From: an uncultured Eubacteriales bacterium
GTDB lineage: Bacteria > Bacillota > Clostridia > Oscillospirales > Acutalibacteraceae
Direction: 5' to 3'
Assembly (NCBI GenBank): GCA_900316455.1
Contig: ONCX01000001.1
Location: 76,649 to 140,648 of the forward strand
Length of the DNA: 64,000 bases
The position numbers and the translations under genes are program-made. Shown here in pieces: positions 1 through 64,000 of this stretch. Position 1 is the stretch's first letter; every line of letters begins with the position of its first letter. The notes beneath the pieces were generated by a model. It saw nothing but the letters and a program-made list of their open reading frames with translations, was not told the origin of the DNA and did no database searches.

Positions 1-1049
1 TTCGGAACCGTTGTTTCAATAGTCGAAGTAACTGTAACAGCATCCGAAACGTCAGACGAGATATCCGAACCGCTTACCCTTCTCACTATACCGCTGTTTA
101 AAAAGCTGTCGTCATAGTCGGTCAGCCCCTCGTACTCCGAAGAAGTGCTTCCCACAAGCCAGCCGAATACAAATCCGACTGCCACTCCGAAAAGCATTAT
201 AAGACAGCCCATCATCACCATGATCATATTCTGTGTGATATGTATGCCAGGCTCTATTGCCTCCGCAACAATAACCGACACATTGTCGTCGCTGTCGTCG
301 CTCATGGAAAGAGCCATAAGCTCGTTTGTGTGACCGAACGGATCCTTCCTCTTGGCAAGACATACTGTTATCTCGTCCTCGTCGAGCTGATCTGTCACAC
401 CGTCGCTGCAAACAAGGAATTTATCGCCTTTCTTTATCTTGAAAGGCTTTGCGCGGTATGGCTCCATTCTGCCCTCACGGCTGTTCATGCCAAGGAATTT
501 CGTTATCCTGCCGTGGCGTATTCCCTCTTCGGTAAGCGACACGCTCTTCTGCCCCTCGACGGCAACATGGTCGCGGGTCAGCTTGACAAGCTGCTTGTCA
601 CGGTAAAGATAAACCCTGCTGTCCCCCACATTATATACGTGCGCGTTTCCATGCTCTATAATCAGAAGCGCCATTGTGGAAGCCGTCCGCACTCCGCCAG
701 TTTCACGCCGCTGATCGCGGATAAGCTCATTGGTCTCCTGCATATATTCCAGCACGGCGTCGTCAGGAGTCGCGTCGGGGTCAAAGGATATGCGGTCGGC
801 AAGGTTGTCAAGTCTGGTTGCTGCTACAAGCGAGGCGAAAGAGCCGGTATTGTTCCTTCCCATTCCGTCGAATACCGCGAAGATATTTACATCGGTATAT
901 TCTCCGGTCTTGATGGCAAAGGGTCGGCTGATATTCCGTGGAGTTATGTAATCGCCATTGAAATATACGTTGTCCTCATTATTGCCCCTGGCGTTACCCA
1001 CATTGGATTCGGCAGCCGCCCGTATATAAATTTTGTTCGCCGCGCTCAA
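1..1049 (-). CDS. PP2C-family Ser/Thr protein phosphatase with C-terminal transmembrane segment (3' end runs off the window; absent from the supplied ORF track)
   Basis: Manual minus-strand translation from TTG at 1049 (GAGGTG SD 7 nt upstream) is open to position 1: LSAANKIYIRAAAESNVGNARGNNEDNVYF..IFAVFDGMGRNNTG..HVYNVGDSRVYLYR..FLVCSDGVTDQL..DDNVSVIV, the PP2C motif order. It is followed by hydrophobic IMVMMGCLIMLFGVAVGFVFGWLV. The 240..1115 + track ORF is its antisense shadow. Confidence 0.8.
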   Translation of the reverse strand, partial: MSAANKIYIRAAAESNVGNARGNNEDNVYFNGDYITPRNISRPFAIKTGEYTDVNIFAVFDGMGRNNTGSFASLVAATRLDNLADRISFDPDATPDDAVLEYMQETNELIRDQRRETGGVRTASTMALLIIEHGNAHVYNVGDSRVYLYRDKQLVKLTRDHVAVEGQKSVSLTEEGIRHGRITKFLGMNSREGRMEPYRAKPFKIKKGDKFLVCSDGVTDQLDEDEITVCLAKRKDPFGHTNELMALSMSDDSDDNVSVIVAEAIEPGIHITQNMIMVMMGCLIMLFGVAVGFVFGWLVGSTSSEYEGLTDYDDSFLNSGIVRRVSGSDISSDVSDAVTVTSTIETTVP

Positions 1050-1232
1050 TTTACTTTCACCTCGTCACCGGAATACCCGTACTCAAAATGCACTGCGATA
1101 TATAATAACACATGAGTTTTAAAATACAAAAAACTTTGAGCAAGATTTACAAATAATTAATAAAATATCATTACAAAATGATAACAATACAAAATAACAT
1201 CGTAATTTGTCTTGTTTTAATTCATAGAAATA

Positions 1233-1967
1233 TCAGTAAAACCTGTAGAGCGACCAGTACTCGCTGTCTCCGATGGTTTTAAGCTCCAGCTCCGCGCCGC
1301 ATTTTCCCCTGATAAGTGTCAGCTCGTCATTCTCGTCCTTATTCACAACGCCGTTGACATTGAATTCGACCGTATACCTGTTTTTTTCCGAAGTCACGGA
1401 AATTAGATTTATATCCGAATAAGAATCCGGAATGCCCTCAAAAAGAGTATAGTACCTCCCGTTCTCAACGTAGAAGAGTCCGCTTTTTTCTCCGTCTTTT
1501 TTCAGGCGGTTTATGTTGTCAGCGCTAACGTTGAATATCTCCCCCGCTATGAATTCTACAGTTTTAGCATCGTATACATAATATGCGTGGGTTTCCTTTG
1601 CCCAGCCGCGAGGATCATCCGATTTTTCAACAAAACAGTCCTCCTGAGGTATGTCCGAATACAGTCCCCAGTCCGCACATGAAGCCGGAGTCGCTATGCA
1701 TGCGAGAATATTGTTTCCCTCACCAGCCGTCAAACAGTTGTATTCCCAGCTGCCGTCCGGCGAAACAGGATAACGGCTCACAAATCTTACGAGAAAATCC
1801 TTTAGCGACTGTTCTGTATTTATGTCATTAAAATAGATTTTATTTTGATTGTCAGACTTATCCTCTCCGTCACACGATACAGCTGACGTAATAATCATAC
1901 CCGCGGCAACTGCTATCACAAATGCGCGTTTTAATATATCCCGAAAGCCCGAAGCGTAATGTTTCAT
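1233..1967 (-). CDS. hypothetical lipoprotein
   Basis: 244-aa ORF. N-terminal signal peptide with lipobox AVSC (..IITSAVSCDGEDK). No recognisable catalytic motif. Confidence 0.6.
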   Translation of the reverse strand: MKHYASGFRDILKRAFVIAVAAGMIITSAVSCDGEDKSDNQNKIYFNDINTEQSLKDFLVRFVSRYPVSPDGSWEYNCLTAGEGNNILACIATPASCADWGLYSDIPQEDCFVEKSDDPRGWAKETHAYYVYDAKTVEFIAGEIFNVSADNINRLKKDGEKSGLFYVENGRYYTLFEGIPDSYSDINLISVTSEKNRYTVEFNVNGVVNKDENDELTLIRGKCGAELELKTIGDSEYWSLYRFY

Positions 1968-2020
1968 AAAATCATTTCCTTCGTCATATTATTTAAAAAA
2001 ATCAAAAACAACCGAATTCC

Positions 2021-2062
2021 AAAAAAAATGCGGCATTCATCAATACAGAAGAACACCGCATT
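2021..2062 (-). terminator. rho-independent terminator after the DUF1232 gene
   Basis: Minus-strand aatgcgg-N22-ccgcatt hairpin followed by an 8-nt U run (A run 2021-2028 on plus). Confidence 0.6.
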
Positions 2063-2111
2063 AATCGCATGAATTGCCATCCCCGACCTTACCGCGGGGT
2101 ATCGTCAGATC

Positions 2112-2438
2112 TTACTTCTTTTTTATATTGCTGCTTACGTCATTGTACATAGGAGGAATATATCCCTGCGCTCCCGGCGCGCCGGAAATCTGCTGAGTCC
2201 TCTTGCCCTTGAGCATACCAACGACCGTGCCTAAAATGCCGGCTACATAAGCAACGTCGTCAACCCAGCCCACAACCGGAATTACATCCGGTAGAGCGTC
2301 GATCGGCGAAATGACAAGCACCGCGAGAATCGCCATAAGAGCTATCTTCCAGCCTATGCCGAACTTTTTGTTGCCACCGGCGGCAGCGCCCTCGGCGGTA
2401 TTCTGTGGATTAACGTTCTTGTTGAATTTTTCTTCCAT
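2112..2438 (-). CDS. DUF1232 (YkvA-like) small membrane protein
   Basis: Signature SPIDALPDVIPVVGWVDDVAYV typical of DUF1232. Start moved to MEEKF (2438) because the upstream 17 codons of the track ORF look non-coding. Confidence 0.6.
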   Translation of the reverse strand: MEEKFNKNVNPQNTAEGAAAGGNKKFGIGWKIALMAILAVLVISPIDALPDVIPVVGWVDDVAYVAGILGTVVGMLKGKRTQQISGAPGAQGYIPPMYNDVSSNIKKK

Positions 2439-2629
2439 AATTCTCAGTCCTTTGTATGATAATAGAGCAAGAATAAGTTTGTAAAACATATTGCAAACTC
2501 AGCTCCTTTTCTACGGAAATCCTTCCGCCTTTTTTCTTTTATATTATCGCACACAATTACGAAAATTTCAAGTGTTTTGTGTATATCTTTAAATTATTTT
2601 TTTATTTTGTTAAAAAAACATATTCCTTA

Positions 2630-2658
2630 TTGAATAATCCGGCAAAACGTGGTATTAT
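2630..2658 (+). promoter_or_regulatory. sigma-A-like promoter for the membrane LuxR regulator
   Basis: TTGAAT-17 nt-TATTAT(AAT). Confidence 0.45.
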
Positions 2659-2711
2659 AATATAGCTGATTTATGCGTATAATCTTTTTCATGATACGGA
2701 GGTATCGCCAG

Positions 2712-4175
2712 GTGGTAAATAAATTGTTCGGAAATATTACAAAAAGCTCTTTGGGCGGCGCTCTATGCACAGGCGGTTTTATCGGATGGTATCTGACGGT
2801 AAAATTCATATGTGAAAAAAGTCTCGAAATATACGGCACGTCTTCCCTTTACGACGTAACAAACATTATTTTCGGCTCGTCGCTCCTTATTACGCTGGGC
2901 GTAATGCTGATTCTTATGTTCCATCTCGACTTTGAGGGATTGTTAGGACACAGATACTTCCGTGTCGTCCCCGCCGTGCTTATGGCGGAAAGCGGCATTG
3001 CGCTCGCCTTTACCAACGCCGATTCATTCGGCATATACTCCGTAATAACCGGAATCTGCGCGGCGTTCGGCGTACTTGCCTTATTCTCTCAGCTGCTGGG
3101 GATCAGGGTCAGCCACAGACTTTTCGCGGTTGCCGGCGGCATTGCTATCGGCGGTCTGGTGAGATATGCCGACCATGTGATATACACATACCTCGATATG
3201 ACTCGGGGAATTTACCTGCTTGCCGCGCTCTCCGGCGTGCTTGTACTGCTCACTGTGCGTTCATCAGGTTTTTCAAAGGAACAGATGCCTATTATCAGTT
3301 ATTCTGAAGCCTCTCACAAGATACTTCTGCGCAATATTCCAGGCGCTTACTGGCTGCTTTTTATCCTTGCCGGTATTTACTACATATGTTTAGGAAGAAT
3401 CAACACTCTCGGTTATGAGATGTACGTCCCTTTCTTTAAGAATTACGGTCTTTACACCTACATTCCCTATGTTGCGACAGCCGTTGTGATTTCCCTCTTT
3501 GTGAAATTCCACAGAGTAACGCTTCTCTACGTCTACGGCATATGCTTCATGGCGTTTACCGCGATATTGCTCTTCCTTCCGTATTTTTCCCATGACGAAC
3601 AGAAATTCTTCCTGATATGCGGATTTATAGGGCAGGCTTGCTTTACAGTTTTTTCTTATATTTTTATAGTAAATTTCGCAATGGACAGACAGCATCCGAT
3701 GTTCTACACGATATTCGGCTACGCCTGCGTTACTATGGCAATGCTTGCCGCCGATATATTCAATTACCTGCTGCCGGTGAGAAACCGCACCATAATTATC
3801 TCCGCAATCACCTGTCTTCTTGTTATCGGCGGTCCGGCGGTATTCTCTCTGCTTAAAAAATACGGTCTTACTCAGGAAAGCCTTGAACATCACCGGCTTC
3901 TCAGGGAGCTTATCATAAGCAAATCCGAGGAAATGCAGCTGAGTGACCGCGAAAAATATATTCTCGACCTTGTTGTGCTTGGCGGATATACAATGGAACA
4001 GCTTCCGGATAAAATGATGCTTTCTCGCAACACCGTCCGCGCACAAAGCCGCAACCTGCTTCAAAAGCTGAACGTAGAGGAGCTCTCAGGGCTTCGCGGC
4101 TATTTTGACGCACTGCTGGAAAACGGAGAATCAATGCCTGCCAAGGAAGCCGCGCCGTCAATTCCAGCGGAATAG
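2712..4175 (+). CDS. polytopic membrane protein with C-terminal LuxR/GerE-type HTH (membrane-embedded LuxR-family regulator)
   Basis: About 400 aa of repeated hydrophobic helices, then LSDREKYILDLVVLGGYTMEQLPDKMMLSRNTVRAQSRNLLQKLNV (GerE/LuxR HTH). GTG 2712 has a GGAGG SD 9 nt upstream. The track start ATG 2673 lies only ~10 nt after the -10 box. Confidence 0.75.
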   Translation: MVNKLFGNITKSSLGGALCTGGFIGWYLTVKFICEKSLEIYGTSSLYDVTNIIFGSSLLITLGVMLILMFHLDFEGLLGHRYFRVVPAVLMAESGIALAFTNADSFGIYSVITGICAAFGVLALFSQLLGIRVSHRLFAVAGGIAIGGLVRYADHVIYTYLDMTRGIYLLAALSGVLVLLTVRSSGFSKEQMPIISYSEASHKILLRNIPGAYWLLFILAGIYYICLGRINTLGYEMYVPFFKNYGLYTYIPYVATAVVISLFVKFHRVTLLYVYGICFMAFTAILLFLPYFSHDEQKFFLICGFIGQACFTVFSYIFIVNFAMDRQHPMFYTIFGYACVTMAMLAADIFNYLLPVRNRTIIISAITCLLVIGGPAVFSLLKKYGLTQESLEHHRLLRELIISKSEEMQLSDREKYILDLVVLGGYTMEQLPDKMMLSRNTVRAQSRNLLQKLNVEELSGLRGYFDALLENGESMPAKEAAPSIPAE

Positions 4176-4195
4176 CCGTCAATTCCAGCGGAATA
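4154..4195 (+). repeat. perfect 21-bp tandem duplication spanning the stop codon of the LuxR-type gene
   Basis: gccgtcaattccagcggaata occurs at 4154-4174 and again at 4175-4195. It reads PSIPAE-TAG then PSIPAE-TAA. Confidence 0.9.
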
Positions 4196-4215
4196 ATTTA
4201 AGAATTATATCAAAA

Positions 4216-4257
4216 CGTCACGGTGGCTTCTGAATGAATCAGCCGTGATGTTTTTTT
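4216..4257 (+). terminator. rho-independent terminator after the LuxR-type gene
   Basis: Imperfect hairpin cgtcacgg..ccgtgatg followed by a T7 run. Confidence 0.6.
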
Positions 4258-4279
4258 ATTTGTATTTTCTGTGATGATG

Positions 4280-4308
4280 TTGACATATCAACAAAATTCA
4301 TATATAAT
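4280..4308 (+). promoter_or_regulatory. consensus sigma-A promoter upstream of marR-degV
   Basis: TTGACA-17 nt-TATAAT, both hexamers perfect. Confidence 0.6.
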
Positions 4309-4374
4309 TATTTTTAAACTAAACGGACATTTTACGCGTTTTTCCCCTCTACCTCTGAAAGGACGATTTTTTAT

Positions 4375-4842
4375 ATGCAGGAAAACAGATTTGAATTATT
4401 TGATATTTCAATGTCGCGCATCTGCAAGAGCATTCAGAAAATCAAGGGCGATATAATGCAATCCTACGGGCTGAAAAGCACTCATGTACTTTTCATGATT
4501 CAACTGTCGAGACGTGATGACGGTCTTACCGCTTCAGAGCTTTCGCGTGAAGGACATATGGATAAGGCGCAGATTTCACGCGTTATATCCGAGCTTACTC
4601 ACAAGGGCTTTGTAACCCTCCACACGGAAAACGGTCACAAATACAAGGGGAGATTCATTCTAACGGAAGCAGGAAGACGTATCGCCGGAGATATCGACAA
4701 GCTTATTGAAAAGGCGTGTGATTATGTCAGCGGCTCTATTCCTAAAGCTGATATAGAGATTTTTTACCGGACGCTGTTTACTATTTGTGACAATCTGTTT
4801 TCTCTTACAGAGCAACCCGAAGCCATTTGCTCCGTACATTGA
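4375..4842 (+). CDS. MarR-family transcriptional regulator
   Basis: 155 aa. Winged-helix region LTASELSREGHMDKAQISRVISELTHKGFV..GRFILTEAGRRI is typical of MarR. Confidence 0.85.
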   Translation: MQENRFELFDISMSRICKSIQKIKGDIMQSYGLKSTHVLFMIQLSRRDDGLTASELSREGHMDKAQISRVISELTHKGFVTLHTENGHKYKGRFILTEAGRRIAGDIDKLIEKACDYVSGSIPKADIEIFYRTLFTICDNLFSLTEQPEAICSVH

Positions 4843-4932
4843 ACTTTATTATTTCTGCGTTTTCTTCATTCAGCGTAATGCTTTCTTAAAATAGAATTTT
4901 TAATTCAAATAACAGGTCAGGAGTGTAAAGCT

Positions 4933-5802
4933 ATGTCAAAAATACGGATCATCACCGATTCTGCGAGCGATATTTCCGAGAAGCATGAAAAGAAATACAA
5001 TATCAAGGTTGTTCCTTTCAAGATCGCTGTCGGAGACAAAACCTACATAAGCCGTGTCGATTTCAATAACGAGAAATTCTACAGCATTATGGACGCGTAT
5101 GACGGTCTGCCGCTTACTTCCCAGTTTACCGCCTTTGAATTTCAGGAGGTTTATGAGGAAATGTACAAGGACGGCGTGACGGACGTTATATGTGTGCTGA
5201 TAAACGCGCAGGGCTCTGCCACATACAATAATTCCATCATGGCGGCTGACAATTTCTATGAGGACAATCCCGACGCTGTAGGAAAAATCAGATTCATTTC
5301 CATCGACGGCAGAAGCTACACCGGCGCCTACGGATACGCCGCCGTCGAAGCCGCAAAGATGGTTCAGCGCGGCGCAACAGTCGAGCAGATAGTCGATTTC
5401 ATTAACAACTGGGTGGAGAACTGTACTATATTCTTCGCTCCCTATTCGCTCAAATACGCCAAGAAATCAGGGCGTATTCCTGCGGCGGCGGCATTTGTCG
5501 GCGACGCTCTTGGACTCAAGCCCATAATGAGAGTATTTGACCACGTTATAACCACAGAGGATAAGGTGCGCGGCGAAAAGCTCATTATACCGACCATTGT
5601 CAAAAAGACAGCCGCGGAGATAGAACCCCAGACGCCCTATCTGATTGTCTATGGAAATGATACCTCGGTCTGCGACGAGCTTGCAAAGGAAATGTACAAA
5701 AAACTCGGCTATCCGCCTGCCGGATTTTACCAGATAGGCGCCGCAATTGCCGTCAACGCGGGTCCGAGAGTAGTAGGGATCATCTTTAAGAGGAAGAGAT
5801 AA
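4933..5802 (+). CDS. DegV-family fatty-acid-binding protein
   Basis: N-terminus IRIITDSASDIS, 289 aa, typical DegV length and motifs. Confidence 0.9.
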   Translation: MSKIRIITDSASDISEKHEKKYNIKVVPFKIAVGDKTYISRVDFNNEKFYSIMDAYDGLPLTSQFTAFEFQEVYEEMYKDGVTDVICVLINAQGSATYNNSIMAADNFYEDNPDAVGKIRFISIDGRSYTGAYGYAAVEAAKMVQRGATVEQIVDFINNWVENCTIFFAPYSLKYAKKSGRIPAAAAFVGDALGLKPIMRVFDHVITTEDKVRGEKLIIPTIVKKTAAEIEPQTPYLIVYGNDTSVCDELAKEMYKKLGYPPAGFYQIGAAIAVNAGPRVVGIIFKRKR

Positions 5803-5885
5803 CCGGATTTATCCGTTAATATATTTAAAAGATTCGCCCCGTGAACGTTTTTTTACTGAATAACGGCGAATATTGGAATGTACTC

Positions 5886-5914
5886 TTGCAATTTAAGAAA
5901 ACAGGCTGTATAAT
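5886..5914 (+). promoter_or_regulatory. sigma-A-like promoter
   Basis: TTGCAA-17 nt-TATAAT upstream of the CofE-like gene. Confidence 0.5.
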
Positions 5915-5954
5915 ATGAATTGTCTTTAAGGCAATAAAGTTGAAAAGAGGAATT

Positions 5955-6692
5955 ATGTTTATGAGCGAAGAAGTTAAAGAAGCGGCACAGAGCATGCCTT
6001 TTACCCCAAACGAAGGGAAGCAACTTGTTATAACCACCGACGACGGAAGCTTTGAGCGCTATCCCGTCAAAACGCCAATCATAAAGAGCGGCGATGATCT
6101 TGTTGCGCTGCTTGACGAGCTTGTAAAGCCTTATCTTCAGGACGGCGACATGATCTACATGAGCGAAAAAATTCTCGCCATCAGCCAGGGCAGAGCTTTT
6201 AAGATTGAAGATATCAAGCCCTCACGTTTAGCAAGGTTCCTCACCAAATTTGTATATAAATCCCCCTACGGCATAGGTCTTGGAATGCCCGAAACAATGG
6301 AGCTTGCTATCCGCTCAGTCGGCAGACCGAAAATTATTTTTGCCGCAATCATCTCCGGTATCTGCAAGCTCTTTGGCAAGCGCGGCGTTTTCTACAATAT
6401 TCTCGGTCCCGCGGCGAGAGCCATTGACGGTCCGTGCGACTGCACCATTCCCCCCTACAACGGGTACGCTAAAATGGCTCCGGATAAGCCCCATGAGGCG
6501 GCAAAAAAATTCACCGACGCAATGGGCGGTCATCAGGTCATAGTCGTTGACGCGAACGATATTGGCGTAAATATCCTCGGCAAGCCCGCTCAGGACGTTC
6601 CCGATGAATATTATTCAAAAATATTCAAGGACAACCCTCTCGGTCAGGGTCACGAACAGACTCCTCTCTGCATTGTGCGTAAGATCGGCTGA
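5955..6692 (+). CDS. F420-0:gamma-glutamyl ligase (CofE)-like domain protein
   Basis: MIYMSEKILAISQGRAFKIEDIKPS and VIVVDANDIG resemble the CofE-family core. AGAGGA SD; start is ATG 5955 or 5961 (track start TTG 5940). Confidence 0.6.
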   Translation: MFMSEEVKEAAQSMPFTPNEGKQLVITTDDGSFERYPVKTPIIKSGDDLVALLDELVKPYLQDGDMIYMSEKILAISQGRAFKIEDIKPSRLARFLTKFVYKSPYGIGLGMPETMELAIRSVGRPKIIFAAIISGICKLFGKRGVFYNILGPAARAIDGPCDCTIPPYNGYAKMAPDKPHEAAKKFTDAMGGHQVIVVDANDIGVNILGKPAQDVPDEYYSKIFKDNPLGQGHEQTPLCIVRKIG

Positions 6693-6729
6693 TTTCATAC
6701 AAAGCAATCTGTTTCAAATAACAATCAAA

Positions 6730-6770
6730 TACCCCGACAGACTGATTTCAGAATTCATTCTGTCGGGGTA
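6730..6770. terminator. bidirectional hairpin terminator
   Basis: 12-bp perfect stem taccccgacaga / tctgtcggggta, then a T-rich tail. It lies between convergent genes. Confidence 0.75.
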
Positions 6771-6810
6771 TTTCTGTATTTATGATTTTTTCTGTTGACC
6801 GGAAACAATG

Positions 6811-7782
6811 TCAGTCATTCTCGGTCTTTTCATAGGACAGCGAAATCACGATATTATTGTCTATAATCGTCACGTTTTTGAACTTGACATTGTGAATCAT
6901 ATCGCTGACAATTCCTGCTGTCTTCTCCTTGAACCAATCCTTAACGCTCTGCCACCAGCTTTTTTCCTCCTGATTTGTCTTGTCAACCTCAAGTCCAAGC
7001 TGTTTAATGGTGACCTCGGTAATTTTGTCGTTGAATTCGCTCGTGTCGTAATAAATCATTCCGTTGTGAATCGAAATGTTATCGCTGACGACGTTCTCGC
7101 CAAAATACTTGACAAGAATATCCGACGGAAGACTGACCTTTCCTATATAGGCGCTTTCAAGTGAAATAACTATGTAGGGATCGTCATAGCTCAACTTTGC
7201 AACAGCCCTTATCGGGAGAGAAAAGCCCTTGTACCTCAAGCGGCAGTAAAGCGTAATCTTATCATTGGCAACAACTGAGAAAAGATCGTCCACTTCTATG
7301 CCGTGTTCGGCTGTTTTTTCCGCTGATTTTTCAACGAGAGTTTTCAGGAAAAGATTTACCTCATCAGAATTAAACGAGATCTGCTTGTCGGAAATCATCT
7401 CTAAAGCTGAATCGACAATAACGTCGGACATCTCGGACTTTACCTCAGGAGCTGTGGGCATTTCGTCCCTTGTCGCCAAAAAGTACAGTATTCCGGCTCC
7501 GATAATGCATACTATCAGCAGGAAGAGTATTAGTGCGCCTAACGCAGCGAATATTTTTCCGACGACGCCTGCTTTCTTCGGCTTCTCAGGGGTTGGAACT
7601 CCGCCGCCTCTTACCTGCGGCTTGTTGACGGCTGTCGGCTTTACAACCGCCTTGCCGCGTCTCTGCTCCGGCAGGACAGCATTTGCGCCCGCCGATTCAA
7701 CCGGACCTGTCGTGGGATTAACCTGCTCGCCGTCAGCCGTACTTCCTCCAAGGGGAATGACCAGTGTCTTTTCTTCTTCCAT
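6811..7782 (-). CDS. hypothetical single-pass membrane protein (Pro/Gly-rich N-terminus, TM, extracytoplasmic domain)
   Basis: 323-aa ORF with TM segment IFAALGALILFLLIVCIIGAGILYFL. Possibly YpmS/DUF2140-like, not verifiable here. Confidence 0.55.
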   Translation of the reverse strand: MEEEKTLVIPLGGSTADGEQVNPTTGPVESAGANAVLPEQRRGKAVVKPTAVNKPQVRGGGVPTPEKPKKAGVVGKIFAALGALILFLLIVCIIGAGILYFLATRDEMPTAPEVKSEMSDVIVDSALEMISDKQISFNSDEVNLFLKTLVEKSAEKTAEHGIEVDDLFSVVANDKITLYCRLRYKGFSLPIRAVAKLSYDDPYIVISLESAYIGKVSLPSDILVKYFGENVVSDNISIHNGMIYYDTSEFNDKITEVTIKQLGLEVDKTNQEEKSWWQSVKDWFKEKTAGIVSDMIHNVKFKNVTIIDNNIVISLSYEKTEND

Positions 7783-7866
7783 TTTTCATTTCTCCTTCTT
7801 AAATGAATTGATAAAATAATATTTTATTTGCTTTGACAAATCATTTGCCGCCGCAAACAATGCGCT

Positions 7867-10266
7867 TTATTTTTTCAGTTCAAGTATGGTAACGCCCGTT
7901 TCGCCCTCGCCGTAAACGCCGAGCCTGAACGACTGTACGTTCGGGTGCTTCCTGAAATGCTGATGCAGTCCGGCCCGTAAAGCGCCGGTTCCTTTGCCGT
8001 GAATGACCCTTACCTCGCCCAATTTCATGACAACGGCGTGATCTATTACCCTATCGACCTCAAGTATTCCTTCTTCAACCGTGCAGCCTCTCACATCGAC
8101 TTCGGTCTGCACCTTTGCCCTGTCAACAGAATGTGTCGTACCGCCGCCTTTACGCTGCCTTTTCTGACCGTTAAGAGTAACCTTGTCATCTTCAATAAGT
8201 CGAAGCTCGCCTATCCCGACGCGGGACTTGATTATTCCCATCTGAACTTCCACATTACCGGATTTATCAGGAAGGCGCACAACAGTTCCGCGCTCGTTAA
8301 GTCCGAAAACCTCCACGGTATCGCCGATTTTCAGCGCCCTCGGAAGCACATAGCCTTCATTTGAACGGGTTTCCACAGGATTCACGGAATCCTCAATCCT
8401 GCGTAGTCTCGCTCTCAGACTTGCCTTCGCGTCGCCGTTCAGCGCTGAGATCTTTGCCGATTCGTAATCCTTGCGCAGTCGGTCTATCTCCTTGAGAAGA
8501 TCGTCGGCTTCGCTCCTTGCCTGCGACACTATCCGTTCGGCTTCGCGGCGTGCGCTCTCGATCTCGCGGCGCTTTTCCTCCTCAAGCTTCTTCTCCTTAC
8601 TTAGCATCTCGGCTTTAAGCGCCTCCGACTCGGCGCGTATTTTTTCAGCGTCGTCCAGTCTGCGCTCCATCTCCTGACGCGAGCTGTCAAGCTGCGCCAC
8701 AACGTCCTCAACCCGTGTATTATCACCGGAAACAAAGCTCTGGGCACGTTCCACCACTTCCTCCGGCATTCCGAGATGAGCGCATATCGCAAAAGCGTTG
8801 GAACGTCCCGGCATTCCTATGAGAAGCTTGTATGTCGGGCGAAGAGTCTCAACGTCGAATTCACAGCTTCCGTTTTCCACTCCATGAGTGGTAAGCGCGT
8901 AGCTCTTCAGTTCGGCATAATGGGTCGTCGCCGCCGTCTTTGCGCCTTTTTCCCTCAGCGTTTCTATTATGGACTCAGCGAGCGCCGCGCCCTCTATAGG
9001 ATCTGTTCCCGCTCCAAGCTCGTCCAGAAGCACAAGAGAATGTTCTCCGGCGGCATTTAAGATTCGTATGATATTCGTCATATGAGCCGAAAACGTGGAC
9101 AGTGACTGCTCTATCGACTGCTCGTCGCCTATATCAGCGAGAATATTGTCAAATACCGAGATTCTGCTGTTCGCGCCCGCCGGTATCATGAGTCCGCACA
9201 TTGTCATAGCCGTGAGAAGTCCGAGCGTTTTAAGCGTAACGGTCTTGCCGCCGGTATTCGGTCCGGTTATCATAAGCGTGTCGAATTCTTCCCCAAGGCG
9301 GATATCAGAGGGAACAACCTTTTTTTTGTGTATCAGCGGGTGACGCGCCTTCTTCAGATCAATAATTCCGTCAGCCTTAACAACCGGCAGCGAACAGTCC
9401 ATATCATATGCTAAATTCGCCTTGGCAAAAAGGAGGTCAAGCTCTATCATATTGCGATAGCTGCCGATCAACATATCTGCGTTTTCTCCGCATTCTACCG
9501 AAAGAGCCGTCAGAATTCTTTCTATTTCCTCCTGCTCGCGCCCTTTAAGAAGCTTTATGTCGTTATTTGTCTCAACAACTGCCATCGGTTCAATAAATAC
9601 CGTCGCTCCGGACGAAGACGTATCGTGAACCAGTCCAGCCACCTGACTTCTGAATTCCGCTTTTACGGGAACCACAAACCGTCCGTCACGCATTGTGACA
9701 AGCGATTCCTGCAGATATTTCTGATAAGTTGCCGAGCGTATCAAATTGTCAAGCTGTTGACGAACGCGTGACTCCGCGTTCTTTATCTTGCGTCGTATGT
9801 CGTAAAGCTCCGCCGACGCACGGTCGTTCATCTCTTCGGGACTGTCTATCGATGTGACGATCTTTTCTTCCAGACGGTTATTTGAGGCAAGCGTCATGAA
9901 AAGCCCGTCAAGAGAAGTGGAAACGCCCTCGCAATGGCTGCGCCAGTCGCGCAGCAGTCGTATTGTCCGCATTACAGAAGCTATCCGCAGCAGTTCTCCC
10001 ATGGAAAGCACAGCGCCTGACTGCGCCCGCCTGAGTGCGTTTGAAATATTCGGCGCTCCGGAAAATCCCGGAGTTCCGAAACGTCCCGCAAGCATATACG
10101 CATCGGACGTCTGCTGAAGCATTTCGTGTACCTTGTTAAGCTCTGTCTGCGGCTGAATCCTTCTGGCTTCCTCAGCCGTGTCCGCGCAGGAGCATTTTGT
10201 GGCAAGCATCTCCAGCACTTTGCCAAGCTCCAGTACGCGGTAATCTCTTTCTGTATTATTATCCAT
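7867..10266 (-). CDS. mutS2: endonuclease MutS2 (MutS ATPase + C-terminal Smr domain)
   Basis: Walker A ITGPNTGGKTVTLKT, DELGAGTDP, coiled-coil region, Smr tail VDVRGCTVEEG..IHGKGTGALR. 799 aa. Confidence 0.95.
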   Translation of the reverse strand: MDNNTERDYRVLELGKVLEMLATKCSCADTAEEARRIQPQTELNKVHEMLQQTSDAYMLAGRFGTPGFSGAPNISNALRRAQSGAVLSMGELLRIASVMRTIRLLRDWRSHCEGVSTSLDGLFMTLASNNRLEEKIVTSIDSPEEMNDRASAELYDIRRKIKNAESRVRQQLDNLIRSATYQKYLQESLVTMRDGRFVVPVKAEFRSQVAGLVHDTSSSGATVFIEPMAVVETNNDIKLLKGREQEEIERILTALSVECGENADMLIGSYRNMIELDLLFAKANLAYDMDCSLPVVKADGIIDLKKARHPLIHKKKVVPSDIRLGEEFDTLMITGPNTGGKTVTLKTLGLLTAMTMCGLMIPAGANSRISVFDNILADIGDEQSIEQSLSTFSAHMTNIIRILNAAGEHSLVLLDELGAGTDPIEGAALAESIIETLREKGAKTAATTHYAELKSYALTTHGVENGSCEFDVETLRPTYKLLIGMPGRSNAFAICAHLGMPEEVVERAQSFVSGDNTRVEDVVAQLDSSRQEMERRLDDAEKIRAESEALKAEMLSKEKKLEEEKRREIESARREAERIVSQARSEADDLLKEIDRLRKDYESAKISALNGDAKASLRARLRRIEDSVNPVETRSNEGYVLPRALKIGDTVEVFGLNERGTVVRLPDKSGNVEVQMGIIKSRVGIGELRLIEDDKVTLNGQKRQRKGGGTTHSVDRAKVQTEVDVRGCTVEEGILEVDRVIDHAVVMKLGEVRVIHGKGTGALRAGLHQHFRKHPNVQSFRLGVYGEGETGVTILELKK

Positions 10267-10298
10267 TATTTCTCCGTTTTGATTATTGAATGAAAATA

Positions 10299-11252
10299 TC
10301 AGCCGTTCTGCATTGCCGCTTCAAATTCCGGCACGGTCATATTGACCCTTTCAGCTGCCTGCGATACCGTAAGTATCCCGTCTCTTACAAGACCGATAAA
10401 CGCTTTCATCTTTCCCTTTTCCTCGCCTATAGCAATGCCTTTCTCTTCGCCTTCTGCTCTGCCTTCTGCTCTGCCTTCTGCTCTGCCTTCTGCTCTGCCT
10501 TCTGCTCTGCCTTCTGCTCTGCCTTCTGCTTTCTGCTCCGCAAACGCTCTCTGTTCATCATATTCGGTTATAAACATACTCTTTACCTCCGCTCTGTTTT
10601 TTATTAAAAATGACTTTATCAGGGAATCCTCCGGAAGTTCCGCTATTGCCAGATCGATTGCCGCCACTAAGTTGCGAAGCCTTTTCAGGTTTCTCCTCAC
10701 TTCATGAACGAAAAGCGCATAATCTCCCAATGGCTTGCACGCATTAAGTAAATCAGCATTGTGGCCGTAGTTTATATTGATCATGGTTACCCTCACCTCA
10801 ATATCAGGATCAGAGCCGGGGGTAAATGAATCTGACAGCTTTAAAATTACTCTGTCTTCAGTTTCTTTCAAGCCGTTGTAGAAGCATACACATTTAGGCG
10901 TCGGCGCGTGCTGCTGCAATGAACTGAATCTGTGGTAATCATCGCAGGCTTCAGTGTAGCTGTCATAGATCATTCCGGAATAAATCAGCATTCTCATCGG
11001 CATATTCGGATTAATGCTGGACTGGTGCTCATAGAAATTGAATGTGTCGGCTATCAGGAATGACACATCGTTTTTCATACTCATATACACCGCGTTCTCT
11101 ATGGTATTCAGGCTGATCGCTTCGGAATCGGTATATGATGAATTATTCATCGCGTTGTAAAGACTAAGCGTCCATTCTTTCTTTTCCGGATTTCCGAAGA
11201 TAAATTTGAAAAGCCTGTCCTTATACTCGCGGTTTACTTTAATATCTGACAT
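10299..11252 (-). CDS. Rpn/YhgA-like PD-(D/E)XK nuclease family protein (putative transposase) with a C-terminal tetrapeptide repeat
   Basis: N-terminal YKDRLFKFIF, D..FYEHQS nuclease core, (R/K)AEG x7 tract, then an HTH-like tail. Its ATG abuts the GNAT stop with 0 nt between them, and its stop is 32 nt before mutS2. Confidence 0.7.
   Translation of the reverse strand: MSDIKVNREYKDRLFKFIFGNPEKKEWTLSLYNAMNNSSYTDSEAISLNTIENAVYMSMKNDVSFLIADTFNFYEHQSSINPNMPMRMLIYSGMIYDSYTEACDDYHRFSSLQQHAPTPKCVCFYNGLKETEDRVILKLSDSFTPGSDPDIEVRVTMININYGHNADLLNACKPLGDYALFVHEVRRNLKRLRNLVAAIDLAIAELPEDSLIKSFLIKNRAEVKSMFITEYDEQRAFAEQKAEGRAEGRAEGRAEGRAEGRAEGRAEGEEKGIAIGEEKGKMKAFIGLVRDGILTVSQAAERVNMTVPEFEAAMQNG
10449..10532 (-). 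repeat. 12-bp x 7 tandem repeat inside the Rpn-like CDS
   Basis: gccttctgctct x6 perfect plus 1 copy with one mismatch. In frame, encoding (RAEG)6 + KAEG. Confidence 0.95.
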
Positions 11253-12029
11253 TTAACTATCATCCCCGTTCAATTTCTTTACGTAATCCTCGGTTTTTGC
11301 GGTCAACTCAACCCATGCCGGACGGAATCCGCTTTTTAACGCGTTTCGCGCCGAACGTACATTAGACCACGCGGCGCAGTAAAACGGAATCTTGCCCAGA
11401 TTCATTATCTCTAAGGCAAGTCCCGACGTAACCGCCGAAGCAATGCCGCGTCTTCTGTATTCCGGCAGCACGTCCACACCTATCTGCCACATGGATTCGC
11501 AGTCCGCCGACGCTCCCGCAAGCCCCGCAAGCGTATCGCCGTCAAAGGCTCCGACAGCTATAACGTCCCTTTCGCTATGCTCCGCGCATATCGCGTTGCA
11601 AAATTCAGGAAGATAATATCTCTCAAAATCCCGCTTATTCATAACGCGCAGTTCAAGACCGCATTCAAGCGGTGCTACAAGCTCGGGTACAGGCAGATAA
11701 TATTCCGCCATAAAACATACTCTGTGACCGTATTTCTGAAGCTCCGCGTCAAGCTCATGAATCGAGGGCGTTTCAAAGCTGCGTACTGCTCCGTGTTTCT
11801 CAATGTATCTTTCAGCAAACGGAGCAAATTCCTCGCTCGACGATACAACCGCATTGCTGCCGTATGAAGCAATATGACAGAAAAACGGCAGCTCCAGATA
11901 TTTTCTCGCATACGGATCAGGCTTTGAAATAACCGTTTTGTTTCTGTCCGAACAAAAATCCTCCGGCTTACAGCTCATATCAATCGCTGACTGCTCCATC
12001 GCTATTCCAAGTATTTTTTCATATGTCAT
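11253..12029 (-). CDS. GNAT-family N-acetyltransferase
   Basis: Acetyl-CoA-binding motif VLPEYRRRGIASAV and C-terminal NVRSARNALKSGF. 258 aa. Confidence 0.8.
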   Translation of the reverse strand: MTYEKILGIAMEQSAIDMSCKPEDFCSDRNKTVISKPDPYARKYLELPFFCHIASYGSNAVVSSSEEFAPFAERYIEKHGAVRSFETPSIHELDAELQKYGHRVCFMAEYYLPVPELVAPLECGLELRVMNKRDFERYYLPEFCNAICAEHSERDVIAVGAFDGDTLAGLAGASADCESMWQIGVDVLPEYRRRGIASAVTSGLALEIMNLGKIPFYCAAWSNVRSARNALKSGFRPAWVELTAKTEDYVKKLNGDDS

Positions 12030-12058
12030 ATTTTTTTACCTGTTTTACCAATTAAATA

Positions 12059-12802
12059 TTACATCATTGTTTTTAAAAATTCAAGTGCCGTGAGACTCTT
12101 TTCTATTCTGGATGTCGTAAAAGCATCCGCGGCTTCCGAAAACTGCTTCATGCTCTCGTCATTAAGTGAAAACGCAAATAGCTTTTTTATATCGGCATAA
12201 ATTGAATGCCTGAGGGCAGTCATGGCTCCCCTGCTGAGTCTTACAGCGTGTTCTCCCGCTCTAAGCCCGCATTTGCCGCAGCTTATCTCGCTTGTCGCAG
12301 GGATAAAATACATAAGATCATTTTCATACACACCGCATTTCCGGCACATAACAAGATCCGGCATGTATCCGGCAAGACTCAGCAGCCGCATTTCGGATAC
12401 GGCTTTCACAAGCAACGGCGGTCTGCTGTTCTCCGAAAGATACCACAGCGCGGCGCGCATCAGCCAGAGATAATCCTCCGACGGCTGCCCCGCAGGAACA
12501 AGCTCCATCGCAAGCTGACACAGATACTGCCCCACCGAAAGTCTGAATATGTCCTCACGCAGTCCGGTATACAATTCCTCATACTGAGATTCGTCGATAA
12601 TGTAATGATCTCTTCGCCGGAACAGTTCATAGCTGCCGTAGACAAACTGGGCCGTCGCTGTGGAATTCTTATTTTTTAAATTATTTGCGCCTTTGGCAAA
12701 TGCGCTGATTACGCCGTGCGTGTCAGTCAGAATAGTGCAATACCTGTCGCTGTCACCCGATTTGTTGACCTTCAGCACTATTCCCGATACTTTGAGATTC
12801 AT
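12059..12802 (-). CDS. recO: DNA repair protein RecO
   Basis: N-terminal OB-fold GIVLKVNKSGDSDRY and zinc-finger CRKCG..CGKCG. ATG 12802 has a GGAGG SD 8 nt upstream (track start is GTG 12811). Confidence 0.9.
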   Translation of the reverse strand: MNLKVSGIVLKVNKSGDSDRYCTILTDTHGVISAFAKGANNLKNKNSTATAQFVYGSYELFRRRDHYIIDESQYEELYTGLREDIFRLSVGQYLCQLAMELVPAGQPSEDYLWLMRAALWYLSENSRPPLLVKAVSEMRLLSLAGYMPDLVMCRKCGVYENDLMYFIPATSEISCGKCGLRAGEHAVRLSRGAMTALRHSIYADIKKLFAFSLNDESMKQFSEAADAFTTSRIEKSLTALEFLKTMM

Positions 12803-12956
12803 TTGCCTCACCTCCGGAGGGCTTCTCTCCAGCGGAATTCAATTCCTGCGGACGTCTGACATATCCCTGTTCGTAAATGTCTATTCCCCTGCTGAGAAGA
12901 TAATAGTCCACTCTGCCAGTCTCTATGAATTTTTCCCACGCCTCTCTGCTGTCCAT
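12753..12956 (-). CDS. YqzL-like small protein
   Basis: The N-terminus WEKFIETGRVDYYLL resembles Bacillus YqzL and occupies the conserved era-yqzL-recO position. The C-terminal tail overlaps recO by 50 nt. Confidence 0.45.
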   Translation of the reverse strand: MDSREAWEKFIETGRVDYYLLSRGIDIYEQGYVRRPQELNSAGEKPSGGEANESQSIGNSAEGQQIG

Positions 12957-13077
12957 ATTCTCATTCTCCCAATGTATAATTTTAATTCATTACTATCATT
13001 GACAGAATATTTAAAAACATCGTATACGGTCAGCATTGTTTACAAAAAATTTTTGTAAATTCCATTATGTGACAGGC

Positions 13078-14007
13078 TTATTTCTCTTCCGTATATCCGA
13101 ATCGTTTGAGTCCGCCAGCCTTGTTCCGCCAGTCGGGAGTAACCTTTACCCACAGCTTGAGATTTACTCTGGTTTCAAGAAATTTCTCAAGATCAGTTCT
13201 GGCATAGCTGCCTATCTTTTTGAGCATTGCTCCGCCCTTTCCGATAATGATTCCCTTGTGGGATTCCTTTTCGCAATATATAGTGGCTTCTATGTCGGTT
13301 ATATCTCCGCTGACGCGCTCACGCATTTTCTCGATTTCAACCGCGGTGCCGTGCGGAACTTCGTCACTCAACAGTCTCAGCATCTTCTCGCGTATTATCT
13401 CCGCCGCGATTACCCTTTCCGGCTGGTCTGTCAGTGTGTCGTCGTCAAAGAAATGAGGTCCCTCCCCCGCCATTTCGCAGAGCTTCTCAATAATCCGCTC
13501 AATGCCGTCGCCTTCCTGAACGCTTATTGGGATAATTTCAGAAAAATCGTACAGTTCCGAAAACTGTGCTATCCTGTCAAGCAGCATTGTCTTGTCGTTC
13601 AGCCTGTCTATCTTATTGATGGCAAGAATCGCCGGCATATCGAGCTTTTTGATTTTTTCTATAAGCTCAAGCTCCGCTTCATGAAGTCTGCCGCTCTCTT
13701 CCACTACCATCAGACAAATGTCCACGTCGCCTATGCTGTCAACAATCGTCTTAACCATGTAATCTCCGAGCTTGTTCTTAGGCTTGTGCATACCCGGCGT
13801 ATCAGTGAATACAAGCTGTGTCTCGCCGTATTCTCCAGCGTTCATCACGCCCATTATTTTGCTTCGCGTGGTCTGGGGCTTTGCAGATACAATGGCTATC
13901 TTCTCTCCGAGCAATCTGTTGAGAAGCGACGACTTGCCTACATTAGGCTTCCCCACAATCGCAACAAACGCTGATTTCGTCTTTATATCTTTCTTATTGT
14001 TGTCCAA
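13078..14007 (-). CDS. era: GTPase Era
   Basis: G1 GKPNVGKSSL, G3 DTPG, G4 NKID, C-terminal KH domain. The TTG 14007 start has a GGAG SD 9 nt upstream. The AT-rich 37 upstream codons of the track ORF are unlikely to be coding. Confidence 0.9.
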   Translation of the reverse strand: MDNNKKDIKTKSAFVAIVGKPNVGKSSLLNRLLGEKIAIVSAKPQTTRSKIMGVMNAGEYGETQLVFTDTPGMHKPKNKLGDYMVKTIVDSIGDVDICLMVVEESGRLHEAELELIEKIKKLDMPAILAINKIDRLNDKTMLLDRIAQFSELYDFSEIIPISVQEGDGIERIIEKLCEMAGEGPHFFDDDTLTDQPERVIAAEIIREKMLRLLSDEVPHGTAVEIEKMRERVSGDITDIEATIYCEKESHKGIIIGKGGAMLKKIGSYARTDLEKFLETRVNLKLWVKVTPDWRNKAGGLKRFGYTEEK

Positions 14008-14210
14008 ATAATTCAACTCCGCAATCTTTTTTATTCCTAAGATTATTATATCACATTTCTCATTCAAATTAAAGATGTTTAAGCCAATTTTATCATTTTT
14101 TAAGAAATTCGATTTCACACAAAATTTATAATTTAATTCACCGCTCCCATTGATAATCCGCAGATAATATATTATAATTGGTAGGAAGAAAAAAACAAGG
14201 AGATGTCACA

Positions 14211-14465
14211 ATGAATTACTCATACACGCCTAAAGGCGTATGCCCTGTCAAAATTGAATTTGACATTGACGGAGACGTAATAAAAAATATTCAGTTTACC
14301 GGCGGCTGCAACGGCAATCTCAAAGCAGTATCCAAGCTTGTAAACGGCTGGACTGTAGATCAGATCGAAAACGCTCTCAGCGGCAACACATGCGGCAGAA
14401 AGCCTACCTCATGCGCCGACCAGCTTGCCAAGGCAGTGCGTCAGGCTTACAACGACACACACTAA
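14211..14465 (+). CDS. TSCPD-domain small protein (TIGR03905-type 4-Cys family)
   Basis: GVCPVKIEFDIDGDVIKNIQFTGGCNGNLKAV..GNTCG..TSCADQLA. AAGGAG SD before ATG 14211. Confidence 0.7.
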   Translation: MNYSYTPKGVCPVKIEFDIDGDVIKNIQFTGGCNGNLKAVSKLVNGWTVDQIENALSGNTCGRKPTSCADQLAKAVRQAYNDTH

Positions 14466-15289
14466 TTTATATCCTTAAACATTTCAAGTCCGGAGGCTTT
14501 AAATAAATATCTGAAGAATCTCTGAGACAGCACAGGCGCGGTTTTATATGAAAATGACATAAAATGCGCGTCAATTCCGAACACTATCCTGCTTCTGCCT
14601 GAGTTTGCTCTGCGAAGCAGGATTTTTGCCGCTTTTTTTGATGGCATGCTGAAAAATTTTATCAGCGGGCTGACTTTTCGCCCCTGTCCTTTCATTATAT
14701 CGGTGCGTATGAATCCCGGACAGACAGACGGAATGTATATCTTTCCCCTGTATTCTTCCCTCAGCGCCTCCGAAAACGCTCTCACTGCCGACTTCGCCGC
14801 AGAATATACCGATGTCCCCGCCAGCGGACAAAGCGCGTCGGCACTGGCTACGTTTATTATTGAACCTGCGCCTTTTTTCTCAAATATCGGAATGAATTCT
14901 TTTGCCGCCCATATAACAGAATTCTGGTCGAGCGACAGACATCTCCCGATTTCCTCATCTGAATACATGCCGAATTTCGCAAAACGCGGCAGCATTCCGG
15001 CATTGTTTATAAGCACGTCCGCGTCGAATTTACCGCTGTTGGCATACTCAGCGAGCTGTGTCATGCTTTCACGCTGAGATACGTCAAGAACGACGTATTC
15101 AAATCTGTCGGAAAGAGCTCCAAGCTCGTCCTTGACCGACAAAAGCCTTGCTTCGTTCCTCGCCGCGCCAAGCACACGGCAGTCGTATCTGCGAATCAGC
15201 CGCAGGGTCAGTTCCCTGCCGAGTCCGCCGGACGCTCCGGTCACAATCACGTTTTTTCCCCTCAGTCCGAATTTTCTTTTAAAGCCCAT
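14462..15289 (-). CDS. SDR-family oxidoreductase
   Basis: TGASGGLGRE Rossmann motif, NNAG, YSAAK catalytic motif. Confidence 0.85.
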   Translation of the reverse strand: MGFKRKFGLRGKNVIVTGASGGLGRELTLRLIRRYDCRVLGAARNEARLLSVKDELGALSDRFEYVVLDVSQRESMTQLAEYANSGKFDADVLINNAGMLPRFAKFGMYSDEEIGRCLSLDQNSVIWAAKEFIPIFEKKGAGSIINVASADALCPLAGTSVYSAAKSAVRAFSEALREEYRGKIYIPSVCPGFIRTDIMKGQGRKVSPLIKFFSMPSKKAAKILLRRANSGRSRIVFGIDAHFMSFSYKTAPVLSQRFFRYLFKASGLEMFKDIN

Positions 15290-15413
15290 GCCTTATCACC
15301 TGTAAATTTATTCATTTTATTTGTCTGAAATTATACTTTTTTAATTGACATTCTATTATATTAATTGTATAATAGTGTTAAATAACTATGAATAATATAA
15401 GGAGTGTTTCTCA

Positions 15414-17213
15414 GTGCTAAGAAAGGCAACGGCTATGCTTCTGGCAGTATGCATGTTAGCGGCAGTTATGGCGTCATGCAGTCATGAAGAAGCGGAAAAG
15501 AAAGTCTATGACGATAACTACAGGAATTTTTACGAGATTTATGTAGGCTCATTCAGCGATTCCAACGGCGACAAAAAGGGCGACCTGCAGGGCGTTCTGT
15601 CCAAGATAGATTACCTGAAAGCCGCAAAGGGTCAGGACGATTCACATTCTCTCGGTATCGACGCGGTGTGGTTCATGCCTATATTCCCGTCACCCACCTA
15701 TCACAAATACGACGTCACCGACTACTACAATATTGATCCGGATTACGGCACTATGGAGGATTTCGAGGAGCTTCTGAAAAAATTCCATGAGCGCGGTATT
15801 CACGTAATCCTCGATCTGGTGTTAAATCATTCTTCCCATCTTCATCCGTGGTTCGTTGAAGCTGTCGATGCGCTCAACAAGGGCGATCTCGACAATAAGT
15901 ACGTAAAATATTATAATTTTACAACTGAGCCGGAAACTATCGACGAGGAAGGCAATGTTACAGGTTATACTCCCGTTCCCGATAATGAGGAGGGATATTA
16001 TTATGAAACAAGCTTCACCTCCAATATGCCCGACTTCAATCTCGATAATCCCGACGTCTGGGCTGAATTCAAGGATATAATGAAATTCTGGCTCGACAAG
16101 GGTGTGGACGGTTTCCGGCTTGACGCATGCAAGAGCTATTACAGCAATTCAATGGTAAAAAGCATTGACGCTTTGTCCAAAATAGTCGAATACGGTAAAT
16201 CCGTAAAACCCGACTGCTATTTTGTCGCCGAGGTATGGGACGGACCTTGGATGATCGCTCAGTATTACAAGAGCGGCGTTGACAGCATTTTCAATTTTGA
16301 CTGTTCATATATGGGAGCATACGGCGGTCTTTACTATAATATTGAAAAGGGCAAGGGAAATAAATTAGGTCATCACCTTGAGGAATTCAATACAGATATA
16401 CGCAACAAAAATATTAACGCAATTGACGCGCCGTTTATTTCAAATCATGATACTCCCCGAAGCGGCACGTACTTCAAGGGTTCTGCCAACAAAAAGCTCG
16501 CAGCCAGCCTTTATATGATGCTCCCCGGAAATCCTTTCATTTATTACGGCGAGGAAATCGGAATGACAGAGGGCTGGGCTAACGATCAGGACAAACGTCA
16601 GCCTATCAAATGGTCCTTTGATGAAAATGAAATGAAAATCAATCCGCCTTCCGGTTCAAATTATGTGCCGGCGCCGCATTACGGCGTTTTTGAGCAGCTT
16701 GAACACGAAACCTCGCTTGTCAATCACTACCGCAAGCTCATAAAGCTGAAAAATCAGAATCCTGAAATCCAGCGCGCACAGGTCGTTTCCGCTACAGATC
16801 TGCATTACAATGTCGCGTCATATACTTGCGCGTATAACGATTCCGCTGTCATGGTCGTCACAAATATTACCGGAACCCCAAAAACGGTAGATGTAAAAGA
16901 GGCAGGCTACGGCAACTACAGCGTATTAAGCGGATTTGTTATCGGTGATGACTATATCGAACAGGAAGTATTCAAAGCGTATATGAATAACTACGAATAT
17001 GAGGTTCCGGATATGCGTCCGATGGCTTCGCCGGTATTCTATGTCAACGGAGTTCTGACTCTTCCGCCGAGAACGACAGTCGTGCTTCGTAATCCCGGAA
17101 AGGTCAATTCCACATTCGTACCGACTACCACCACAACAACCGCTCCCCCAGAAGTTACGCCGTCCGATATCGTCACGCCCTCCGACACGGAAACAGCAGA
17201 TGAAGCTCCATAA
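15414..17213 (+). CDS. GH13 alpha-amylase-family glycoside hydrolase, lipoprotein
   Basis: Lipobox MASC. GH13 regions DLVLNHSS, GFRLDACK, VAEVWD, FISNHD. Thr/Pro-rich C-terminal tail. GTG start with AAGGAG SD. Confidence 0.9.
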   Translation: MLRKATAMLLAVCMLAAVMASCSHEEAEKKVYDDNYRNFYEIYVGSFSDSNGDKKGDLQGVLSKIDYLKAAKGQDDSHSLGIDAVWFMPIFPSPTYHKYDVTDYYNIDPDYGTMEDFEELLKKFHERGIHVILDLVLNHSSHLHPWFVEAVDALNKGDLDNKYVKYYNFTTEPETIDEEGNVTGYTPVPDNEEGYYYETSFTSNMPDFNLDNPDVWAEFKDIMKFWLDKGVDGFRLDACKSYYSNSMVKSIDALSKIVEYGKSVKPDCYFVAEVWDGPWMIAQYYKSGVDSIFNFDCSYMGAYGGLYYNIEKGKGNKLGHHLEEFNTDIRNKNINAIDAPFISNHDTPRSGTYFKGSANKKLAASLYMMLPGNPFIYYGEEIGMTEGWANDQDKRQPIKWSFDENEMKINPPSGSNYVPAPHYGVFEQLEHETSLVNHYRKLIKLKNQNPEIQRAQVVSATDLHYNVASYTCAYNDSAVMVVTNITGTPKTVDVKEAGYGNYSVLSGFVIGDDYIEQEVFKAYMNNYEYEVPDMRPMASPVFYVNGVLTLPPRTTVVLRNPGKVNSTFVPTTTTTTAPPEVTPSDIVTPSDTETADEAP

Positions 17214-17267
17214 TCCGCAGTTGATGAGTAGGATATCCTTTCATTTTTCAGATTAATACAATTAATA

Positions 17268-17306
17268 ACGCCCGCAGTCCGACGATAAATGTCAGCCTGC
17301 GGGCGT
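17268..17306. terminator. bidirectional hairpin terminator
   Basis: 10-bp stem acgcccgcag / ctgcgggcgt between convergent genes. Confidence 0.6.
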
Positions 17307-17321
17307 GTTCTGTATATGTAA

Positions 17322-17636
17322 TCAGTAAAGCTCTTTTGCCATATAAGTTTTTATCATTTTGCCTGATACGTGTGCTGCGGAGCTTGCGGAATTCCTGCCG
17401 CGTTTGGCACAGGACTGTTCCCCCCCTCGCTTGAAATCAATGAATAGTGCCATTCCGGCAATAGTGAAAAGAACAAGAATACCGGTTTCTAAATCCGCAG
17501 CGCCGCTCAAAAGCTCGGAAACAAATCCGACCGCATAGAATACTCCCGCAACAACTCCTATAACGAGAATAATTTCGGCAGCGTATAATGCCAAAGCCTT
17601 AACAAGTAATCTGAATAAATTACACTCTTTTTTCAT
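17322..17636 (-). CDS. hypothetical small membrane protein
   Basis: 104 aa with two predicted hydrophobic helices. Divergent from the XRE-S24 gene. Confidence 0.45.
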   Translation of the reverse strand: MKKECNLFRLLVKALALYAAEIILVIGVVAGVFYAVGFVSELLSGAADLETGILVLFTIAGMALFIDFKRGGEQSCAKRGRNSASSAAHVSGKMIKTYMAKELY

Positions 17637-17800
17637 TTTTGAGACCGTCCTTTCTTCTCATATATGAGACGCACATGGTAAAAAAATAGTTTGTTGTAAA
17701 TTGCAATTTAACTCCAGTCAGGTTTGCAGCTTATTTAGTCGCATTTTTGCTAACCTCTGATATTAATATACCATATATTTTACGCTTTGTCAAGCTTTTA

Positions 17801-17825
17801 AATCGCGTTTTTGAGATACGCGATT
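17801..17825. promoter_or_regulatory. 8-bp perfect inverted repeat (candidate operator)
   Basis: aatcgcgt-N9-acgcgatt in the 344-bp divergent intergenic region upstream of the XRE-S24 repressor. Confidence 0.3.
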
Positions 17826-17875
17826 CATTTTTATATTTTTAACAATTTTTGTATCAAATATTTTATATTTTGATG

Positions 17876-17904
17876 TTGCATTTTTGAGAAGTATATGCTA
17901 TAAT
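17876..17904 (+). promoter_or_regulatory. sigma-A promoter with extended -10
   Basis: TTGCAT-17 nt-(TGc)TATAAT. Confidence 0.55.
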
Positions 17905-17980
17905 AATAATGAAAACAAAAAGCCTTGTTTTAAACTTAGTATATTTTTTGCGACAGCAATTTAAAAGGATGGTATCAAAT

Positions 17981-18574
17981 ATGAATATCAATGAAAAAAT
18001 CAAACAGCGCCGGCTTCAGCTCGGACTCAATGCCAAAGACGTGGCGGACGCCTTAGGTATCTCCCGCGCTACACTCTACAGATATGAAGGTCACGATATC
18101 GAAAAGCTTCCGATTTCTGTATTAGAACCCTTGGCAAAGATCCTCGGCACTTCTCCTGTTGAGCTTATGGGCTGGGAGGATTCTGAATTCAGCGGCAAAA
18201 AAAATATCCCTCTGGTCGGGACTATCGCCTGCGGTACTCCCATACTCGCCGAGGAAAATATCGAGGAATATATTCCGGCGCCGCTTGGCTGCGAGGCGGA
18301 TTTTGCGCTTCGATGCCGCGGGGACAGTATGATAAGGGCTCGTATATGCGACGGTGATATAGTATTCATTCACTCTCAGCCCGATTGCAGAAACGGCGAG
18401 ATCGCAGCCGTCCTTATCGGCGACGAGGCTACCCTCAAGCGTATCTACAAGCAGCCCGACGCAATCACGCTTATTCCCGAAAACAGCGAGTATTCCCCCC
18501 TCGTCTACCGCAAAGAACAGATGAACGAAATCCGCATTCTTGGCAAAGCAGTTGGCTTCATAAGCTATTTTTAA
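17981..18574 (+). CDS. XRE-HTH / peptidase S24 (LexA/CI-like) autocleavable repressor
   Basis: HTH QRRLQLGLNAKDVADALGISRATLYRYE, S24 Ser motif RGDSM and Lys motif ATLKRIY. Confidence 0.85.
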   Translation: MNINEKIKQRRLQLGLNAKDVADALGISRATLYRYEGHDIEKLPISVLEPLAKILGTSPVELMGWEDSEFSGKKNIPLVGTIACGTPILAEENIEEYIPAPLGCEADFALRCRGDSMIRARICDGDIVFIHSQPDCRNGEIAAVLIGDEATLKRIYKQPDAITLIPENSEYSPLVYRKEQMNEIRILGKAVGFISYF

Positions 18575-18584
18575 AGTTAATGTT

Positions 18585-18636
18585 AAAACAGCACAGCCCG
18601 TGGCAGCCTATCAAGGCTCACGAACTGTGCTGTTTT
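18585..18636. terminator. bidirectional hairpin terminator
   Basis: 12-bp stem aaaacagcacag / ctgtgctgtttt flanked by A/T runs, between convergent genes. Confidence 0.7.
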
Positions 18637-18648
18637 AATTGTTTATAA

Positions 18649-20259
18649 TCAATACGGCACTACCGTCTGATACACTGTGTTATTCTCCATGTTGTGCGCT
18701 TCTGATCTGTCAACGGCGCGAATAACCATATAATATTTCTTGCCGCTCTCCAATCCGCTTACTTCAGCCTGAAGCGGAAGCGCGTCATACTGCCCCTGCT
18801 CATACGCCTCCGTCACCTTAGGCTCCAGAATTATCTTCTCCGCGTTCTTCATATCGGGATCCGCAGCAAAATCCAATTTGCTGTCGCTATAATACAACAC
18901 ATATGTAACTCCGCTTCTATCGAGCGCAACGTCCCAGAAAACAATCGCTCCGCCTTCAGTAGGTTCTGCTGCGCCAATGCCGACTCTCGGTTCCGGTTCA
19001 TGAGGCGGCCACTCGGTCGAATTATTATATACGCTGCTCCAACGCGGTTCATCTTCATCTTCCGTTGTGTGATATTTCAAAACGAAATTGTTAAGCATGG
19101 TAAGCTGACCGTCTGTGATATAATGTGAGAAACCGGCAGAATTTTCCGCCTCAGAAACATCTCCTATCAAAACTCCCAATCCTTTGTCGGATTTACCAAC
19201 GAGAGTTTTTTTCAGGTCATATTCCTCCGGTCCCTCGGCATATCCCAGCGACAGCACCGTAAATCCATCAGCGCAGCAGGATTCAGCAGCAAGCTTTGGA
19301 AGCTGATTGTATTTATTGTCGGCAAAGAAACCCTTATTGTAAAGCTGTTCAGGATTCGAGTCCATCATATAGCTTTCAAAGAATAAATAGTCTATACTCG
19401 GACGCGTTGTGTAACGATAGTGTTCCAGCAGATGATTGAAGAAAAACAATCCACGATTCTGGCATATCAGCTTATCGGAATAATTCTCCTTGATACGCGC
19501 TATGAAATCCCTGACGCCAGGCGCTGTCCATTCAAATCTGGTTCTTCCGGGATCCTCGTCGGACGTATAGCTGTTTGGCGCGCAGGTGTCAATGGTATCA
19601 AGAAACAGTCCGTCGCAGCCAAGACCTCTTCCATAATCCGTTGTGAGAATTTCCTTTATGCCAGGCACATTGTCATCGCCGTCAATCTTCATATTATCAA
19701 GCACATCATACCAGTCCGGGTCGCCGATATTGGTATACGCACATGTGAAGTACGGATTGAAATCGGGCTTGCCGTCGCGGTCGTTGTCGTCAAGGTAATA
19801 GGAGGCAAAGCCTGAACCGACAGGCGATGTGACGCCGTTTATATCTGCTGCGGCAAGAGACGTTTCTCCATCGGCTCTCGCATCGACCCTTGGTCCCGAA
19901 CCGTCGCCGGTGAACCGCTCATCGGCAAGCATTTCCTCCGCAGTCATGCCCGCAGTACGCAGATCTTCACCAACCGCTATGTACCCAAGCACCTTTGTGT
20001 TGGCAGACTGGATATCGGCAACCTGCTCACGGGTAAGATTGCCCTGTCTCGGATGGAGAATGGCAATATCATACTGCTTTGCGTTACGAATCACATCATC
20101 GTCAACCACACCGTAATATATCATGTAGGTTGGCTTTTTGACAACCGGCAGCCCCAAAGTATCCTCTTGCTCTTCTTCGGAACCGCATGAAGCTAATACA
20201 GAAGTCATCATTGTCACCGCTAAAATCAACGCTGTTATCTTTTTCACTTTAATCCTCAC
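18649..20259 (-). CDS. secreted lipoprotein, tentatively a TIM-barrel glycoside-hydrolase-like (GH114/TM1410-like) protein with a C-terminal beta-sandwich
   Basis: Lipobox LASC. The pattern YDIAILHP..KVLGYIAVGEDL resembles GH114-type proteins. Function is tentative. Confidence 0.5.
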   Translation of the reverse strand: MRIKVKKITALILAVTMMTSVLASCGSEEEQEDTLGLPVVKKPTYMIYYGVVDDDVIRNAKQYDIAILHPRQGNLTREQVADIQSANTKVLGYIAVGEDLRTAGMTAEEMLADERFTGDGSGPRVDARADGETSLAAADINGVTSPVGSGFASYYLDDNDRDGKPDFNPYFTCAYTNIGDPDWYDVLDNMKIDGDDNVPGIKEILTTDYGRGLGCDGLFLDTIDTCAPNSYTSDEDPGRTRFEWTAPGVRDFIARIKENYSDKLICQNRGLFFFNHLLEHYRYTTRPSIDYLFFESYMMDSNPEQLYNKGFFADNKYNQLPKLAAESCCADGFTVLSLGYAEGPEEYDLKKTLVGKSDKGLGVLIGDVSEAENSAGFSHYITDGQLTMLNNFVLKYHTTEDEDEPRWSSVYNNSTEWPPHEPEPRVGIGAAEPTEGGAIVFWDVALDRSGVTYVLYYSDSKLDFAADPDMKNAEKIILEPKVTEAYEQGQYDALPLQAEVSGLESGKKYYMVIRAVDRSEAHNMENNTVYQTVVPY

Positions 20260-20272
20260 CTTTTTTTAACTT

Positions 20273-20326
20273 AAAAGCCCGAACAATCGCTTTATTCTGT
20301 TAACGAATAACGAATGTCGGGCTTTT
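20273..20326. terminator. hairpin terminator after the ABC transporter operon
   Basis: 10-bp stem aaaagcccga / tcgggctttt. Confidence 0.5.
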
Positions 20327-20364
20327 ATTATTATTATAATGTATATTTGGAAAATAGTCAATGA

Positions 20365-21162
20365 TTAATTTGCAAGGAGTGCGCGGTCGTTGGCAAATTC
20401 CGAACCGCTGAGCTTTGCGAATTCCTCAAGAAGCTCCTCGACTGTAAGATTCTTCTTCTCCTCGCCGCAAACGTCGAGAATGATCCTACCCTCATTCATC
20501 ATGATAAGACGATTGCCGTGGGCTATCGCGTCACGCATGTTGTGGGTTACCATCAATGCGGTAAGGTGATTTTCTTCTATGAATTTATCCGAAAGCTCCA
20601 GCACGTTCTTGGCTGTCTTAGGGTCAAGAGCCGCCGTGTGCTCATCGAGCAGGAGCAGCTTGGGGTGGTTCATGACCGCCATTAGCAGCGTTACAGCCTG
20701 ACGCTGACCGCCTGAAAGAAGACCTACCTTTGTTGTCATGCGGTTTTCAAGTCCCAAGTCGAGCGTCGTGAGCATTTCCCTGAATTCCCTGCGCTCCTTG
20801 CCGGAGATAGCCCAGTTGAGTCCGCGGAACTTGCCGCGCCGGTTGGCAATGGCGAGATTCTCCTCCAGCCACATGTCGGAAGCCGTTCCCATTCTGGGGT
20901 CCTGAAAAACTCTGCCGATGTACTTTGCACGCCTGTGCTCGGATAGCTTGGTGACATTCACGCCGTCAATGGTGATGGTTCCTTTGTCAACCGGATATAC
21001 TCCAGCTATCATATTCAGCATTGTGGATTTTCCCGCGCCGTTGCCGCCTATGACCGTTACGAAATCTCCCTCATTGAGTGTCAGGTCAATGCCCTGAAGA
21101 GCTTTCTTTTCGTTGACCGAACCGGGGTTGAAGGTTTTATAGAGTCCTTTGACTTCAAGCAT
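20365..21162 (-). CDS. ABC transporter ATP-binding protein (COG1101-type, uncharacterised-system ATPase)
   Basis: Walker A GGNGAGKST, signature LSGGQRQ, Walker B LLLDEHTAALD. ATG 21162 has a GGAGG SD and overlaps the permease stop by 8 nt. Confidence 0.9.
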   Translation of the reverse strand: MLEVKGLYKTFNPGSVNEKKALQGIDLTLNEGDFVTVIGGNGAGKSTMLNMIAGVYPVDKGTITIDGVNVTKLSEHRRAKYIGRVFQDPRMGTASDMWLEENLAIANRRGKFRGLNWAISGKERREFREMLTTLDLGLENRMTTKVGLLSGGQRQAVTLLMAVMNHPKLLLLDEHTAALDPKTAKNVLELSDKFIEENHLTALMVTHNMRDAIAHGNRLIMMNEGRIILDVCGEEKKNLTVEELLEEFAKLSGSEFANDRALLAN

Positions 21163-22147
21163 TTTCCGTGACCTCCTTTTCCTCAGGAGCAGCTTTTTTG
21201 CCGCCGAATTTCTGTGTGAACTGCGCTTTCCAGAATGGTATGCCGAGGAAAATTCCAACAACCAATGCAGTGAAGAGCTTGAGGTCGTTCGCTTTCATAC
21301 CCATGTTAAGCACCAGCGTTATTACAACATAATACACAATACCGCCGATGATAGTTGCAACCAGCTTGAGAGCAAAATTGTGGAATATCTTTCCAAGAAG
21401 CACCTCGCCTATTATGACGGCGGCAAGTCCGATAACAATTGCGCCTCTGCCCATGTTCACGTCGCAAAAGCCCTGATACTGCGAGAGGATTCCGCCTGAC
21501 AAGGCGACGATTCCATTGGAAAGCACGATGCCGATGATTTTGTTATTGTCGGTATTTATGCCATTGGCACGCGCCATGGCGAGATTGCTGCCGGTGACGC
21601 GGAGAGCGTGTCCGCGCTCCGTGCCGAAGAACCAGTAAAGCACGCCGATCAGCACTCCAGAAATCAAAAGACATATGAGAAGCGACTGATTGCAGAATCT
21701 CGTCAGCATTGTCAGAACCTCATTATCCTTGCTGACTTCAACAGGAAGTAAGGTCTTGTTGACATTACGCAGCGTAATGGGGTATTTATAATTCATATAG
21801 GGCAGCGGTACGTTTGCCATATCGCTCTGTATCCGGAGATTGACAGAATACAGACTCAGCTGTGTCAGAATACCCGCGAGTATGGCTGGAATGCCGAATT
21901 TGGTATGAAGAACACCGGTGGCAAGCCCTGCTAAACATCCTGCAAGGAACGCGCAAAACATAGCAAGATAGAGATTCTGCCCCGACGTTACCATCACGAC
22001 AAGCACCGCTCCGCCCGTGGCAAATGAACCGTCCACCGTCAGGTCGGCAACGTCGAGAATTTTGAATGTGATATACACGCCTATCGCCATAATGCCCCAG
22101 ATAATTCCCTGAGTAATGGCTCCAGGCAAGGCGTTCAAAAACGGCAT
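21155..22147 (-). CDS. ABC transporter permease (COG4120-type)
   Basis: Polytopic hydrophobic 330-aa protein. AAAGGAG SD before ATG 22147. Confidence 0.85.
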   Translation of the reverse strand: MPFLNALPGAITQGIIWGIMAIGVYITFKILDVADLTVDGSFATGGAVLVVMVTSGQNLYLAMFCAFLAGCLAGLATGVLHTKFGIPAILAGILTQLSLYSVNLRIQSDMANVPLPYMNYKYPITLRNVNKTLLPVEVSKDNEVLTMLTRFCNQSLLICLLISGVLIGVLYWFFGTERGHALRVTGSNLAMARANGINTDNNKIIGIVLSNGIVALSGGILSQYQGFCDVNMGRGAIVIGLAAVIIGEVLLGKIFHNFALKLVATIIGGIVYYVVITLVLNMGMKANDLKLFTALVVGIFLGIPFWKAQFTQKFGGKKAAPEEKEVTENA

Positions 22148-22194
22148 GAAACATTCTCCTTTCAACGGATCAAATTATCAAAATACCAAAATCG

Positions 22195-22224
22195 GCGATA
22201 AGGCACAATTCTGCGCCTTATCGC
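22195..22224 (-). terminator. intra-operon hairpin between the SBP and permease genes (partial terminator or mRNA stabiliser)
   Basis: 10-bp stem gcgataaggc / gccttatcgc followed on the minus strand by cgauuuugguauuuu. Confidence 0.5.
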
Positions 22225-22281
22225 TGATTTCACTGTCAAATGCTATAAGTTTTTCGTTGTGTAATTGTTCAAGAATTACAA

Positions 22282-23277
22282 TCAGCCCTCGATTGCAACG
22301 TACTTCTCAGGAACGGTTATATTGAACTTTGCACAACGGTCAGCCATATACTTGTATACCGGAGCTTCATCATACTGGATCTCCATCTCAGCGGGATCCG
22401 CGCCGTTAACAAGAATGTCGTATGCCATCAGACCAGTGGCATAGCCGATGTTTTCGTAGCTGATGGAGAGCGTAGCAACGCCGCAGCCCTTGCAGATACC
22501 CTCTTCACCGGCGATGACGGGCTTATTCTTCTCTTCGGTAATGCTGTTGATAAGCTCGGCGTTGTCAGCGCACTTGTTATCAGTGGGAACATACAACGCG
22601 TCGATCTCATCGCAGGCTTTCTCAACAACCTGTGCAATGTCGTTTGAATCGGAAAAAGTATACTCAGTTACCTCAATGCCAGCCTTTTTAAGCTCCTTGC
22701 TGACGACCTCAGCCTGATACTTGGAGTTAGCTTCGTTGGAGCAATAGAGTATGCCAACCTTCTTTGCCTCGGGCAGAAGCTCGGCAAACATTGCAGCCTG
22801 CTGATCAAGCGGAGCAAGGTCAGATGTTCCGGAAACATTGATACCGGTCTTGCCGCTGAAGTTGTCAATGCCAAGAGCAACGCCATACTCGGTGACCGAT
22901 GTGCCAAGAATCGGAATATCAGCTGTACCTGAAGCGGCAGCCTGTACAGCGGGTGTGGCGTTTGCCATGATGAGATCTACATTGGAAGCAACAAACTGAT
23001 TCACTATTGTGGTGCAGGTTGTCGGCTCGCCGGAAGCGTTCTGCTCGTCAAACTTCACCTTATCGCCAAGCTTCTCGGTGAGAGCCTTCTTGAAGCCTGC
23101 GGTCGCGGCGTCAAGCGCGGGGTGCTGCACAAGCTGGCAGATACCTACGGTGTAGGCTTTGTCTTCCTTCTTGTCGCCGGAAGAGCTGCCCGAATCGCTG
23201 CAGCCTGTGACTGACATGAGCGATGTTGCGATCAGTGCGCATGACAGCACTGACGCGAGAATTCTTTTGAATTTCAT
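22282..23277 (-). CDS. ABC transporter substrate-binding lipoprotein (ABC_sub_bind/COG2984-type)
   Basis: Lipobox VTGC. YTVGICQLVQHPALD motif typical of this SBP family. Confidence 0.85.
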   Translation of the reverse strand: MKFKRILASVLSCALIATSLMSVTGCSDSGSSSGDKKEDKAYTVGICQLVQHPALDAATAGFKKALTEKLGDKVKFDEQNASGEPTTCTTIVNQFVASNVDLIMANATPAVQAAASGTADIPILGTSVTEYGVALGIDNFSGKTGINVSGTSDLAPLDQQAAMFAELLPEAKKVGILYCSNEANSKYQAEVVSKELKKAGIEVTEYTFSDSNDIAQVVEKACDEIDALYVPTDNKCADNAELINSITEEKNKPVIAGEEGICKGCGVATLSISYENIGYATGLMAYDILVNGADPAEMEIQYDEAPVYKYMADRCAKFNITVPEKYVAIEG

Positions 23278-23344
23278 TTTTTCTACCTCCTGAAAAATAA
23301 CTCCTTTGGTTAAACTCTGTCTAACCGCTAAGTAGCTGTTAGAG

Positions 23345-23373
23345 AGTATATCACTTTAAAGCGCTGATGTCAA
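23345..23373 (-). promoter_or_regulatory. sigma-A promoter of the ABC operon
   Basis: Minus strand TTGACA-17 nt-(TGa)TATACT. Confidence 0.55.
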
Positions 23374-23491
23374 GAGATTTTTATTATTTCGGCAAATAAC
23401 TTCAAACATTTTTTAACAAGTATTCTGCTTTAGCTAAGATTGCCAAACTATATGCAGTACGACAAAAGTTTTTCATATTTCTCTTATACCA

Positions 23492-23519
23492 TTGACATTC
23501 CTCTGAAATGTGATATAAT
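23492..23519 (+). promoter_or_regulatory. sigma-A promoter with extended -10 for VTC-DUF4956
   Basis: TTGACA-16 nt-(TGa)TATAAT. Confidence 0.55.
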
Positions 23520-23567
23520 TATTGTTATAACGGAATTAAAAAATTATTCATACTGTTATTTTTCCAT

Positions 23568-24362
23568 GTGAATAGTTTGAAGGAACAAAGGCAGGTGACG
23601 ATTCTTTTGCACTACAAAACACACGGTTTGCGTCACGAAATTAAATACAGCATATCATACGCTCAGTATCTCGAACTCCGCAGCAGGGCAATGTGCTTCA
23701 TGCGGCACGACGAGAACGGCACAGACGGCAGGTATTTTATAAGAAGCCTGTATCTCGACGACATTTATCTCGGCAACTTCAATCAGAAAAACGCCGGTCT
23801 TACCCGAAGAAGAAAATACCGCATACGGATATACAATTACAGTGACAGCGTGATTAAATTTGAAATCAAGGACAAATTTGACAGCTATATCTCAAAAAAA
23901 TCTTCCGTAATCACACGGGAACAATGTGACAGCATCATAAAAGGTGATTTCGGATTCGTTGGCGATATGATTCTTCACGACAGAGAAAAGGCTGAATCGG
24001 ATAAATTCCGCGCTCTGAGAATGGGCTTTATCGACTGCGCGTGCAAGGTTCTCCGACCGCAGGTTGTTGTCGATTACGACCGCGAGGTATTCATCTGCGA
24101 CGAGGGAAACGTGCGTATTACCTTCGACATGAATATCCGCGCCGGTCAGGGAACCGGAAGTATTTTTGACACTCATCTTCCCACCGTTCCTGCTTACGAA
24201 AGCGGCAAAATGATCTTAGAGGTCAAATACGACGATTATCTTCCCAGCTTCATTCGCCGAATGCTCCGCTCAAAGAAGCTGAGTCTCTGGCAGTTAGCCG
24301 AATCAAAATACTCTCTATGCTGCATGGCACAGTCAAATTATTACGGAAAGGTCGTATATTAA
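23568..24362 (+). CDS. VTC-domain (polyphosphate-polymerase-like, CYTH-like tunnel) protein
   Basis: RHEIKY..YFIRSLYLD..RRRKYRIRIY..EIK pattern typical of bacterial VTC-domain proteins. Start uncertain (GTG 23568 or GTG 23595). Confidence 0.75.
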   Translation: MNSLKEQRQVTILLHYKTHGLRHEIKYSISYAQYLELRSRAMCFMRHDENGTDGRYFIRSLYLDDIYLGNFNQKNAGLTRRRKYRIRIYNYSDSVIKFEIKDKFDSYISKKSSVITREQCDSIIKGDFGFVGDMILHDREKAESDKFRALRMGFIDCACKVLRPQVVVDYDREVFICDEGNVRITFDMNIRAGQGTGSIFDTHLPTVPAYESGKMILEVKYDDYLPSFIRRMLRSKKLSLWQLAESKYSLCCMAQSNYYGKVVY

Positions 24363-24364
24363 TT

Positions 24365-25027
24365 ATGAATTTCAGCGACGTATTCAAAAACAAATTTTTA
24401 AGTCAGTTTGCTCTCACTTCACCCATAGAATATGTTCTTGCGCTGGTTTTTTCAATCTTTGTGGGACTTATAATCTACTTTGTCTACAAAAAGACATATA
24501 ACGGCGTAGCCTATAGTCACAATTTCAACATGTCGCTTATACTTATGACTCTCATAACGACAATTATTATCTTCACAATAACAGCCAATCCAGTGCTTTC
24601 GCTCGGTATGGTAGGCGCTCTGTCAATTATCCGCTTCCGCACGGTCGTCAAGGATCCCGTCGATCTGATGTACCTTTTCTGGGCTATTTCCATGGGAATT
24701 ATTATCGGCGCAAAGCAATATATTTTCGCCCTGATATGCGTTGTAATAATCACAATATTCTGCTTCATAATGTGCAGACTCAGCGACAAGGAGAAGCTCT
24801 ATCTGGTAATAGTGCGCTATGATGTTTCCGTAACAGACCAAATTGACAAGTCGATTGAAGAGGTAAAAGGCAAGATACGCAACCGCACAGTAGGCAAGTC
24901 CGGCGTTGAGACCATTATCGAAGTTAAGGACAACGCCATCGACGAGCATTTTGTCGAAAAAATCACAAAAATTGACGGTGTCGAAAGCGCCGCTCTTGTA
25001 AATTACAACGGCGACTACGCCGAGTAA
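24365..25027 (+). CDS. DUF4956 membrane protein (usual partner of the VTC-domain protein)
   Basis: LSLGMVGALSIIRFRTVVKDPVDLMYLFWAISMGI is the DUF4956 signature. ATG lies 2 nt after the VTC stop. Confidence 0.8.
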   Translation: MNFSDVFKNKFLSQFALTSPIEYVLALVFSIFVGLIIYFVYKKTYNGVAYSHNFNMSLILMTLITTIIIFTITANPVLSLGMVGALSIIRFRTVVKDPVDLMYLFWAISMGIIIGAKQYIFALICVVIITIFCFIMCRLSDKEKLYLVIVRYDVSVTDQIDKSIEEVKGKIRNRTVGKSGVETIIEVKDNAIDEHFVEKITKIDGVESAALVNYNGDYAE

Positions 25028-25046
25028 ATCTTTTCTAAGAGAAAAT

Positions 25047-25084
25047 AAAAAACCGTGCCGCGTTACTAAACGGTACGGTTTTTT
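25047..25084. terminator. bidirectional rho-independent terminator
   Basis: aaaaaaccgtgccg / cggtacggtttttt with flanking A and T runs. Confidence 0.8.
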
Positions 25085-25096
25085 TATTCAAGTAAA

Positions 25097-25402
25097 TCAG
25101 TCGGCAAAATTGAAATAGTCCTTGTTTCTCTCCTTAAAGATATCAAAGACCGCCTGTGCTGTCTCCTCGTTCTCTACAGCGACAAGATCCTCTTCCTCAT
25201 CATTGTCCGGAACAGGCTCCACCTTGAGAATTACAACCTCGTCATCGTCCTCCTCGGTAGAAGCAAGCACTACGTACTCGCTGCCCTCATATTCCACGGA
25301 ATCAAGGTACTCAAAAGCAATTTCGTTGCCTTCTTCATCGCTGAGATATACAATGTTTTCCATTTCTTCCTCGTCAAATATTTCCTTATTATCCTCGCTC
25401 AT
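25097..25402 (-). CDS. DUF1292 acidic small protein
   Basis: LSDEEGNEIAFEYLDSVEYEGSEYVVL is the typical DUF1292 pattern. AAGGAAGG SD before ATG 25402. Confidence 0.8.
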   Translation of the reverse strand: MSEDNKEIFDEEEMENIVYLSDEEGNEIAFEYLDSVEYEGSEYVVLASTEEDDDEVVILKVEPVPDNDEEEDLVAVENEETAQAVFDIFKERNKDYFNFAD

Positions 25403-25497
25403 GTTATTACCTTCCTTTGCAAAAATATTCATAAATTATATCCTATTCCGGCTTATTTGTCAAGTTCCGGAATAAATTAAAATTTTACATTTTTTAA

Positions 25498-26568
25498 TCA
25501 GCTTCCACGCACATAACGTTCAGCGTCTTCCACGCTGATGGTTGAATTTTCAACTATCTTGCTGATTATCTCGTCATCGGAAATTCCCATCGATCTGAAA
25601 ATATTTATCATCACGACTATGGTTCTTTCAACGCCCTGCTCAACGCCCTGCTCAATGCCCTGCTCAATACCGCGTTCAATGCCCTGCTCTATACCGCGTT
25701 CAATGCCCTGTTCTATGCCGCGTTCAATGCCCTGCTCTATGCCTTGCTCATAGCCTTCCTGTCTTATATCCTGTATTGCCTTGCACATATCGACATTTCC
25801 CCCGCTTTCTTTTGCTTTAATATCTGTTCCTGTCACAGCTTCGATCATTCTCGCCGTATCCCGCGCGATTGATCTGAATTTCTTGTCGTTTTCAATTACT
25901 TCCCTGAGTTTATCCTTATCTCTGGAATACTTTACAAAGAGCATAACTTCTTTAAGATCTGTACAGAGTTTTTGCGCATTTTCGTTTGTAAGAGCATACG
26001 GTGTGAGAAGATTGATCCTGTAATCAGCAACATATTTCAGTATTGAGCTATTTTTTACAGACAGCATTTCATGAAGTGACGTCGGTCCGTCCCAATGATC
26101 CGCGCCGAAATATATTACCAGTGTGATCACAGGTATCAGTTTATCACTTTTATGGAATCCTGAAAGATATTCTCCTGATGTGGCTTTTTCATTATGCCTT
26201 GATTTTTTGTGACTTTTAGCAATATTATCAACCTGCGCGGTGTATTGAAGCGCATCATACAGCAAATTCCGCACCGGCATGGCATAATGAATATCCGACT
26301 GATTTTCTACGCCAAGCAGAAGATAAGCCGCGTCATTGTCGCGCTTTAATACCCACTGCTTCAAAACGTCTCTTACCTTCTGAACGGAAGCCTGCTTGCC
26401 GTCCGAGCCGAAAGGCAACGCAACGGCAGTTGTATCCATCTCTCGCAATTCTTCCGGCTTGATAACCTGTTCGCCGTCGTAAAGCAGGAAATTGAACGCG
26501 TCGGCAAAAACGTCAGGACGTTCCATATATGCCTTTGTGAGTGAATCCTTGTCACTTGCCACAGACAA
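25498..26568 (-). CDS. Rpn/YhgA-like PD-(D/E)XK nuclease family protein (putative transposase), second paralogue
   Basis: FADAFNFLL, LLLGVENQSDIHYAMPVR core, then a GIE(Q/R) repeat tract and an HTH-like tail. TTG start 19 nt after the alr stop. Confidence 0.75.
   Translation of the reverse strand: MSVASDKDSLTKAYMERPDVFADAFNFLLYDGEQVIKPEELREMDTTAVALPFGSDGKQASVQKVRDVLKQWVLKRDNDAAYLLLGVENQSDIHYAMPVRNLLYDALQYTAQVDNIAKSHKKSRHNEKATSGEYLSGFHKSDKLIPVITLVIYFGADHWDGPTSLHEMLSVKNSSILKYVADYRINLLTPYALTNENAQKLCTDLKEVMLFVKYSRDKDKLREVIENDKKFRSIARDTARMIEAVTGTDIKAKESGGNVDMCKAIQDIRQEGYEQGIEQGIERGIEQGIERGIEQGIERGIEQGIEQGVEQGVERTIVVMINIFRSMGISDDEIISKIVENSTISVEDAERYVRGS
25628..25759 (-). repeat. imperfect 12-nt periodic tandem repeat (about 11 units) inside the second Rpn-like CDS
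   Basis: Units tcaa[c/t]gccctgc / tc[a/t]ataccgcgt alternate and encode EQGIEQGIERGIEQGIERGIEQGIERGIEQGIEQGVEQGVE. Confidence 0.9.
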
Positions 26569-26587
26569 CGCCGCCTTTCCGCTTTTT

Positions 26588-27706
26588 TCAATACACTCTC
26601 GTCACACGTCTGCTGAGACTGCACACAAATTCGTAATTGAATGAGGCTGACATATCCGCAGGCTCTTCCACCGGAATATAATTGTCACCGTCCCTGCCGA
26701 AGAGAGTGACAACGTCCTCGATTTGCACATCCTCTATGTGCGACACGTCAACCATTATCTGATCCATGCATACTCTGCCAAGCACCGGCGCGAACTGTCC
26801 GTGTATCAGCACCCGTCCTTTGTTGGAAAGCGCCCTCGGATACCCGTCGGCATATCCCACCGAAACGGTCGCGATACGCGTAGGCTCCCCCGTGACGAAT
26901 GTCGCCCCGTAGCTCACTCCAATTCCTGCCGGTGCTGTATGCACATTCACCACATGGCTTCTGAAGCTCATTGCCGGACGCAGGTCAAGGGCAGTCTTGT
27001 CAACCTCCTCCGACGGATACAGCCCATATGTGATTATCCCTGAACGGACCATCTGGAAGCGGTGACTGTCAAATTCCATAATTCCCGCGCTGTTGCATAT
27101 ATGCTTTATCGGAATCTCCACATTACGTTTCTCAAGCATTTCACACATGCTGTCGTATTTTTCCATCTGCATTTTGCTGTAGGCTTTATCGTACATATCC
27201 GCGCAGGAAAAATGCGTGAACATTCCTTCTAATTCCAGATTCGGCAGCAGACTGATTTTTTTGATTTCATCGGCGCTCTCTTCATTCACCGCAAAGCCTA
27301 TGCGCGACATTCCGGTATCCAAAGCGACATGCGCCTTTGCGGTTTTGCCCTGCGCCGACGCTTCTTTTGCCAGAAGCTCCGCAGTTTCAAGCGAATATAC
27401 TGTCTGTGTCACATTATTCCGCACCACTTCATCATATCGGCTCGGCGATACATATGAAAGAATGATTATCGGCAGCTTTATTCCCGCTTCGCGCAGCTCT
27501 ATCGCTTCGTCTACAGTTGCTACGGCAAAATATTCCACCGCGCTTTCAAGATATTTCCCGACTGCCACCGCGCCGTGTCCATACGCGTCCGCTTTTATGA
27601 CCGCGCAGATTTTTACCTTTTCCCCGACGTTTCTTCTGACCTCGGAGATATTATGCCCTATCGCGTCAAGATCAACCTCGGCATATGCTCTCAGATAATT
27701 TCCCAA
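26588..27706 (-). CDS. alr: alanine racemase
   Basis: PLP-lysine motif AVIKADAYGHGA. 372 aa with the typical C-terminal beta domain. TTG start. Confidence 0.9.
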   Translation of the reverse strand: MGNYLRAYAEVDLDAIGHNISEVRRNVGEKVKICAVIKADAYGHGAVAVGKYLESAVEYFAVATVDEAIELREAGIKLPIIILSYVSPSRYDEVVRNNVTQTVYSLETAELLAKEASAQGKTAKAHVALDTGMSRIGFAVNEESADEIKKISLLPNLELEGMFTHFSCADMYDKAYSKMQMEKYDSMCEMLEKRNVEIPIKHICNSAGIMEFDSHRFQMVRSGIITYGLYPSEEVDKTALDLRPAMSFRSHVVNVHTAPAGIGVSYGATFVTGEPTRIATVSVGYADGYPRALSNKGRVLIHGQFAPVLGRVCMDQIMVDVSHIEDVQIEDVVTLFGRDGDNYIPVEEPADMSASFNYEFVCSLSRRVTRVY

Positions 27707-27762
27707 CTGTTACATCTTCTTTGCTTGTTTTTTTATCAGAATCAATTACCGGCTTAACCGGA

Positions 27763-28674
27763 TCATTGACCTCCATCGTTCACAATAAGTCTCAGTGCGC
27801 TTGGTATCACCTTAAACGTCACCTCGCTCAATTTGAGACATTCGCCGTCTATATTGACAATCGCGGGCTTTTCCGACTCTATCTTCATCTTCTTGCCGCG
27901 CCTGACGGTAAGCAGCCCGTCAAATTTTTTCGATTCGGGATATCTGCCGCTCTTGTAGTCGCCCAGTAGACTTGCCATTTTCAGCTTGGAAACACGCTTT
28001 ATCATTACGAAATCCAGCAGACCGTCGCTCGGATCCGCCATCGGCGCTCCCATATAGCCGCCTCCGTAGTACTTCCCGCTTGCCGCCAGAGAAAACATGT
28101 ATTCTCCCTCATAGACTTCATTGTCATCAATTGTGATTTTCAGAGTATTATACACCTTGCCGAGCATGGAAATCAATACCGCAAGAGTATATGTTCCCGA
28201 ACCAAGCAGCTTTTTTGTACGGGTCATGCGGTTGGTTCTGTCACAGATTATTGCGTCAATGCCCATAGAGCATATATTCACCGACGCGAAATGTCCGGTA
28301 TCTATAGCGTCTACATATCTCGACGGCGCGGTGAGATAATGCTCTATGTCCTCAAATCCCTTTGCGCCGCCGAAAGTCTTTACATAATCGTTGCCCGAAC
28401 CGCAGGGAATGATTCCGAATTCGACATTCCTCATGCCGATAATTCCGTTAGCCGCCCCGCAGATTCCGCCGTCGCCACCCATTACTATTATTCTCACATC
28501 GTCGCCGGTTTCGCCCTCGCTTCGGGCAAAGTCCGTCAGATCCGAGCCTGAACGGGTCAGCATGAATTTATACGGAACGCCCATTTTTTCACAGGTCGAA
28601 GTAATCCTGTCCCTGTATTTTTCAAAGCCGTTTTTGGCTCCGGCGTTCGGATTAGCGATAAATACGTATCTCAC
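27763..28674 (-). CDS. diacylglycerol/lipid kinase family protein (YegS/BmrU-like)
   Basis: IANPNAG.., VMGGDGGICGAANG, IPCGSGNDY motifs. Confidence 0.85.
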   Translation of the reverse strand: MRYVFIANPNAGAKNGFEKYRDRITSTCEKMGVPYKFMLTRSGSDLTDFARSEGETGDDVRIIVMGGDGGICGAANGIIGMRNVEFGIIPCGSGNDYVKTFGGAKGFEDIEHYLTAPSRYVDAIDTGHFASVNICSMGIDAIICDRTNRMTRTKKLLGSGTYTLAVLISMLGKVYNTLKITIDDNEVYEGEYMFSLAASGKYYGGGYMGAPMADPSDGLLDFVMIKRVSKLKMASLLGDYKSGRYPESKKFDGLLTVRRGKKMKIESEKPAIVNIDGECLKLSEVTFKVIPSALRLIVNDGGQ

Positions 28675-28692
28675 TGCAATTACTCCAGACTG

Positions 28693-29904
28693 TCATTCGT
28701 CATCTTCCCCATCGTCGCCGCCGCATTCATTATGAATGTCCTTACTCTTGACAGAAATCCTGAAATCGGGACCATATGCGGAAGTCTCTGTAGGAAGTCC
28801 GCGCTTCCTTAGAAAATATTCTGAAACGCGCTTTATTACATAATAAATCGTCGCAAAAGTCGGCACGCCTATTATCATTCCGATAAATCCGAAGAGCGAA
28901 CCGAACATAAGTATCGCTATGGTGATATACAGCGCGGGTAGTCCTATGGAATCCCCCATAATGCGGGGACCTATGATATTTCCGTCAACCTGCTGAAGCA
29001 CTATGATGAAAATAAGGAATATAATGCACTGCTTAGGCGATACGAGAAGCAGCAGAAACGCGCTGGGAATTGCTCCTATAAACGGTCCGAACATCGGAAT
29101 TATATTGGTTACGCCCACAATTACGCTGATTATCAGCGGATAATCCATGCCAAGTATCAGCATGAAAACAAAGCAGATTACACCAACAATCAGCGAATCT
29201 ATCAGTTTGCCGGATATAAAGCCGCCGAACATCTTGTTAGCCTGACGAAGAGTGTCGTAAACCGCGTCGTTTACCCGCTCGTTGCGGCTGACGGTATGGA
29301 ATATCTTGCGGCACTGGTTGAGATATCTCTCGCGGTCAAGCAACAGGTATATCATTATGATGAACGCAAGGATTACGTTAACTATAGCTGAACCGACTGA
29401 CATCAGGCTGCTCGCGAGATTATAGACGGTACTAAGCAGATTGGTCTTGATCCATGTAACGAGCATATTCTCCGCCGATTCGACAAGATCGGCGGTCGTT
29501 GCGGCAAACTGGTTGTTGGAAACAAGGAATTTCTGGAGTCTCGTAAGCTGAGTCTCAAGCATTCCTGGCAGCTTGGGAACAAGGTCGGAAATGCTGGAAA
29601 TGAGCTGCGGCAGCAGCACCGCGCAGAGCAGCGCAAACGCAGCAAGCACGGCAAGGCTTGTGATAACCACCGAAAGCGGTCTCGCAATGCCAGATATTTT
29701 CTTCAGCTTTTTCAGCTTTCCCTCGAAAAATGACGCCACCGGACACAGCAGGTACGCAAAGGCTATTCCTACCCACAATGGCTGCAAGCCTGAAACAAAC
29801 ATCCTGACCGCGCCCGCTATCTGACCTATGTGGAACAGGGCAAACAAAAGCAGAATCGCTGCAGCAAGACTCAGAAAATTCGTCATGAATTTCGACTTAT
29901 TCAT
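28693..29904 (-). CDS. AI-2E family (UPF0118/PerM-like) transporter
   Basis: 403-aa polytopic protein with NIIPMFGPFIGAIP and IGLPALYI motifs. Confidence 0.8.
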   Translation of the reverse strand: MNKSKFMTNFLSLAAAILLLFALFHIGQIAGAVRMFVSGLQPLWVGIAFAYLLCPVASFFEGKLKKLKKISGIARPLSVVITSLAVLAAFALLCAVLLPQLISSISDLVPKLPGMLETQLTRLQKFLVSNNQFAATTADLVESAENMLVTWIKTNLLSTVYNLASSLMSVGSAIVNVILAFIIMIYLLLDRERYLNQCRKIFHTVSRNERVNDAVYDTLRQANKMFGGFISGKLIDSLIVGVICFVFMLILGMDYPLIISVIVGVTNIIPMFGPFIGAIPSAFLLLLVSPKQCIIFLIFIIVLQQVDGNIIGPRIMGDSIGLPALYITIAILMFGSLFGFIGMIIGVPTFATIYYVIKRVSEYFLRKRGLPTETSAYGPDFRISVKSKDIHNECGGDDGEDDE

Positions 29905-29921
29905 TTGATTACCTCAGCTTT

Positions 29922-31205
29922 TCATTTGTCCGCACCGGTTACTGTCACACCGTGCAGTAACGTCAGCGCCGGAATACTCATGCTGTTGTACTGAACGCTT
30001 TTTTCACTCATTAGCATATTGCCTGCAAAATCATTCATCGAACCGGAAATAGAACCGCCTGAAACAGGAATTGTCTTATCGCCGTCGTGAAGATATGCAA
30101 GGCGTATCTCGCCGAAAATGTCTCCTGTCACCGAATCGACCTGAAAATCCGAGAATTCCACAGCCTCAAGATATCTCCCGCCGCGAAGCTCATCTTCTCT
30201 ATGGCTTCCTCCGGTGACTTCTATATTTGTCGGTATGAACGAATCCTCAATTCCCAGATAGCAGGAGAACATTCTGCCGCCGACAAAATGTTTAGCTACG
30301 CCGTCCTCTATGAGCGTTGTATCGCGTATTATCGCGCCTTCCTCGTCAAAGGCGTGATTCTCCGATGAATTGACAAGCTCCCGCACCGCTTTGACAGTGA
30401 CCTTATCGCCTTTTACATCTCCGCATATCGGTTTCCCTATCTCGTAATCGCTCATCTTGCGGTAAATCATAGGCGCTCCCATGCGTTCAACGAAATAGTT
30501 GTATATCTCGCAAGCGTCTGAGCCTGAGAAAAGAACGTCGATTTTTCCGTTTACCGGAGTAGGCTCGGTTATAAGACGGTCTCTGCCGTAGCTCATGGTT
30601 CTTTCCAGATCTCTCTTGAGTCCAGCCGAATCGCATGTGCCGCTGTCATATTTGCGGTAAAGCTCTATTTCATGTCCGTCGCGGCGAGCATTAACAACCA
30701 CCTCGATCATACTTGACGGATAATGCTCCGTCTGATCGATTCCGGTCGATGTGATGAGCCTGTGCATAACATCAGTGACAAAAATCTCATAGCTGTTCAC
30801 GTCCTCGCTGTCCGTCTCGGAAAGCTCGGACATTGCGCGTATGAAATCCGCCGAAATGTCGGCAATGTCGGAAGCCTTTCCCTCCGGCGCTTTTACATCG
30901 GACGGAGGATTCAGCGTAAACGCACGGTTTTTTACAAGCGTGGCGCGATATGAAAGATCGCTTATCAGCTTTTCAATTTCGTCGCGTGACGCGGTAGGGG
31001 CAATCTCAGCGGAAGCAAATCCCACCGACTGTCCGTCGTCGGTAATCTGGTAAATCTTTACATTTATATGCTCCACATTCTTTGCCCTGTGCTGATCAAG
31101 CTCATGGCGTATAAAGTAAAATTCCCAGCCGTTCATTTTAGTATCGTTTACCTCCCAGCCGTAAACGCCAGAGGATTTCAGTAATTCAACAATCGTATCG
31201 AGCAT
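29922..31205 (-). CDS. PmbA/TldE-like metallopeptidase-family subunit
   Basis: TldD/PmbA-fold length and C-terminal GG..SGS pattern with no HExxxH. The start overlaps the tldD stop (TAATG). Confidence 0.75.
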   Translation of the reverse strand: MLDTIVELLKSSGVYGWEVNDTKMNGWEFYFIRHELDQHRAKNVEHINVKIYQITDDGQSVGFASAEIAPTASRDEIEKLISDLSYRATLVKNRAFTLNPPSDVKAPEGKASDIADISADFIRAMSELSETDSEDVNSYEIFVTDVMHRLITSTGIDQTEHYPSSMIEVVVNARRDGHEIELYRKYDSGTCDSAGLKRDLERTMSYGRDRLITEPTPVNGKIDVLFSGSDACEIYNYFVERMGAPMIYRKMSDYEIGKPICGDVKGDKVTVKAVRELVNSSENHAFDEEGAIIRDTTLIEDGVAKHFVGGRMFSCYLGIEDSFIPTNIEVTGGSHREDELRGGRYLEAVEFSDFQVDSVTGDIFGEIRLAYLHDGDKTIPVSGGSISGSMNDFAGNMLMSEKSVQYNSMSIPALTLLHGVTVTGADK

Positions 31206-32638
31206 TAACCCAGCCTCGCTTTCGTTTTAAGATAAGGACCGCCATCGGCAACCTTGACCCATTCCTTGTATCCCTTGCCGCAACCGCCTGAACCGAATAC
31301 CTCACGGTGAGGCGAGAGCATGGATATCCCTCCGAGCAGGTCAGGAACATATCCTGTCATTATTATCGGGGCGACAACCTTTCCTGTGAGCTTGCCGTCC
31401 TTTATCTCGCGTCCCATTTTGATGATACACTGAATTCCCCAGTGCTTAGGATCCTCCATGCCGCTCTCCATACCTTCGAGAAGATATCCGTGCTTTATGG
31501 AGGCAATCATATCCTCTATGCTGTCCTCGCCCGAATCAAACATTGTATTCGTCATTCGTGTATAGACCTTATGCTCAAAATTCTCGCGCTTGCCGTTGCC
31601 TGTCGGCTGAACGCCAAGTCTCATTGCGCTCAGAGCGTCGCATATTCCAGTTTTAAGAATGCCGTGATCGATCTCGGTGACGTCTCCCGCAAGGGTTCCC
31701 TCATCGTCAAAGGCATAAGAAGTCACATTCTCCGCGCAGAGCGCTCCCTCGTGCATAGTGCATTTGTCGCTGCCGACTCTCTTGCCTATATATTCAGCCC
31801 CAAGCGCACGGTTCTTTACGAACATATCCATCTCAACGCCGTGACCGAATGCCTCGTGTGCAATAAGTCCCGTCACCTCAGGGGATGTTATTATCTCGTA
31901 CTCGCCAGGCTCTATGCGCTCCGCGTCAAGAAGCTCCGCGGCTGTCGCGGCTATTTTATCCATCCTGCCGTCCAGCCCGCCGAAAAGCTCCGGACCGCAA
32001 AGACCTGAAACGCTGTCATAGGCGACCTGTGTATTTCCATCTCTGCTTACGACCAAAGCAGCCATTCCTTCGCTGTAAACATAGCTCTGGCAAAGATCGC
32101 GCTTTTCAGTGAGGAACATCTTGCAGATATGAGTCGATTGACCTGATACAATGCATTCTATTGCATTCTCATTCAACGTCATACCTCTATCGGAGGCAGC
32201 GCCTAATATTTCCACCAGCTTCCTTACGTCTGCTGTCTCAGGAAGCTGCTCCGTTTCCTTTTCGACAAAGAGAATCTGTTCATTATCGGGAAGAACCGGA
32301 GTGTCGAAGGTCTTAACGCCCGCCAGCTTCAGCATGACAAGCTGCGCGTCAAGCGCGCCCTGAATTTCGGCTGCCGCTTTCTCCGGCTGCGATGGGTCAA
32401 ATTTGTTAAAGGCATACTCGGCATACTGCCCATTCTCACAAACGCGCACCACAATGCCGCGTTCCGTCGTCATTGTCTCTCCCGACACGCTGCGGGAACG
32501 CTGTGAAATACGCACGGCAAGTCCTGTGGAATCCGTGGCAAGAACGCTGACATAATCATAATCCTTGCGGAGAATGCCGATAAGCTCTTTAAGCCCCGGC
32601 TTTATACCGCTGAGGTATTCGGAAAATTTTGCTTTCAT
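31205..32638 (-). CDS. tldD: TldD-family metalloprotease
   Basis: HEAFGHGVEMD zinc motif and GxC..GGCGK tail. GGAAGGAG SD before ATG 32638. Confidence 0.85.
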   Translation of the reverse strand: MKAKFSEYLSGIKPGLKELIGILRKDYDYVSVLATDSTGLAVRISQRSRSVSGETMTTERGIVVRVCENGQYAEYAFNKFDPSQPEKAAAEIQGALDAQLVMLKLAGVKTFDTPVLPDNEQILFVEKETEQLPETADVRKLVEILGAASDRGMTLNENAIECIVSGQSTHICKMFLTEKRDLCQSYVYSEGMAALVVSRDGNTQVAYDSVSGLCGPELFGGLDGRMDKIAATAAELLDAERIEPGEYEIITSPEVTGLIAHEAFGHGVEMDMFVKNRALGAEYIGKRVGSDKCTMHEGALCAENVTSYAFDDEGTLAGDVTEIDHGILKTGICDALSAMRLGVQPTGNGKRENFEHKVYTRMTNTMFDSGEDSIEDMIASIKHGYLLEGMESGMEDPKHWGIQCIIKMGREIKDGKLTGKVVAPIIMTGYVPDLLGGISMLSPHREVFGSGGCGKGYKEWVKVADGGPYLKTKARLG

Positions 32639-32717
32639 GGGTTCTCCTTCCTCGCAAAGGCTCATGGTTTACAAATTAATAATCCGGGCCTTTGACGCAT
32701 TAATTCTTAGGCTTATT

Positions 32718-32927
32718 TTACCACGTTTCATTTATAAAGTCAATGCCCTGAGCAATACTACATTTCCGCTTCTTCATTGCTCTGAATATATTTGATGCTT
32801 CCATAGAATATGTCTTTGTCATTAACCAGACGGAAAATGCCTTACGTGAAAGTACATTCTCCTGTGCAAGCTGTTTGACGGTTACCCCGTTGTATTTAAA
32901 AATTTTCATAAGCGCTAAGAGAGCCAT
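32718..32927 (-). CDS. orphan 69-aa ORF with an HTH-like segment, possibly a degraded remnant
   Basis: GVTVKQLAQENVLSRKAFSVWL looks HTH-like. No SD. A 22-codon ORF in another frame abuts its 5' end. Confidence 0.25.
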   Translation of the reverse strand: MALLALMKIFKYNGVTVKQLAQENVLSRKAFSVWLMTKTYSMEASNIFRAMKKRKCSIAQGIDFINETW

Positions 32928-33029
32928 CGCAAATTATTTTTGTATTCCAGCGCAATGCGGCTATTTGTCCTGTACATACCCATTTTCCATTACACAGAAC
33001 GCCAATGTGTGACACATTAAATTTAGTTG

Positions 33030-33059
33030 TTGACTACACGTCAGAGCTTATTATATAAT
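33030..33059 (+). promoter_or_regulatory. candidate sigma-A promoter upstream of the 33232 lipoprotein gene
   Basis: TTGACT-18 nt-TATAAT, immediately preceded by the palindrome aatgtgt-g-acacatt (33004-33018). Confidence 0.4.
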
Positions 33060-33231
33060 AAGGTTATGAAGGTTGAATCTGTGACATAATCAGGGAGTGG
33101 CTGAAAACCAACTGAACGATATTTTTTTGACAAATAAACTTCCCACAAGCAAAATAGCGATCTGATTATCTGCTCTGCCTGATGATTTCTGATCGCTTAA
33201 TTATAAAAAAAATAGTAAAGGACTGGTTATC

Positions 33232-33867
33232 ATGAAAATCAAAAGAATTCTACTCGCATCAATCTGCGCTGCCATGCTGCTGTCTTCCACATCGTGTCTG
33301 AGTGCATTAGTCAGATACAGAATTTCATCGAAATCCGGAACCGAATCCGACGGATACGATGTTTCAGAAGATTATACCTCTTCTTACGATATTGACCCAT
33401 CCTCTGAAAGTCCGGAAGAAACACAATATGGCAATGAAACCGTCGGTTGGATGACTCTCGATAAAGGTTTCTTCCAGTGGTACACCCCAGGAAACTCGGC
33501 AACCTGCGTCCAGTACGCTAAATCGCCCTACGAAATTCTTACAATGGACGTTTACGATTGTGTTTCTATCAAGGAGCAGACCGGTGTTGACCTTGACGCT
33601 CACATAGCTGCCAACGCCAGACTCTATAAACTTGAGGAAGACGCTTCTACCCAGAACATTGAAAAAATCACAGGCGCGAGGGAAGCTCTCGGAAAATATG
33701 ACGCTTATCAGGTTTACTGCTATTATCCCGACGACGACCAGTATCTTGTCACGTGGTATATGGATTCGCCCGACAGAACAAAAGTCTACTATGTCGCGGC
33801 TGAATTCAGGACTTCCGAAATATCCTTCTTCAACTACGCGCAGACATACCAGATGCCAGAAAACTGA
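33232..33867 (+). CDS. hypothetical lipoprotein
   Basis: Signal peptide with lipobox STSC. 211 aa, Tyr/Asp-rich. AAAGGA SD. Confidence 0.6.
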   Translation: MKIKRILLASICAAMLLSSTSCLSALVRYRISSKSGTESDGYDVSEDYTSSYDIDPSSESPEETQYGNETVGWMTLDKGFFQWYTPGNSATCVQYAKSPYEILTMDVYDCVSIKEQTGVDLDAHIAANARLYKLEEDASTQNIEKITGAREALGKYDAYQVYCYYPDDDQYLVTWYMDSPDRTKVYYVAAEFRTSEISFFNYAQTYQMPEN

Positions 33868-33940
33868 TTTATTATCTATCCTGCCGCCAGAACCATATTG
33901 ATGTTTTCAATTTTGCATGAATGCTCCGCGTAAACAATAA

Positions 33941-33998
33941 AAAATCTGCAACTTCCATAAGCAATCCTTCTGATTATGCTTAGTAAGTTGCAGATTTT
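33941..33998. terminator. bidirectional long-hairpin terminator
   Basis: 14-bp stem aaaatctgcaactt / aagttgcagatttt, with an inner taagca/tgctta pairing. Confidence 0.75.
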
Positions 33999-34065
33999 TC
34001 TATATCAGTCGTTTTTTATAATTTTATGCGTCTTTGTAACCATCATTGATTTTCCAAAGCACTAT

Positions 34066-35466
34066 TTACTTTACAGACTTGAATCCTCTGTCGAGGTCGG
34101 CAATAATGTCGTCAATATGCTCTGTGCCTATGGAAAGACGTATCGTGTTGGGCTTGATTCCCTGATCGAGAAGCTCCTCCTGCGAGAGCTGGGAATGCGT
34201 TGTTGTCGCGGGGTGAATTACCAGCGACTTCACATCGGCGACATTGGCAAGCAGCGAGAAGATTTCAAGATTGTCTATGAATTTGTGCGCTTCCTCCTGA
34301 CCGCCTTTTATATCGAATGTAAATATAGAGCCGCCGCCGTTCGGGAAATACTTTTTGTATAGGGCGTTCTGAGGATGATCCGGCAGCGACGGGTGATTCA
34401 CGCGCTCCACCTGAGGGTGATTCGCGAGATATTCAACGACCTTTGCGGTATTCTCCGCGTGGCGGTCAAGACGCAGCGAGAGCGTTTCAACGCCCTGAAG
34501 CAGCAGGAACGCGTTGAACGGAGAAATGGCTGCTCCCGTGTCCCTCAGGAGAATTGCGCGGATATATGTCACAAAAGCGGCAGGTCCAACCGCGTCCACA
34601 AACGATACTCCATGATAGCTCGGATTAGGCGCGGCAATTGGCGCGTATTTTCCGGAAGCCTTCCAGTCGAATTTACCTGAATCAACTATTATTCCGCCGA
34701 GAGTGGTTCCATGACCGCCGATGAATTTCGTCGCGGAATGTACGACTATATCAGCGCCATGCTCGATGGGTCTGATGAGATAAGGCGTGCCGAAGGTATT
34801 GTCGATCACAACAGGAATTCCGTGCTTATGGGCAATTTCCGCAATAGCGTCGATGTCGGGAATATCGCTGTTGGGATTGCCGAGTGTTTCGAGATATACA
34901 GCCTTTGTCTTTTTGTCTATAGCCGCTTCGACTTCCTTCAGATTGTGAATATCCACAAAATGCGTAGTAACGCCGTACTGAGGAAGCGTGTGTGCAAGGA
35001 GGTTGTAGCTGCCGCCGTATATCGTCTTCTGTGCGACAATGTTCTCGCCGGACTGGGCGAGCGCTTCCACCGTGTAGGTTATCGCGGCAGCTCCGGAAGC
35101 GACCGCCAGTGCCGCGACGCCGCCCTCAAGAGCCGCTATGCGCTTTTCAAGAACGTCCTGCGTCGAGTTGGTGAGTCTTCCGTAGATGTTGCCCGCGTCG
35201 GCAAGACCGAAGCGCGCCGCCGCGTGTGCTGAATTCCTGAATACATACGACGTTGTCTGATATATCGGAACGGCTCTCGCGTCAGTTGCGGGATCAGGCT
35301 GTTCCTGTCCGACATGAAGCTGGAGCGTTTCAAATCTGTATTTTCTTTCACCTGACGAAGCGACCTCGGCTTCAGTCTTCTGTTCTGTTTTATTTACTTC
35401 CGCTGTGACTGTTTCAGCCGCGTTGATGTTTTCCGTATTTTTCTTTTTCTTACCGAATATGCCCAT
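34066..35466 (-). CDS. metY: O-acetylhomoserine sulfhydrylase / aminocarboxypropyltransferase (PLP, Cys/Met metabolism family) with a ~40-aa charged N-terminal extension
   Basis: RFETLQLHVGQ..DARAVPIYQTTSYVF, PLP-lysine HSATKFIGGHG. Strong AAGGAG SD, and there is no in-frame alternative start before the catalytic domain. Confidence 0.9.
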   Translation of the reverse strand: MGIFGKKKKNTENINAAETVTAEVNKTEQKTEAEVASSGERKYRFETLQLHVGQEQPDPATDARAVPIYQTTSYVFRNSAHAAARFGLADAGNIYGRLTNSTQDVLEKRIAALEGGVAALAVASGAAAITYTVEALAQSGENIVAQKTIYGGSYNLLAHTLPQYGVTTHFVDIHNLKEVEAAIDKKTKAVYLETLGNPNSDIPDIDAIAEIAHKHGIPVVIDNTFGTPYLIRPIEHGADIVVHSATKFIGGHGTTLGGIIVDSGKFDWKASGKYAPIAAPNPSYHGVSFVDAVGPAAFVTYIRAILLRDTGAAISPFNAFLLLQGVETLSLRLDRHAENTAKVVEYLANHPQVERVNHPSLPDHPQNALYKKYFPNGGGSIFTFDIKGGQEEAHKFIDNLEIFSLLANVADVKSLVIHPATTTHSQLSQEELLDQGIKPNTIRLSIGTEHIDDIIADLDRGFKSVK

Positions 35467-35686
35467 GATGATTTCTCCTTATTGATTATATTATTTTCTT
35501 GTTTTGTTTTATAAATCTCAGAAAAACAACATGTCACATTCGTCCGAATCTGTAATTGCTGCGGACGAGGTTAATAAAACGCTTCGTCATAATGAATCAT
35601 TCCTCGCTTTGGCGGTTGTCCACTTGAAAATAAACAAGCCGCGCTGCTTTTTAATAAAACTTATATGTTTGGTAGGCTTTGTAGGT

Positions 35687-35715
35687 ATTTTAACACCTCG
35701 GAGCAGATTTGTCAA
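35687..35715 (-). promoter_or_regulatory. sigma-A promoter of metY
   Basis: Minus strand TTGACA-17 nt-(TGt)TAAAAT. It leaves a ~210-nt leader. Confidence 0.55.
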
Positions 35716-35797
35716 GCATTATTTTTTAATAATTTAAAGTATAGTATATTAGTATATTTTAAACGGCGTTTCCGCAACCTGATTTGGCATTTCCAAT

Positions 35798-35845
35798 AAA
35801 AAAAACGCTGTCCGCGTCGGCTGTAATTGCCTGACGGACAGCGTT
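35798..35845 (-). terminator. rho-independent terminator after the TMEM43-like gene
   Basis: 11-bp stem aacgctgtccg / cggacagcgtt followed on the minus strand by U8. Confidence 0.85.
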
Positions 35846-35867
35846 CTTTAAATAACAACATTCTATA

Positions 35868-36962
35868 TTACGCAGTCTGCACATTTTGCTGGGCAGGCTT
35901 CTTCTTGAGGAAGAATAAAAGCACGCCGATTACCGCGACGATTGCCAGAAGTCCAATGCTCAACAGCGGACGGAAACGGAACCACGCAATAATGATAACT
36001 AAGAGCGACTGTGCAAGCGACAGCAGGAATATTGTGAGGAAGAACATGAAATTGACTACGTTGCCAAGGAACGGAATATATCCGACAAGCTTGGTAAGCG
36101 GGCTGATGAACGACATGTAGCCGATAAGTATTGCCAGAAATCCCGCGAGTCTGAGAAGCCATTTCATTATCTTATCCTGAGTACGCATATCCTGAATCAT
36201 CTCGGCGGCGGTGTGATTTCCTCCGGTCACATAATTGACCTTTTTGCCTACCTCAGACGTCCAGCTTACAAAGGTCGTACCTTTGACCTGCGCTATCAGG
36301 CTGACTTCCTTCCAGTTGTTGTACATCCACTTGATCCTCACGTCGCCGATCTGCGGATTCTCAAGGTCAGCGGCATCTGTCACAAATTCGCCGACTATCT
36401 CATAGCCTTCCGGAATTGTCATTTCCTCGTAAGGAACAAGCTCCTTGTTGGTGCTCATTTTTTCAATCTGGGTACTGCTGAGATGGAAGTTGCCCAGAAT
36501 GACGTCCTCGGCAAATGTATCCTCACTCTTGTACGCCGCGGAGGTGGGATTGTCATGACCCGATCTATGGAAATCGCTCGAATCGATCAAGCCCTCGTGC
36601 CATACTTTCTTGTAGGAATAGGTGGTGTTGCCGTCGTCGTCGGTTTCAGATTCCTCTTCCCACTGGTAAATCTCGACAATTCTTGAGAGAGCGGCAGTGT
36701 GTACGCTGACATTGAAGGTACTGTCTGTCAGTTCCTTATCTTTTACGGTAAATTTACCGCCTGTCGCAACAAGTTTATCCTCGTACTCCTTGCAGTCGCT
36801 CTTGGAAGCGATCTCAACGACCGTCTTCTCAATCTCATCGGTTGTCTTGATGTTGCGGACATTATTGCCCTCGTTCCACCAGAGAAGCACTGTGCCGACG
36901 ATGACCAGTATCAGACCGAAAAAAACACCCGCAAACAGACCGCCTTTTTTCTTGTCCTGCAT
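35868..36962 (-). CDS. TMEM43/DUF1625-family membrane protein
   Basis: N-terminal TM, LLWWNEG, IYQWEE motif, central soluble domain, three C-terminal TM helices. ATG 36962 with a purine-rich SD. Confidence 0.7.
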   Translation of the reverse strand: MQDKKKGGLFAGVFFGLILVIVGTVLLWWNEGNNVRNIKTTDEIEKTVVEIASKSDCKEYEDKLVATGGKFTVKDKELTDSTFNVSVHTAALSRIVEIYQWEEESETDDDGNTTYSYKKVWHEGLIDSSDFHRSGHDNPTSAAYKSEDTFAEDVILGNFHLSSTQIEKMSTNKELVPYEEMTIPEGYEIVGEFVTDAADLENPQIGDVRIKWMYNNWKEVSLIAQVKGTTFVSWTSEVGKKVNYVTGGNHTAAEMIQDMRTQDKIMKWLLRLAGFLAILIGYMSFISPLTKLVGYIPFLGNVVNFMFFLTIFLLSLAQSLLVIIIAWFRFRPLLSIGLLAIVAVIGVLLFFLKKKPAQQNVQTA

Positions 36963-37110
36963 AAAAAAACCTTCTTTCACGCCGATATGCTTTGTAAGAC
37001 ATTTCGACAAATAATTTCATTTACTATTATAACATTTTTTACATTTATTTCAAGCGATTTTTTTATTTTTTATTTCAAATCACAACGGTTTCACAAAAAT
37101 TACATATATA

Positions 37111-37149
37111 AAAAACTGCCCTGATTAAGATGAATCAAGGCAGTTTTTT
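37111..37149. terminator. bidirectional rho-independent terminator
   Basis: aaaaaactgccctgatt / aatcaaggcagtttttt. Confidence 0.75.
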
Positions 37150-37189
37150 GTCAATTTTTTCTTACGGGCTCTATTGAATCAAAAAAGCG

Positions 37190-38119
37190 TCAGTCGGCAA
37201 ACATCGGAGTGGAAAGATAGCGTTCACCGGTGTCGGGAAGCAGGGCGACTATCAGCTTGCCCTTATTTTCGGGGCGTTTGGCAAGTACCGTCGCCGCATG
37301 GAGAGCCGCGCCTGAGGATATTCCGACGAGTATGCCTTCTCTGCGTGCAAGCGCCTTGCCGGCAGCGAACGCTTCTTCATTCTCAACGGTGATTATTTCA
37401 TCGTAAATCTCGGTGTTAAGCGTGTCGGGAACAAAGCCGGCGCCTATACCCTGAATTTTGTGGGGTCCGGGAGTGCCCTTTGAAAGAACGGGGGAGCCTG
37501 CCGGTTCCACAGCGACTACCTTTACATTCGGATTCTGGCTCTTGAGGTATCCGCCAACGCCGGAAAGCGTGCCGCCTGTGCCAACACCGGCAACGAAAAT
37601 ATCAACCTTGCCGTCGGTGTCCTGCCAGATTTCAGGTCCGGTCGTTGCGATGTGCGCCGCAGGATTGGCGGGGTTGACAAACTGCCCCGGAATAAAGCTG
37701 CCCTCGGTTTCCTTAGCCAGTTCCTCAGCCTTGGCTATTGCGCCCTTCATGCCCTTTGCGCCCTCGGTCAGCACAAGCTGCGCGCCGTATGCCTTGAGCA
37801 GGTTGCGGCGCTCGATGCTCATGGTTTCGGGCATAGTCAGTATGATCTTATATCCTCTGGACGAAGCGACGGCTGCCAGACCTATTCCTGTATTTCCGCT
37901 GGTAGGCTCGATTATTACGGCGCCTGGCTTTAAAAGACCCTTTTCCTCAGCGTCGTCGATCATAGCCTTGGCGATTCTGTCCTTGACGCTTCCAGCCGGA
38001 TTGAAGTATTCGAGCTTGGCAAGAATGTCGGCTTCGAGAGCATTATCCTCAATATAGTTGTTGAGCTTCAGAAGCGGAGTTCCTCCGATAAGGTCAGTAA
38101 ATCTTTCATAAATTTTCAT
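37190..38119 (-). CDS. cysK: cysteine synthase A (O-acetylserine sulfhydrylase)
   Basis: [13 protein letters not shown]-lysine motif, TSGNTG, GVGTGGT. AAGGAG SD 9 nt before ATG 38119. Confidence 0.92.
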
Positions 38120-38148
38120 AATATTCTTCTCCTTCAAAAATTCATTTA

Positions 38149-38175
38149 GCCTATAAACCTATAAGTTTTATAGGC
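38149..38175. promoter_or_regulatory. 9-bp perfect inverted repeat upstream of cysK (candidate operator or leader hairpin)
   Basis: gcctataaa-N9-tttataggc, 30-56 nt upstream of the cysK ATG. Confidence 0.4.
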
Positions 38176-38318
38176 ATTATATCATTGATTATTCCGTTTG
38201 TCAAGTGTTTTTTTATTTTTTTTATACGGATATTATTATACCTGAGTGAATATGATAAAATGTTGACAACGGTTTGATGTTGTCATATAATAAAATTAAA
38301 AATCAGGGGGAATAAAAT

Positions 38319-38546
38319 TTGCGTACACTTAATATCACTGAGGTCAGCGAGCTTAAAAGAATGCTGAAGGAAAAATTCCGCATGGAGCTTCATTTTGACA
38401 ACGAATATTCAGCGGTTGAATTTTCATTTGACGCGATTCCGTCGGAGGCTATGCTGCGGGCGCTTGACAAATATCTGTCAAAAAAACGTCTCCGCGCCGT
38501 ATTCAACGAGGACGGAATGAGCTTCAGACTCGAAGGGAGATTCTGA
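38319..38546 (+). CDS. hypothetical 75-aa protein co-transcribed with tcdA
   Basis: TTG start with an AGGGGG SD. Its stop is 3 nt before the tcdA ATG. Confidence 0.5.
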   Translation: MRTLNITEVSELKRMLKEKFRMELHFDNEYSAVEFSFDAIPSEAMLRALDKYLSKKRLRAVFNEDGMSFRLEGRF

Positions 38547-38549
38547 ATT

Positions 38550-39278
38550 ATGCCGGAAACAAACGATCAGTTTACAAGAACACGGCTTTTGCTTGGCAGC
38601 GAAGCTATGAACAGACTTGCTGCTGCAAGAGTCGCTATATTCGGCATTGGCGGCGTTGGCGGATATGCCGCCGAAGCTCTGGCGCGTTCGGGAGTCGGCA
38701 CGCTTGACCTTATCGACAGCGACGTGGTCGCGCTCTCCAATCTCAACCGACAGATAATAGCCACACATTCCACCTTAGGAATGTACAAGGTTGACGCCGC
38801 CGCGGCGCGTATAAAGGACATAAATCCCTCCGCAGTCGTCAATACATACAGGGTGTTCTACACACCTGAAACTGAAAATCAGTTCGATTTCCGGAAATAC
38901 GATTATATTATAGACGCAATCGACACTGTAACCGGCAAGATCGCCCTTGTAATGAACGCGCAGGCTGCCGGAGTACCGATAATATGCTCGATGGGAGCCG
39001 GAAATAAATTGGACCCGACTGCGTTCGAGGTGACGGATATTTACAAAACATCTGTCTGTCCTCTGGCGCGGGTAATGCGCCGTGAACTCAAAAAGCGCGG
39101 GGTTAAGCGTCTGAAGGTGGTTTATTCTAAGGAAGAAGCGCTTACTCCGCTTGTTTCGGACGAAAAGCTTCCGGAGGGTCGCCGGCAGATTCCGGGAAGT
39201 GTGGCGTTTGTACCGTCGGTTGCCGGACTGATTATAGCGGGCGAGGTTGTGAAGGATATCGCTTTGGTTTGCAATTGA
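38550..39278 (+). CDS. tcdA: tRNA threonylcarbamoyladenosine dehydratase (ThiF/E1-like)
   Basis: VAIFGIGGVGGYAAEALARSGVG..LIDSDVV..SNLNRQ, ~240 aa. Confidence 0.85.
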   Translation: MPETNDQFTRTRLLLGSEAMNRLAAARVAIFGIGGVGGYAAEALARSGVGTLDLIDSDVVALSNLNRQIIATHSTLGMYKVDAAAARIKDINPSAVVNTYRVFYTPETENQFDFRKYDYIIDAIDTVTGKIALVMNAQAAGVPIICSMGAGNKLDPTAFEVTDIYKTSVCPLARVMRRELKKRGVKRLKVVYSKEEALTPLVSDEKLPEGRRQIPGSVAFVPSVAGLIIAGEVVKDIALVCN

Positions 39279-39326
39279 TAAGAAGCATAAACAGAAAAAC
39301 GTCCGCTTGTTATGCGCTTTGCTTTT

Positions 39327-40163
39327 TTATTTATATGGAAGATTCTGAATTGCGTCCTCGCGTTCAAGATAATAATTATATATAATATTGGAAAGCCTTC
39401 CACGCATTCGCTGACTTGCCTGCCTGCTTTCCGGAGTGAAAGCGGGATCTGAATTGAATATCGCAAGAAAATAATCTACATATCTGAGATAGAAGATTCC
39501 GGCTTCATTACATACCGTGTCCCTGTCGCTGACAAAACGTCCGGTATATATATCGTCGCATATATACCTCGTAAAACCGCCGTGGATTCTGTGTCGGAGA
39601 AACATTCTGCCTGCGTATTCGCAAAGCGGACGGCTGAAAAGTTCGTTTCGGTATATTCCCTCAAAAAAAATCATCATGTCCCTTGCCGATGTGACATTCA
39701 ACCTCACTTCTTCAGGTACTCTCGTCTGACCAAGACGGCATTCCACATGTGTATTCCTCAGTCCAAAACGCCTGCAGCAGTCGTTGATGTAATGCAGTCC
39801 GAGTATCTCTATAAGCGCGTTCGCGGCGGTATCCTCGTTTGCGACTATCATCCACGAGAGCAGCTCATCTATCGAATATGACATTTCTCCGCGCTCAAAC
39901 GCAACGCTGTCATAATTTATCCATAAATCAGGCACTATAACGCATTTGTCAAGCGTCATTTCCCCGTCCTGAACGCGGCACAGCGCCGCAAGCAGAATGG
40001 CAATCTTTGCCATATCGCCCGACGGCATGGCGTAATCCGGCGCGAATTGAAAAGGTATGCTCCCCGTGTCAAAGTCCTTGTAGATTATTGAAACTATTCC
40101 GCCAGCTTTATGTATCTCGTCCAGCATTATCCTTGCCATTTCCTTATGATTCATTTTTTCCAC
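39327..40163 (-). CDS. class-A beta-lactamase-fold protein (serine-hydrolase-like) with apparently degenerate catalytic motifs
   Basis: DMAKIAILLAAL, VANEDTAANALIE and CNEAG occupy the order and spacing of the SxxK, SDN and KTG motifs. Confidence 0.55.
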   Translation of the reverse strand: MEKMNHKEMARIMLDEIHKAGGIVSIIYKDFDTGSIPFQFAPDYAMPSGDMAKIAILLAALCRVQDGEMTLDKCVIVPDLWINYDSVAFERGEMSYSIDELLSWMIVANEDTAANALIEILGLHYINDCCRRFGLRNTHVECRLGQTRVPEEVRLNVTSARDMMIFFEGIYRNELFSRPLCEYAGRMFLRHRIHGGFTRYICDDIYTGRFVSDRDTVCNEAGIFYLRYVDYFLAIFNSDPAFTPESRQASQRMRGRLSNIIYNYYLEREDAIQNLPYK

Positions 40164-40260
40164 TCACCTTGCAGATGATTTTTTTAGCCTGCTCAGTATC
40201 CCCACTCACGCGGAGGAATACTGAACAGGCTATTTTATATTTTATCAATTAATTAACGAA

Positions 40261-42306
40261 TTAATATCTGTCCGGCGTTCTTTTGAGATAAGGAAGCACA
40301 TCTTCGGTATACGCACGCAGAAGCTCGCCGATACTCCATGCCTGTGTGAAGCAGCCGCGTGATGTGCAGGTGAATTCGCCGTCGAAAATTTCAGCCACAC
40401 CGTTTATACAGCCGTCATTCATGTGATCGAGGAAGCGCGAGCATATCTCCTTGCAACGTCTGACCGCGTATGGCGAATGGTCGTGAACCTTGCAGAACGC
40501 GGAAATATAACCGCCCATCAGGAATCCCCAGCTTGTGCCCATATGATACGCCGCGTCACGGTCGATAAGTCTGCCGATATAGCGGGGCTTGTATTCGGCA
40601 TCGGAGGATGAAAGCGAACGCAGACCGTAAACCGTGAGCAGATGACGGCTCACGCAGTCCACAACAGACAGCTCCTTGTGCCTGTCGAGCATGGTGTAAG
40701 GCAGTGAAACTGCGTATATCTGATTCGGACGTATTCTGTCCTCACACGGGTCGGCGACGTCGTAAAGATATCCTCCCCGCTCATTCCAGAATTTGCGGAC
40801 AAATGAAGTCTTTACCCGTTCGGCAAGCTCAGTATAGTGCGAACCGTCGCGGTTGAATTTCTCGCAGAGCATTTCCATTACCCTGAGCGCGTTGTACCAG
40901 AGCGCGTTGATCTCCACGGGCTTGCCGTGGCGCGGAGTCACTACCCACTCCCCTACGCGCACGTCCATCCACGTGATCTGATCCTTTTCGCTGCCGCCGT
41001 ACACAAGTCCGTCGGAATCCATTCCGATTGAAAAATCCGTGCCGTTTTCATAAGCATAGATGATATTTTTAAGCACAGGGAATATTTCGTCCCTGATAAA
41101 ATTATAATTTTCCTCCTTGCCGGTATAGTGCAAATACCTTTCGACGGCGTAGAAGTACCACAGTGAACCGTCCATTGTGTTGTACATCGGCTCATCGTCG
41201 GCAGAATTCGGAAATACATTCGGTATAAGCCCGTTTTTCTCATACATGGCAAAGGATTTGAGAATTTTCTCGCAGTCCTCAAAACGGCGGGTGCAGAGAG
41301 TCAGTCCGGTCAGAGCGATCATTGTGTCCCTGCCCCAGTCGGCAAACCACGGATAGCCCGCGAGAATGGTTTTCAGACCCGTTGATTCCCTATCAACAAT
41401 AAACGCGTCTGCCGCCCACGTAAAATGCGCCGAAAAGATATCCCTTGCCGGATTCAGACGTATTATATCATACATTCTGTCAACATACGACCTGACAATA
41501 TCAAAGCCGTTTTTGGCTGTAATGTCCTCGTCCTCGGTGGAACATATGACAAAGAATTTCTTCGTTTCGCCAGGATACACCTTTATAACGGCGTCGAACG
41601 GCGTATACTGCGAATCAAGCCCGCGAAAGCCGGTTCTCGAATCTATAGCGAGCAGCTGGTTTTCCTCGGCAATATGAGTCGGCTCCGCCATGCTGGTCGG
41701 AAGCAGCGAGCGGTCGCTGTATTCGCCCTCGCTGATGTAGAATTTAGCGTTATAGCTGCTGTTGTCGTTTCGTCCGACAAGCATCGTTCTTCCGAATACC
41801 GACGAGCGGAAATTCGATATATCGGAGGGAGAATTAACCCTGTCTATCGGACGCATTGCAAAGAGCGGAGTCAGATTGATTGTGGCGGGCTGAGTCGCTC
41901 CGGTCACGGTATAGCAAACCGCAACAGTGTTCTTGCCGTGTTCCATGCCTATTGTTTTCTCTATAGAGATTTCGTCTGTCTGATAACAATATGTCGGCAC
42001 AATGTCCATACGGAACTGTTCAAGATACTTGTATCCCTCGGTGCGGTCACCGACGTACTCCTGACAGGCAAGGTCAAACGTCCGCTTGCCGCAGGTGATT
42101 TTCTCCTGTATCTTTGAGAGAACGTTCACTCTGTCCACAGGCGGTCTGAGCGACGCGATAAGATAACCCGCGTGAATTCTCGCCGTATCCCCCGTAACGG
42201 TGCAGCATGAAAAACCGCCCAGTCCGTTTGTAAGAAGCCATTCCTTCTCATAGCCTTGTTCAAATGTGCGCCAGTTGCTTCTGCCAAAGGTGTATTTTGT
42301 ATGCAT
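40261..42306 (-). CDS. glycogen debranching enzyme / amylo-alpha-1,6-glucosidase family (GDE_C, GH133-type)
   Basis: 681 aa. ILAGYPWFADWGRDTMIAL and (alpha/alpha)6-type C-terminal motifs. Confidence 0.8.
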   Translation of the reverse strand: MHTKYTFGRSNWRTFEQGYEKEWLLTNGLGGFSCCTVTGDTARIHAGYLIASLRPPVDRVNVLSKIQEKITCGKRTFDLACQEYVGDRTEGYKYLEQFRMDIVPTYCYQTDEISIEKTIGMEHGKNTVAVCYTVTGATQPATINLTPLFAMRPIDRVNSPSDISNFRSSVFGRTMLVGRNDNSSYNAKFYISEGEYSDRSLLPTSMAEPTHIAEENQLLAIDSRTGFRGLDSQYTPFDAVIKVYPGETKKFFVICSTEDEDITAKNGFDIVRSYVDRMYDIIRLNPARDIFSAHFTWAADAFIVDRESTGLKTILAGYPWFADWGRDTMIALTGLTLCTRRFEDCEKILKSFAMYEKNGLIPNVFPNSADDEPMYNTMDGSLWYFYAVERYLHYTGKEENYNFIRDEIFPVLKNIIYAYENGTDFSIGMDSDGLVYGGSEKDQITWMDVRVGEWVVTPRHGKPVEINALWYNALRVMEMLCEKFNRDGSHYTELAERVKTSFVRKFWNERGGYLYDVADPCEDRIRPNQIYAVSLPYTMLDRHKELSVVDCVSRHLLTVYGLRSLSSSDAEYKPRYIGRLIDRDAAYHMGTSWGFLMGGYISAFCKVHDHSPYAVRRCKEICSRFLDHMNDGCINGVAEIFDGEFTCTSRGCFTQAWSIGELLRAYTEDVLPYLKRTPDRY

Positions 42307-42336
42307 TTCGGTCTACCGTCCTTGCGATTAATTATT

Positions 42337-44442
42337 TCAGCCCTCCGCGTCGGCTGAGTCCTGAACGTCTTCAGCTTTGTCGGGCTTTTCATCTGTTATG
42401 AATTTATAGATATGCTTGTAATAATCCTTGTCGAGTATCTGCTTTGAATATGTGGTCTTGGCACGGACTATTTTATTCATAGCGGTCACGTAATTGTCCG
42501 TTTCTTCATCGGAGAGCGTGCAGCCGGAATCCGGCGTAAATCTCTTTGCCGAAGCGTTGTATTCGCCCTGGGTGCTTATCCACGACCAGCCGTTTACCTT
42601 CAGCAGCGCAAAATGATCCCCTTCCGCCATTATATCGCTTCCCATGAGAATTCTCGAATCGTATTCCAGACCGAAAAGATTGGAGAGAGTCGGGAGAATA
42701 TCTATGGTCGAGCAAGGCTTTTCCACCACTACAGGCTCGCTCATTGACGCGCTCCAGAGAATGAAGCCGTTGCGGTATAGGTCAAAATTATTTCTTATTC
42801 CGTCAGCCGGCAGACCGTAAAGCGAAGCAAGCTCGGAATCGCTGAGAGCATAGGGATAATGATCGGCTGCCATCGCAAACACCGTATCCTCCAGCTCGCC
42901 GGATTCGCTCAGAGCATCAACCAGCGCTTTCAGCATAAGCTCCACCTCATACTGGCACGCGTAATAAGCCTGAACTCCCTCAGGCAGCGTCAAAAACTTC
43001 TCCGGCAGATCCTTCCTGTGACGGGACGACATGGAATTTCCGCTGTAGGAATAATTGGCGTGTCCGCTTACGCTCATGTAATAGGCGTGGAACGGCGTAT
43101 CAAGATTTATGTAATCCTTCACGGAAACCTCCGCCATCTCCTTGTCGGAACGCGGCCAGCAGTTGCTTTTCAGCGTAAGACCGTTGCCGGTGGCTATCCA
43201 TTTATATCCGAAATTAGGATGGGATTTGTTGCGTCCGTAATATGTATATGAATTATTATGATAGGCAAATGTCTTATAGCCGATTTTTCTGAATTGATTT
43301 CCGAGTACAAGCGGCTGGTAGGTTGAACCGCTCGCTTTCAGGCAGTTGGCTGTTGTGTAGAAATTTCCAGTCATGTTGGAATACTCGCCGCTCGCGGTGC
43401 TTCCTCCCCAAACGGAATTATAGAAGTTTTTAAACACAAAGCCTTCGGTTGACATTTTGTAGAGAACCGGAGTAAACTCAGGGTCGATTATCTTATCCGA
43501 GAAGCCTTCGAGAGTGATGAAAATAAGATTCTTGCCCTTGAACATTCCGGTGTATTCGCTCTTTTGAGTGGGCTGAACGCTCTTGAAATACTTGTCCATC
43601 TTCCTGAGCTGATCCGACTTCGTGGAGCCTGCCGCCTTGTCGAAGTCAATATTCATCACGTTGTAGCCGTACTCGATTATCTCCTCGCCGCCGTTGTCGC
43701 CGTCGTCCGGCAATACAGGCTCGGTTACGTCGCCCGAATCGAATTCCTCAACAGGCGCTCCGAAAATAAGCTGCTTTATGTCGATACGAGTTGTGTTGAC
43801 AATTCCATAATAGCTGAAGCTCGTGTCAAGGTCATTTTGCAGATATGTATAATAATAATATGGCGAATAGTCATCCGTTTCCGATTTAGAGCCGTTAATC
43901 TGGACAATCATCGGAAAATACAGAACCGCGAACAAAACAAACGCTATTGCGGAATAAGTCGCGTTTCTCTCCGAATCGTCCGGAACCAGATATTTTCCCC
44001 CGACGCACATAAGCGCGAACGGAACGAAAAACGCGAGTATCATGTACCACACCCCGCCGGCGGCTACGATTGCTTCTTTCCAGAACTGCGTGATATCCTT
44101 TGCCTGTCCGAGCGTCTGCCACGAGAAGAATGTGTGGAAATTGCCGTAATAGCTTACATGAAATGAAAACCAAACCGCAAGCACGGCAAGCACCGTCTTA
44201 AAGAAAATCCTGCGAGCCTTTCCGTTTAGCAGCATTGCCGCGAGACTCAGCAGAAATCCCATGGACAGCGATAAAAAGAGCAGATATTTGTATTTTTCGT
44301 CAAACACTCCGCCGAATACATTCTTTTTCGCCAATATTTCCATGTACACAAGCGACAACGGCAAAAAAAGAATACTGATTACATTCCTTAAATACGCGCT
44401 TCTGTCTAATTCATCAAACAATCTGTTCATTGCTTTGCTCAA
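42337..44442 (-). CDS. LTA-synthase-family (LtaS-like) membrane sulfatase-fold phosphoglycerol transferase
   Basis: N-terminal multi-TM region plus an extracellular alkaline-phosphatase-superfamily domain (NLIFITLEGF, WGGSTASGEYS with Thr nucleophile context, ADHYPY). Confidence 0.8.
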   Translation of the reverse strand: MSKAMNRLFDELDRSAYLRNVISILFLPLSLVYMEILAKKNVFGGVFDEKYKYLLFLSLSMGFLLSLAAMLLNGKARRIFFKTVLAVLAVWFSFHVSYYGNFHTFFSWQTLGQAKDITQFWKEAIVAAGGVWYMILAFFVPFALMCVGGKYLVPDDSERNATYSAIAFVLFAVLYFPMIVQINGSKSETDDYSPYYYYTYLQNDLDTSFSYYGIVNTTRIDIKQLIFGAPVEEFDSGDVTEPVLPDDGDNGGEEIIEYGYNVMNIDFDKAAGSTKSDQLRKMDKYFKSVQPTQKSEYTGMFKGKNLIFITLEGFSDKIIDPEFTPVLYKMSTEGFVFKNFYNSVWGGSTASGEYSNMTGNFYTTANCLKASGSTYQPLVLGNQFRKIGYKTFAYHNNSYTYYGRNKSHPNFGYKWIATGNGLTLKSNCWPRSDKEMAEVSVKDYINLDTPFHAYYMSVSGHANYSYSGNSMSSRHRKDLPEKFLTLPEGVQAYYACQYEVELMLKALVDALSESGELEDTVFAMAADHYPYALSDSELASLYGLPADGIRNNFDLYRNGFILWSASMSEPVVVEKPCSTIDILPTLSNLFGLEYDSRILMGSDIMAEGDHFALLKVNGWSWISTQGEYNASAKRFTPDSGCTLSDEETDNYVTAMNKIVRAKTTYSKQILDKDYYKHIYKFITDEKPDKAEDVQDSADAEG

Positions 44443-44543
44443 TTCATTCTGACCTCCTGAATATTTTCAAACGACACAATTCTTAACCGACATAAAAACC
44501 TTAATTATCATTCTATCAGATATTTCAGAAAAATGCAATGCAA

Positions 44544-44589
44544 AAATCAAGGCTTCGCACGCTTTTTTAAAGCAACTCAGCCTTGATTT
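44544..44589 (-). terminator. hairpin terminator after the radical SAM gene
   Basis: 10-bp stem aaatcaaggc / gccttgattt with a U-rich tail. It separates the rSAM cassette from the LtaS-like gene. Confidence 0.6.
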
Positions 44590-44597
44590 GATTTTTT

Positions 44598-45665
44598 TTA
44601 TTTCGATGGCACTACATACCTTTTATAAAAATGCGATTCGTCCGCGTCAAGCATTTTCCTCGCCATTTCATCGGCTGTTGTTATGAGTATCTGCTGATAT
44701 CTGCACTGCTCACCGCTAACCTGTGACATATCCCCGCACTGCTGATAATTCAGACAGGCGCAGTCGTTGACGCAGCGCTTCTGCATGGCGCAGTCCGTAC
44801 AGAATGAAGGCTTGCGGAGACTCGCGGCATAAAATTCATCGCGCCTGACGGCATCTATTCCCTCGGCTACGCTCCCCATACGGTATTCAGGAACGCCGCC
44901 GAACTGAATGCAGGGGTATATGTTCCCGTCCCAATCAATATACGGCTTACGCATACCAAGCTCGCAGATATGGCATTTTCTGTCCTTTGTTATAGCGAGT
45001 ATTTTCTCTTCAAACGGGTTGAAGTAAATATCCCTGTCATGAATAAAATATTCAAATATGAGATCGCCGAGCATTCCAAGCTGTTCTGACAGAATATCCA
45101 TGCTTTCGTCGTTCCAGCCCGCGCTGGGACGGCTGTCAATTGCAAGGTTAAATCTCCTTGCCCCGAGATCGACAAGATGCTTCATGGAATCATAAACCAT
45201 TCCGGCAGTTTCAGGCGTTGCCGTCGCCATAATGAATGCGCCGGGACGATATTTCAGCAGCAGTCTGAGTTTTTCGTCAAGCTGTGAAAGACAGTCGTTT
45301 CCCGACGGATAAAGCCGGTTGACCCGGCTCATAATTCCGTCGTGAGACATAGCGATATATATATCTTCATTTTCGGCAAATCCAAGGAATTCGTCATCGA
45401 GCAAAAGCCCGTTTGTCGTCATGTTCCAGCTGAACTTTTTATCGGCAAACCGCTTTGAATATTCAATGCACCTGCGAATAAGCGGCTTGCAGAGCAGCGG
45501 CTCTCCGCCGAAAAACGAGACTCCGACAGATCCTTTTCCTTCTCCGGCAGCCATATCTATGGCACGAAGCGCCGTTTCCTCGCTCATAAAGACATTGTCG
45601 TGCGTTTCAAAGCAGTATTTGCAGCGCAGATTACACTGTCTGGTAAGAATTAATGATATATTCAT
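44598..45665 (-). CDS. radical SAM / SPASM-domain enzyme (anSME-like architecture, no N-terminal RRE)
   Basis: CNLRCKYC (CX3CX2C) at residues 11-18, GGEPLL. SPASM: CELGMRKPYIDWDGNIYPC (C-x12-G-x4-C) and CTDCAMQKRCVNDC (CX2CX5CX3C). ATG 45665 is 1 nt after the upstream ORF's TGA (track start TTG 45692). Confidence 0.9.
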   Translation of the reverse strand: MNISLILTRQCNLRCKYCFETHDNVFMSEETALRAIDMAAGEGKGSVGVSFFGGEPLLCKPLIRRCIEYSKRFADKKFSWNMTTNGLLLDDEFLGFAENEDIYIAMSHDGIMSRVNRLYPSGNDCLSQLDEKLRLLLKYRPGAFIMATATPETAGMVYDSMKHLVDLGARRFNLAIDSRPSAGWNDESMDILSEQLGMLGDLIFEYFIHDRDIYFNPFEEKILAITKDRKCHICELGMRKPYIDWDGNIYPCIQFGGVPEYRMGSVAEGIDAVRRDEFYAASLRKPSFCTDCAMQKRCVNDCACLNYQQCGDMSQVSGEQCRYQQILITTADEMARKMLDADESHFYKRYVVPSK

Positions 45666-45666
45666 A

Positions 45667-45948
45667 TCATTCACCGCTGTCCGACTGTTCAACAGTCATG
45701 TATCCCAAATAATCTCTGGCTGGGATTTCTTCCTCGCCCTGCTTGTCCTGTGAAGAAATATCCGATTCCGAAACAGCCGGAATATACTGTTCCTCTCCCA
45801 TAATGGTATTATCCGGCTCAGGCTTTGCGTGATGGCACGCTGTCAGGCTTCCGCACAGCAGCAGCGCCGAAGCCGCTGCTGTCAGCTTCTTTAAAACGTC
45901 GCTGCCTGAGTAACCGTCGTCATACAATTTAACTTTCCTTTTTTCCAT
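45667..45948 (-). CDS. small acidic lipoprotein-like peptide B (candidate rSAM substrate)
   Basis: MEKRKVKLYDDGYSGS..LLLCGSLTAC (lipobox)..EEQYIPAVSESD..DYLGYMTVEQSDSGE. GAAGAGG SD. Paralogue of peptide A. Confidence 0.65.
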   Translation of the reverse strand: MEKRKVKLYDDGYSGSDVLKKLTAAASALLLCGSLTACHHAKPEPDNTIMGEEQYIPAVSESDISSQDKQGEEEIPARDYLGYMTVEQSDSGE

Positions 45949-45958
45949 AACAACCTCT

Positions 45959-46243
45959 TCAATCCTGCTCCGACGGCACATAGGCAACGTCTCCGTCAAG
46001 TGTGAACATTTCCTCGTCAGACGACGGCGACGATTCCTCCGGCAAATCCGAATCCGAAACGCTCTCCACCGTCATATAACCGTCGTACTCAGTGGGTCTG
46101 TATTCAGTATCGCCGGATAAGGAATTTTTGAAGCAGCCGGTAAGTCCTCCAACCATTGCGGCGGCGGCAGCAGTTGCAGCGACTGCCTTCTTAAATGTGC
46201 CGCCGTAGCCTGCGTCGTACACGTCAACCTTACGCAATTTCAT
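45959..46243 (-). CDS. small acidic lipoprotein-like peptide A (candidate rSAM substrate)
   Basis: MKLRKVDVYDAGYGGT..AAAAAMVGGLTGC (lipobox)..EYDGYMTVESVSDSD..DVAYVPSEQD. GAGGTG SD 7 nt before ATG 46243. Confidence 0.65.
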   Translation of the reverse strand: MKLRKVDVYDAGYGGTFKKAVAATAAAAAMVGGLTGCFKNSLSGDTEYRPTEYDGYMTVESVSDSDLPEESSPSSDEEMFTLDGDVAYVPSEQD

Positions 46244-46349
46244 TAATATCCACCTCGTTTTTTTAATGATAAGCATTATGCTTCCATTTATATAACCCAA
46301 AATGAAGAAAAACGGTTGGTTAAATATTTAATATTTTTTATCTCAACCT

Positions 46350-46401
46350 AATAAAATTTCCCCGATGGTCTTACTCCTTGAAAGTCAGGAACATCGGGGA
46401 A
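46350..46401 (-). terminator. rho-independent terminator after the carboxyltransferase operon
   Basis: 10-bp stem ttccccgatg / catcggggaa followed by auuuuauu on the minus strand. Confidence 0.65.
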
Positions 46402-46436
46402 CTGTTTCATTGCATTAACGTGAAAAATATAAGTTA

Positions 46437-47834
46437 TTAAACCGGATGCACTTTCTCAGCCGTATCAAAGTGAGCGCTGTCAATACCATAAAGCGCGTCT
46501 CTGCGGTTCTGGAAGAATTTTGTGGCAACCTGTCCGAAGCAGGCGTAGGACAGAACGTCCTCTTCCTGTTCGAGATATTCCGACATTTCCTCGCGCAGGT
46601 CTTCAAGCTCAGGCTTGATAAGATCGGCGGGACGGCAGTCGATAGGTTCGAGATCGCCTATTATCCTCTTGCGGAATTCGGGATCTATAGGCATGGGAGT
46701 TTTGCCGTAGGTTCCCTGAACAAGTCCCTTGAATTCCTTGGTCGTCATCTTGTAACGCTCGCCGGTAATTACATTCAGCACAGCCTGCGTGCCGACTATC
46801 TGCGACGTCGGAGTGACAAGCGGCGGATATCCCGCGTCCTCGCGCACTCGCGGAACTTCGTTCAGCACGTCGCTGAGTTTGTCTAACTTGCCCGCTTCCT
46901 TGAGCTGCGAAACAAGGTTGGAAAGCATTCCGCCAGGAACCTGATAGAGCAGCGTCTTGGAATCAACCTCCAGCACCTTGGGATTCATCAGTCCGCTGCT
47001 GAGATACTTCTGCCGGAGCGTCTCCACGTAATCCCTTATCTGTGCGAGAAGATTGAGGTCAAGCCCAGTGTCATATTCCGTACCCTTGAGAGCGGCAACC
47101 ATTGATTCCGTAGCCGGATGAGACGTACCCAAAGCCATCGGCGACATAGCTGTATCTATTACGTCAACACCAGCTTCTATTGCCTTGAGCATGGACATCG
47201 ACGCAAGACCCGATGTATAATGCGTGTGGAGCTGAATCGGTATCCTGACCGTCTCCTTGAGAGCTTTTACAAGGTCATATGTGCCGTATGGCGTGAGCAG
47301 ACCCGCCATGTCCTTGATACATATTGAATCGGCGCCGGCATTCTCCAATGTTTTGGCATATTTGGTGAAATACTCCAATGTAAACACCGGACCTGTTGTG
47401 TATGAAATACAGCCCTGAACATGTCCGCCGTATTTCTTCGCGGCGTTAATCGAGGTTTCAAGGTTTCTTATGTCGTTGAGCGCGTCAAATATTCTCATTA
47501 TGTCGATACCGTTGTCGATTGATTTCTCAACAAAATACTCCACAACGTCGTCAGCGTAATGACGGTAGCCCAGCATATTCTGTCCGCGGAAAAGCATTTG
47601 CAGCTTTGTCTTAGGACATGCCTTGCGGATAGTCCTCAGACGTTCCCACGGATCCTCATTGAGAAAACGAAGGCACGCGTCAAATGTTGCGCCGCCCCAG
47701 CATTCAAGAGAATGAAAGCCGACCTTATCCAAATCCGAGAGCATGGGCAGCATTTCCTCGGTGGTCATTCTGGTGGCGATAAGCGACTGATGAGCGTCGC
47801 GAAGCACCGTTTCGGTAACTTTTATCTGTGCCAT
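46437..47834 (-). CDS. pyruvate/oxaloacetate carboxyltransferase (5S-type subunit; OadA/PycB-like without a biotin domain)
   Basis: ETVLRDAHQSL, HTHYTSGLA motifs. 465 aa, lacks a C-terminal biotinyl domain. Confidence 0.85.
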   Translation of the reverse strand: MAQIKVTETVLRDAHQSLIATRMTTEEMLPMLSDLDKVGFHSLECWGGATFDACLRFLNEDPWERLRTIRKACPKTKLQMLFRGQNMLGYRHYADDVVEYFVEKSIDNGIDIMRIFDALNDIRNLETSINAAKKYGGHVQGCISYTTGPVFTLEYFTKYAKTLENAGADSICIKDMAGLLTPYGTYDLVKALKETVRIPIQLHTHYTSGLASMSMLKAIEAGVDVIDTAMSPMALGTSHPATESMVAALKGTEYDTGLDLNLLAQIRDYVETLRQKYLSSGLMNPKVLEVDSKTLLYQVPGGMLSNLVSQLKEAGKLDKLSDVLNEVPRVREDAGYPPLVTPTSQIVGTQAVLNVITGERYKMTTKEFKGLVQGTYGKTPMPIDPEFRKRIIGDLEPIDCRPADLIKPELEDLREEMSEYLEQEEDVLSYACFGQVATKFFQNRRDALYGIDSAHFDTAEKVHPV

Positions 47835-47855
47835 ACTATTGCCTCCCGTCCGCTA

Positions 47856-48221
47856 TCAGCCTATTGTGACAAGCGCGGTTCCGGATTCAACGGTCTGACC
47901 CTTGATGACGTAAACCTCCACTACCTTGCCGTCCTTGGGAGCCGCAATTGCGTTTTCCATTTTCATTGCCTCAAGCACAAGAAGCGTGTCGCCGGACTTT
48001 ACATAATCGCCGGGCTTTATCTGAACCTCAAGAACCGTACCGGGCATCGGGGAATTGACTGTTTCGCCCGCTACAGGAGCCTTGGGCGCGGCGGGTGCGG
48101 CAGGAGCCTTGGGCGCGGCGGGCGCGGGAGCGGACGGTGCGGACGGTGCGCTGTCGCTTCCGACCTCTTCAACCTGAACGTCATATGCAACGCCGTTAAC
48201 GGTAATTTTTAAATTCTTCAT
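47856..48221 (-). CDS. biotin carboxyl carrier protein (1.3S-type)
   Basis: Ala/Pro-rich linker and the biotinyl-lysine motif LEAMKMEN. Confidence 0.88.
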   Translation of the reverse strand: MKNLKITVNGVAYDVQVEEVGSDSAPSAPSAPAPAAPKAPAAPAAPKAPVAGETVNSPMPGTVLEVQIKPGDYVKSGDTLLVLEAMKMENAIAAPKDGKVVEVYVIKGQTVESGTALVTIG

Positions 48222-48275
48222 GGGAAATTCCTCCTGATATATGTCAATTATGTCACGTTATTATGAAGATAATAA

Positions 48276-49670
48276 TTAAAGCTGAATGTTGGAGTGCTTC
48301 TTAGGCAGACGTGAGACCTTCTTTGAAGCGAGCATATCGAGAGCCGCAGCCACAACTGCGCGTGTGTCGGCGGGTGCGATAACGTCGTCAATATAGCCCT
48401 CCGACGCGGCGGCTGCCGGTGAAGCAAGGGTATTTCTGTAATCCTCTTCTATCTCGGCGCGTCTTGCTATGGGATCATCAACGCCCTTCAGCTCGTCATT
48501 ATACATGATTGCGGTGAATGTTTCCGGCGCAAGCGGGGCAATTACCGCGTTAGGCCACGCCACTGTGAAGTCGGCGTTTGCGGCGCGTCCGGCAAGAGCC
48601 ACGAACGCGGGACCGTATGCCGCGCCAATGATTATCGCCATCTTGACTGTCGTAGCTTCAGCGTACGCGTGCATCAGCTTTGCCGCGTCGCGCACGGTTT
48701 CAAAGCCGTAGGTATCGACGAGAGTTATCACCGGAATGGAAAACGCGTCGCAGAATCTTACAAAGCGAGCCGCTTTTGCAGCGCCGTTGGCGTCCATCTT
48801 GCCGCTGTTGTAACGGCTTCTGGTCGAAACAACGCCCACCGTCTGTCCGTTTATCGTGGCAAGACCTGTGAGAACGCTTCTTCCGTGACCGGTCTGGAAA
48901 TCAACAAGGCTGCCTTCGTCCACTATACCGGCGATAATATAGGAAATGACACGCGTTTCTGTGCCGACCGCTGCGGAAACCGCGTCAAGCTCTTCGCCCG
49001 AAACGGTAGGCTCGCTGAATTCCGCGTTCAGCGCCACGCAGAGATTGTTTGAGGGAAGCATAGCCACGAGAGTCCGCGCCTTGACAAGCGCATCGTCAAT
49101 TGTTTTGGTGAGAATATGTACGCTTTCCCCAACGTCCTCACTCTTGCGCTCGCTGCCGTTGGTTTCTATGCCGAAATCAACGTCCTTGACAGCTATCACA
49201 ATATCGGCGCAGCTCGCAATGAGCGCGTTTGTTCCGACGCATGTGCCCGCAATGACGGATATCTGAGGAACAACGCCTGACAGACTGCTGCTCCAGAGCA
49301 GCATGTCTCCGTATGCCGCAAGAATAGCGCCGCCCTGCTTCAGACGCGCTCCCTGTGAATCATATATGCCGATGACCGGAGCGCCGGTCTTGGCAGCGAA
49401 ATCGTAAACCTTCTTTATCTTTCGTGCCTGCGCCTTGGAAATAGCGCCGCCCGTCACGTCACCGTTCTGAGCAAAGGCGTAAACCGGCAGACCGTCCACA
49501 GTGCCGTAAGCGGTGACAACCTCGGCGAGTCCTCCCTCGGACTTTACCAGCGAGTCAAACTCGACCATGGAATTCTCGTCAAAGAGCTTTGCAAGGCGGT
49601 CATACGCAACCGTGTTTTTTACTGCGGCTTTCGTATCGCGGACCTCCTGCAATTTGCTTTCTAAACTCAT
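48276..49670 (-). CDS. acyl-CoA carboxyltransferase (12S / methylmalonyl-CoA carboxyltransferase-like), divergent and short
   Basis: Two crotonase-like halves (VYAFAQNGDVTGGAIS; AAKAARFVRFCDAFSIPVITLVDTYGF). It appears shorter than the ~510-520 aa I recall for this family (from memory). Confidence 0.75.
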   Translation of the reverse strand: MSLESKLQEVRDTKAAVKNTVAYDRLAKLFDENSMVEFDSLVKSEGGLAEVVTAYGTVDGLPVYAFAQNGDVTGGAISKAQARKIKKVYDFAAKTGAPVIGIYDSQGARLKQGGAILAAYGDMLLWSSSLSGVVPQISVIAGTCVGTNALIASCADIVIAVKDVDFGIETNGSERKSEDVGESVHILTKTIDDALVKARTLVAMLPSNNLCVALNAEFSEPTVSGEELDAVSAAVGTETRVISYIIAGIVDEGSLVDFQTGHGRSVLTGLATINGQTVGVVSTRSRYNSGKMDANGAAKAARFVRFCDAFSIPVITLVDTYGFETVRDAAKLMHAYAEATTVKMAIIIGAAYGPAFVALAGRAANADFTVAWPNAVIAPLAPETFTAIMYNDELKGVDDPIARRAEIEEDYRNTLASPAAAASEGYIDDVIAPADTRAVVAAALDMLASKKVSRLPKKHSNIQL

Positions 49671-49769
49671 TGCTGAACCTCCTACAATTCAAAACAGCAT
49701 GGACAAGCGGTTTCCCTGCTTAACGCAGAGTCCTACTCCCCCACTGTAATTAATTAATATTTTACAATA

Positions 49770-49798
49770 ATTATATTACACATCTGCGGCATATACAA
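49770..49798 (-). promoter_or_regulatory. sigma-A promoter of the carboxyltransferase operon
   Basis: Minus strand TTGTAT-17 nt-TATAAT. Confidence 0.5.
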
Positions 49799-49831
49799 GG
49801 GATTATTTTACCTTCTGACGCAAATTCCCTA

Positions 49832-50212
49832 TTATTTACAGAAATGCACCACATTTTGTGTAGCAATTGTCAAATATTTTCCATCATCAGCAAAGCCCAT
49901 TCTGTCAAAAATCGCGTTTTTGATCGAGGTATCAGCCCTTAATTCCGGAATCATGCGGTTGAATGCAAATGAAGCGGCTGCACGCAGCATAAGCTCGCAT
50001 GTGAAGTCGTCGGGATACTCAAATGTATGGATCATCAGAAAGGCTCTCATTGCGCCGTCAGCATTTGGCTGTGTTTCCAATGTGAGCGAAATATTTCCTG
50101 TTATATCGCCGTTTTCATATGCTCTCAGCACTGCGGCGTCCTCCGGAAGATTATTGTTTTTCAGGTATTCAATGAGCTCATTCTCTTCTGTAAGCGGATG
50201 TATTTCAAGCAT
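49832..50212 (-). CDS. hypothetical 126-aa protein co-transcribed with rluB
   Basis: ORF starts 8 nt after the pseudouridine synthase stop. No recognisable motif. Confidence 0.5.
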   Translation of the reverse strand: MLEIHPLTEENELIEYLKNNNLPEDAAVLRAYENGDITGNISLTLETQPNADGAMRAFLMIHTFEYPDDFTCELMLRAAASFAFNRMIPELRADTSIKNAIFDRMGFADDGKYLTIATQNVVHFCK

Positions 50213-50220
50213 TTTGTATA

Positions 50221-51030
50221 TTACCTTCCCTGCTTTTTCTTTTTATTCGGATTATAGGGGGCTTTTTCAGAAGCCTTCGCGGCTCGCTTCTGCCTTGACG
50301 CGGAAATCTGAGCCGACGCCATCAGCGAACGAAGCTCGTCGTCATTCAGGTCGCGCCAGTCGCCCGCTTTCAGCATTCCCAATTTTACGTTGCCCACGGC
50401 GATTCGCTTTAGCCTTATTACTTCAAGCCCCAGCTCCTCGCACATCTTGCGTATCTGCCTGTTGCGCCCCTCGTAAAGAGTGATCTGCATTACGTTGCGG
50501 TTCTCTTCTTTTGTAATGAGATTTACGTCGGCGGGAAGCGTGATCTGTCCGTCGATCATCAGTCCCTCCGAGAGCTTGGCGAGCATGTCCTCCGTGACCT
50601 GCTGGCGCACGGTTACGCGGTAGGTCTTGGAAACATGACTGCGCGGGTGCGATATTCTGTTTGCAAAGTCGCCGTCGTTCGTCATGAGAAGAAGTCCCTC
50701 GCTGTCGCGGTCAAGTCTGCCGACGGGAAAGACCCTCTCCGGAATATCCGACACAAGCTCCGCCACGCATTTGCGCCCCAGCTCGTCGTCCATTGTAGTC
50801 ACAAAGCCCCTCGGCTTGTGAAGCATTATGTAAACCCTGCGGCTGGTCTGCGGCAGCAGCTTACGGCTGCCGACAGAGATTTTATCATTCACAGGGTCAA
50901 CCTTTTCCCCTATTTCGGCGATTCTGCCATTGACACGAACCTTGCCTTCGGCTATAAGCTGTTCCGCCTTTCGGCGCGAAGCGATTCCACAATCGGCAAT
51001 CAGCTTGTGCAGCCTGATTTTTTCAGCCAT
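50221..51030 (-). CDS. rluB: rRNA pseudouridine synthase (RsuA/RluB family) with an N-terminal S4 domain
   Basis: S4: RLHKLIADCGIASRRKAEQLI. Catalytic VGRLDRDSEGLLL. Lys-rich C-terminal tail. Confidence 0.88.
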   Translation of the reverse strand: MAEKIRLHKLIADCGIASRRKAEQLIAEGKVRVNGRIAEIGEKVDPVNDKISVGSRKLLPQTSRRVYIMLHKPRGFVTTMDDELGRKCVAELVSDIPERVFPVGRLDRDSEGLLLMTNDGDFANRISHPRSHVSKTYRVTVRQQVTEDMLAKLSEGLMIDGQITLPADVNLITKEENRNVMQITLYEGRNRQIRKMCEELGLEVIRLKRIAVGNVKLGMLKAGDWRDLNDDELRSLMASAQISASRQKRAAKASEKAPYNPNKKKKQGR

Positions 51031-51063
51031 TTTTACTTCCCCTTAGTCGTAATTAAGTTATAC

Positions 51064-51089
51064 GAGTGTGGAGTACAACCTCCACACTC
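51064..51089 (-). terminator. hairpin downstream of the carboxypeptidase gene (weak terminator)
   Basis: 10-bp stem gagtgtggag / ctccacactc with a 6-nt loop. No clear U run on the minus strand. Confidence 0.35.
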
Positions 51090-51118
51090 TTTAAACCTCA
51101 ACGCCCGAATCAGAATTT

Positions 51119-52546
51119 TTATTTGCGCGAGCGTTCCTCTATAGCTTTTATATAGTCTGTGAACCAGCCGTTTGTGACCGAGCGTATATCCTCCGTTGCG
51201 GTGATGGGATAATCAGCCAGCACAATTCCGTTTACCGAATAGCGCAGGTGTCCCACAACGTCGCCCTTGCACACAGGCGCATAGATAAACTCATCGCATA
51301 CAACCTCGCGCACAACGTCCTTGGTCTGCGTTTTCAATACATTAAATGTCGCCGCCGGTCTGCATTCGACATGAACGCGCTTGCGGTTGCCTCCCACTAT
51401 CGTAGAATCGAATGATGATACATCGGGATCTACATTCACCTGCTCATAAAGACTCTTTGCGTAATTGTAAAGGGTCTTGTGATCGTTCCAGCGGTTGAGA
51501 TTGTTGAGCGTGACGCAGACGAGATGAAGTCCCTCCTTCGATGTGACATGCGAAACAAGACACTGACCGGCAAGGTTGGTAACGCCGGTCTTTATGCCGT
51601 CGCAGCCCTCATAGCCGTATTGCTGTCCCTCAAGGAGATAATTGTGGGTAACAAGCATACGCCCTTTCGGCATTGGGAATTCATCATAATAAATATTCCT
51701 TGCCTTGAATCCCACAATTGCGCGGAAATCGGAGTTCTGCATGGCGTACCTTCCAAGAAGCGCCATATCGTACGCTGTGGAATAATGCGCTCCGTCGGAA
51801 AACTGATCCAGTCCCGACGGCGTGTCGAAATGAGTATTGAGCATGCCAAGCTGAGTTGCCTTTTCATTCATGAGCGACACGAACGCTGATATGCTTCCGC
51901 TCACAGCGACGGCGGCTGTATTCGCCGCGTCGTTTCCCGAATACATCATCATTGCGACGCATAGATCATGCATGGTTATCTTGTAGCCCGGTTTAAGACC
52001 TATCTGTGTGCCGTCGAGCAGCTGCATGCAGTCTTCGGTGACTGTGACGGTACGTCCTATATCGCCGCTTTCAAGCGCAAGTATGCACGTCATTATCTTT
52101 GTCGTACTTGCCATAGGTCTTTTCTGGTTCTCATTGACTCCGTAAAGAACCATTCCGGTATCGCAATCCATTATGACTGCCGAGCCTGCTGTTATTTTCG
52201 GAGTGCCGTCCTCATTAAGCTCTGTAGCGGTCTGTACCGCGTCCTCAACGTCATTCTCATTCACCTCGCCAACCTTGGGTCTGGTAGTCGTGGTGGTTGA
52301 CGTTTCTGAAGATGTTGTAGACGTTGTAGAAAATGTTGTGGAGCCGTTCTGAGAAGCTGTAGTGGATGTGGTGCGCTTTGAAGTCCTCATGTCATACGCG
52401 GAATTGCCCGAAGCGGGCAAGGTGTTTCTCTCCGCGCTGGCGGAAAACGCAAACGCGGTCACCATTAATGCCGAAATAATCAGCGCCGCTGTCTGTCTGA
52501 GAAGATTTTTTATATTGCCTTTTGAATTATTATATAAGGAATTCAT
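51119..52546 (-). CDS. D-alanyl-D-alanine carboxypeptidase (peptidase S11, PBP5-like)
   Basis: ASTTKIMT (SxxK), YSGNDAA (SxN), KTGVT (KTG). Signal anchor and a Thr/Ser-rich linker. Confidence 0.88.
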   Translation of the reverse strand: MNSLYNNSKGNIKNLLRQTAALIISALMVTAFAFSASAERNTLPASGNSAYDMRTSKRTTSTTASQNGSTTFSTTSTTSSETSTTTTTRPKVGEVNENDVEDAVQTATELNEDGTPKITAGSAVIMDCDTGMVLYGVNENQKRPMASTTKIMTCILALESGDIGRTVTVTEDCMQLLDGTQIGLKPGYKITMHDLCVAMMMYSGNDAANTAAVAVSGSISAFVSLMNEKATQLGMLNTHFDTPSGLDQFSDGAHYSTAYDMALLGRYAMQNSDFRAIVGFKARNIYYDEFPMPKGRMLVTHNYLLEGQQYGYEGCDGIKTGVTNLAGQCLVSHVTSKEGLHLVCVTLNNLNRWNDHKTLYNYAKSLYEQVNVDPDVSSFDSTIVGGNRKRVHVECRPAATFNVLKTQTKDVVREVVCDEFIYAPVCKGDVVGHLRYSVNGIVLADYPITATEDIRSVTNGWFTDYIKAIEERSRK

Positions 52547-52677
52547 TTATTACCCTGCCTTCATATTGATAAAAACACACGTTCAGTCATGTGTAGTCTT
52601 TGCCGACACGGGTCGAATATTCTTTGAGAACGTAAGGAGAATTAAGGCAAATATTTATATTTGTCATTCTCCCCCGA

Positions 52678-53199
52678 TTATTCAGATATTTCCTCATCGA
52701 GAGTCAAAGGCTCGGATTTTTCCGCCGTTTCCTTGGAAATCTCCGGCTCGTCTTCGTTTTTCTTTTCCTTTACTCCGGCGAGAAGGCTGCTCACCTGATC
52801 CACAAGATTGGGTATCATTCCAACCGCCTTATCGAGGGAATTCATATTGTTGTCTATCTGAAGCAGACGGACATTGGTGGGAGTTATCACAAGAAACGCA
52901 ACCGGCTGCACGGTGACTCCCGCGCCGCCGCCGCCCCCGAAGCAGCGGTGTCCCGATTTGCCGTCAAAGTCCGAGCCGCCGGAGGCAAATCCGTAGGACA
53001 TCTTTGAAATCGGAATTATTGTCGTATTCCCGTTGACAATAGGCTCGCCAACAATTGTTGAAACGTCCACCATTTCCTTAATTTTGGAAAGAGTGGTGTC
53101 CATCATGCCCTTTATGGGATGTATGGGATTCTTTGATTTATCCGCCGGTGTGTTTTCGGCTGTTTCAGCCGTTGGACTCTTTTTTTCTTCTGCGCTCAT
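52678..53199 (-). CDS. ytfJ: sporulation protein YtfJ (GerW family)
   Basis: VGEPIVNGNTTIIPISKMSYGFASGGSDF..GGGGGAGVTVQPVAFLV. Confidence 0.85.
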   Translation of the reverse strand: MSAEEKKSPTAETAENTPADKSKNPIHPIKGMMDTTLSKIKEMVDVSTIVGEPIVNGNTTIIPISKMSYGFASGGSDFDGKSGHRCFGGGGGAGVTVQPVAFLVITPTNVRLLQIDNNMNSLDKAVGMIPNLVDQVSSLLAGVKEKKNEDEPEISKETAEKSEPLTLDEEISE

Positions 53200-53237
53200 T
53201 TTGTTCAGACCTTTCTTTTATTTATTCGTTTATTGGC

Positions 53238-54107
53238 TTATTCTCCGGATTTTTCCTTTTTAAGCTTTGATGTAATTTTTATCTGTGATACCGCAAACTT
53301 AATCACAGCCCACAGCAGATTTCCCACCATAAGTATCGGGAAAAAAGTAAATTCTCCGATAAAAAATATCTTTATTCCCTCTCCGGCAAAATCGGGAATT
53401 ATCTCTATGTCCTTTGTTTCCGGCGAAGCGGGGTCGTAGCCGCGTGTGCTGCTCAAAAGGTATGACAGCGCCGGAAACGCCGCCGAGCATATCCTGCCGT
53501 AATTAATTGCCGTTTCCGCCGCGTCATCGCCGGATATGGAGACATGAAGCGTCAGCCTGTCTATCCTGATTCCGCGGTAAATCCTTCCGGCGGCGCCGCC
53601 GAGCATTTTGCCCGCGTCCGCAAAGAATTTCAGCGCACCGAAAAATCCCCGCTGTTCTCTGAGCGATCCGAAAAAGCTCTGCTTTTTCTTAGAATTCTTT
53701 GGCTGCGCCGGTTTCACCGGCTTCTTTTTTGGCTTGCGCCTTATTTTTGACCTAATCCACGCAAAGCCTTTTTTTATCCAGCCAAAAACGGCGGATACTG
53801 CCGTTTTAATATAATAAAGCACGCCCAGAAGGAACTTCCCGACAGCCGCCAAAGCCCTGAGGAATATCCCCCTCGGCTTTTCCGGCGGTTTTTCTCCGAC
53901 CGGATAAAAATTCAGAAACAGATACCTTATACTCAACGTGACCTCCGGCTCATACCTGACGTTCAGACGCACCGGAACGCACATCGCCGCAAGCAGCAGC
54001 AACAAAGCAATCAGCAGGATCCAGCCTGCCAGTTTTAAAATAAATCCTGCTATCCTGAATACAATCAAAAGCAACACCCCAAAAGCGCCTGTCTTCCGGC
54101 TCGCCAA
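53238..54107 (-). CDS. DUF2953 (YtfI-like) membrane protein
   Basis: N-terminal TM helices, basic linker, and a position directly upstream of ytfJ as in Bacillus/Clostridia. Confidence 0.6.
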   Translation of the reverse strand: MASRKTGAFGVLLLIVFRIAGFILKLAGWILLIALLLLLAAMCVPVRLNVRYEPEVTLSIRYLFLNFYPVGEKPPEKPRGIFLRALAAVGKFLLGVLYYIKTAVSAVFGWIKKGFAWIRSKIRRKPKKKPVKPAQPKNSKKKQSFFGSLREQRGFFGALKFFADAGKMLGGAAGRIYRGIRIDRLTLHVSISGDDAAETAINYGRICSAAFPALSYLLSSTRGYDPASPETKDIEIIPDFAGEGIKIFFIGEFTFFPILMVGNLLWAVIKFAVSQIKITSKLKKEKSGE

Positions 54108-54157
54108 GATAACGGAGAACGCCGGACAGTCAATATAATTTCACATATTACTCTTGT

Positions 54158-54718
54158 TCAGGCGTTCTCTATAGCTTCTTCTATGGTGATCTGAAGATTT
54201 GCCTGCGTTTCATCGGGTATTTCGGGAAGCTCGCCCATTGATTCCAGTCCGAAGCAGCGCATGAAATTCGGGCTTGTAGCATACTGCATTGGTCTGCCCG
54301 GAAGATCGAGCCTGCCGCGTTCCTCGATAAGTCCCCTCGCAAGCAGCGTGTTGACAACTCCGGAGCAATCCACTCCGCGAACGCGCTCTATGAAATTCTT
54401 TGTAACCGGCTCATTGTAGGCTATCACGGCAAGAACCTCCATCGCCGCGCCGGAAAGCGGAGCGTCCTTTTTCAAATCGAGCAGAGTGCGGATAATCGGC
54501 GCGAATTCGTCGCGGGTTGACATCTGATACTGACCGCCAAGCTTGACTATTCTGAGCGCGGAGCCGTTCTTCTGATAAAATTCGTTAAGCTCGCCGCACA
54601 CGCTGTCTATAGTATTTTTTTCCACGCCAAGCACTTCCGCCATTTTCTCACAGCTTACCGGATCGCCGCCCGCGAAGATCATCGCCTCTACTGTTGCTCT
54701 GAGTCCGATTGCTTCCAA
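54158..54718 (-). CDS. scpB: segregation and condensation protein B
   Basis: IEAMIFAGGDPVS..LSGAAMEVLAVIAYNEPVTK..IERVRGVD..L..RGLI. Confidence 0.9.
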   Translation of the reverse strand: MEAIGLRATVEAMIFAGGDPVSCEKMAEVLGVEKNTIDSVCGELNEFYQKNGSALRIVKLGGQYQMSTRDEFAPIIRTLLDLKKDAPLSGAAMEVLAVIAYNEPVTKNFIERVRGVDCSGVVNTLLARGLIEERGRLDLPGRPMQYATSPNFMRCFGLESMGELPEIPDETQANLQITIEEAIENA

Positions 54719-55428
54719 TTGCGTCCACCACTCTCATTTATCGTCATAATGTTGTTGTCGTCAATATTGACCTTCCGGCTGCGTATAAGATCCAGCACCG
54801 CAAGGAACGTCGCTATAAGCTCGCTGCGTGAATCGGCGCGTTCAAAGAGCGCTGAGAATTCAAGCCTTTTTGACCTGTAGATGCTCTTTAGCACGAACCC
54901 CACTCGCTCGGTGACCGACACTATTTTCTTCCCCACAATGGCGCGGAAGCTTTCCTTTGACGGCGGTTTTTTCCGCAGTCCCCTGCCTATCGCGTTGACA
55001 TATGCCCTCACAAGCTCCGCCGCGTCGTGTGAACGGCTGTAGGTCGGATCGTGGCTTATCTTCATTTCAGGACGTGTAAAGCCGTCGAAGCTGACCTTTT
55101 CCGCCAGTTTTCCAGCAATCTGCTTGCAGAGCTGATATTCTATAAGCTCGCCGCTGAGTTCCTTTTTTAATTCCTCGGCTTCTTCCTTGCGCGGCATGAG
55201 CATGGCGGTCTTGATGTAGACAAGCCTTGACGCCATAGTGAGAAATTCGCTTGAAACGTCCATATTCTCCAGCCGCATCATGTCGATGTGCGCCATGTAC
55301 TGCTCCAGAAGCTCCGCAACGGGAATATCATAGATATTCAGCTTGTTCTTTGAGATGAGAAAGAGCAGCAGATCGAGCGGACCTTCAAAAACGTCTAATT
55401 TATATGATATCTTATCGGTTCTTTCCAT
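54688..55428 (-). CDS. scpA: segregation and condensation protein A
   Basis: YKLDVFEGPLDLLLFLI..KLNIYDIPVAEL. Start at MERTDK (55428). Overlaps scpB by 31 nt. Confidence 0.9.
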   Translation of the reverse strand: MERTDKISYKLDVFEGPLDLLLFLISKNKLNIYDIPVAELLEQYMAHIDMMRLENMDVSSEFLTMASRLVYIKTAMLMPRKEEAEELKKELSGELIEYQLCKQIAGKLAEKVSFDGFTRPEMKISHDPTYSRSHDAAELVRAYVNAIGRGLRKKPPSKESFRAIVGKKIVSVTERVGFVLKSIYRSKRLEFSALFERADSRSELIATFLAVLDLIRSRKVNIDDNNIMTINESGGRNWKQSDSEQQ

Positions 55429-55454
55429 TGTCAAGATGCTCGCTTTGCCATAAA

Positions 55455-56159
55455 TTACGCAATTGTCAGTCCCAAAAGGTTGAACACCCAGTCCACGCCG
55501 CCGAGGATCCATTCAAAGAGCGAATATTCCACCCTCCACAGCGGACCGCTTATCAGCCTTATCAGCACGAAAAACACCACAAGATAAACGATGGGATTGA
55601 CACGACTGAGCGCGTGTTCTATCTTGTACATGAGCTTGTCGGGCATTATCCAATTGAGTATACGCGAGCCGTCGAGCGGCATTACGGGCAGCATATTGAA
55701 AACTGCAAGTCCGATATTCAGGATTACAATATACATCATGACATAGCTGAACGCAAAATAGAAATCCTCGCTCATTTTAAAGCAAAGTCCCGCACGGAAA
55801 ATCACTGCGCCTAAAATCGCCATGATGAGATTGGAAAGCGGTCCCGCAAACGCCACAAGCGCCATATATCCCTGTCTGCGCTTCTGATTGCGGAAGCGCA
55901 CGGGACTTACCGGCACAGGCTCCGCCCACCCGAATCCGATAAGGAACATAAGCAGAGCGCCGTAAAGATTGAGATGCGCCATAGGATTAAGAGTCAGCCT
56001 GCCGGCTCTTTCGGCTGTGTCGTCGCCAAGCGCCTTCGCCATAAGCCCGTGGGCGCATTCATGCACAGGCATGATAAATCCTAACATAAGCACCATAGTG
56101 AGCAGGTAAAGCAGCATTTCTCTTGTATCGCCTAATGTACTGAAAAAACCCATATTCAT
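55455..56159 (-). CDS. site-2 protease family (peptidase M50) membrane protein
   Basis: HECAHGLMA (HExxH) and NMLPVMPLDGSRI (NxxPxxxLDG). Confidence 0.8.
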   Translation of the reverse strand: MNMGFFSTLGDTREMLLYLLTMVLMLGFIMPVHECAHGLMAKALGDDTAERAGRLTLNPMAHLNLYGALLMFLIGFGWAEPVPVSPVRFRNQKRRQGYMALVAFAGPLSNLIMAILGAVIFRAGLCFKMSEDFYFAFSYVMMYIVILNIGLAVFNMLPVMPLDGSRILNWIMPDKLMYKIEHALSRVNPIVYLVVFFVLIRLISGPLWRVEYSLFEWILGGVDWVFNLLGLTIA

Positions 56160-56336
56160 ACCTTCCTTGACAGTTGAGAATCAGAGAAAATTCTCCGTAT
56201 AAATTGTTATTTGAAATATTATATAGTATGCAGCAAAAAAATTCAAGCATTATACTATGAATAATGCAATTATTGTATGTACTTCGCCGGAAAAATGCTG
56301 TATAATAAAATCATAATCATTCAGAGGTGAAGCGGA

Positions 56337-57203
56337 ATGCATGAGGTGCGCGCAAAGGGTTTACTTTCCCCAAAAAACGGAATGAACATATATCGCGGCT
56401 GTTCTCACGGCTGCATTTACTGCGATTCCAGAAGCAGATGCTACGGAATGACACATGAATTCGAGGATATTGAAGTCAAAATTAACGCTCCGGAGCTTCT
56501 CGAGCAGGCTCTCCGCAGAAAGAAAAACCGCTGCATGATCGGAACCGGCGCTATGTGCGACCCGTATCTGCACATCGAAAAGCAGCTGCGGTTAACACGC
56601 CGCTGTCTTGAAATCATAGACCGCTACAGCTTCGGACTTTCTGTCCTCACCAAATCAGACATGATACTCCGCGACCTCGACCTGATTAAAAGCATAAATG
56701 AAAAATCCAAGTGCGTCGTTCAGATGACGCTCACCACATACGACGAATCACTCTGCCGCATAATAGAACCGAATGTTTCTACCACAGCGGAACGTGTCAA
56801 TGTCCTGAAAATTATGAAAAATGAAAATATTCCCACAATCGTCTGGCTGTGTCCGATACTTCCGTTTATTAACGACACCGCTGATAATCTCACAGGAATA
56901 CTGAAATATTGCGCTGAGGCAGGAGTAAAGGGAATACTCTGCTTCGGCATGGGAATGACACTTCGCGAGGGTAACCGTGAATATTACTATGCCGCACTCG
57001 ACAGGCACTTTCCAGGGCTGAAAGAAAAATACGTCTCGCTCTATGGCAATTCATACGAGCTTGCCTCGCCGGACACAGCCCGCCTGATGAATATTTTCCG
57101 CGGCTTTTGCAGGGCGAACGGCATAATGTACCGTCAGAATGAAATATTCGCCTATCTCAACGAATTTCCGGACAGCAGCTTTGAACAGACGTGCCTGTGG
57201 TAG
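56337..57203 (+). CDS. radical SAM protein, SPL/SplB-like (COG1533) family
   Basis: YRGCSHGCIYCDSR (CX3CX2C near the N-terminus). 288 aa. Confidence 0.7.
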   Translation: MHEVRAKGLLSPKNGMNIYRGCSHGCIYCDSRSRCYGMTHEFEDIEVKINAPELLEQALRRKKNRCMIGTGAMCDPYLHIEKQLRLTRRCLEIIDRYSFGLSVLTKSDMILRDLDLIKSINEKSKCVVQMTLTTYDESLCRIIEPNVSTTAERVNVLKIMKNENIPTIVWLCPILPFINDTADNLTGILKYCAEAGVKGILCFGMGMTLREGNREYYYAALDRHFPGLKEKYVSLYGNSYELASPDTARLMNIFRGFCRANGIMYRQNEIFAYLNEFPDSSFEQTCLW

Positions 57204-57204
57204 C

Positions 57205-57996
57205 TTATTTTTTCCTGAGTACCGCCATCGCCGCGTAATGCAGTATTTCAAATCTTTCGGGGGCGCGTTCATTCAGCATTTGCCAGTGCTCCCGCTCCCA
57301 CGCGGCAAGCTCTTTATCGGAAAGCGACGCGCCTACGCCGCGGCAGGCTTTCATTCGCCCGTGCCAGCTCTCGCGGGTAAAGGGAACATTCAGATCGTAT
57401 TCCTCGTGAAATTCCATATCGAAATATTCATAAGCAATTTCCGGAACGCTTATCGGCTTCCGCGTCTCCCCCGCGCCCGTCCAGTCGGGACTGTATTTCA
57501 GTACAATTTCCTCGCTCGCTCCGGCTATGCCGTCCTCGAACGGCAGCCACGCCATGTAGAGAATAAGCAGCCTGCCCTCCGGTCTGAGCAATCCGTGCAG
57601 CAGCGGGATTACCCTGTTATGATCGAAATACCAGAAGCACTGGCACGCCGTTATCACGTCAAACGAGCTATCCGGAAATGACAGATTCTCCGCCGGAACA
57701 GCATAATAGCTTATGTCCATGCCCGCCTCGCCGGAAAGCCGCCTTGCGGCTTCAATCTGCTGTGGAGAAATATCCGTTCCTGTCCACTTCGCGCCAAACC
57801 TGTACATGTTGCGCGGCAGGACTCCTGTTCCCGTGCCAATGTCAAGAACATTCTGCCCGCTAACGCAAAGTCCGAGTCCGGTTATCTTCCTGTAGAATAT
57901 CTCCGGATAAATGTCTCTGAATTTTGCGTAATAATCGGAGGTTCTTCCCCAGTCGAATGCCCTTCCCCCGTCTATTCGTTCGTCCTTAATGTACAT
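57205..57996 (-). CDS. class I SAM-dependent methyltransferase
   Basis: VLDIGTGTGVLPRN motif I, DVITACQCFWYF. Confidence 0.8.
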   Translation of the reverse strand: MYIKDERIDGGRAFDWGRTSDYYAKFRDIYPEIFYRKITGLGLCVSGQNVLDIGTGTGVLPRNMYRFGAKWTGTDISPQQIEAARRLSGEAGMDISYYAVPAENLSFPDSSFDVITACQCFWYFDHNRVIPLLHGLLRPEGRLLILYMAWLPFEDGIAGASEEIVLKYSPDWTGAGETRKPISVPEIAYEYFDMEFHEEYDLNVPFTRESWHGRMKACRGVGASLSDKELAAWEREHWQMLNERAPERFEILHYAAMAVLRKK

Positions 57997-58021
57997 TTTT
58001 AATCACCTCGAAATACCAACG

Positions 58022-58061
58022 AAAAAGGCAGTCCGGTTAGAATCACACGGATTGCCTTTTT
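58022..58061 (-). terminator. rho-independent terminator after rseP
   Basis: aaaaaggcagtccg / cggattgccttttt (one G-U pair), with a U run on the minus strand. Confidence 0.7.
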
Positions 58062-58066
58062 TTACA

Positions 58067-59098
58067 TCAGAATAGCGACCATACGTCCTTTATGGTTATT
58101 ATGATCATCAGCAGAATAAGCAGGGCAAAGCCGACAAAATGCACTATTCCCTCTTTTTCGGGGTCAATCGGCTTGCGTCTGATACCCTCTATTATTACAA
58201 ACAGAAGCCTTCCGCCGTCAAGCGCCGGCAGCGGCAGCAGGTTGAATATTCCAAGATTGACGGTTATAAGCGCCATGAAGTTGATAATGTTGTTCAGTCC
58301 GTCCATGAAGCTGTATTTGAAGCCCGCCTCGGCAACCTGACCGATAGCGCTCGCCATTCCGACGGGACCGGACACCTCGTTGAAGCCGACACGTCCCGTC
58401 ACCATCATTATTATGCTCGAATAGATCATACGTACATAAGCATAGGTTTCTGAGAATGTATTTGAAATAACCGTCCATACATTCTTATCCACGCGCCTGA
58501 CCTTGAAATCTATTCTTGTTACAGGCGTGCCGTTGAAATCCTCCACTTCCATACGCAGATTGTTGAATTCAATCTTTTTGCCGTCACGCTTTACTGCCAT
58601 ATCTATAACTCCGTCCTTCGCCGTGGAAAGAGCAAAGCTGATATCCGTGGCGCAGTGAGTGCGGTAGCCGTTGATGGAATAAATATCGTCGCCCAATTGT
58701 ATTCCCGCGTTCACACTGGTGGAATCGCTAACGAGATAGGCTATCGTCGTTGAAGCGTAATAAGGCTGCTGCACCTGAATGACAAACATGAATACTATTC
58801 CGAGAATAATATTCATAAAGGCTCCGGCGGCGAGAATTATCCCGCGCTGCCACCATTTTTTATTATTCAGGGCGCGTTCGTCGTCGCTGTCCTCGTCCTC
58901 GCCCTCCATGGCGCAATAGCCGCCTATGGGAATGAGTCTGAGCGAATAGAGAGTCTCCCTGCCCTGTTTTGAAATAATTTTCGGACCCATGCCGAGCGCA
59001 AACTCATTTACCTTTACGCCGAATTTCTTTGCTGTGATAAAATGCCCGAATTCGTGTATTCCTATTATCATCGCAAAAAGAATAATGGCTATTATCAC
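58067..59098 (-). CDS. rseP: RIP metalloprotease RseP/RasP (M50 with PDZ)
   Basis: HEFGHFITA, central PDZ-like segment, NLLPLPALDGGRL. Confidence 0.88.
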   Translation of the reverse strand: MIIAIILFAMIIGIHEFGHFITAKKFGVKVNEFALGMGPKIISKQGRETLYSLRLIPIGGYCAMEGEDEDSDDERALNNKKWWQRGIILAAGAFMNIILGIVFMFVIQVQQPYYASTTIAYLVSDSTSVNAGIQLGDDIYSINGYRTHCATDISFALSTAKDGVIDMAVKRDGKKIEFNNLRMEVEDFNGTPVTRIDFKVRRVDKNVWTVISNTFSETYAYVRMIYSSIIMMVTGRVGFNEVSGPVGMASAIGQVAEAGFKYSFMDGLNNIINFMALITVNLGIFNLLPLPALDGGRLLFVIIEGIRRKPIDPEKEGIVHFVGFALLILLMIIITIKDVWSLF

Positions 59099-59141
59099 AG
59101 TAAGCGCAATGTATAATGCTGAAATATTGACCGCCCCCCGT

Positions 59142-60317
59142 TTATATGTTGCCCGACGCGCTCATTACATATTCCCGCGCCGCCTTATCGCATTCCAGCA
59201 CGTCCTCAACCGTAAAGTCATTAACCTGAGGCTGCCGCTCCATCGCTTCCCAGACATATTTGCCTATATCCAAAAATCCTATCTTCCTGTTGAGAAAAAG
59301 CTCCACTGCCTTTTCATTGGCGCCGTTCGCGGCAGCGGGCGCAAGTCCGCCCCTCCGCATTGCCTCCTTGCACGCGGCAAGGCACACAAACGTCTCAGTA
59401 TCCGGTCTGTAAAACGTCAGCTTGCCGACCTCGAAAAGATCAAGCGGCTTCGCCGGAGACGGTACGCGGTCAGGATAGCTTATCGCATATTGTATGGGGA
59501 TTCGCATATCCGGCGTTCCGAGCTGCGCTATTACGGAATTGTCGCAATATTCTACAGCCGAATGTATTATACTCTCTCTCTGTACAACCACTTCTATATC
59601 GTCAACGCTCTTGTTGAAGAGCCATGCCGCCTCGATCACCTCAAGACCCTTGTTCATGAGTGTGGCGGAATCAATGGTAATCTTCGCGCCCATGCTCCAG
59701 TTCGGATGCTTCAGCGCCTGTTCAGGCGTAACGTCGAGCAGCTCTTCGCGCTTCTTTCCGAAGAACGGACCGCCCGAAGCCGTGAGAATTATCCTGCGGA
59801 AAGCGTGTTCCCCAGGCGAGCCCTGCAAACATTGGAAAATCGCCGAATGCTCGCTGTCCACCGGAAGTATAGGCACGCCCTTTTTCTTTGCGGCGTTCAT
59901 GACCAGCTGTCCTCCGGCGACGAGAGTCTCCTTGTTGGCAAGCGCCAGATCCTTACCCGCTTCGATCACCGCGAGAGTCGGCACAAGTCCAACCATTCCC
60001 ACTACGGAATTCAGCACGACGTCGTTTGAATCGAGCGTTGCGGCTTCAATAAAGCCGTCCATGCCCTGAAGCACTCTTATCTGAGTATCTGCCAATTTAA
60101 TTCTGAGTTCGGCAGCCGCGGCTTTGTCCATGACTGCCACAACCTCCGGCTTGAATTCCCTCGCCTGCTTTTCAAGCAGTCCGATGCTGCGGTTGGCGCA
60201 GAGCGCGGTGACGTTAAGCCCCATGCCGCGAACGACGTCGAGCGCCTGAGTGCCGATAGAACCGGTAGAGCCGAGAATGGCGATGTTACGCCTCTTTTTA
60301 TAATTTTTCATATCCAT
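59142..60317 (-). CDS. dxr: 1-deoxy-D-xylulose-5-phosphate reductoisomerase
   Basis: ILGSTGSIGTQALDV, LANKE, DSEHSA, NKGLEVIEA motifs. Start is ATG 60317 or 60311 (track start GTG 60326). Confidence 0.93.
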   Translation of the reverse strand: MDMKNYKKRRNIAILGSTGSIGTQALDVVRGMGLNVTALCANRSIGLLEKQAREFKPEVVAVMDKAAAAELRIKLADTQIRVLQGMDGFIEAATLDSNDVVLNSVVGMVGLVPTLAVIEAGKDLALANKETLVAGGQLVMNAAKKKGVPILPVDSEHSAIFQCLQGSPGEHAFRRIILTASGGPFFGKKREELLDVTPEQALKHPNWSMGAKITIDSATLMNKGLEVIEAAWLFNKSVDDIEVVVQRESIIHSAVEYCDNSVIAQLGTPDMRIPIQYAISYPDRVPSPAKPLDLFEVGKLTFYRPDTETFVCLAACKEAMRRGGLAPAAANGANEKAVELFLNRKIGFLDIGKYVWEAMERQPQVNDFTVEDVLECDKAAREYVMSASGNI

Positions 60318-60327
60318 AAATTTCACC

Positions 60328-61179
60328 CTATTTAAGGATCGGCAATAAATAATTCAGCATGTAGAAAGTCGGACATACAAAAAGGACGCTGTCGAATCTG
60401 TCCAGCACGCCGCCGTGTCCCGGAAGCAGATTGCCGAAGTCCTTGATGCCGTACTGTCGCTTGACAGTGGAAAATGAAATGTCGCCGAACATTGACATCA
60501 GAATGCATACGGCGGTAATCGCCGCTAAATTGACATAATTGATTCCGTCCGGTCTGTAATTAAGCACGTCGGCATAGACATACGCCGAACAGACCGATAT
60601 TATCATGGAAATCACAAAACCGCCCACAGAGCCTTCAATTGTTTTCTTCGGGCTGAGAACCGGCGCCAGCTTGTGCTTACCAATAGCACTGCCCACAAAA
60701 TACGCGCCGCCGTCAGCGACCCACGAAACAAGCAGGCAGTATGTCACAAGTATAATTCCTATAATGTGGGATTCGCTCATAGTGAAATAAATAAGCTCCA
60801 CTGCCATGAACGGCAGCGCAACGAACATAGTAAGCACCATTGAGGTGCATACCGTTTCAATTCGCAGCACGGAATGCTTTTTCAGCAGAATGCCGAACAT
60901 CACAAAAAGATATATCATAGAAGCCGCCATAATAACGCCGTACATTTTAACCCTGTCTCCGATATAAGGCACAAGCAGCACTGTCACCCCGTACACGAAA
61001 CACGGGATATATATTAATTTCACCTTGTCTGCTCCGGCAGTCCTGAGCGCCTCATGTACGCCGATAAGACAAAGCAACAGCACAACGCAAGTGAGTACAA
61101 ACGGATAGTAACCGGCAGCCCACATTGCCCCAAGAGTTACAGGAATGCCCACTCCGGCGGTGATAAGTCTGGTTTTCAT
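60328..61179 (-). CDS. cdsA: phosphatidate cytidylyltransferase
   Basis: C-terminal signature SxxKRxxGIKDFGNLLPGHGGVLDRFDS. GGAGGTG SD before ATG 61179. Confidence 0.88.
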   Translation of the reverse strand: MKTRLITAGVGIPVTLGAMWAAGYYPFVLTCVVLLLCLIGVHEALRTAGADKVKLIYIPCFVYGVTVLLVPYIGDRVKMYGVIMAASMIYLFVMFGILLKKHSVLRIETVCTSMVLTMFVALPFMAVELIYFTMSESHIIGIILVTYCLLVSWVADGGAYFVGSAIGKHKLAPVLSPKKTIEGSVGGFVISMIISVCSAYVYADVLNYRPDGINYVNLAAITAVCILMSMFGDISFSTVKRQYGIKDFGNLLPGHGGVLDRFDSVLFVCPTFYMLNYLLPILK

Positions 61180-61183
61180 TTGC

Positions 61184-61933
61184 TTACACACCTCCGAAGC
61201 GACGGTTTCTTCTCGAATATTCGTCGAGAGCTTTTTCCAGATCCTCGGTGGAGAAATCCGGCCAGAGTATCTCGTCCATAAATACATACTCCGAATACGC
61301 CGACTGCCACAGCAGGAAATTTGAAGTGCGGTATTCTCCGCTCGGACGTATAATGAGATCGGGATCGGGCTGTCCGAAGGTATACATATAATCCGAAATC
61401 ATATCCGGATCAATATCCTCGGACTTGATTTTTCCATCCGCCACGTCCCGCGATATATTTCTCACCGCTCTCACTATCTCGTCCCTGCCGCCGTAATTCA
61501 TGGCGATATTGAGTCTCATTCCGGTCTTGTCGGCGGAAATATCCTGCGTTTCCTTGATGAGCTGCTGTATTCTGGGACTGAATGCCGTCACGTCGCCGAT
61601 GAATATTGTACGGATATTTTCCTCGCTGAAATCGCGCAGCGCTTCTATGAGATAATCGTAAAAAATATCCATCAGCGCGTCGATCTCTTCCTTGGGACGT
61701 TTCCAGTTTTCTGTTGAAAATGCGTATACAGTAAGGTTCTTTATGCCGATGCTGTTGGCATATCTGGTGATCTTTTTGAATGTTGCGGCGCCGACCTTGT
61801 GTCCCGCCTGTCTTGGCAGACCTCTTTTTTTCGCCCATCTGCCGTTGCCGTCCATAATAATTCCGACATGCTTTGGCAGAATCCTATTGGAACGGTCAAT
61901 CTTTTCCTGAGCTTGTTTCTTTTTGAATATCAC
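61184..61933 (-). CDS. uppS: isoprenyl transferase (undecaprenyl-diphosphate synthase)
   Basis: HVGIIMDGNGRWAK, FSTENWKRP, IRPSGEYRTSNFLLWQ. GTG 61933 is preferred because the frr terminator hairpin abuts the track's TTG 61984 and leaves no room for an SD. Confidence 0.9.
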   Translation of the reverse strand: MIFKKKQAQEKIDRSNRILPKHVGIIMDGNGRWAKKRGLPRQAGHKVGAATFKKITRYANSIGIKNLTVYAFSTENWKRPKEEIDALMDIFYDYLIEALRDFSEENIRTIFIGDVTAFSPRIQQLIKETQDISADKTGMRLNIAMNYGGRDEIVRAVRNISRDVADGKIKSEDIDPDMISDYMYTFGQPDPDLIIRPSGEYRTSNFLLWQSAYSEYVFMDEILWPDFSTEDLEKALDEYSRRNRRFGGV

Positions 61934-61985
61934 GGCTGTTCTCTCTTTTTCATTATATTTTGCGTTGTTGAAATAATTATCCAAA

Positions 61986-62016
61986 AGCTCCCTTTAGAGC
62001 CTGTTTAAAGGGAGCT
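61986..62016 (-). terminator. hairpin terminator/attenuator after frr
   Basis: 11-bp stem agctcccttta / taaagggagct followed by UUU on the minus strand. Confidence 0.55.
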
Positions 62017-62059
62017 GTCGGGTTTACTCGCAAGTTCGTACTGCAAAGACTCAGGACGG

Positions 62060-62614
62060 TCAGATCTCCATAATTTCCTTTGTCTTGTCCGCCATCACTG
62101 AGTCTATCTGCTTGCAGAATTTATCTGTGATATCCTGAATTTTCTTCTCGCCCTGTTTAAGATCGTCCTCGGTTATTTCGGAGGTCTTCTTCTTTGCCTT
62201 GAGCTTCTCCACAGCGTCGCGGCGTATGGAACGGATCGCCACCTTGCTGTTTTCACCCATCTTGCTTACGTCCTTGGAAAGCTCCTTGCGGCGGTCCTCA
62301 GTGAGCGGCGGGAATACAAGACGGATTATCTTACCGTCATTCTGGGGATTGATTCCGATTTCAGCCTCGTTGATGGCTCTTTCTATCGACTTGAGCGTTT
62401 TGACGTCCCACGGCTGTATCGTCAGTGTCCTCGCTTCGGGAACATTCACGACGGCAAGCTGATTTATCGGCGTCGGAACGCCATAATAATCCACGTTAAC
62501 CTTGGCTATGATAGCGGGATTTGCTCTTCCTGCGCGGAGGGTCTTCAGCTCTTCGGAAAGAACGTCGAGCGTTTTTTCCATCTTTACTTTCATATCGTCA
62601 ATTGTCTTTTTCAT
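62060..62614 (-). CDS. frr: ribosome recycling factor
   Basis: LRAGRANPAI..V.YYG..TPINQLA..P.LTEDRRKEL. 184 aa. Confidence 0.95.
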   Translation of the reverse strand: MKKTIDDMKVKMEKTLDVLSEELKTLRAGRANPAIIAKVNVDYYGVPTPINQLAVVNVPEARTLTIQPWDVKTLKSIERAINEAEIGINPQNDGKIIRLVFPPLTEDRRKELSKDVSKMGENSKVAIRSIRRDAVEKLKAKKKTSEITEDDLKQGEKKIQDITDKFCKQIDSVMADKTKEIMEI

Positions 62615-62661
62615 AAAAAATACCTTCTTTTCAATATATTTAACGCACAGCAGTTCAATGA

Positions 62662-63369
62662 TTAGGGCGTAACGAGCGTGCCGACATTCTCGCCCTGCAT
62701 TGCCCGGACCATATCGTCAGGATTTGCAAGGTTATAGACCTGTATCGGGATTTTATTCTCACGGCACATCGCTGCCGCGGTGCTGTCCATAACCTGTAGA
62801 TTCCTTATCAGCACTTCTTCAAATGAAATTGTGTCAAATTTGACCGCGTTGGGATTTTTCTTGGGGTCGCTGTCGTAAACTCCGTCAACCATAGTCGCCT
62901 TGAAAATAACCTCCGCGTCGATCTCGGCGGCTCTCTGCGCGGCAGCAAGGTCGGTCGAACAGAATGGATTGCCTGTGCCGCAGCCAAAAACCACGATTCT
63001 GCCCTTTTCAAGATGGCGCACGGCGCGGTTGCGAATGTACGGCTCCGCGACGGTATCCATCTGAATTGCCGTCTGAACCCTCACGTCACAGCCGAGCTGT
63101 TCAAGCATATCGCCAACCGCAAGGGCGTTCATAAGAGTGGCAAGCATGCCGATGTGGTCAGCGCGAGTCCTGTCCATGCCTTCCGAGCTTCTGCCCCTCC
63201 AGAAGTTGCCGCCGCCAACGACAATTCCTATCTGTACGCCCATGTCGGCGCACTTCTTGACCGAAGTGCAGATCTTACGGATAACCTCGTCGTTCAGACC
63301 GAAATGCTTATCTCCTGCCAGAGCCTCGCCGCTCAGCTTGAGCAGCACGCGGGAATATTTAGCCTGCAT
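62662..63369 (-). CDS. pyrH: UMP kinase
   Basis: RVLLKLSGEAL, VVGGGNFWRG, GTGNPFCSTD motifs. Start at MQAKYSRV. Confidence 0.93.
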   Translation of the reverse strand: MQAKYSRVLLKLSGEALAGDKHFGLNDEVIRKICTSVKKCADMGVQIGIVVGGGNFWRGRSSEGMDRTRADHIGMLATLMNALAVGDMLEQLGCDVRVQTAIQMDTVAEPYIRNRAVRHLEKGRIVVFGCGTGNPFCSTDLAAAQRAAEIDAEVIFKATMVDGVYDSDPKKNPNAVKFDTISFEEVLIRNLQVMDSTAAAMCRENKIPIQVYNLANPDDMVRAMQGENVGTLVTP

Positions 63370-63643
63370 AATCATCATGCCTCTCATGTTTATTTTTTCC
63401 GCGTTAAAAACACGGAGCTAAAATAACTTTAATTTATTTTACACAAAATAAGCTAAAATGTAAAGACTGAGAGTGCATTTTTATCAATTATTTTACAATT
63501 ACATATAAACATTAAGGCGTACCAAGTCTTTAAATGCCTCGGTACGCCATTCAATCAAATATGGTAAATAAGTGTTTTGATTATCGTATATTTTTAATTA
63601 CGGATTTTCGACATCGACTATCAATCCACTGTTCCGGTATATC

Positions 63644-64000
63644 TCAGCCTTTTAGGGCTTTTTCAGTCCTTTTTGCTGAAGAAACGAAACGAGAAATTAC
63701 AAGCTGTGCGCCAAAGACAATAGCAACCGTAGCGGCTATGGCTGCCAGTATCCACGGCCATATCGGAGCGCTCACGGATTCCTGCGCCTGAATCTCGTCC
63801 GCAGACGACGTTTCTTCAGGTTCTTCCTCGACTTCCTCTATCCAGCTGAGAACGAAAACTCCAAGTTCAGTGGTCTGGAACTGCAGTTTTCCTTCGCTGT
63901 CAGCCATGAACGTTCCGAGCCATACGTAGTCCTCGTCAGTTACCCTGGATATTTCGACTGCGCCGTTTGCGGCTTCGGGACATGATACGTTGACAATTGC
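63644..64000 (-). CDS. C-terminal part of a hypothetical protein with an acidic linker and a C-terminal membrane anchor (5' end outside the window)
   Basis: The frame is open from 64000 through the track ORF (AIVNVSCPEAANGAVEISRVTDEDYVWLGTFMADSEG..). It ends with PIWPWILAAIAATVAIVFGAQLVI plus a basic tail. Confidence 0.5.
   Translation of the reverse strand, partial: AIVNVSCPEAANGAVEISRVTDEDYVWLGTFMADSEGKLQFQTTELGVFVLSWIEEVEEEPEETSSADEIQAQESVSAPIWPWILAAIAATVAIVFGAQLVISRFVSSAKRTEKALKG

What the first reader, a model, noticed from the sequence alone, without database searches (positions are those of the whole stretch)
44598..46243. Terminator-bounded three-gene cassette: two paralogous Tyr-motif lipoprotein-like peptides translationally coupled to an anSME-like radical SAM/SPASM enzyme
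Seen in sequence: this is a minus-strand unit isolated by hairpin terminators at 46350-46401 (upstream) and 44544-44589 (downstream). Peptide A (46243->45959, 94 aa, GAGGTG SD) and peptide B (45948->45667, 93 aa, start 10 nt after A's stop) are clear paralogues. B's TGA is 1 nt from the ATG (45665) of a 355-aa enzyme. That enzyme has CNLRCKYC at residues 11-18 and a full SPASM signature (C-x12-G-x4-C, then CTDCAMQKRCVNDC). The peptides share an (E/D)Y-x-GYMTVE motif and a Y-(I/V)-P motif inside very acidic Ser/Asp/Glu tails.

Why it fits no class I know: the regions after the lipobox contain no Cys, which argues against sactipeptide, ranthipeptide, SCIFF or QhpC-type thioethers. There is no C/S-x-P/A-x-R sulfatase motif. 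The enzyme has no room for an N-terminal RRE. The peptides also look exported, which is unusual for RiPP precursors.

Speculation: the Y-x3-E spacing in YMTVE mirrors the E-x3-Y pair of PqqA that is cross-linked by the SPASM enzyme PqqE, so a Tyr-centred C-C or C-O cross-link is conceivable. A perfect DNA palindrome aagcat-a-atgctt (46271-46283) lies ~30 nt upstream of peptide A and could be an operator.
Basis: partly seen in the sequence, partly recalled or inferred. Interest (0 to 1): 0.8.

Follow-up and report, generated by a model that had tools for sequence, protein, structure and literature searches.

The report
Tagged lipoprotein peptides plus radical-SAM maturase
A three-gene unit in a rumen Ruminococcus-like bacterium encodes two exported, probably lipid-anchored acidic peptides and a radical-SAM enzyme that most likely modifies them before export; it belongs to a large, widespread family I could not find in Pfam, NCBIfam or the searched literature, and its chemistry is unknown.

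Summary
On the minus strand lie peptide A (46243-45959, 94 aa), peptide B (45948-45667, 93 aa) and a 355-aa radical SAM/SPASM enzyme (45665-44598). They are tightly coupled and sit between two real hairpin terminators.

The enzyme reaches no curated family cut-off. Its nearest relatives are PapB and CteB, thioether-forming maturases, from which it lacks the N-terminal recognition domain. anSME is more distant.

Both peptides start with a tag, M-K-phi-x-K-phi-x-x-Y-[DE]-x-G-Y (phi = hydrophobic residue), placed before a lipoprotein-type signal peptide. The same tag heads the ORF just upstream of the enzyme's homologues (36-80% identity) in rumen, gut, termite and sediment assemblies. It occurs on short acidic peptides and on a 250-300-aa protein family with about 1,800 clusters and no annotation.

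My best model is that the tag recruits the RRE-less maturase, the repeats are modified in the cytoplasm, and Sec/Lgt/Lsp then export the peptide and remove the leader. The chemistry is unresolved. A thioether, a formylglycine and a PqqE-like Tyr link each lack support. The palindrome is not conserved.

The parts
46347..46401 (-). Hairpin terminator of the upstream OadA-like carboxylase gene. It isolates the cassette on its 5' side.
   Evidence: RNA fold -21.9 kcal/mol, z -3.1, 0 of 200 shuffles as stable, followed by AAAUUUUAUUA. Inverted repeat I1.
46288..46319 (-). Promoter-like element conserved among close relatives: CCAACCGTTT (46319-46310) then GGTTATAT (46297-46290).
   Evidence: Conserved block in the alignment of the upstream regions of the window, L003, L004 and L005. 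Not detected as a sigma-70 promoter. Function is inferred only.
46271..46283 (.). Palindrome aagcat-a-atgctt. Present but not conserved, so there is no evidence that it is an operator.
   Evidence: One match in the window, 0.01 expected. No match in 110 related loci. Not aligned or conserved. One of nine 6-7-nt palindromes in this AT-rich spacer.
45959..46243 (-). Peptide A precursor, 94 aa: N-terminal tag, lipoprotein signal, then an acidic 57-aa tail (16 D+E, 2 K+R).
   Evidence: ORF and SD. A 96%-identical database relative, P0245, and 12 other A-type relatives.
46205..46243 (-). Peptide A N-terminal tag, MKLRKVDVYDAGY (residues 1-13). Proposed docking site for the enzyme.
   Evidence: M1, Y9, G12 and Y13 are invariant in 13 clade members. 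The tag HMM hits only ORFs directly upstream of the enzyme. hhalign places it on the tag of the long-type partners.
46133..46204 (-). Peptide A signal peptide, residues 14-37: KK, an Ala-rich hydrophobic stretch, lipobox LTG-C37.
   Evidence: Read from the sequence. C37 is invariant. No signal-peptide predictor was available.
46100..46120 (-). Core repeat A1, LSGDTEY (residues 42-48).
   Evidence: Motif scan. Enrichment statistics.
46067..46087 (-). Core repeat A2, YDGYMTV (residues 53-59).
45980..46000 (-). Core repeat A3, LDGDVAY followed by VP (residues 82-88).
   Evidence: G84 is invariant and Y88 is at least 90% conserved..
45667..45948 (-). Peptide B precursor, 93 aa: tag MEKRKVKLYDDGY, signal peptide with lipobox LTA-C38, acidic 55-aa tail (14 D+E, 3 K+R).
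   Evidence: P0273 holds this sequence with a longer called start and was seen on 106 contigs.
45784..45804 (-). Core repeat B1, IMGEEQY followed by IP (residues 49-55).
45691..45711 (-). Core repeat B2, YLGYMTV (residues 80-86).
44598..45665 (-). Radical SAM/SPASM maturase, 355 aa, with no N-terminal RRE.
   Evidence: Pfam Radical_SAM, Fer4_12 and SPASM. NCBIfam best hit is PapB, 178.8 bits against a cut-off of 340. AF2 pLDDT 94.3. Foldseek TM-scores: CteB 0.84, anSME 0.82, ChlB 0.80.
45612..45635 (-). CNLRCKYC, the C11-x3-C15-x2-C18 site for the radical SAM [4Fe-4S] cluster.
   Evidence: Sequence. C15 and C18 are invariant and C11 is present in 64 of 65 homologues.
44703..44975 (-). SPASM region, residues 231-321. 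Eight Cys are invariant (C234, C252, C289, C292, C298, C302, C304, C321). C231 is present in 53 of 65 homologues.
   Evidence: Column counts on the 65-sequence alignment A4. Alignments to CteB and anSME.
44539..44589 (-). Hairpin terminator after the enzyme gene. It separates the cassette from the LtaS-like gene.
   Evidence: -21.3 kcal/mol, z -3.7, followed by UUUUUG.

Best explanation
This is a minimal, two-component maturation system: precursor(s) plus a radical SAM/SPASM maturase, acting on exported peptides.

Shown:
- The enzyme belongs to a coherent, widespread clade.
- The upstream neighbour in that clade always starts with the tag M-K-phi-x-[KP]-phi-x-x-Y-x-x-[PG]-x-Y, followed by an export signal, usually one with a lipobox Cys.
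- The exported part carries one or more copies of phi-x-G-x-phi-x-[VIYT]-x-[PE].

Inferred mechanism:
1. The N-terminal tag acts as the leader that docks the nascent precursor onto the RRE-less enzyme in the cytoplasm.
2. The enzyme uses the 5'-deoxyadenosyl radical to abstract a hydrogen within each core repeat (3 in peptide A, 2 in peptide B) and installs a sulfur-free modification. Candidates are an intramolecular C-C or C-O cross-link, an epimerisation, or a side-chain rearrangement.
3. The general Sec / Lgt / signal peptidase II pathway exports the product and lipidates C37 or C38. In the same step it removes the tag together with the signal peptide, so no dedicated protease or transporter gene is needed.
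4. The end product would be a modified, strongly acidic peptide of about 55 residues, tethered to the outer face of the membrane.

The window's cassette is a short-tail variant of a system that elsewhere matures a 250-300-aa lipoprotein family of unknown fold.
For: - Enzyme class. It has the CX3CX2C site and a full SPASM region. The fold matches CteB, anSME and ChlB with TM 0.80-0.84. All its closest NCBIfam hits are peptide or protein maturases.
- Coupling. Gaps of 10 nt and 1 nt in the window, and -4 to +26 nt in related loci.
- Tag association. By HMM, 9 of 9 loci with enzyme score >=400 bits and 26 of 34 at 200-400 bits have a tagged ORF directly upstream on the same strand, with no tag elsewhere in those loci. 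Seven of the 8 HMM misses show a partner when read by eye: a tag variant in L033, L039, L041, L045 and L054, an end-truncated partner domain in L056, and a likely frameshifted copy of the L051 partner in L050.
- Tag conservation. Y9, G12 and Y13 are invariant in the close clade, and P12, Y14 and P15 in the long-type partners. The tag sits at residue 1 in nearly all of the top 150 long-type representatives.
- Precursor-like behaviour. Tagged ORFs occur in tandem arrays of 2-3 (window, L001, L002, L005, L008, L044, L046, L049, L079).
- Core motif. phi-x-G-x3-[VIYTF] occurs 87 times against 12.1 +/- 3.4 in shuffles. In a subset of 17 diverse peptides it occurs 43 times against 7.2 +/- 2.5. Tagged peptides without a signal peptide keep both the tag and a C-terminal phi-x-G-D-phi motif (L002, L008, L031).
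- No conserved protease or transporter. Neighbours differ between clades.
- Precedent. Bufferins are RiPPs that carry Sec signal peptides (PMC11626156). ChlB is an RRE-less radical SAM enzyme crystallised with its substrate's leader (reference in PMC12912966).
Against: - No experiment or structure shows that the enzyme binds the tag or touches the repeats.
- The chemistry is not identified.
- The core motif could be a structural or functional feature of the mature peptides, for example Asp-Gly beta-turns, and not a modification site.
- The closest characterised relatives (PapB, CteB, QhpD, CcpM) all make Cys thioethers, yet the window's exported tails have no Cys.
- Lipoprotein processing is read from the sequence pattern only.
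- A few long-type partners lack the lipobox Cys (L032, L033, L054, L096).
- One locus, L048, shows no tagged partner.
- The profile-profile match between the short-type and long-type N-termini is weak (hhalign E 5.8e-4, probability 29%).
Confidence: 0.55

Rival explanations
1. The conserved N-terminal tag is itself the substrate, for example through modification or cross-linking of the invariant Tyr. The functional product would then be the modified tag or signal peptide released by signal peptidase II, analogous to enterococcal pheromones cut from lipoprotein signal peptides. The acidic tails would be carriers.
For: The tag is the only element shared by all partners, whatever their mature part: short acidic tails, Thr/Pro-rich tails, or a 250-300-aa domain. 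Tyr is almost never replaced by Phe. The tag keeps a fixed distance from Met1.
Against: The tails carry a strongly over-represented repeat. They diversify in tandem paralogues the way RiPP cores do. The n-region of a cleaved signal peptide stays on the cytoplasmic side and has no known export route. One tagged peptide has Phe in place of the Tyr (L031, HYEGAF). More distant family members lack this Tyr (L072, L099).
Confidence: 0.17
2. The enzyme is a ranthipeptide or sactipeptide-type thioether synthase like its closest relatives PapB and CteB. It would link a Cys (the lipobox Cys, C32 of peptide B, or the Cys found in most A-type orthologues) to an Asp or Glu carbon.
For: The best NCBIfam and PDB hits are thioether formers. 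Ten of 13 A-type orthologues carry x-C-S-S-[DE]-[DE]-E, which is the C-x3-D/E motif of PapB substrates (motif as described in PMC9413430). Long-type partners have a nearly invariant G-C.
Against: The window's peptide A has Pro at that position, and B-type peptides have no Cys after the lipobox. C-x3-[DE] is not enriched in these acidic tails (z 1.2-2.5). Several partners lack the lipobox Cys (L032, L033, L054, L096), and the L040/L043-type partners lack the G-C Cys. The family has 8 invariant SPASM Cys plus C231 in 53 of 65 members, whereas CteB has 7 in the aligned region. In CteB the substrate Cys fills the open Fe site (PMC8172795).
Confidence: 0.1
3. The enzyme is an anSME-type maturase that makes formylglycine for the adjacent Sulfatase-fold protein (42337-44442). 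The small ORFs would be unrelated lipoproteins.
For: The next gene downstream has a Pfam Sulfatase domain (91 bits). The enzyme shares anSME's RRE-less architecture and fold (TM 0.82).
Against: The neighbour is LtaS-like (NF053595) and contains no C/S-x-P/A-x-R anywhere. A terminator separates the two genes. That neighbour occurs in only 4 related loci, whereas the tagged ORFs are found in nearly all. The anSME models score 79.5 bits against a cut-off of 349. The position after C252 is Ile or Val, where the alignment shows Asp in anSME.
Confidence: 0.02
4. The small proteins are not substrates. They would be accessory or chaperone subunits (PqqD-like) or membrane anchors for the enzyme, and the true substrate is encoded elsewhere.
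For: Small conserved proteins encoded directly upstream of SPASM enzymes have been proposed as PqqD-like helpers in other systems (PMC8939145). No modification has been demonstrated here.
Against: Copy number varies from 1 to 3. The C-terminal parts are hypervariable and the exported parts range from 50 to 300 aa, which does not suit a helper subunit. A signal peptide would take the protein away from a cytoplasmic Fe-S enzyme. No other conserved candidate substrate appears in any neighbourhood.
Confidence: 0.08

Closest known systems
PapB / freyrasin (ranthipeptide maturase, NCBIfam NF047865)
   Same: It is the best curated-model hit for the window enzyme and for distant family members (178.8-230.3 bits), covering almost the whole model. 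It is a radical SAM plus SPASM enzyme. Its substrate has repeated short motifs in an acidic context.
   Different: The score is far below the 340-bit cut-off. PapB links Cys to Asp or Glu in C-x3-D motifs (PMC9413430), whereas the window's exported tails have no Cys. PapB's leader is expected to bind an RRE domain (PMC9413430), and the window enzyme starts 10 residues before its CX3CX2C site.
CteB / SCIFF thermocellin maturase (PDB 5WGG/5WHY)
   Same: It is the closest solved structure by sequence (212 bits) and by fold (TM 0.84, rmsd 2.4 A). The motif after the second SPASM Cys is similar: YPC-[VI]-QF here, YPCHQF in CteB.
   Different: CteB has an N-terminal RRE, and the alignment starts at its residue 99. 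It has one SPASM Cys fewer, leaving an open Fe site for the substrate Cys (PMC8172795). Its substrate is a six-Cys cytoplasmic peptide.
anSME (anaerobic sulfatase-maturating enzyme, PDB 4K36-4K39)
   Same: It has about the same size and no RRE. It acts on a protein that is exported afterwards. The fold matches with TM 0.82. An extra upstream Cys (C231 here) aligns with anSME C255.
   Different: It scores 79.5 bits against a cut-off of 349. No C/S-x-P/A-x-R client is present. There is no Asp after the YPC Cys.
ChlB and other three-residue cyclophane synthases (triceptides)
   Same: ChlB is an RRE-less radical SAM/SPASM enzyme that binds its substrate's leader directly and modifies several repeated short motifs. 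The fold matches with TM 0.80 (PMC12912966).
   Different: The NCBIfam cyclophane models score only about 40-44 bits for the window enzyme. Triceptide cores need an aromatic residue at position 1 of a 3-residue motif. The aromatic residue in the present motif is conserved only in the Ruminococcus clade.
Bufferins (MNIO-modified RiPPs with Sec signal peptides)
   Same: The precursors carry a general-secretion signal peptide and are modified in the cytoplasm before export (PMC11626156).
   Different: The enzyme class is different (MNIO, not radical SAM). The targets are Cys residues. No extra recognition tag in front of the signal peptide and no lipobox are described.
QhpD / QhpC (quinohaemoprotein amine dehydrogenase maturation)
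   Same: This is a radical SAM/SPASM enzyme that cross-links a small protein subunit destined for the periplasm. The TIGR03906 hit scores 114 bits.
   Different: The score is below the 453-bit cut-off. QhpC is Cys-rich and the links are thioethers (my own knowledge of the system, not tested here).

Membership tests
Radical SAM superfamily with SPASM domain | CX3CX2C cluster site near the N-terminus of a partial TIM barrel | tested here: met
   C11, C15 and C18. Pfam Radical_SAM 57.6 bits against a cut-off of 29.5. Conserved in 64-65 of 65 homologues. The AF2 model matches radical SAM structures.
Radical SAM superfamily with SPASM domain | C-terminal SPASM motif CX9-15GX4C ... CX2CX5CX3C ... 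C, binding two auxiliary clusters | tested here: met
   C234-x12-G247-x4-C252, C289-x2-C292-x5-C298-x3-C302 and C321, all invariant. Pfam SPASM 23.8 bits against a cut-off of 21.5. Cluster content itself cannot be tested with these tools.
PapB-family ranthipeptide maturase (NF047865) | Score at or above the curated cut-off of 340 bits | tested here: not met
   178.8 bits for the window enzyme; 179.5-230.3 bits for distant family members.
PapB-family ranthipeptide maturase (NF047865) | Substrate with Cys-x3-Asp/Glu motifs that become thioethers | tested here: not met
   No Cys after the lipobox in A or B. C-x3-[DE] is not enriched in the family's tails. The motif is present in 10 of 13 A-type orthologues but not in the window.
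SCIFF maturase (TIGR03974) / CteB | Curated cut-off of 425 bits; N-terminal RRE; six-Cys-in-45 substrate | tested here: not met
   120.1 bits. The alignment to CteB starts at CteB residue 99. No SCIFF peptide is present in the cassette.
Anaerobic sulfatase-maturating enzyme (TIGR03942 / NF010321) | Curated cut-offs of 349 and 441 bits | tested here: not met
   79.5 and 62.4 bits.
Anaerobic sulfatase-maturating enzyme (TIGR03942 / NF010321) | Client protein with a C/S-x-P/A-x-R motif | tested here: not met
   No such motif in peptide A or B, nor in the neighbouring Sulfatase-fold, LtaS-like protein.
Three-residue cyclophane-forming enzymes (YhhB, AmcB, FxsB, GrrM models) | Curated NCBIfam cut-offs (425-445 bits for AmcB and YhhB) and an aromatic-X-X core motif | tested here: not met
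   AmcB 43.6 bits and YhhB 40.2 bits. The aromatic position is not conserved across the enzyme family.
RiPP-type precursor/maturase pair (general definition) | Precursor gene adjacent to the modifying enzyme, with a conserved N-terminal recognition part and a variable C-terminal core | tested here: met
   Adjacency and coupling. Conserved tag against variable tails, and tandem paralogues.
RiPP-type precursor/maturase pair (general definition) | Demonstrated enzyme-dependent post-translational modification and leader removal | not testable with these tools
   This needs co-expression and mass spectrometry. Leader removal by signal peptidase II is inferred from the lipobox.
Bacterial lipoprotein precursors (Lgt/Lsp substrates) | Positively charged n-region, hydrophobic h-region, lipobox [LVI]-[ASTG]-[GA]-C | tested here: met
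   A: KK, AVAATAAAAAMVGG, LTG-C37. B: KK, LTAAASALLLCGS, LTA-C38. The Cys is invariant in the clade. This is a pattern match only; no dedicated predictor and no experiment. The n-region is unusually long (17-19 residues) because of the tag.

The most novel reading that the evidence does not exclude
This would be a new and very widespread class of radical-SAM-matured exported lipopeptides and lipoproteins. A short tag placed in front of an ordinary lipoprotein signal peptide recruits an RRE-less SPASM enzyme. The housekeeping Sec/Lgt/Lsp machinery then acts as both leader protease and exporter. The enzyme would install a sulfur-free modification, not yet described, on repeated phi-x-G-x-phi-x-phi-x-P units. 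The rumen cassette in this window would be the minimal, peptide-only form of a system that matures more than 1,000 clusters of unannotated lipoproteins across Bacillota, Verrucomicrobiota and Planctomycetota.
Probability: 0.45. Interest if true: 0.85.

Novelty: new variant of a known kind. Interest (0 to 1): 0.68.

Why it matters
If the model holds, it adds a new logic to ribosomal peptide and protein maturation. Recognition tag and export signal are fused into one disposable N-terminal segment, so two genes are enough to put a radical-modified peptide on the cell surface.

It would give a function to a radical SAM clade and to a partner family of about 1,800 clusters at 50% identity, neither of which has any Pfam or NCBIfam model. 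It would point to chemistry that the closest characterised enzymes (Cys thioether formers) cannot explain. It would also identify modified, lipid-anchored acidic peptides as a surface component of abundant rumen and gut Clostridia.

The system is directly testable. Three small genes can be co-expressed, there are five candidate sites, and mass spectrometry gives a clear read-out.

Tried and rejected
- **anSME acting on the neighbouring Sulfatase-fold protein.** Rejected. The neighbour is LtaS-like, has no FGly motif, lies behind a terminator, and is a neighbour in only 4 loci.
- **Operator palindrome.** Rejected on conservation.
- **Thioether through the lipobox Cys.** Rejected as a general mechanism, because some partners have no lipobox Cys.
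- **C-x3-D/E thioether.** The motif is not in the window and is not enriched.
- **Pfam DUF6142 as a home for the peptides.** Only 2 of 13 members match, at E about 0.1.
- **NCBIfam and Pfam for the peptides and the long-type partners.** No hits.
- **Fold of the long-type partner.** The AF2 model is good (pLDDT 87), but there is no PDB match below E 0.2. The sequence profile against PDB gives nothing significant.
- **Rfam on the cassette and its leader.** Nothing.
- **Sigma-70 promoter and terminator scanner.** It found no minus-strand sites. The hairpins were recovered by folding.
- **Literature.** Searches for radical SAM with lipobox, lipoprotein signal peptide or Sec signal found no description of this system. 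The library lacks most subscription journals, so absence is not proof.
- **Glycyl-radical, spliceotide (X-Y-G) and triceptide readings of the motif.** Considered from memory and set aside, because the defining residues are not at the conserved positions.
- **Co-folding of enzyme and peptide.** Not attempted.


Full report
**1. What is in the window**

On the minus strand, three ORFs follow each other.
- Peptide A runs 46243->45959 (94 aa), with GAGGTG 8 nt before the ATG.
- Peptide B runs 45948->45667 (93 aa), starting 10 nt after A's stop.
- A 355-aa enzyme runs 45665->44598, with its ATG 1 nt after B's TGA.

The unit is bracketed by two stable hairpins followed by U-runs. They fold at -21.9 and -21.3 kcal/mol, with z -3.1 and -3.7 against dinucleotide shuffles. 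The consensus scanner missed them because their loops are long.

The flanking genes are housekeeping genes. Upstream lie a carboxyltransferase, a biotin carrier and an OadA-like carboxylase. Downstream lie an LtaS-like Sulfatase-fold membrane protein and a glycogen-debranching enzyme. The closest genomic relatives are rumen MAGs labelled Ruminococcus, Clostridiales and Acutalibacteraceae.

**2. The enzyme**

It has the C11-x3-C15-x2-C18 site and a complete SPASM region. Pfam finds Radical_SAM, Fer4_12 and SPASM.

No NCBIfam model reaches its cut-off.
- PapB-family ranthipeptide maturase is the best hit, at 178.8 bits against a cut-off of 340.
- Nif11-type, SCIFF, QhpD and CcpM maturases follow.
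- anSME scores only 79.5 bits against a cut-off of 349.

Against solved structures, the family profile hits CteB at 212 bits, beginning at CteB residue 99. The window enzyme therefore lacks CteB's N-terminal RRE. anSME scores 122 bits.

The AF2 model is confident (pLDDT 94.3). It superposes on CteB (TM 0.84), anSME (0.82) and the RRE-less cyclophane synthase ChlB (0.80).

In a 65-sequence alignment, eight SPASM cysteines are invariant: C234, C252, C289, C292, C298, C302, C304 and C321. C231 is present in 53 of 65. CteB has seven Cys in the aligned region, and its open Fe site is filled by the substrate Cys (PMC8172795). I infer that both auxiliary clusters here can be fully protein-ligated. 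That fits a chemistry which does not need a substrate thiolate. This is inference from alignment, not a measurement.

**3. The enzyme family and its partners**

- 1,852 database proteins match at E <= 1e-20. There is a close clade at 53-99% identity, then a broad set at 36-41%.
- I collected 110 loci.
- In loci whose enzyme scores >=200 bits against the window enzyme, the ORF immediately upstream lies on the same strand, with a gap of -4 to +26 nt.
- That ORF begins with a shared tag, M-K-[IVL]-x-[KP]-[VI]-x-x-Y-x-x-[PG]-x-Y. In distant members the tag often continues as P-T-R.
- A short HMM of the tag finds it in 9 of 9 loci at >=400 bits and 26 of 34 at 200-400 bits, and nowhere else in those loci.
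- Seven of the 8 misses show a partner when read by eye. L033, L039, L041, L045 and L054 carry a tag variant. L056 has a partner domain truncated at the contig end. L050 has what looks like a frameshifted copy of the L051 partner. L048 is the only clear exception.
- After the tag comes an export signal. It is usually a lipoprotein signal with a lipobox Cys. In a few cases (L032, L033, L054, L096) it is an A-x-A-type signal without Cys.

**4. Three kinds of partner**

(a) A 250-300-aa protein. Its invariant features are P12, Y14 and P15 in the tag, then G-C, P-P-x-F-x-S-E-x-E, and a C-terminal helix ending W-L-K-x-Q-G-x-I.
- It has no Pfam or NCBIfam match.
- Its confident AF2 model (pLDDT 87) has no PDB fold match.
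- An exhaustive HMMER search finds 1,802 clusters at 50% identity with E <= 1e-3, and 923 with E <= 1e-30. Profile position 1 falls on protein residue 1 in nearly all of the top 150.
- Source names include Verrucomicrobia, PVC group, Phycisphaerae, Opitutaceae, Bacillota and Clostridium.

(b) Short peptides of about 75-190 aa with acidic or Thr/Pro-rich tails, often in tandem arrays of two or three. Examples are the window, L001, L002, L005, L008, L044, L046, L049 and L079.

(c) Tagged peptides of about 65-80 aa without any signal peptide, found in L002, L005, L008 and L031.

The window's peptides are of kind (b). 41 database relatives share their layout, and none is named.

**5. The repeated core**

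In the exported parts of 33 short partners, phi-x-G occurs 117 times against 48.6 +/- 5.8 in shuffles. The pattern phi-x-G-x3-[VIYTF] occurs 87 times against 12.1 +/- 3.4 (z 22). In a subset of 17 diverse peptides it occurs 43 times against 7.2 +/- 2.5.

The consensus, numbered from the Gly, is:
- position -4: V or P
- position -2: L, I or Y
- position -1: D, A or S
- position 0: G
- position +1: D, E, A or G
- position +4: V, Y, I or T
- positions +6 and +7: P or E

Peptide A has three copies (LSGDTEY, YDGYMTV, LDGDVAY-VP) and peptide B has two (IMGEEQY-IP, YLGYMTV).

Two further observations link the partner kinds.
- The signal-less peptides keep a C-terminal copy: FYGDIIY, LMGDIMA, YYGYDMV.
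- The long-type partners have G-C-phi-x-phi-x-P-P at the start of their domain, with the same G-x5-P spacing. Extra copies occur in the linker, for example HILDGDIAF and YVLMGDPVPVY.

Tyr at position +4 is typical only of the Ruminococcus clade.

**6. Interpretation**

The conserved, strictly N-terminal tag, the variable and repeat-bearing C-terminal parts, the tandem paralogues and the tight coupling all match the leader/core logic of ribosomal peptide maturation.

The unusual point is where the leader sits: in front of a general export signal. No protease or transporter is conserved nearby.

The simplest model has three steps.
1. The RRE-less enzyme docks on the tag. ChlB is a precedent for an RRE-less radical SAM enzyme solved in complex with its substrate's leader region.
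2. The repeats are modified in the cytoplasm.
3. Sec/Lgt/Lsp export and lipidate the product, and remove tag and signal together.

Bufferins show that ribosomally made, modified peptides can carry Sec signals (PMC11626156).

The chemistry cannot be read from sequence. I favour a sulfur-free reaction for two reasons: the tails lack Cys, and the SPASM Cys set is complete. I cannot choose between cross-linking, epimerisation and side-chain rearrangement.

**7. Rivals**

- **The tag as the real substrate.** This remains possible. The tag is the only universal element, and its Tyr is almost never Phe. But it does not explain the repeat, and it gives the product no route out of the cell.
- **A thioether.** The enzyme's relatives suggest it, and so does a C-x3-D/E site in 10 of 13 A-type orthologues. 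The window's peptide A has Pro there, B-type peptides have no Cys, and the motif is not enriched.
- **An anSME role for the LtaS-like neighbour.** Excluded.
- **A helper-subunit role for the small proteins.** This fits poorly with their variable number, length and export signal.

**8.

The palindrome at 46271-46283 is present. It is absent from all related loci and from the aligned upstream regions. What is conserved there is a promoter-like CCAACCGTTT...GGTTATAT element. Rfam finds nothing in the cassette.

**9. Novelty**

I found no curated model and no paper describing this enzyme-partner pair. The literature library is incomplete, so this is not proof of absence.

The enzyme class is known. 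The precursor architecture, the partner family and, probably, the chemistry are not. I rate it a new variant of a known kind, of clear interest to people working on radical SAM enzymes and RiPPs. The limitation is that nothing about the reaction itself has been shown.

Noticed in passing
window 46288-46319 (minus strand): A promoter-like element, CCAACCGTTT ... GGTTATAT, is conserved between the window and L003, L004 and L005, just downstream of the upstream terminator. The AAC-type -35 region suggests an alternative sigma factor. The sigma-70 scan did not find it.
   Followed up: partly
P0241-P0253 (orthologues of peptide A); window peptide A residues 70-76 (SPSSDEE): Ten of 13 A-type orthologues have a Cys in x-C-S-S-[DE]-[DE]-E, which is the C-x3-D/E spacing used by PapB. 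The window's peptide A has Pro at that position. C-x3-[DE] is not enriched over shuffles in these acidic tails.
   Followed up: partly
window peptides A (VSDSD, residues 62-66) and B (VSESD); alignment A5: A V-S-[DE]-S-D motif is nearly invariant in the Ruminococcus-clade peptides (S65 and D66 invariant). It lies between core repeats, and its role is unknown.
   Followed up: no
L002 3756-4004; L005 3781-3981; L008 907-1101; L031 1538-1774: A third kind of tagged small ORF sits directly before the enzyme. It has the same N-terminal tag and a C-terminal phi-x-G-D-phi motif, but a highly charged helical middle part and no signal peptide or lipobox. The window has no such ORF.
   Followed up: partly
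L027, L028, L032-L037, L057, L058, L096 (upstream ORFs); P0121-P0419: The long-type partner is a large unannotated protein family: 1,802 clusters at 50% identity. It has a confident AF2 model, no PDB fold match, and an invariant F-x-H-G-x-G-R-G-x-x-G-C ... P-P-x-F-L-S-E-E-E signature.
   Followed up: partly
L083, L086, L087, L091 (upstream ORFs); L072, L099: More distant radical SAM/SPASM enzymes (27-31% identity) also sit behind lipoprotein-like ORFs with different N-termini. One group starts MKIEKKK..., is Ser-rich and ends SMVTTFEQDDIQA. The other has ...VEHYDSSEVAAKKKK. The link between this enzyme group and exported precursors may be wider than the tag family.
   Followed up: no
window 42337-44442 (minus strand); L003 and L004: The downstream gene encodes a 701-aa LtaS-like Sulfatase-fold membrane protein with no formylglycine motif. 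L003 and L004 carry two tandem paralogues of it. It is syntenic only in the closest relatives.
   Followed up: yes
L048 2-2488: This is the one locus with a good enzyme homologue (216 bits) whose upstream ORF is a long repeat protein of more than 800 aa, not a tagged partner.
   Followed up: no
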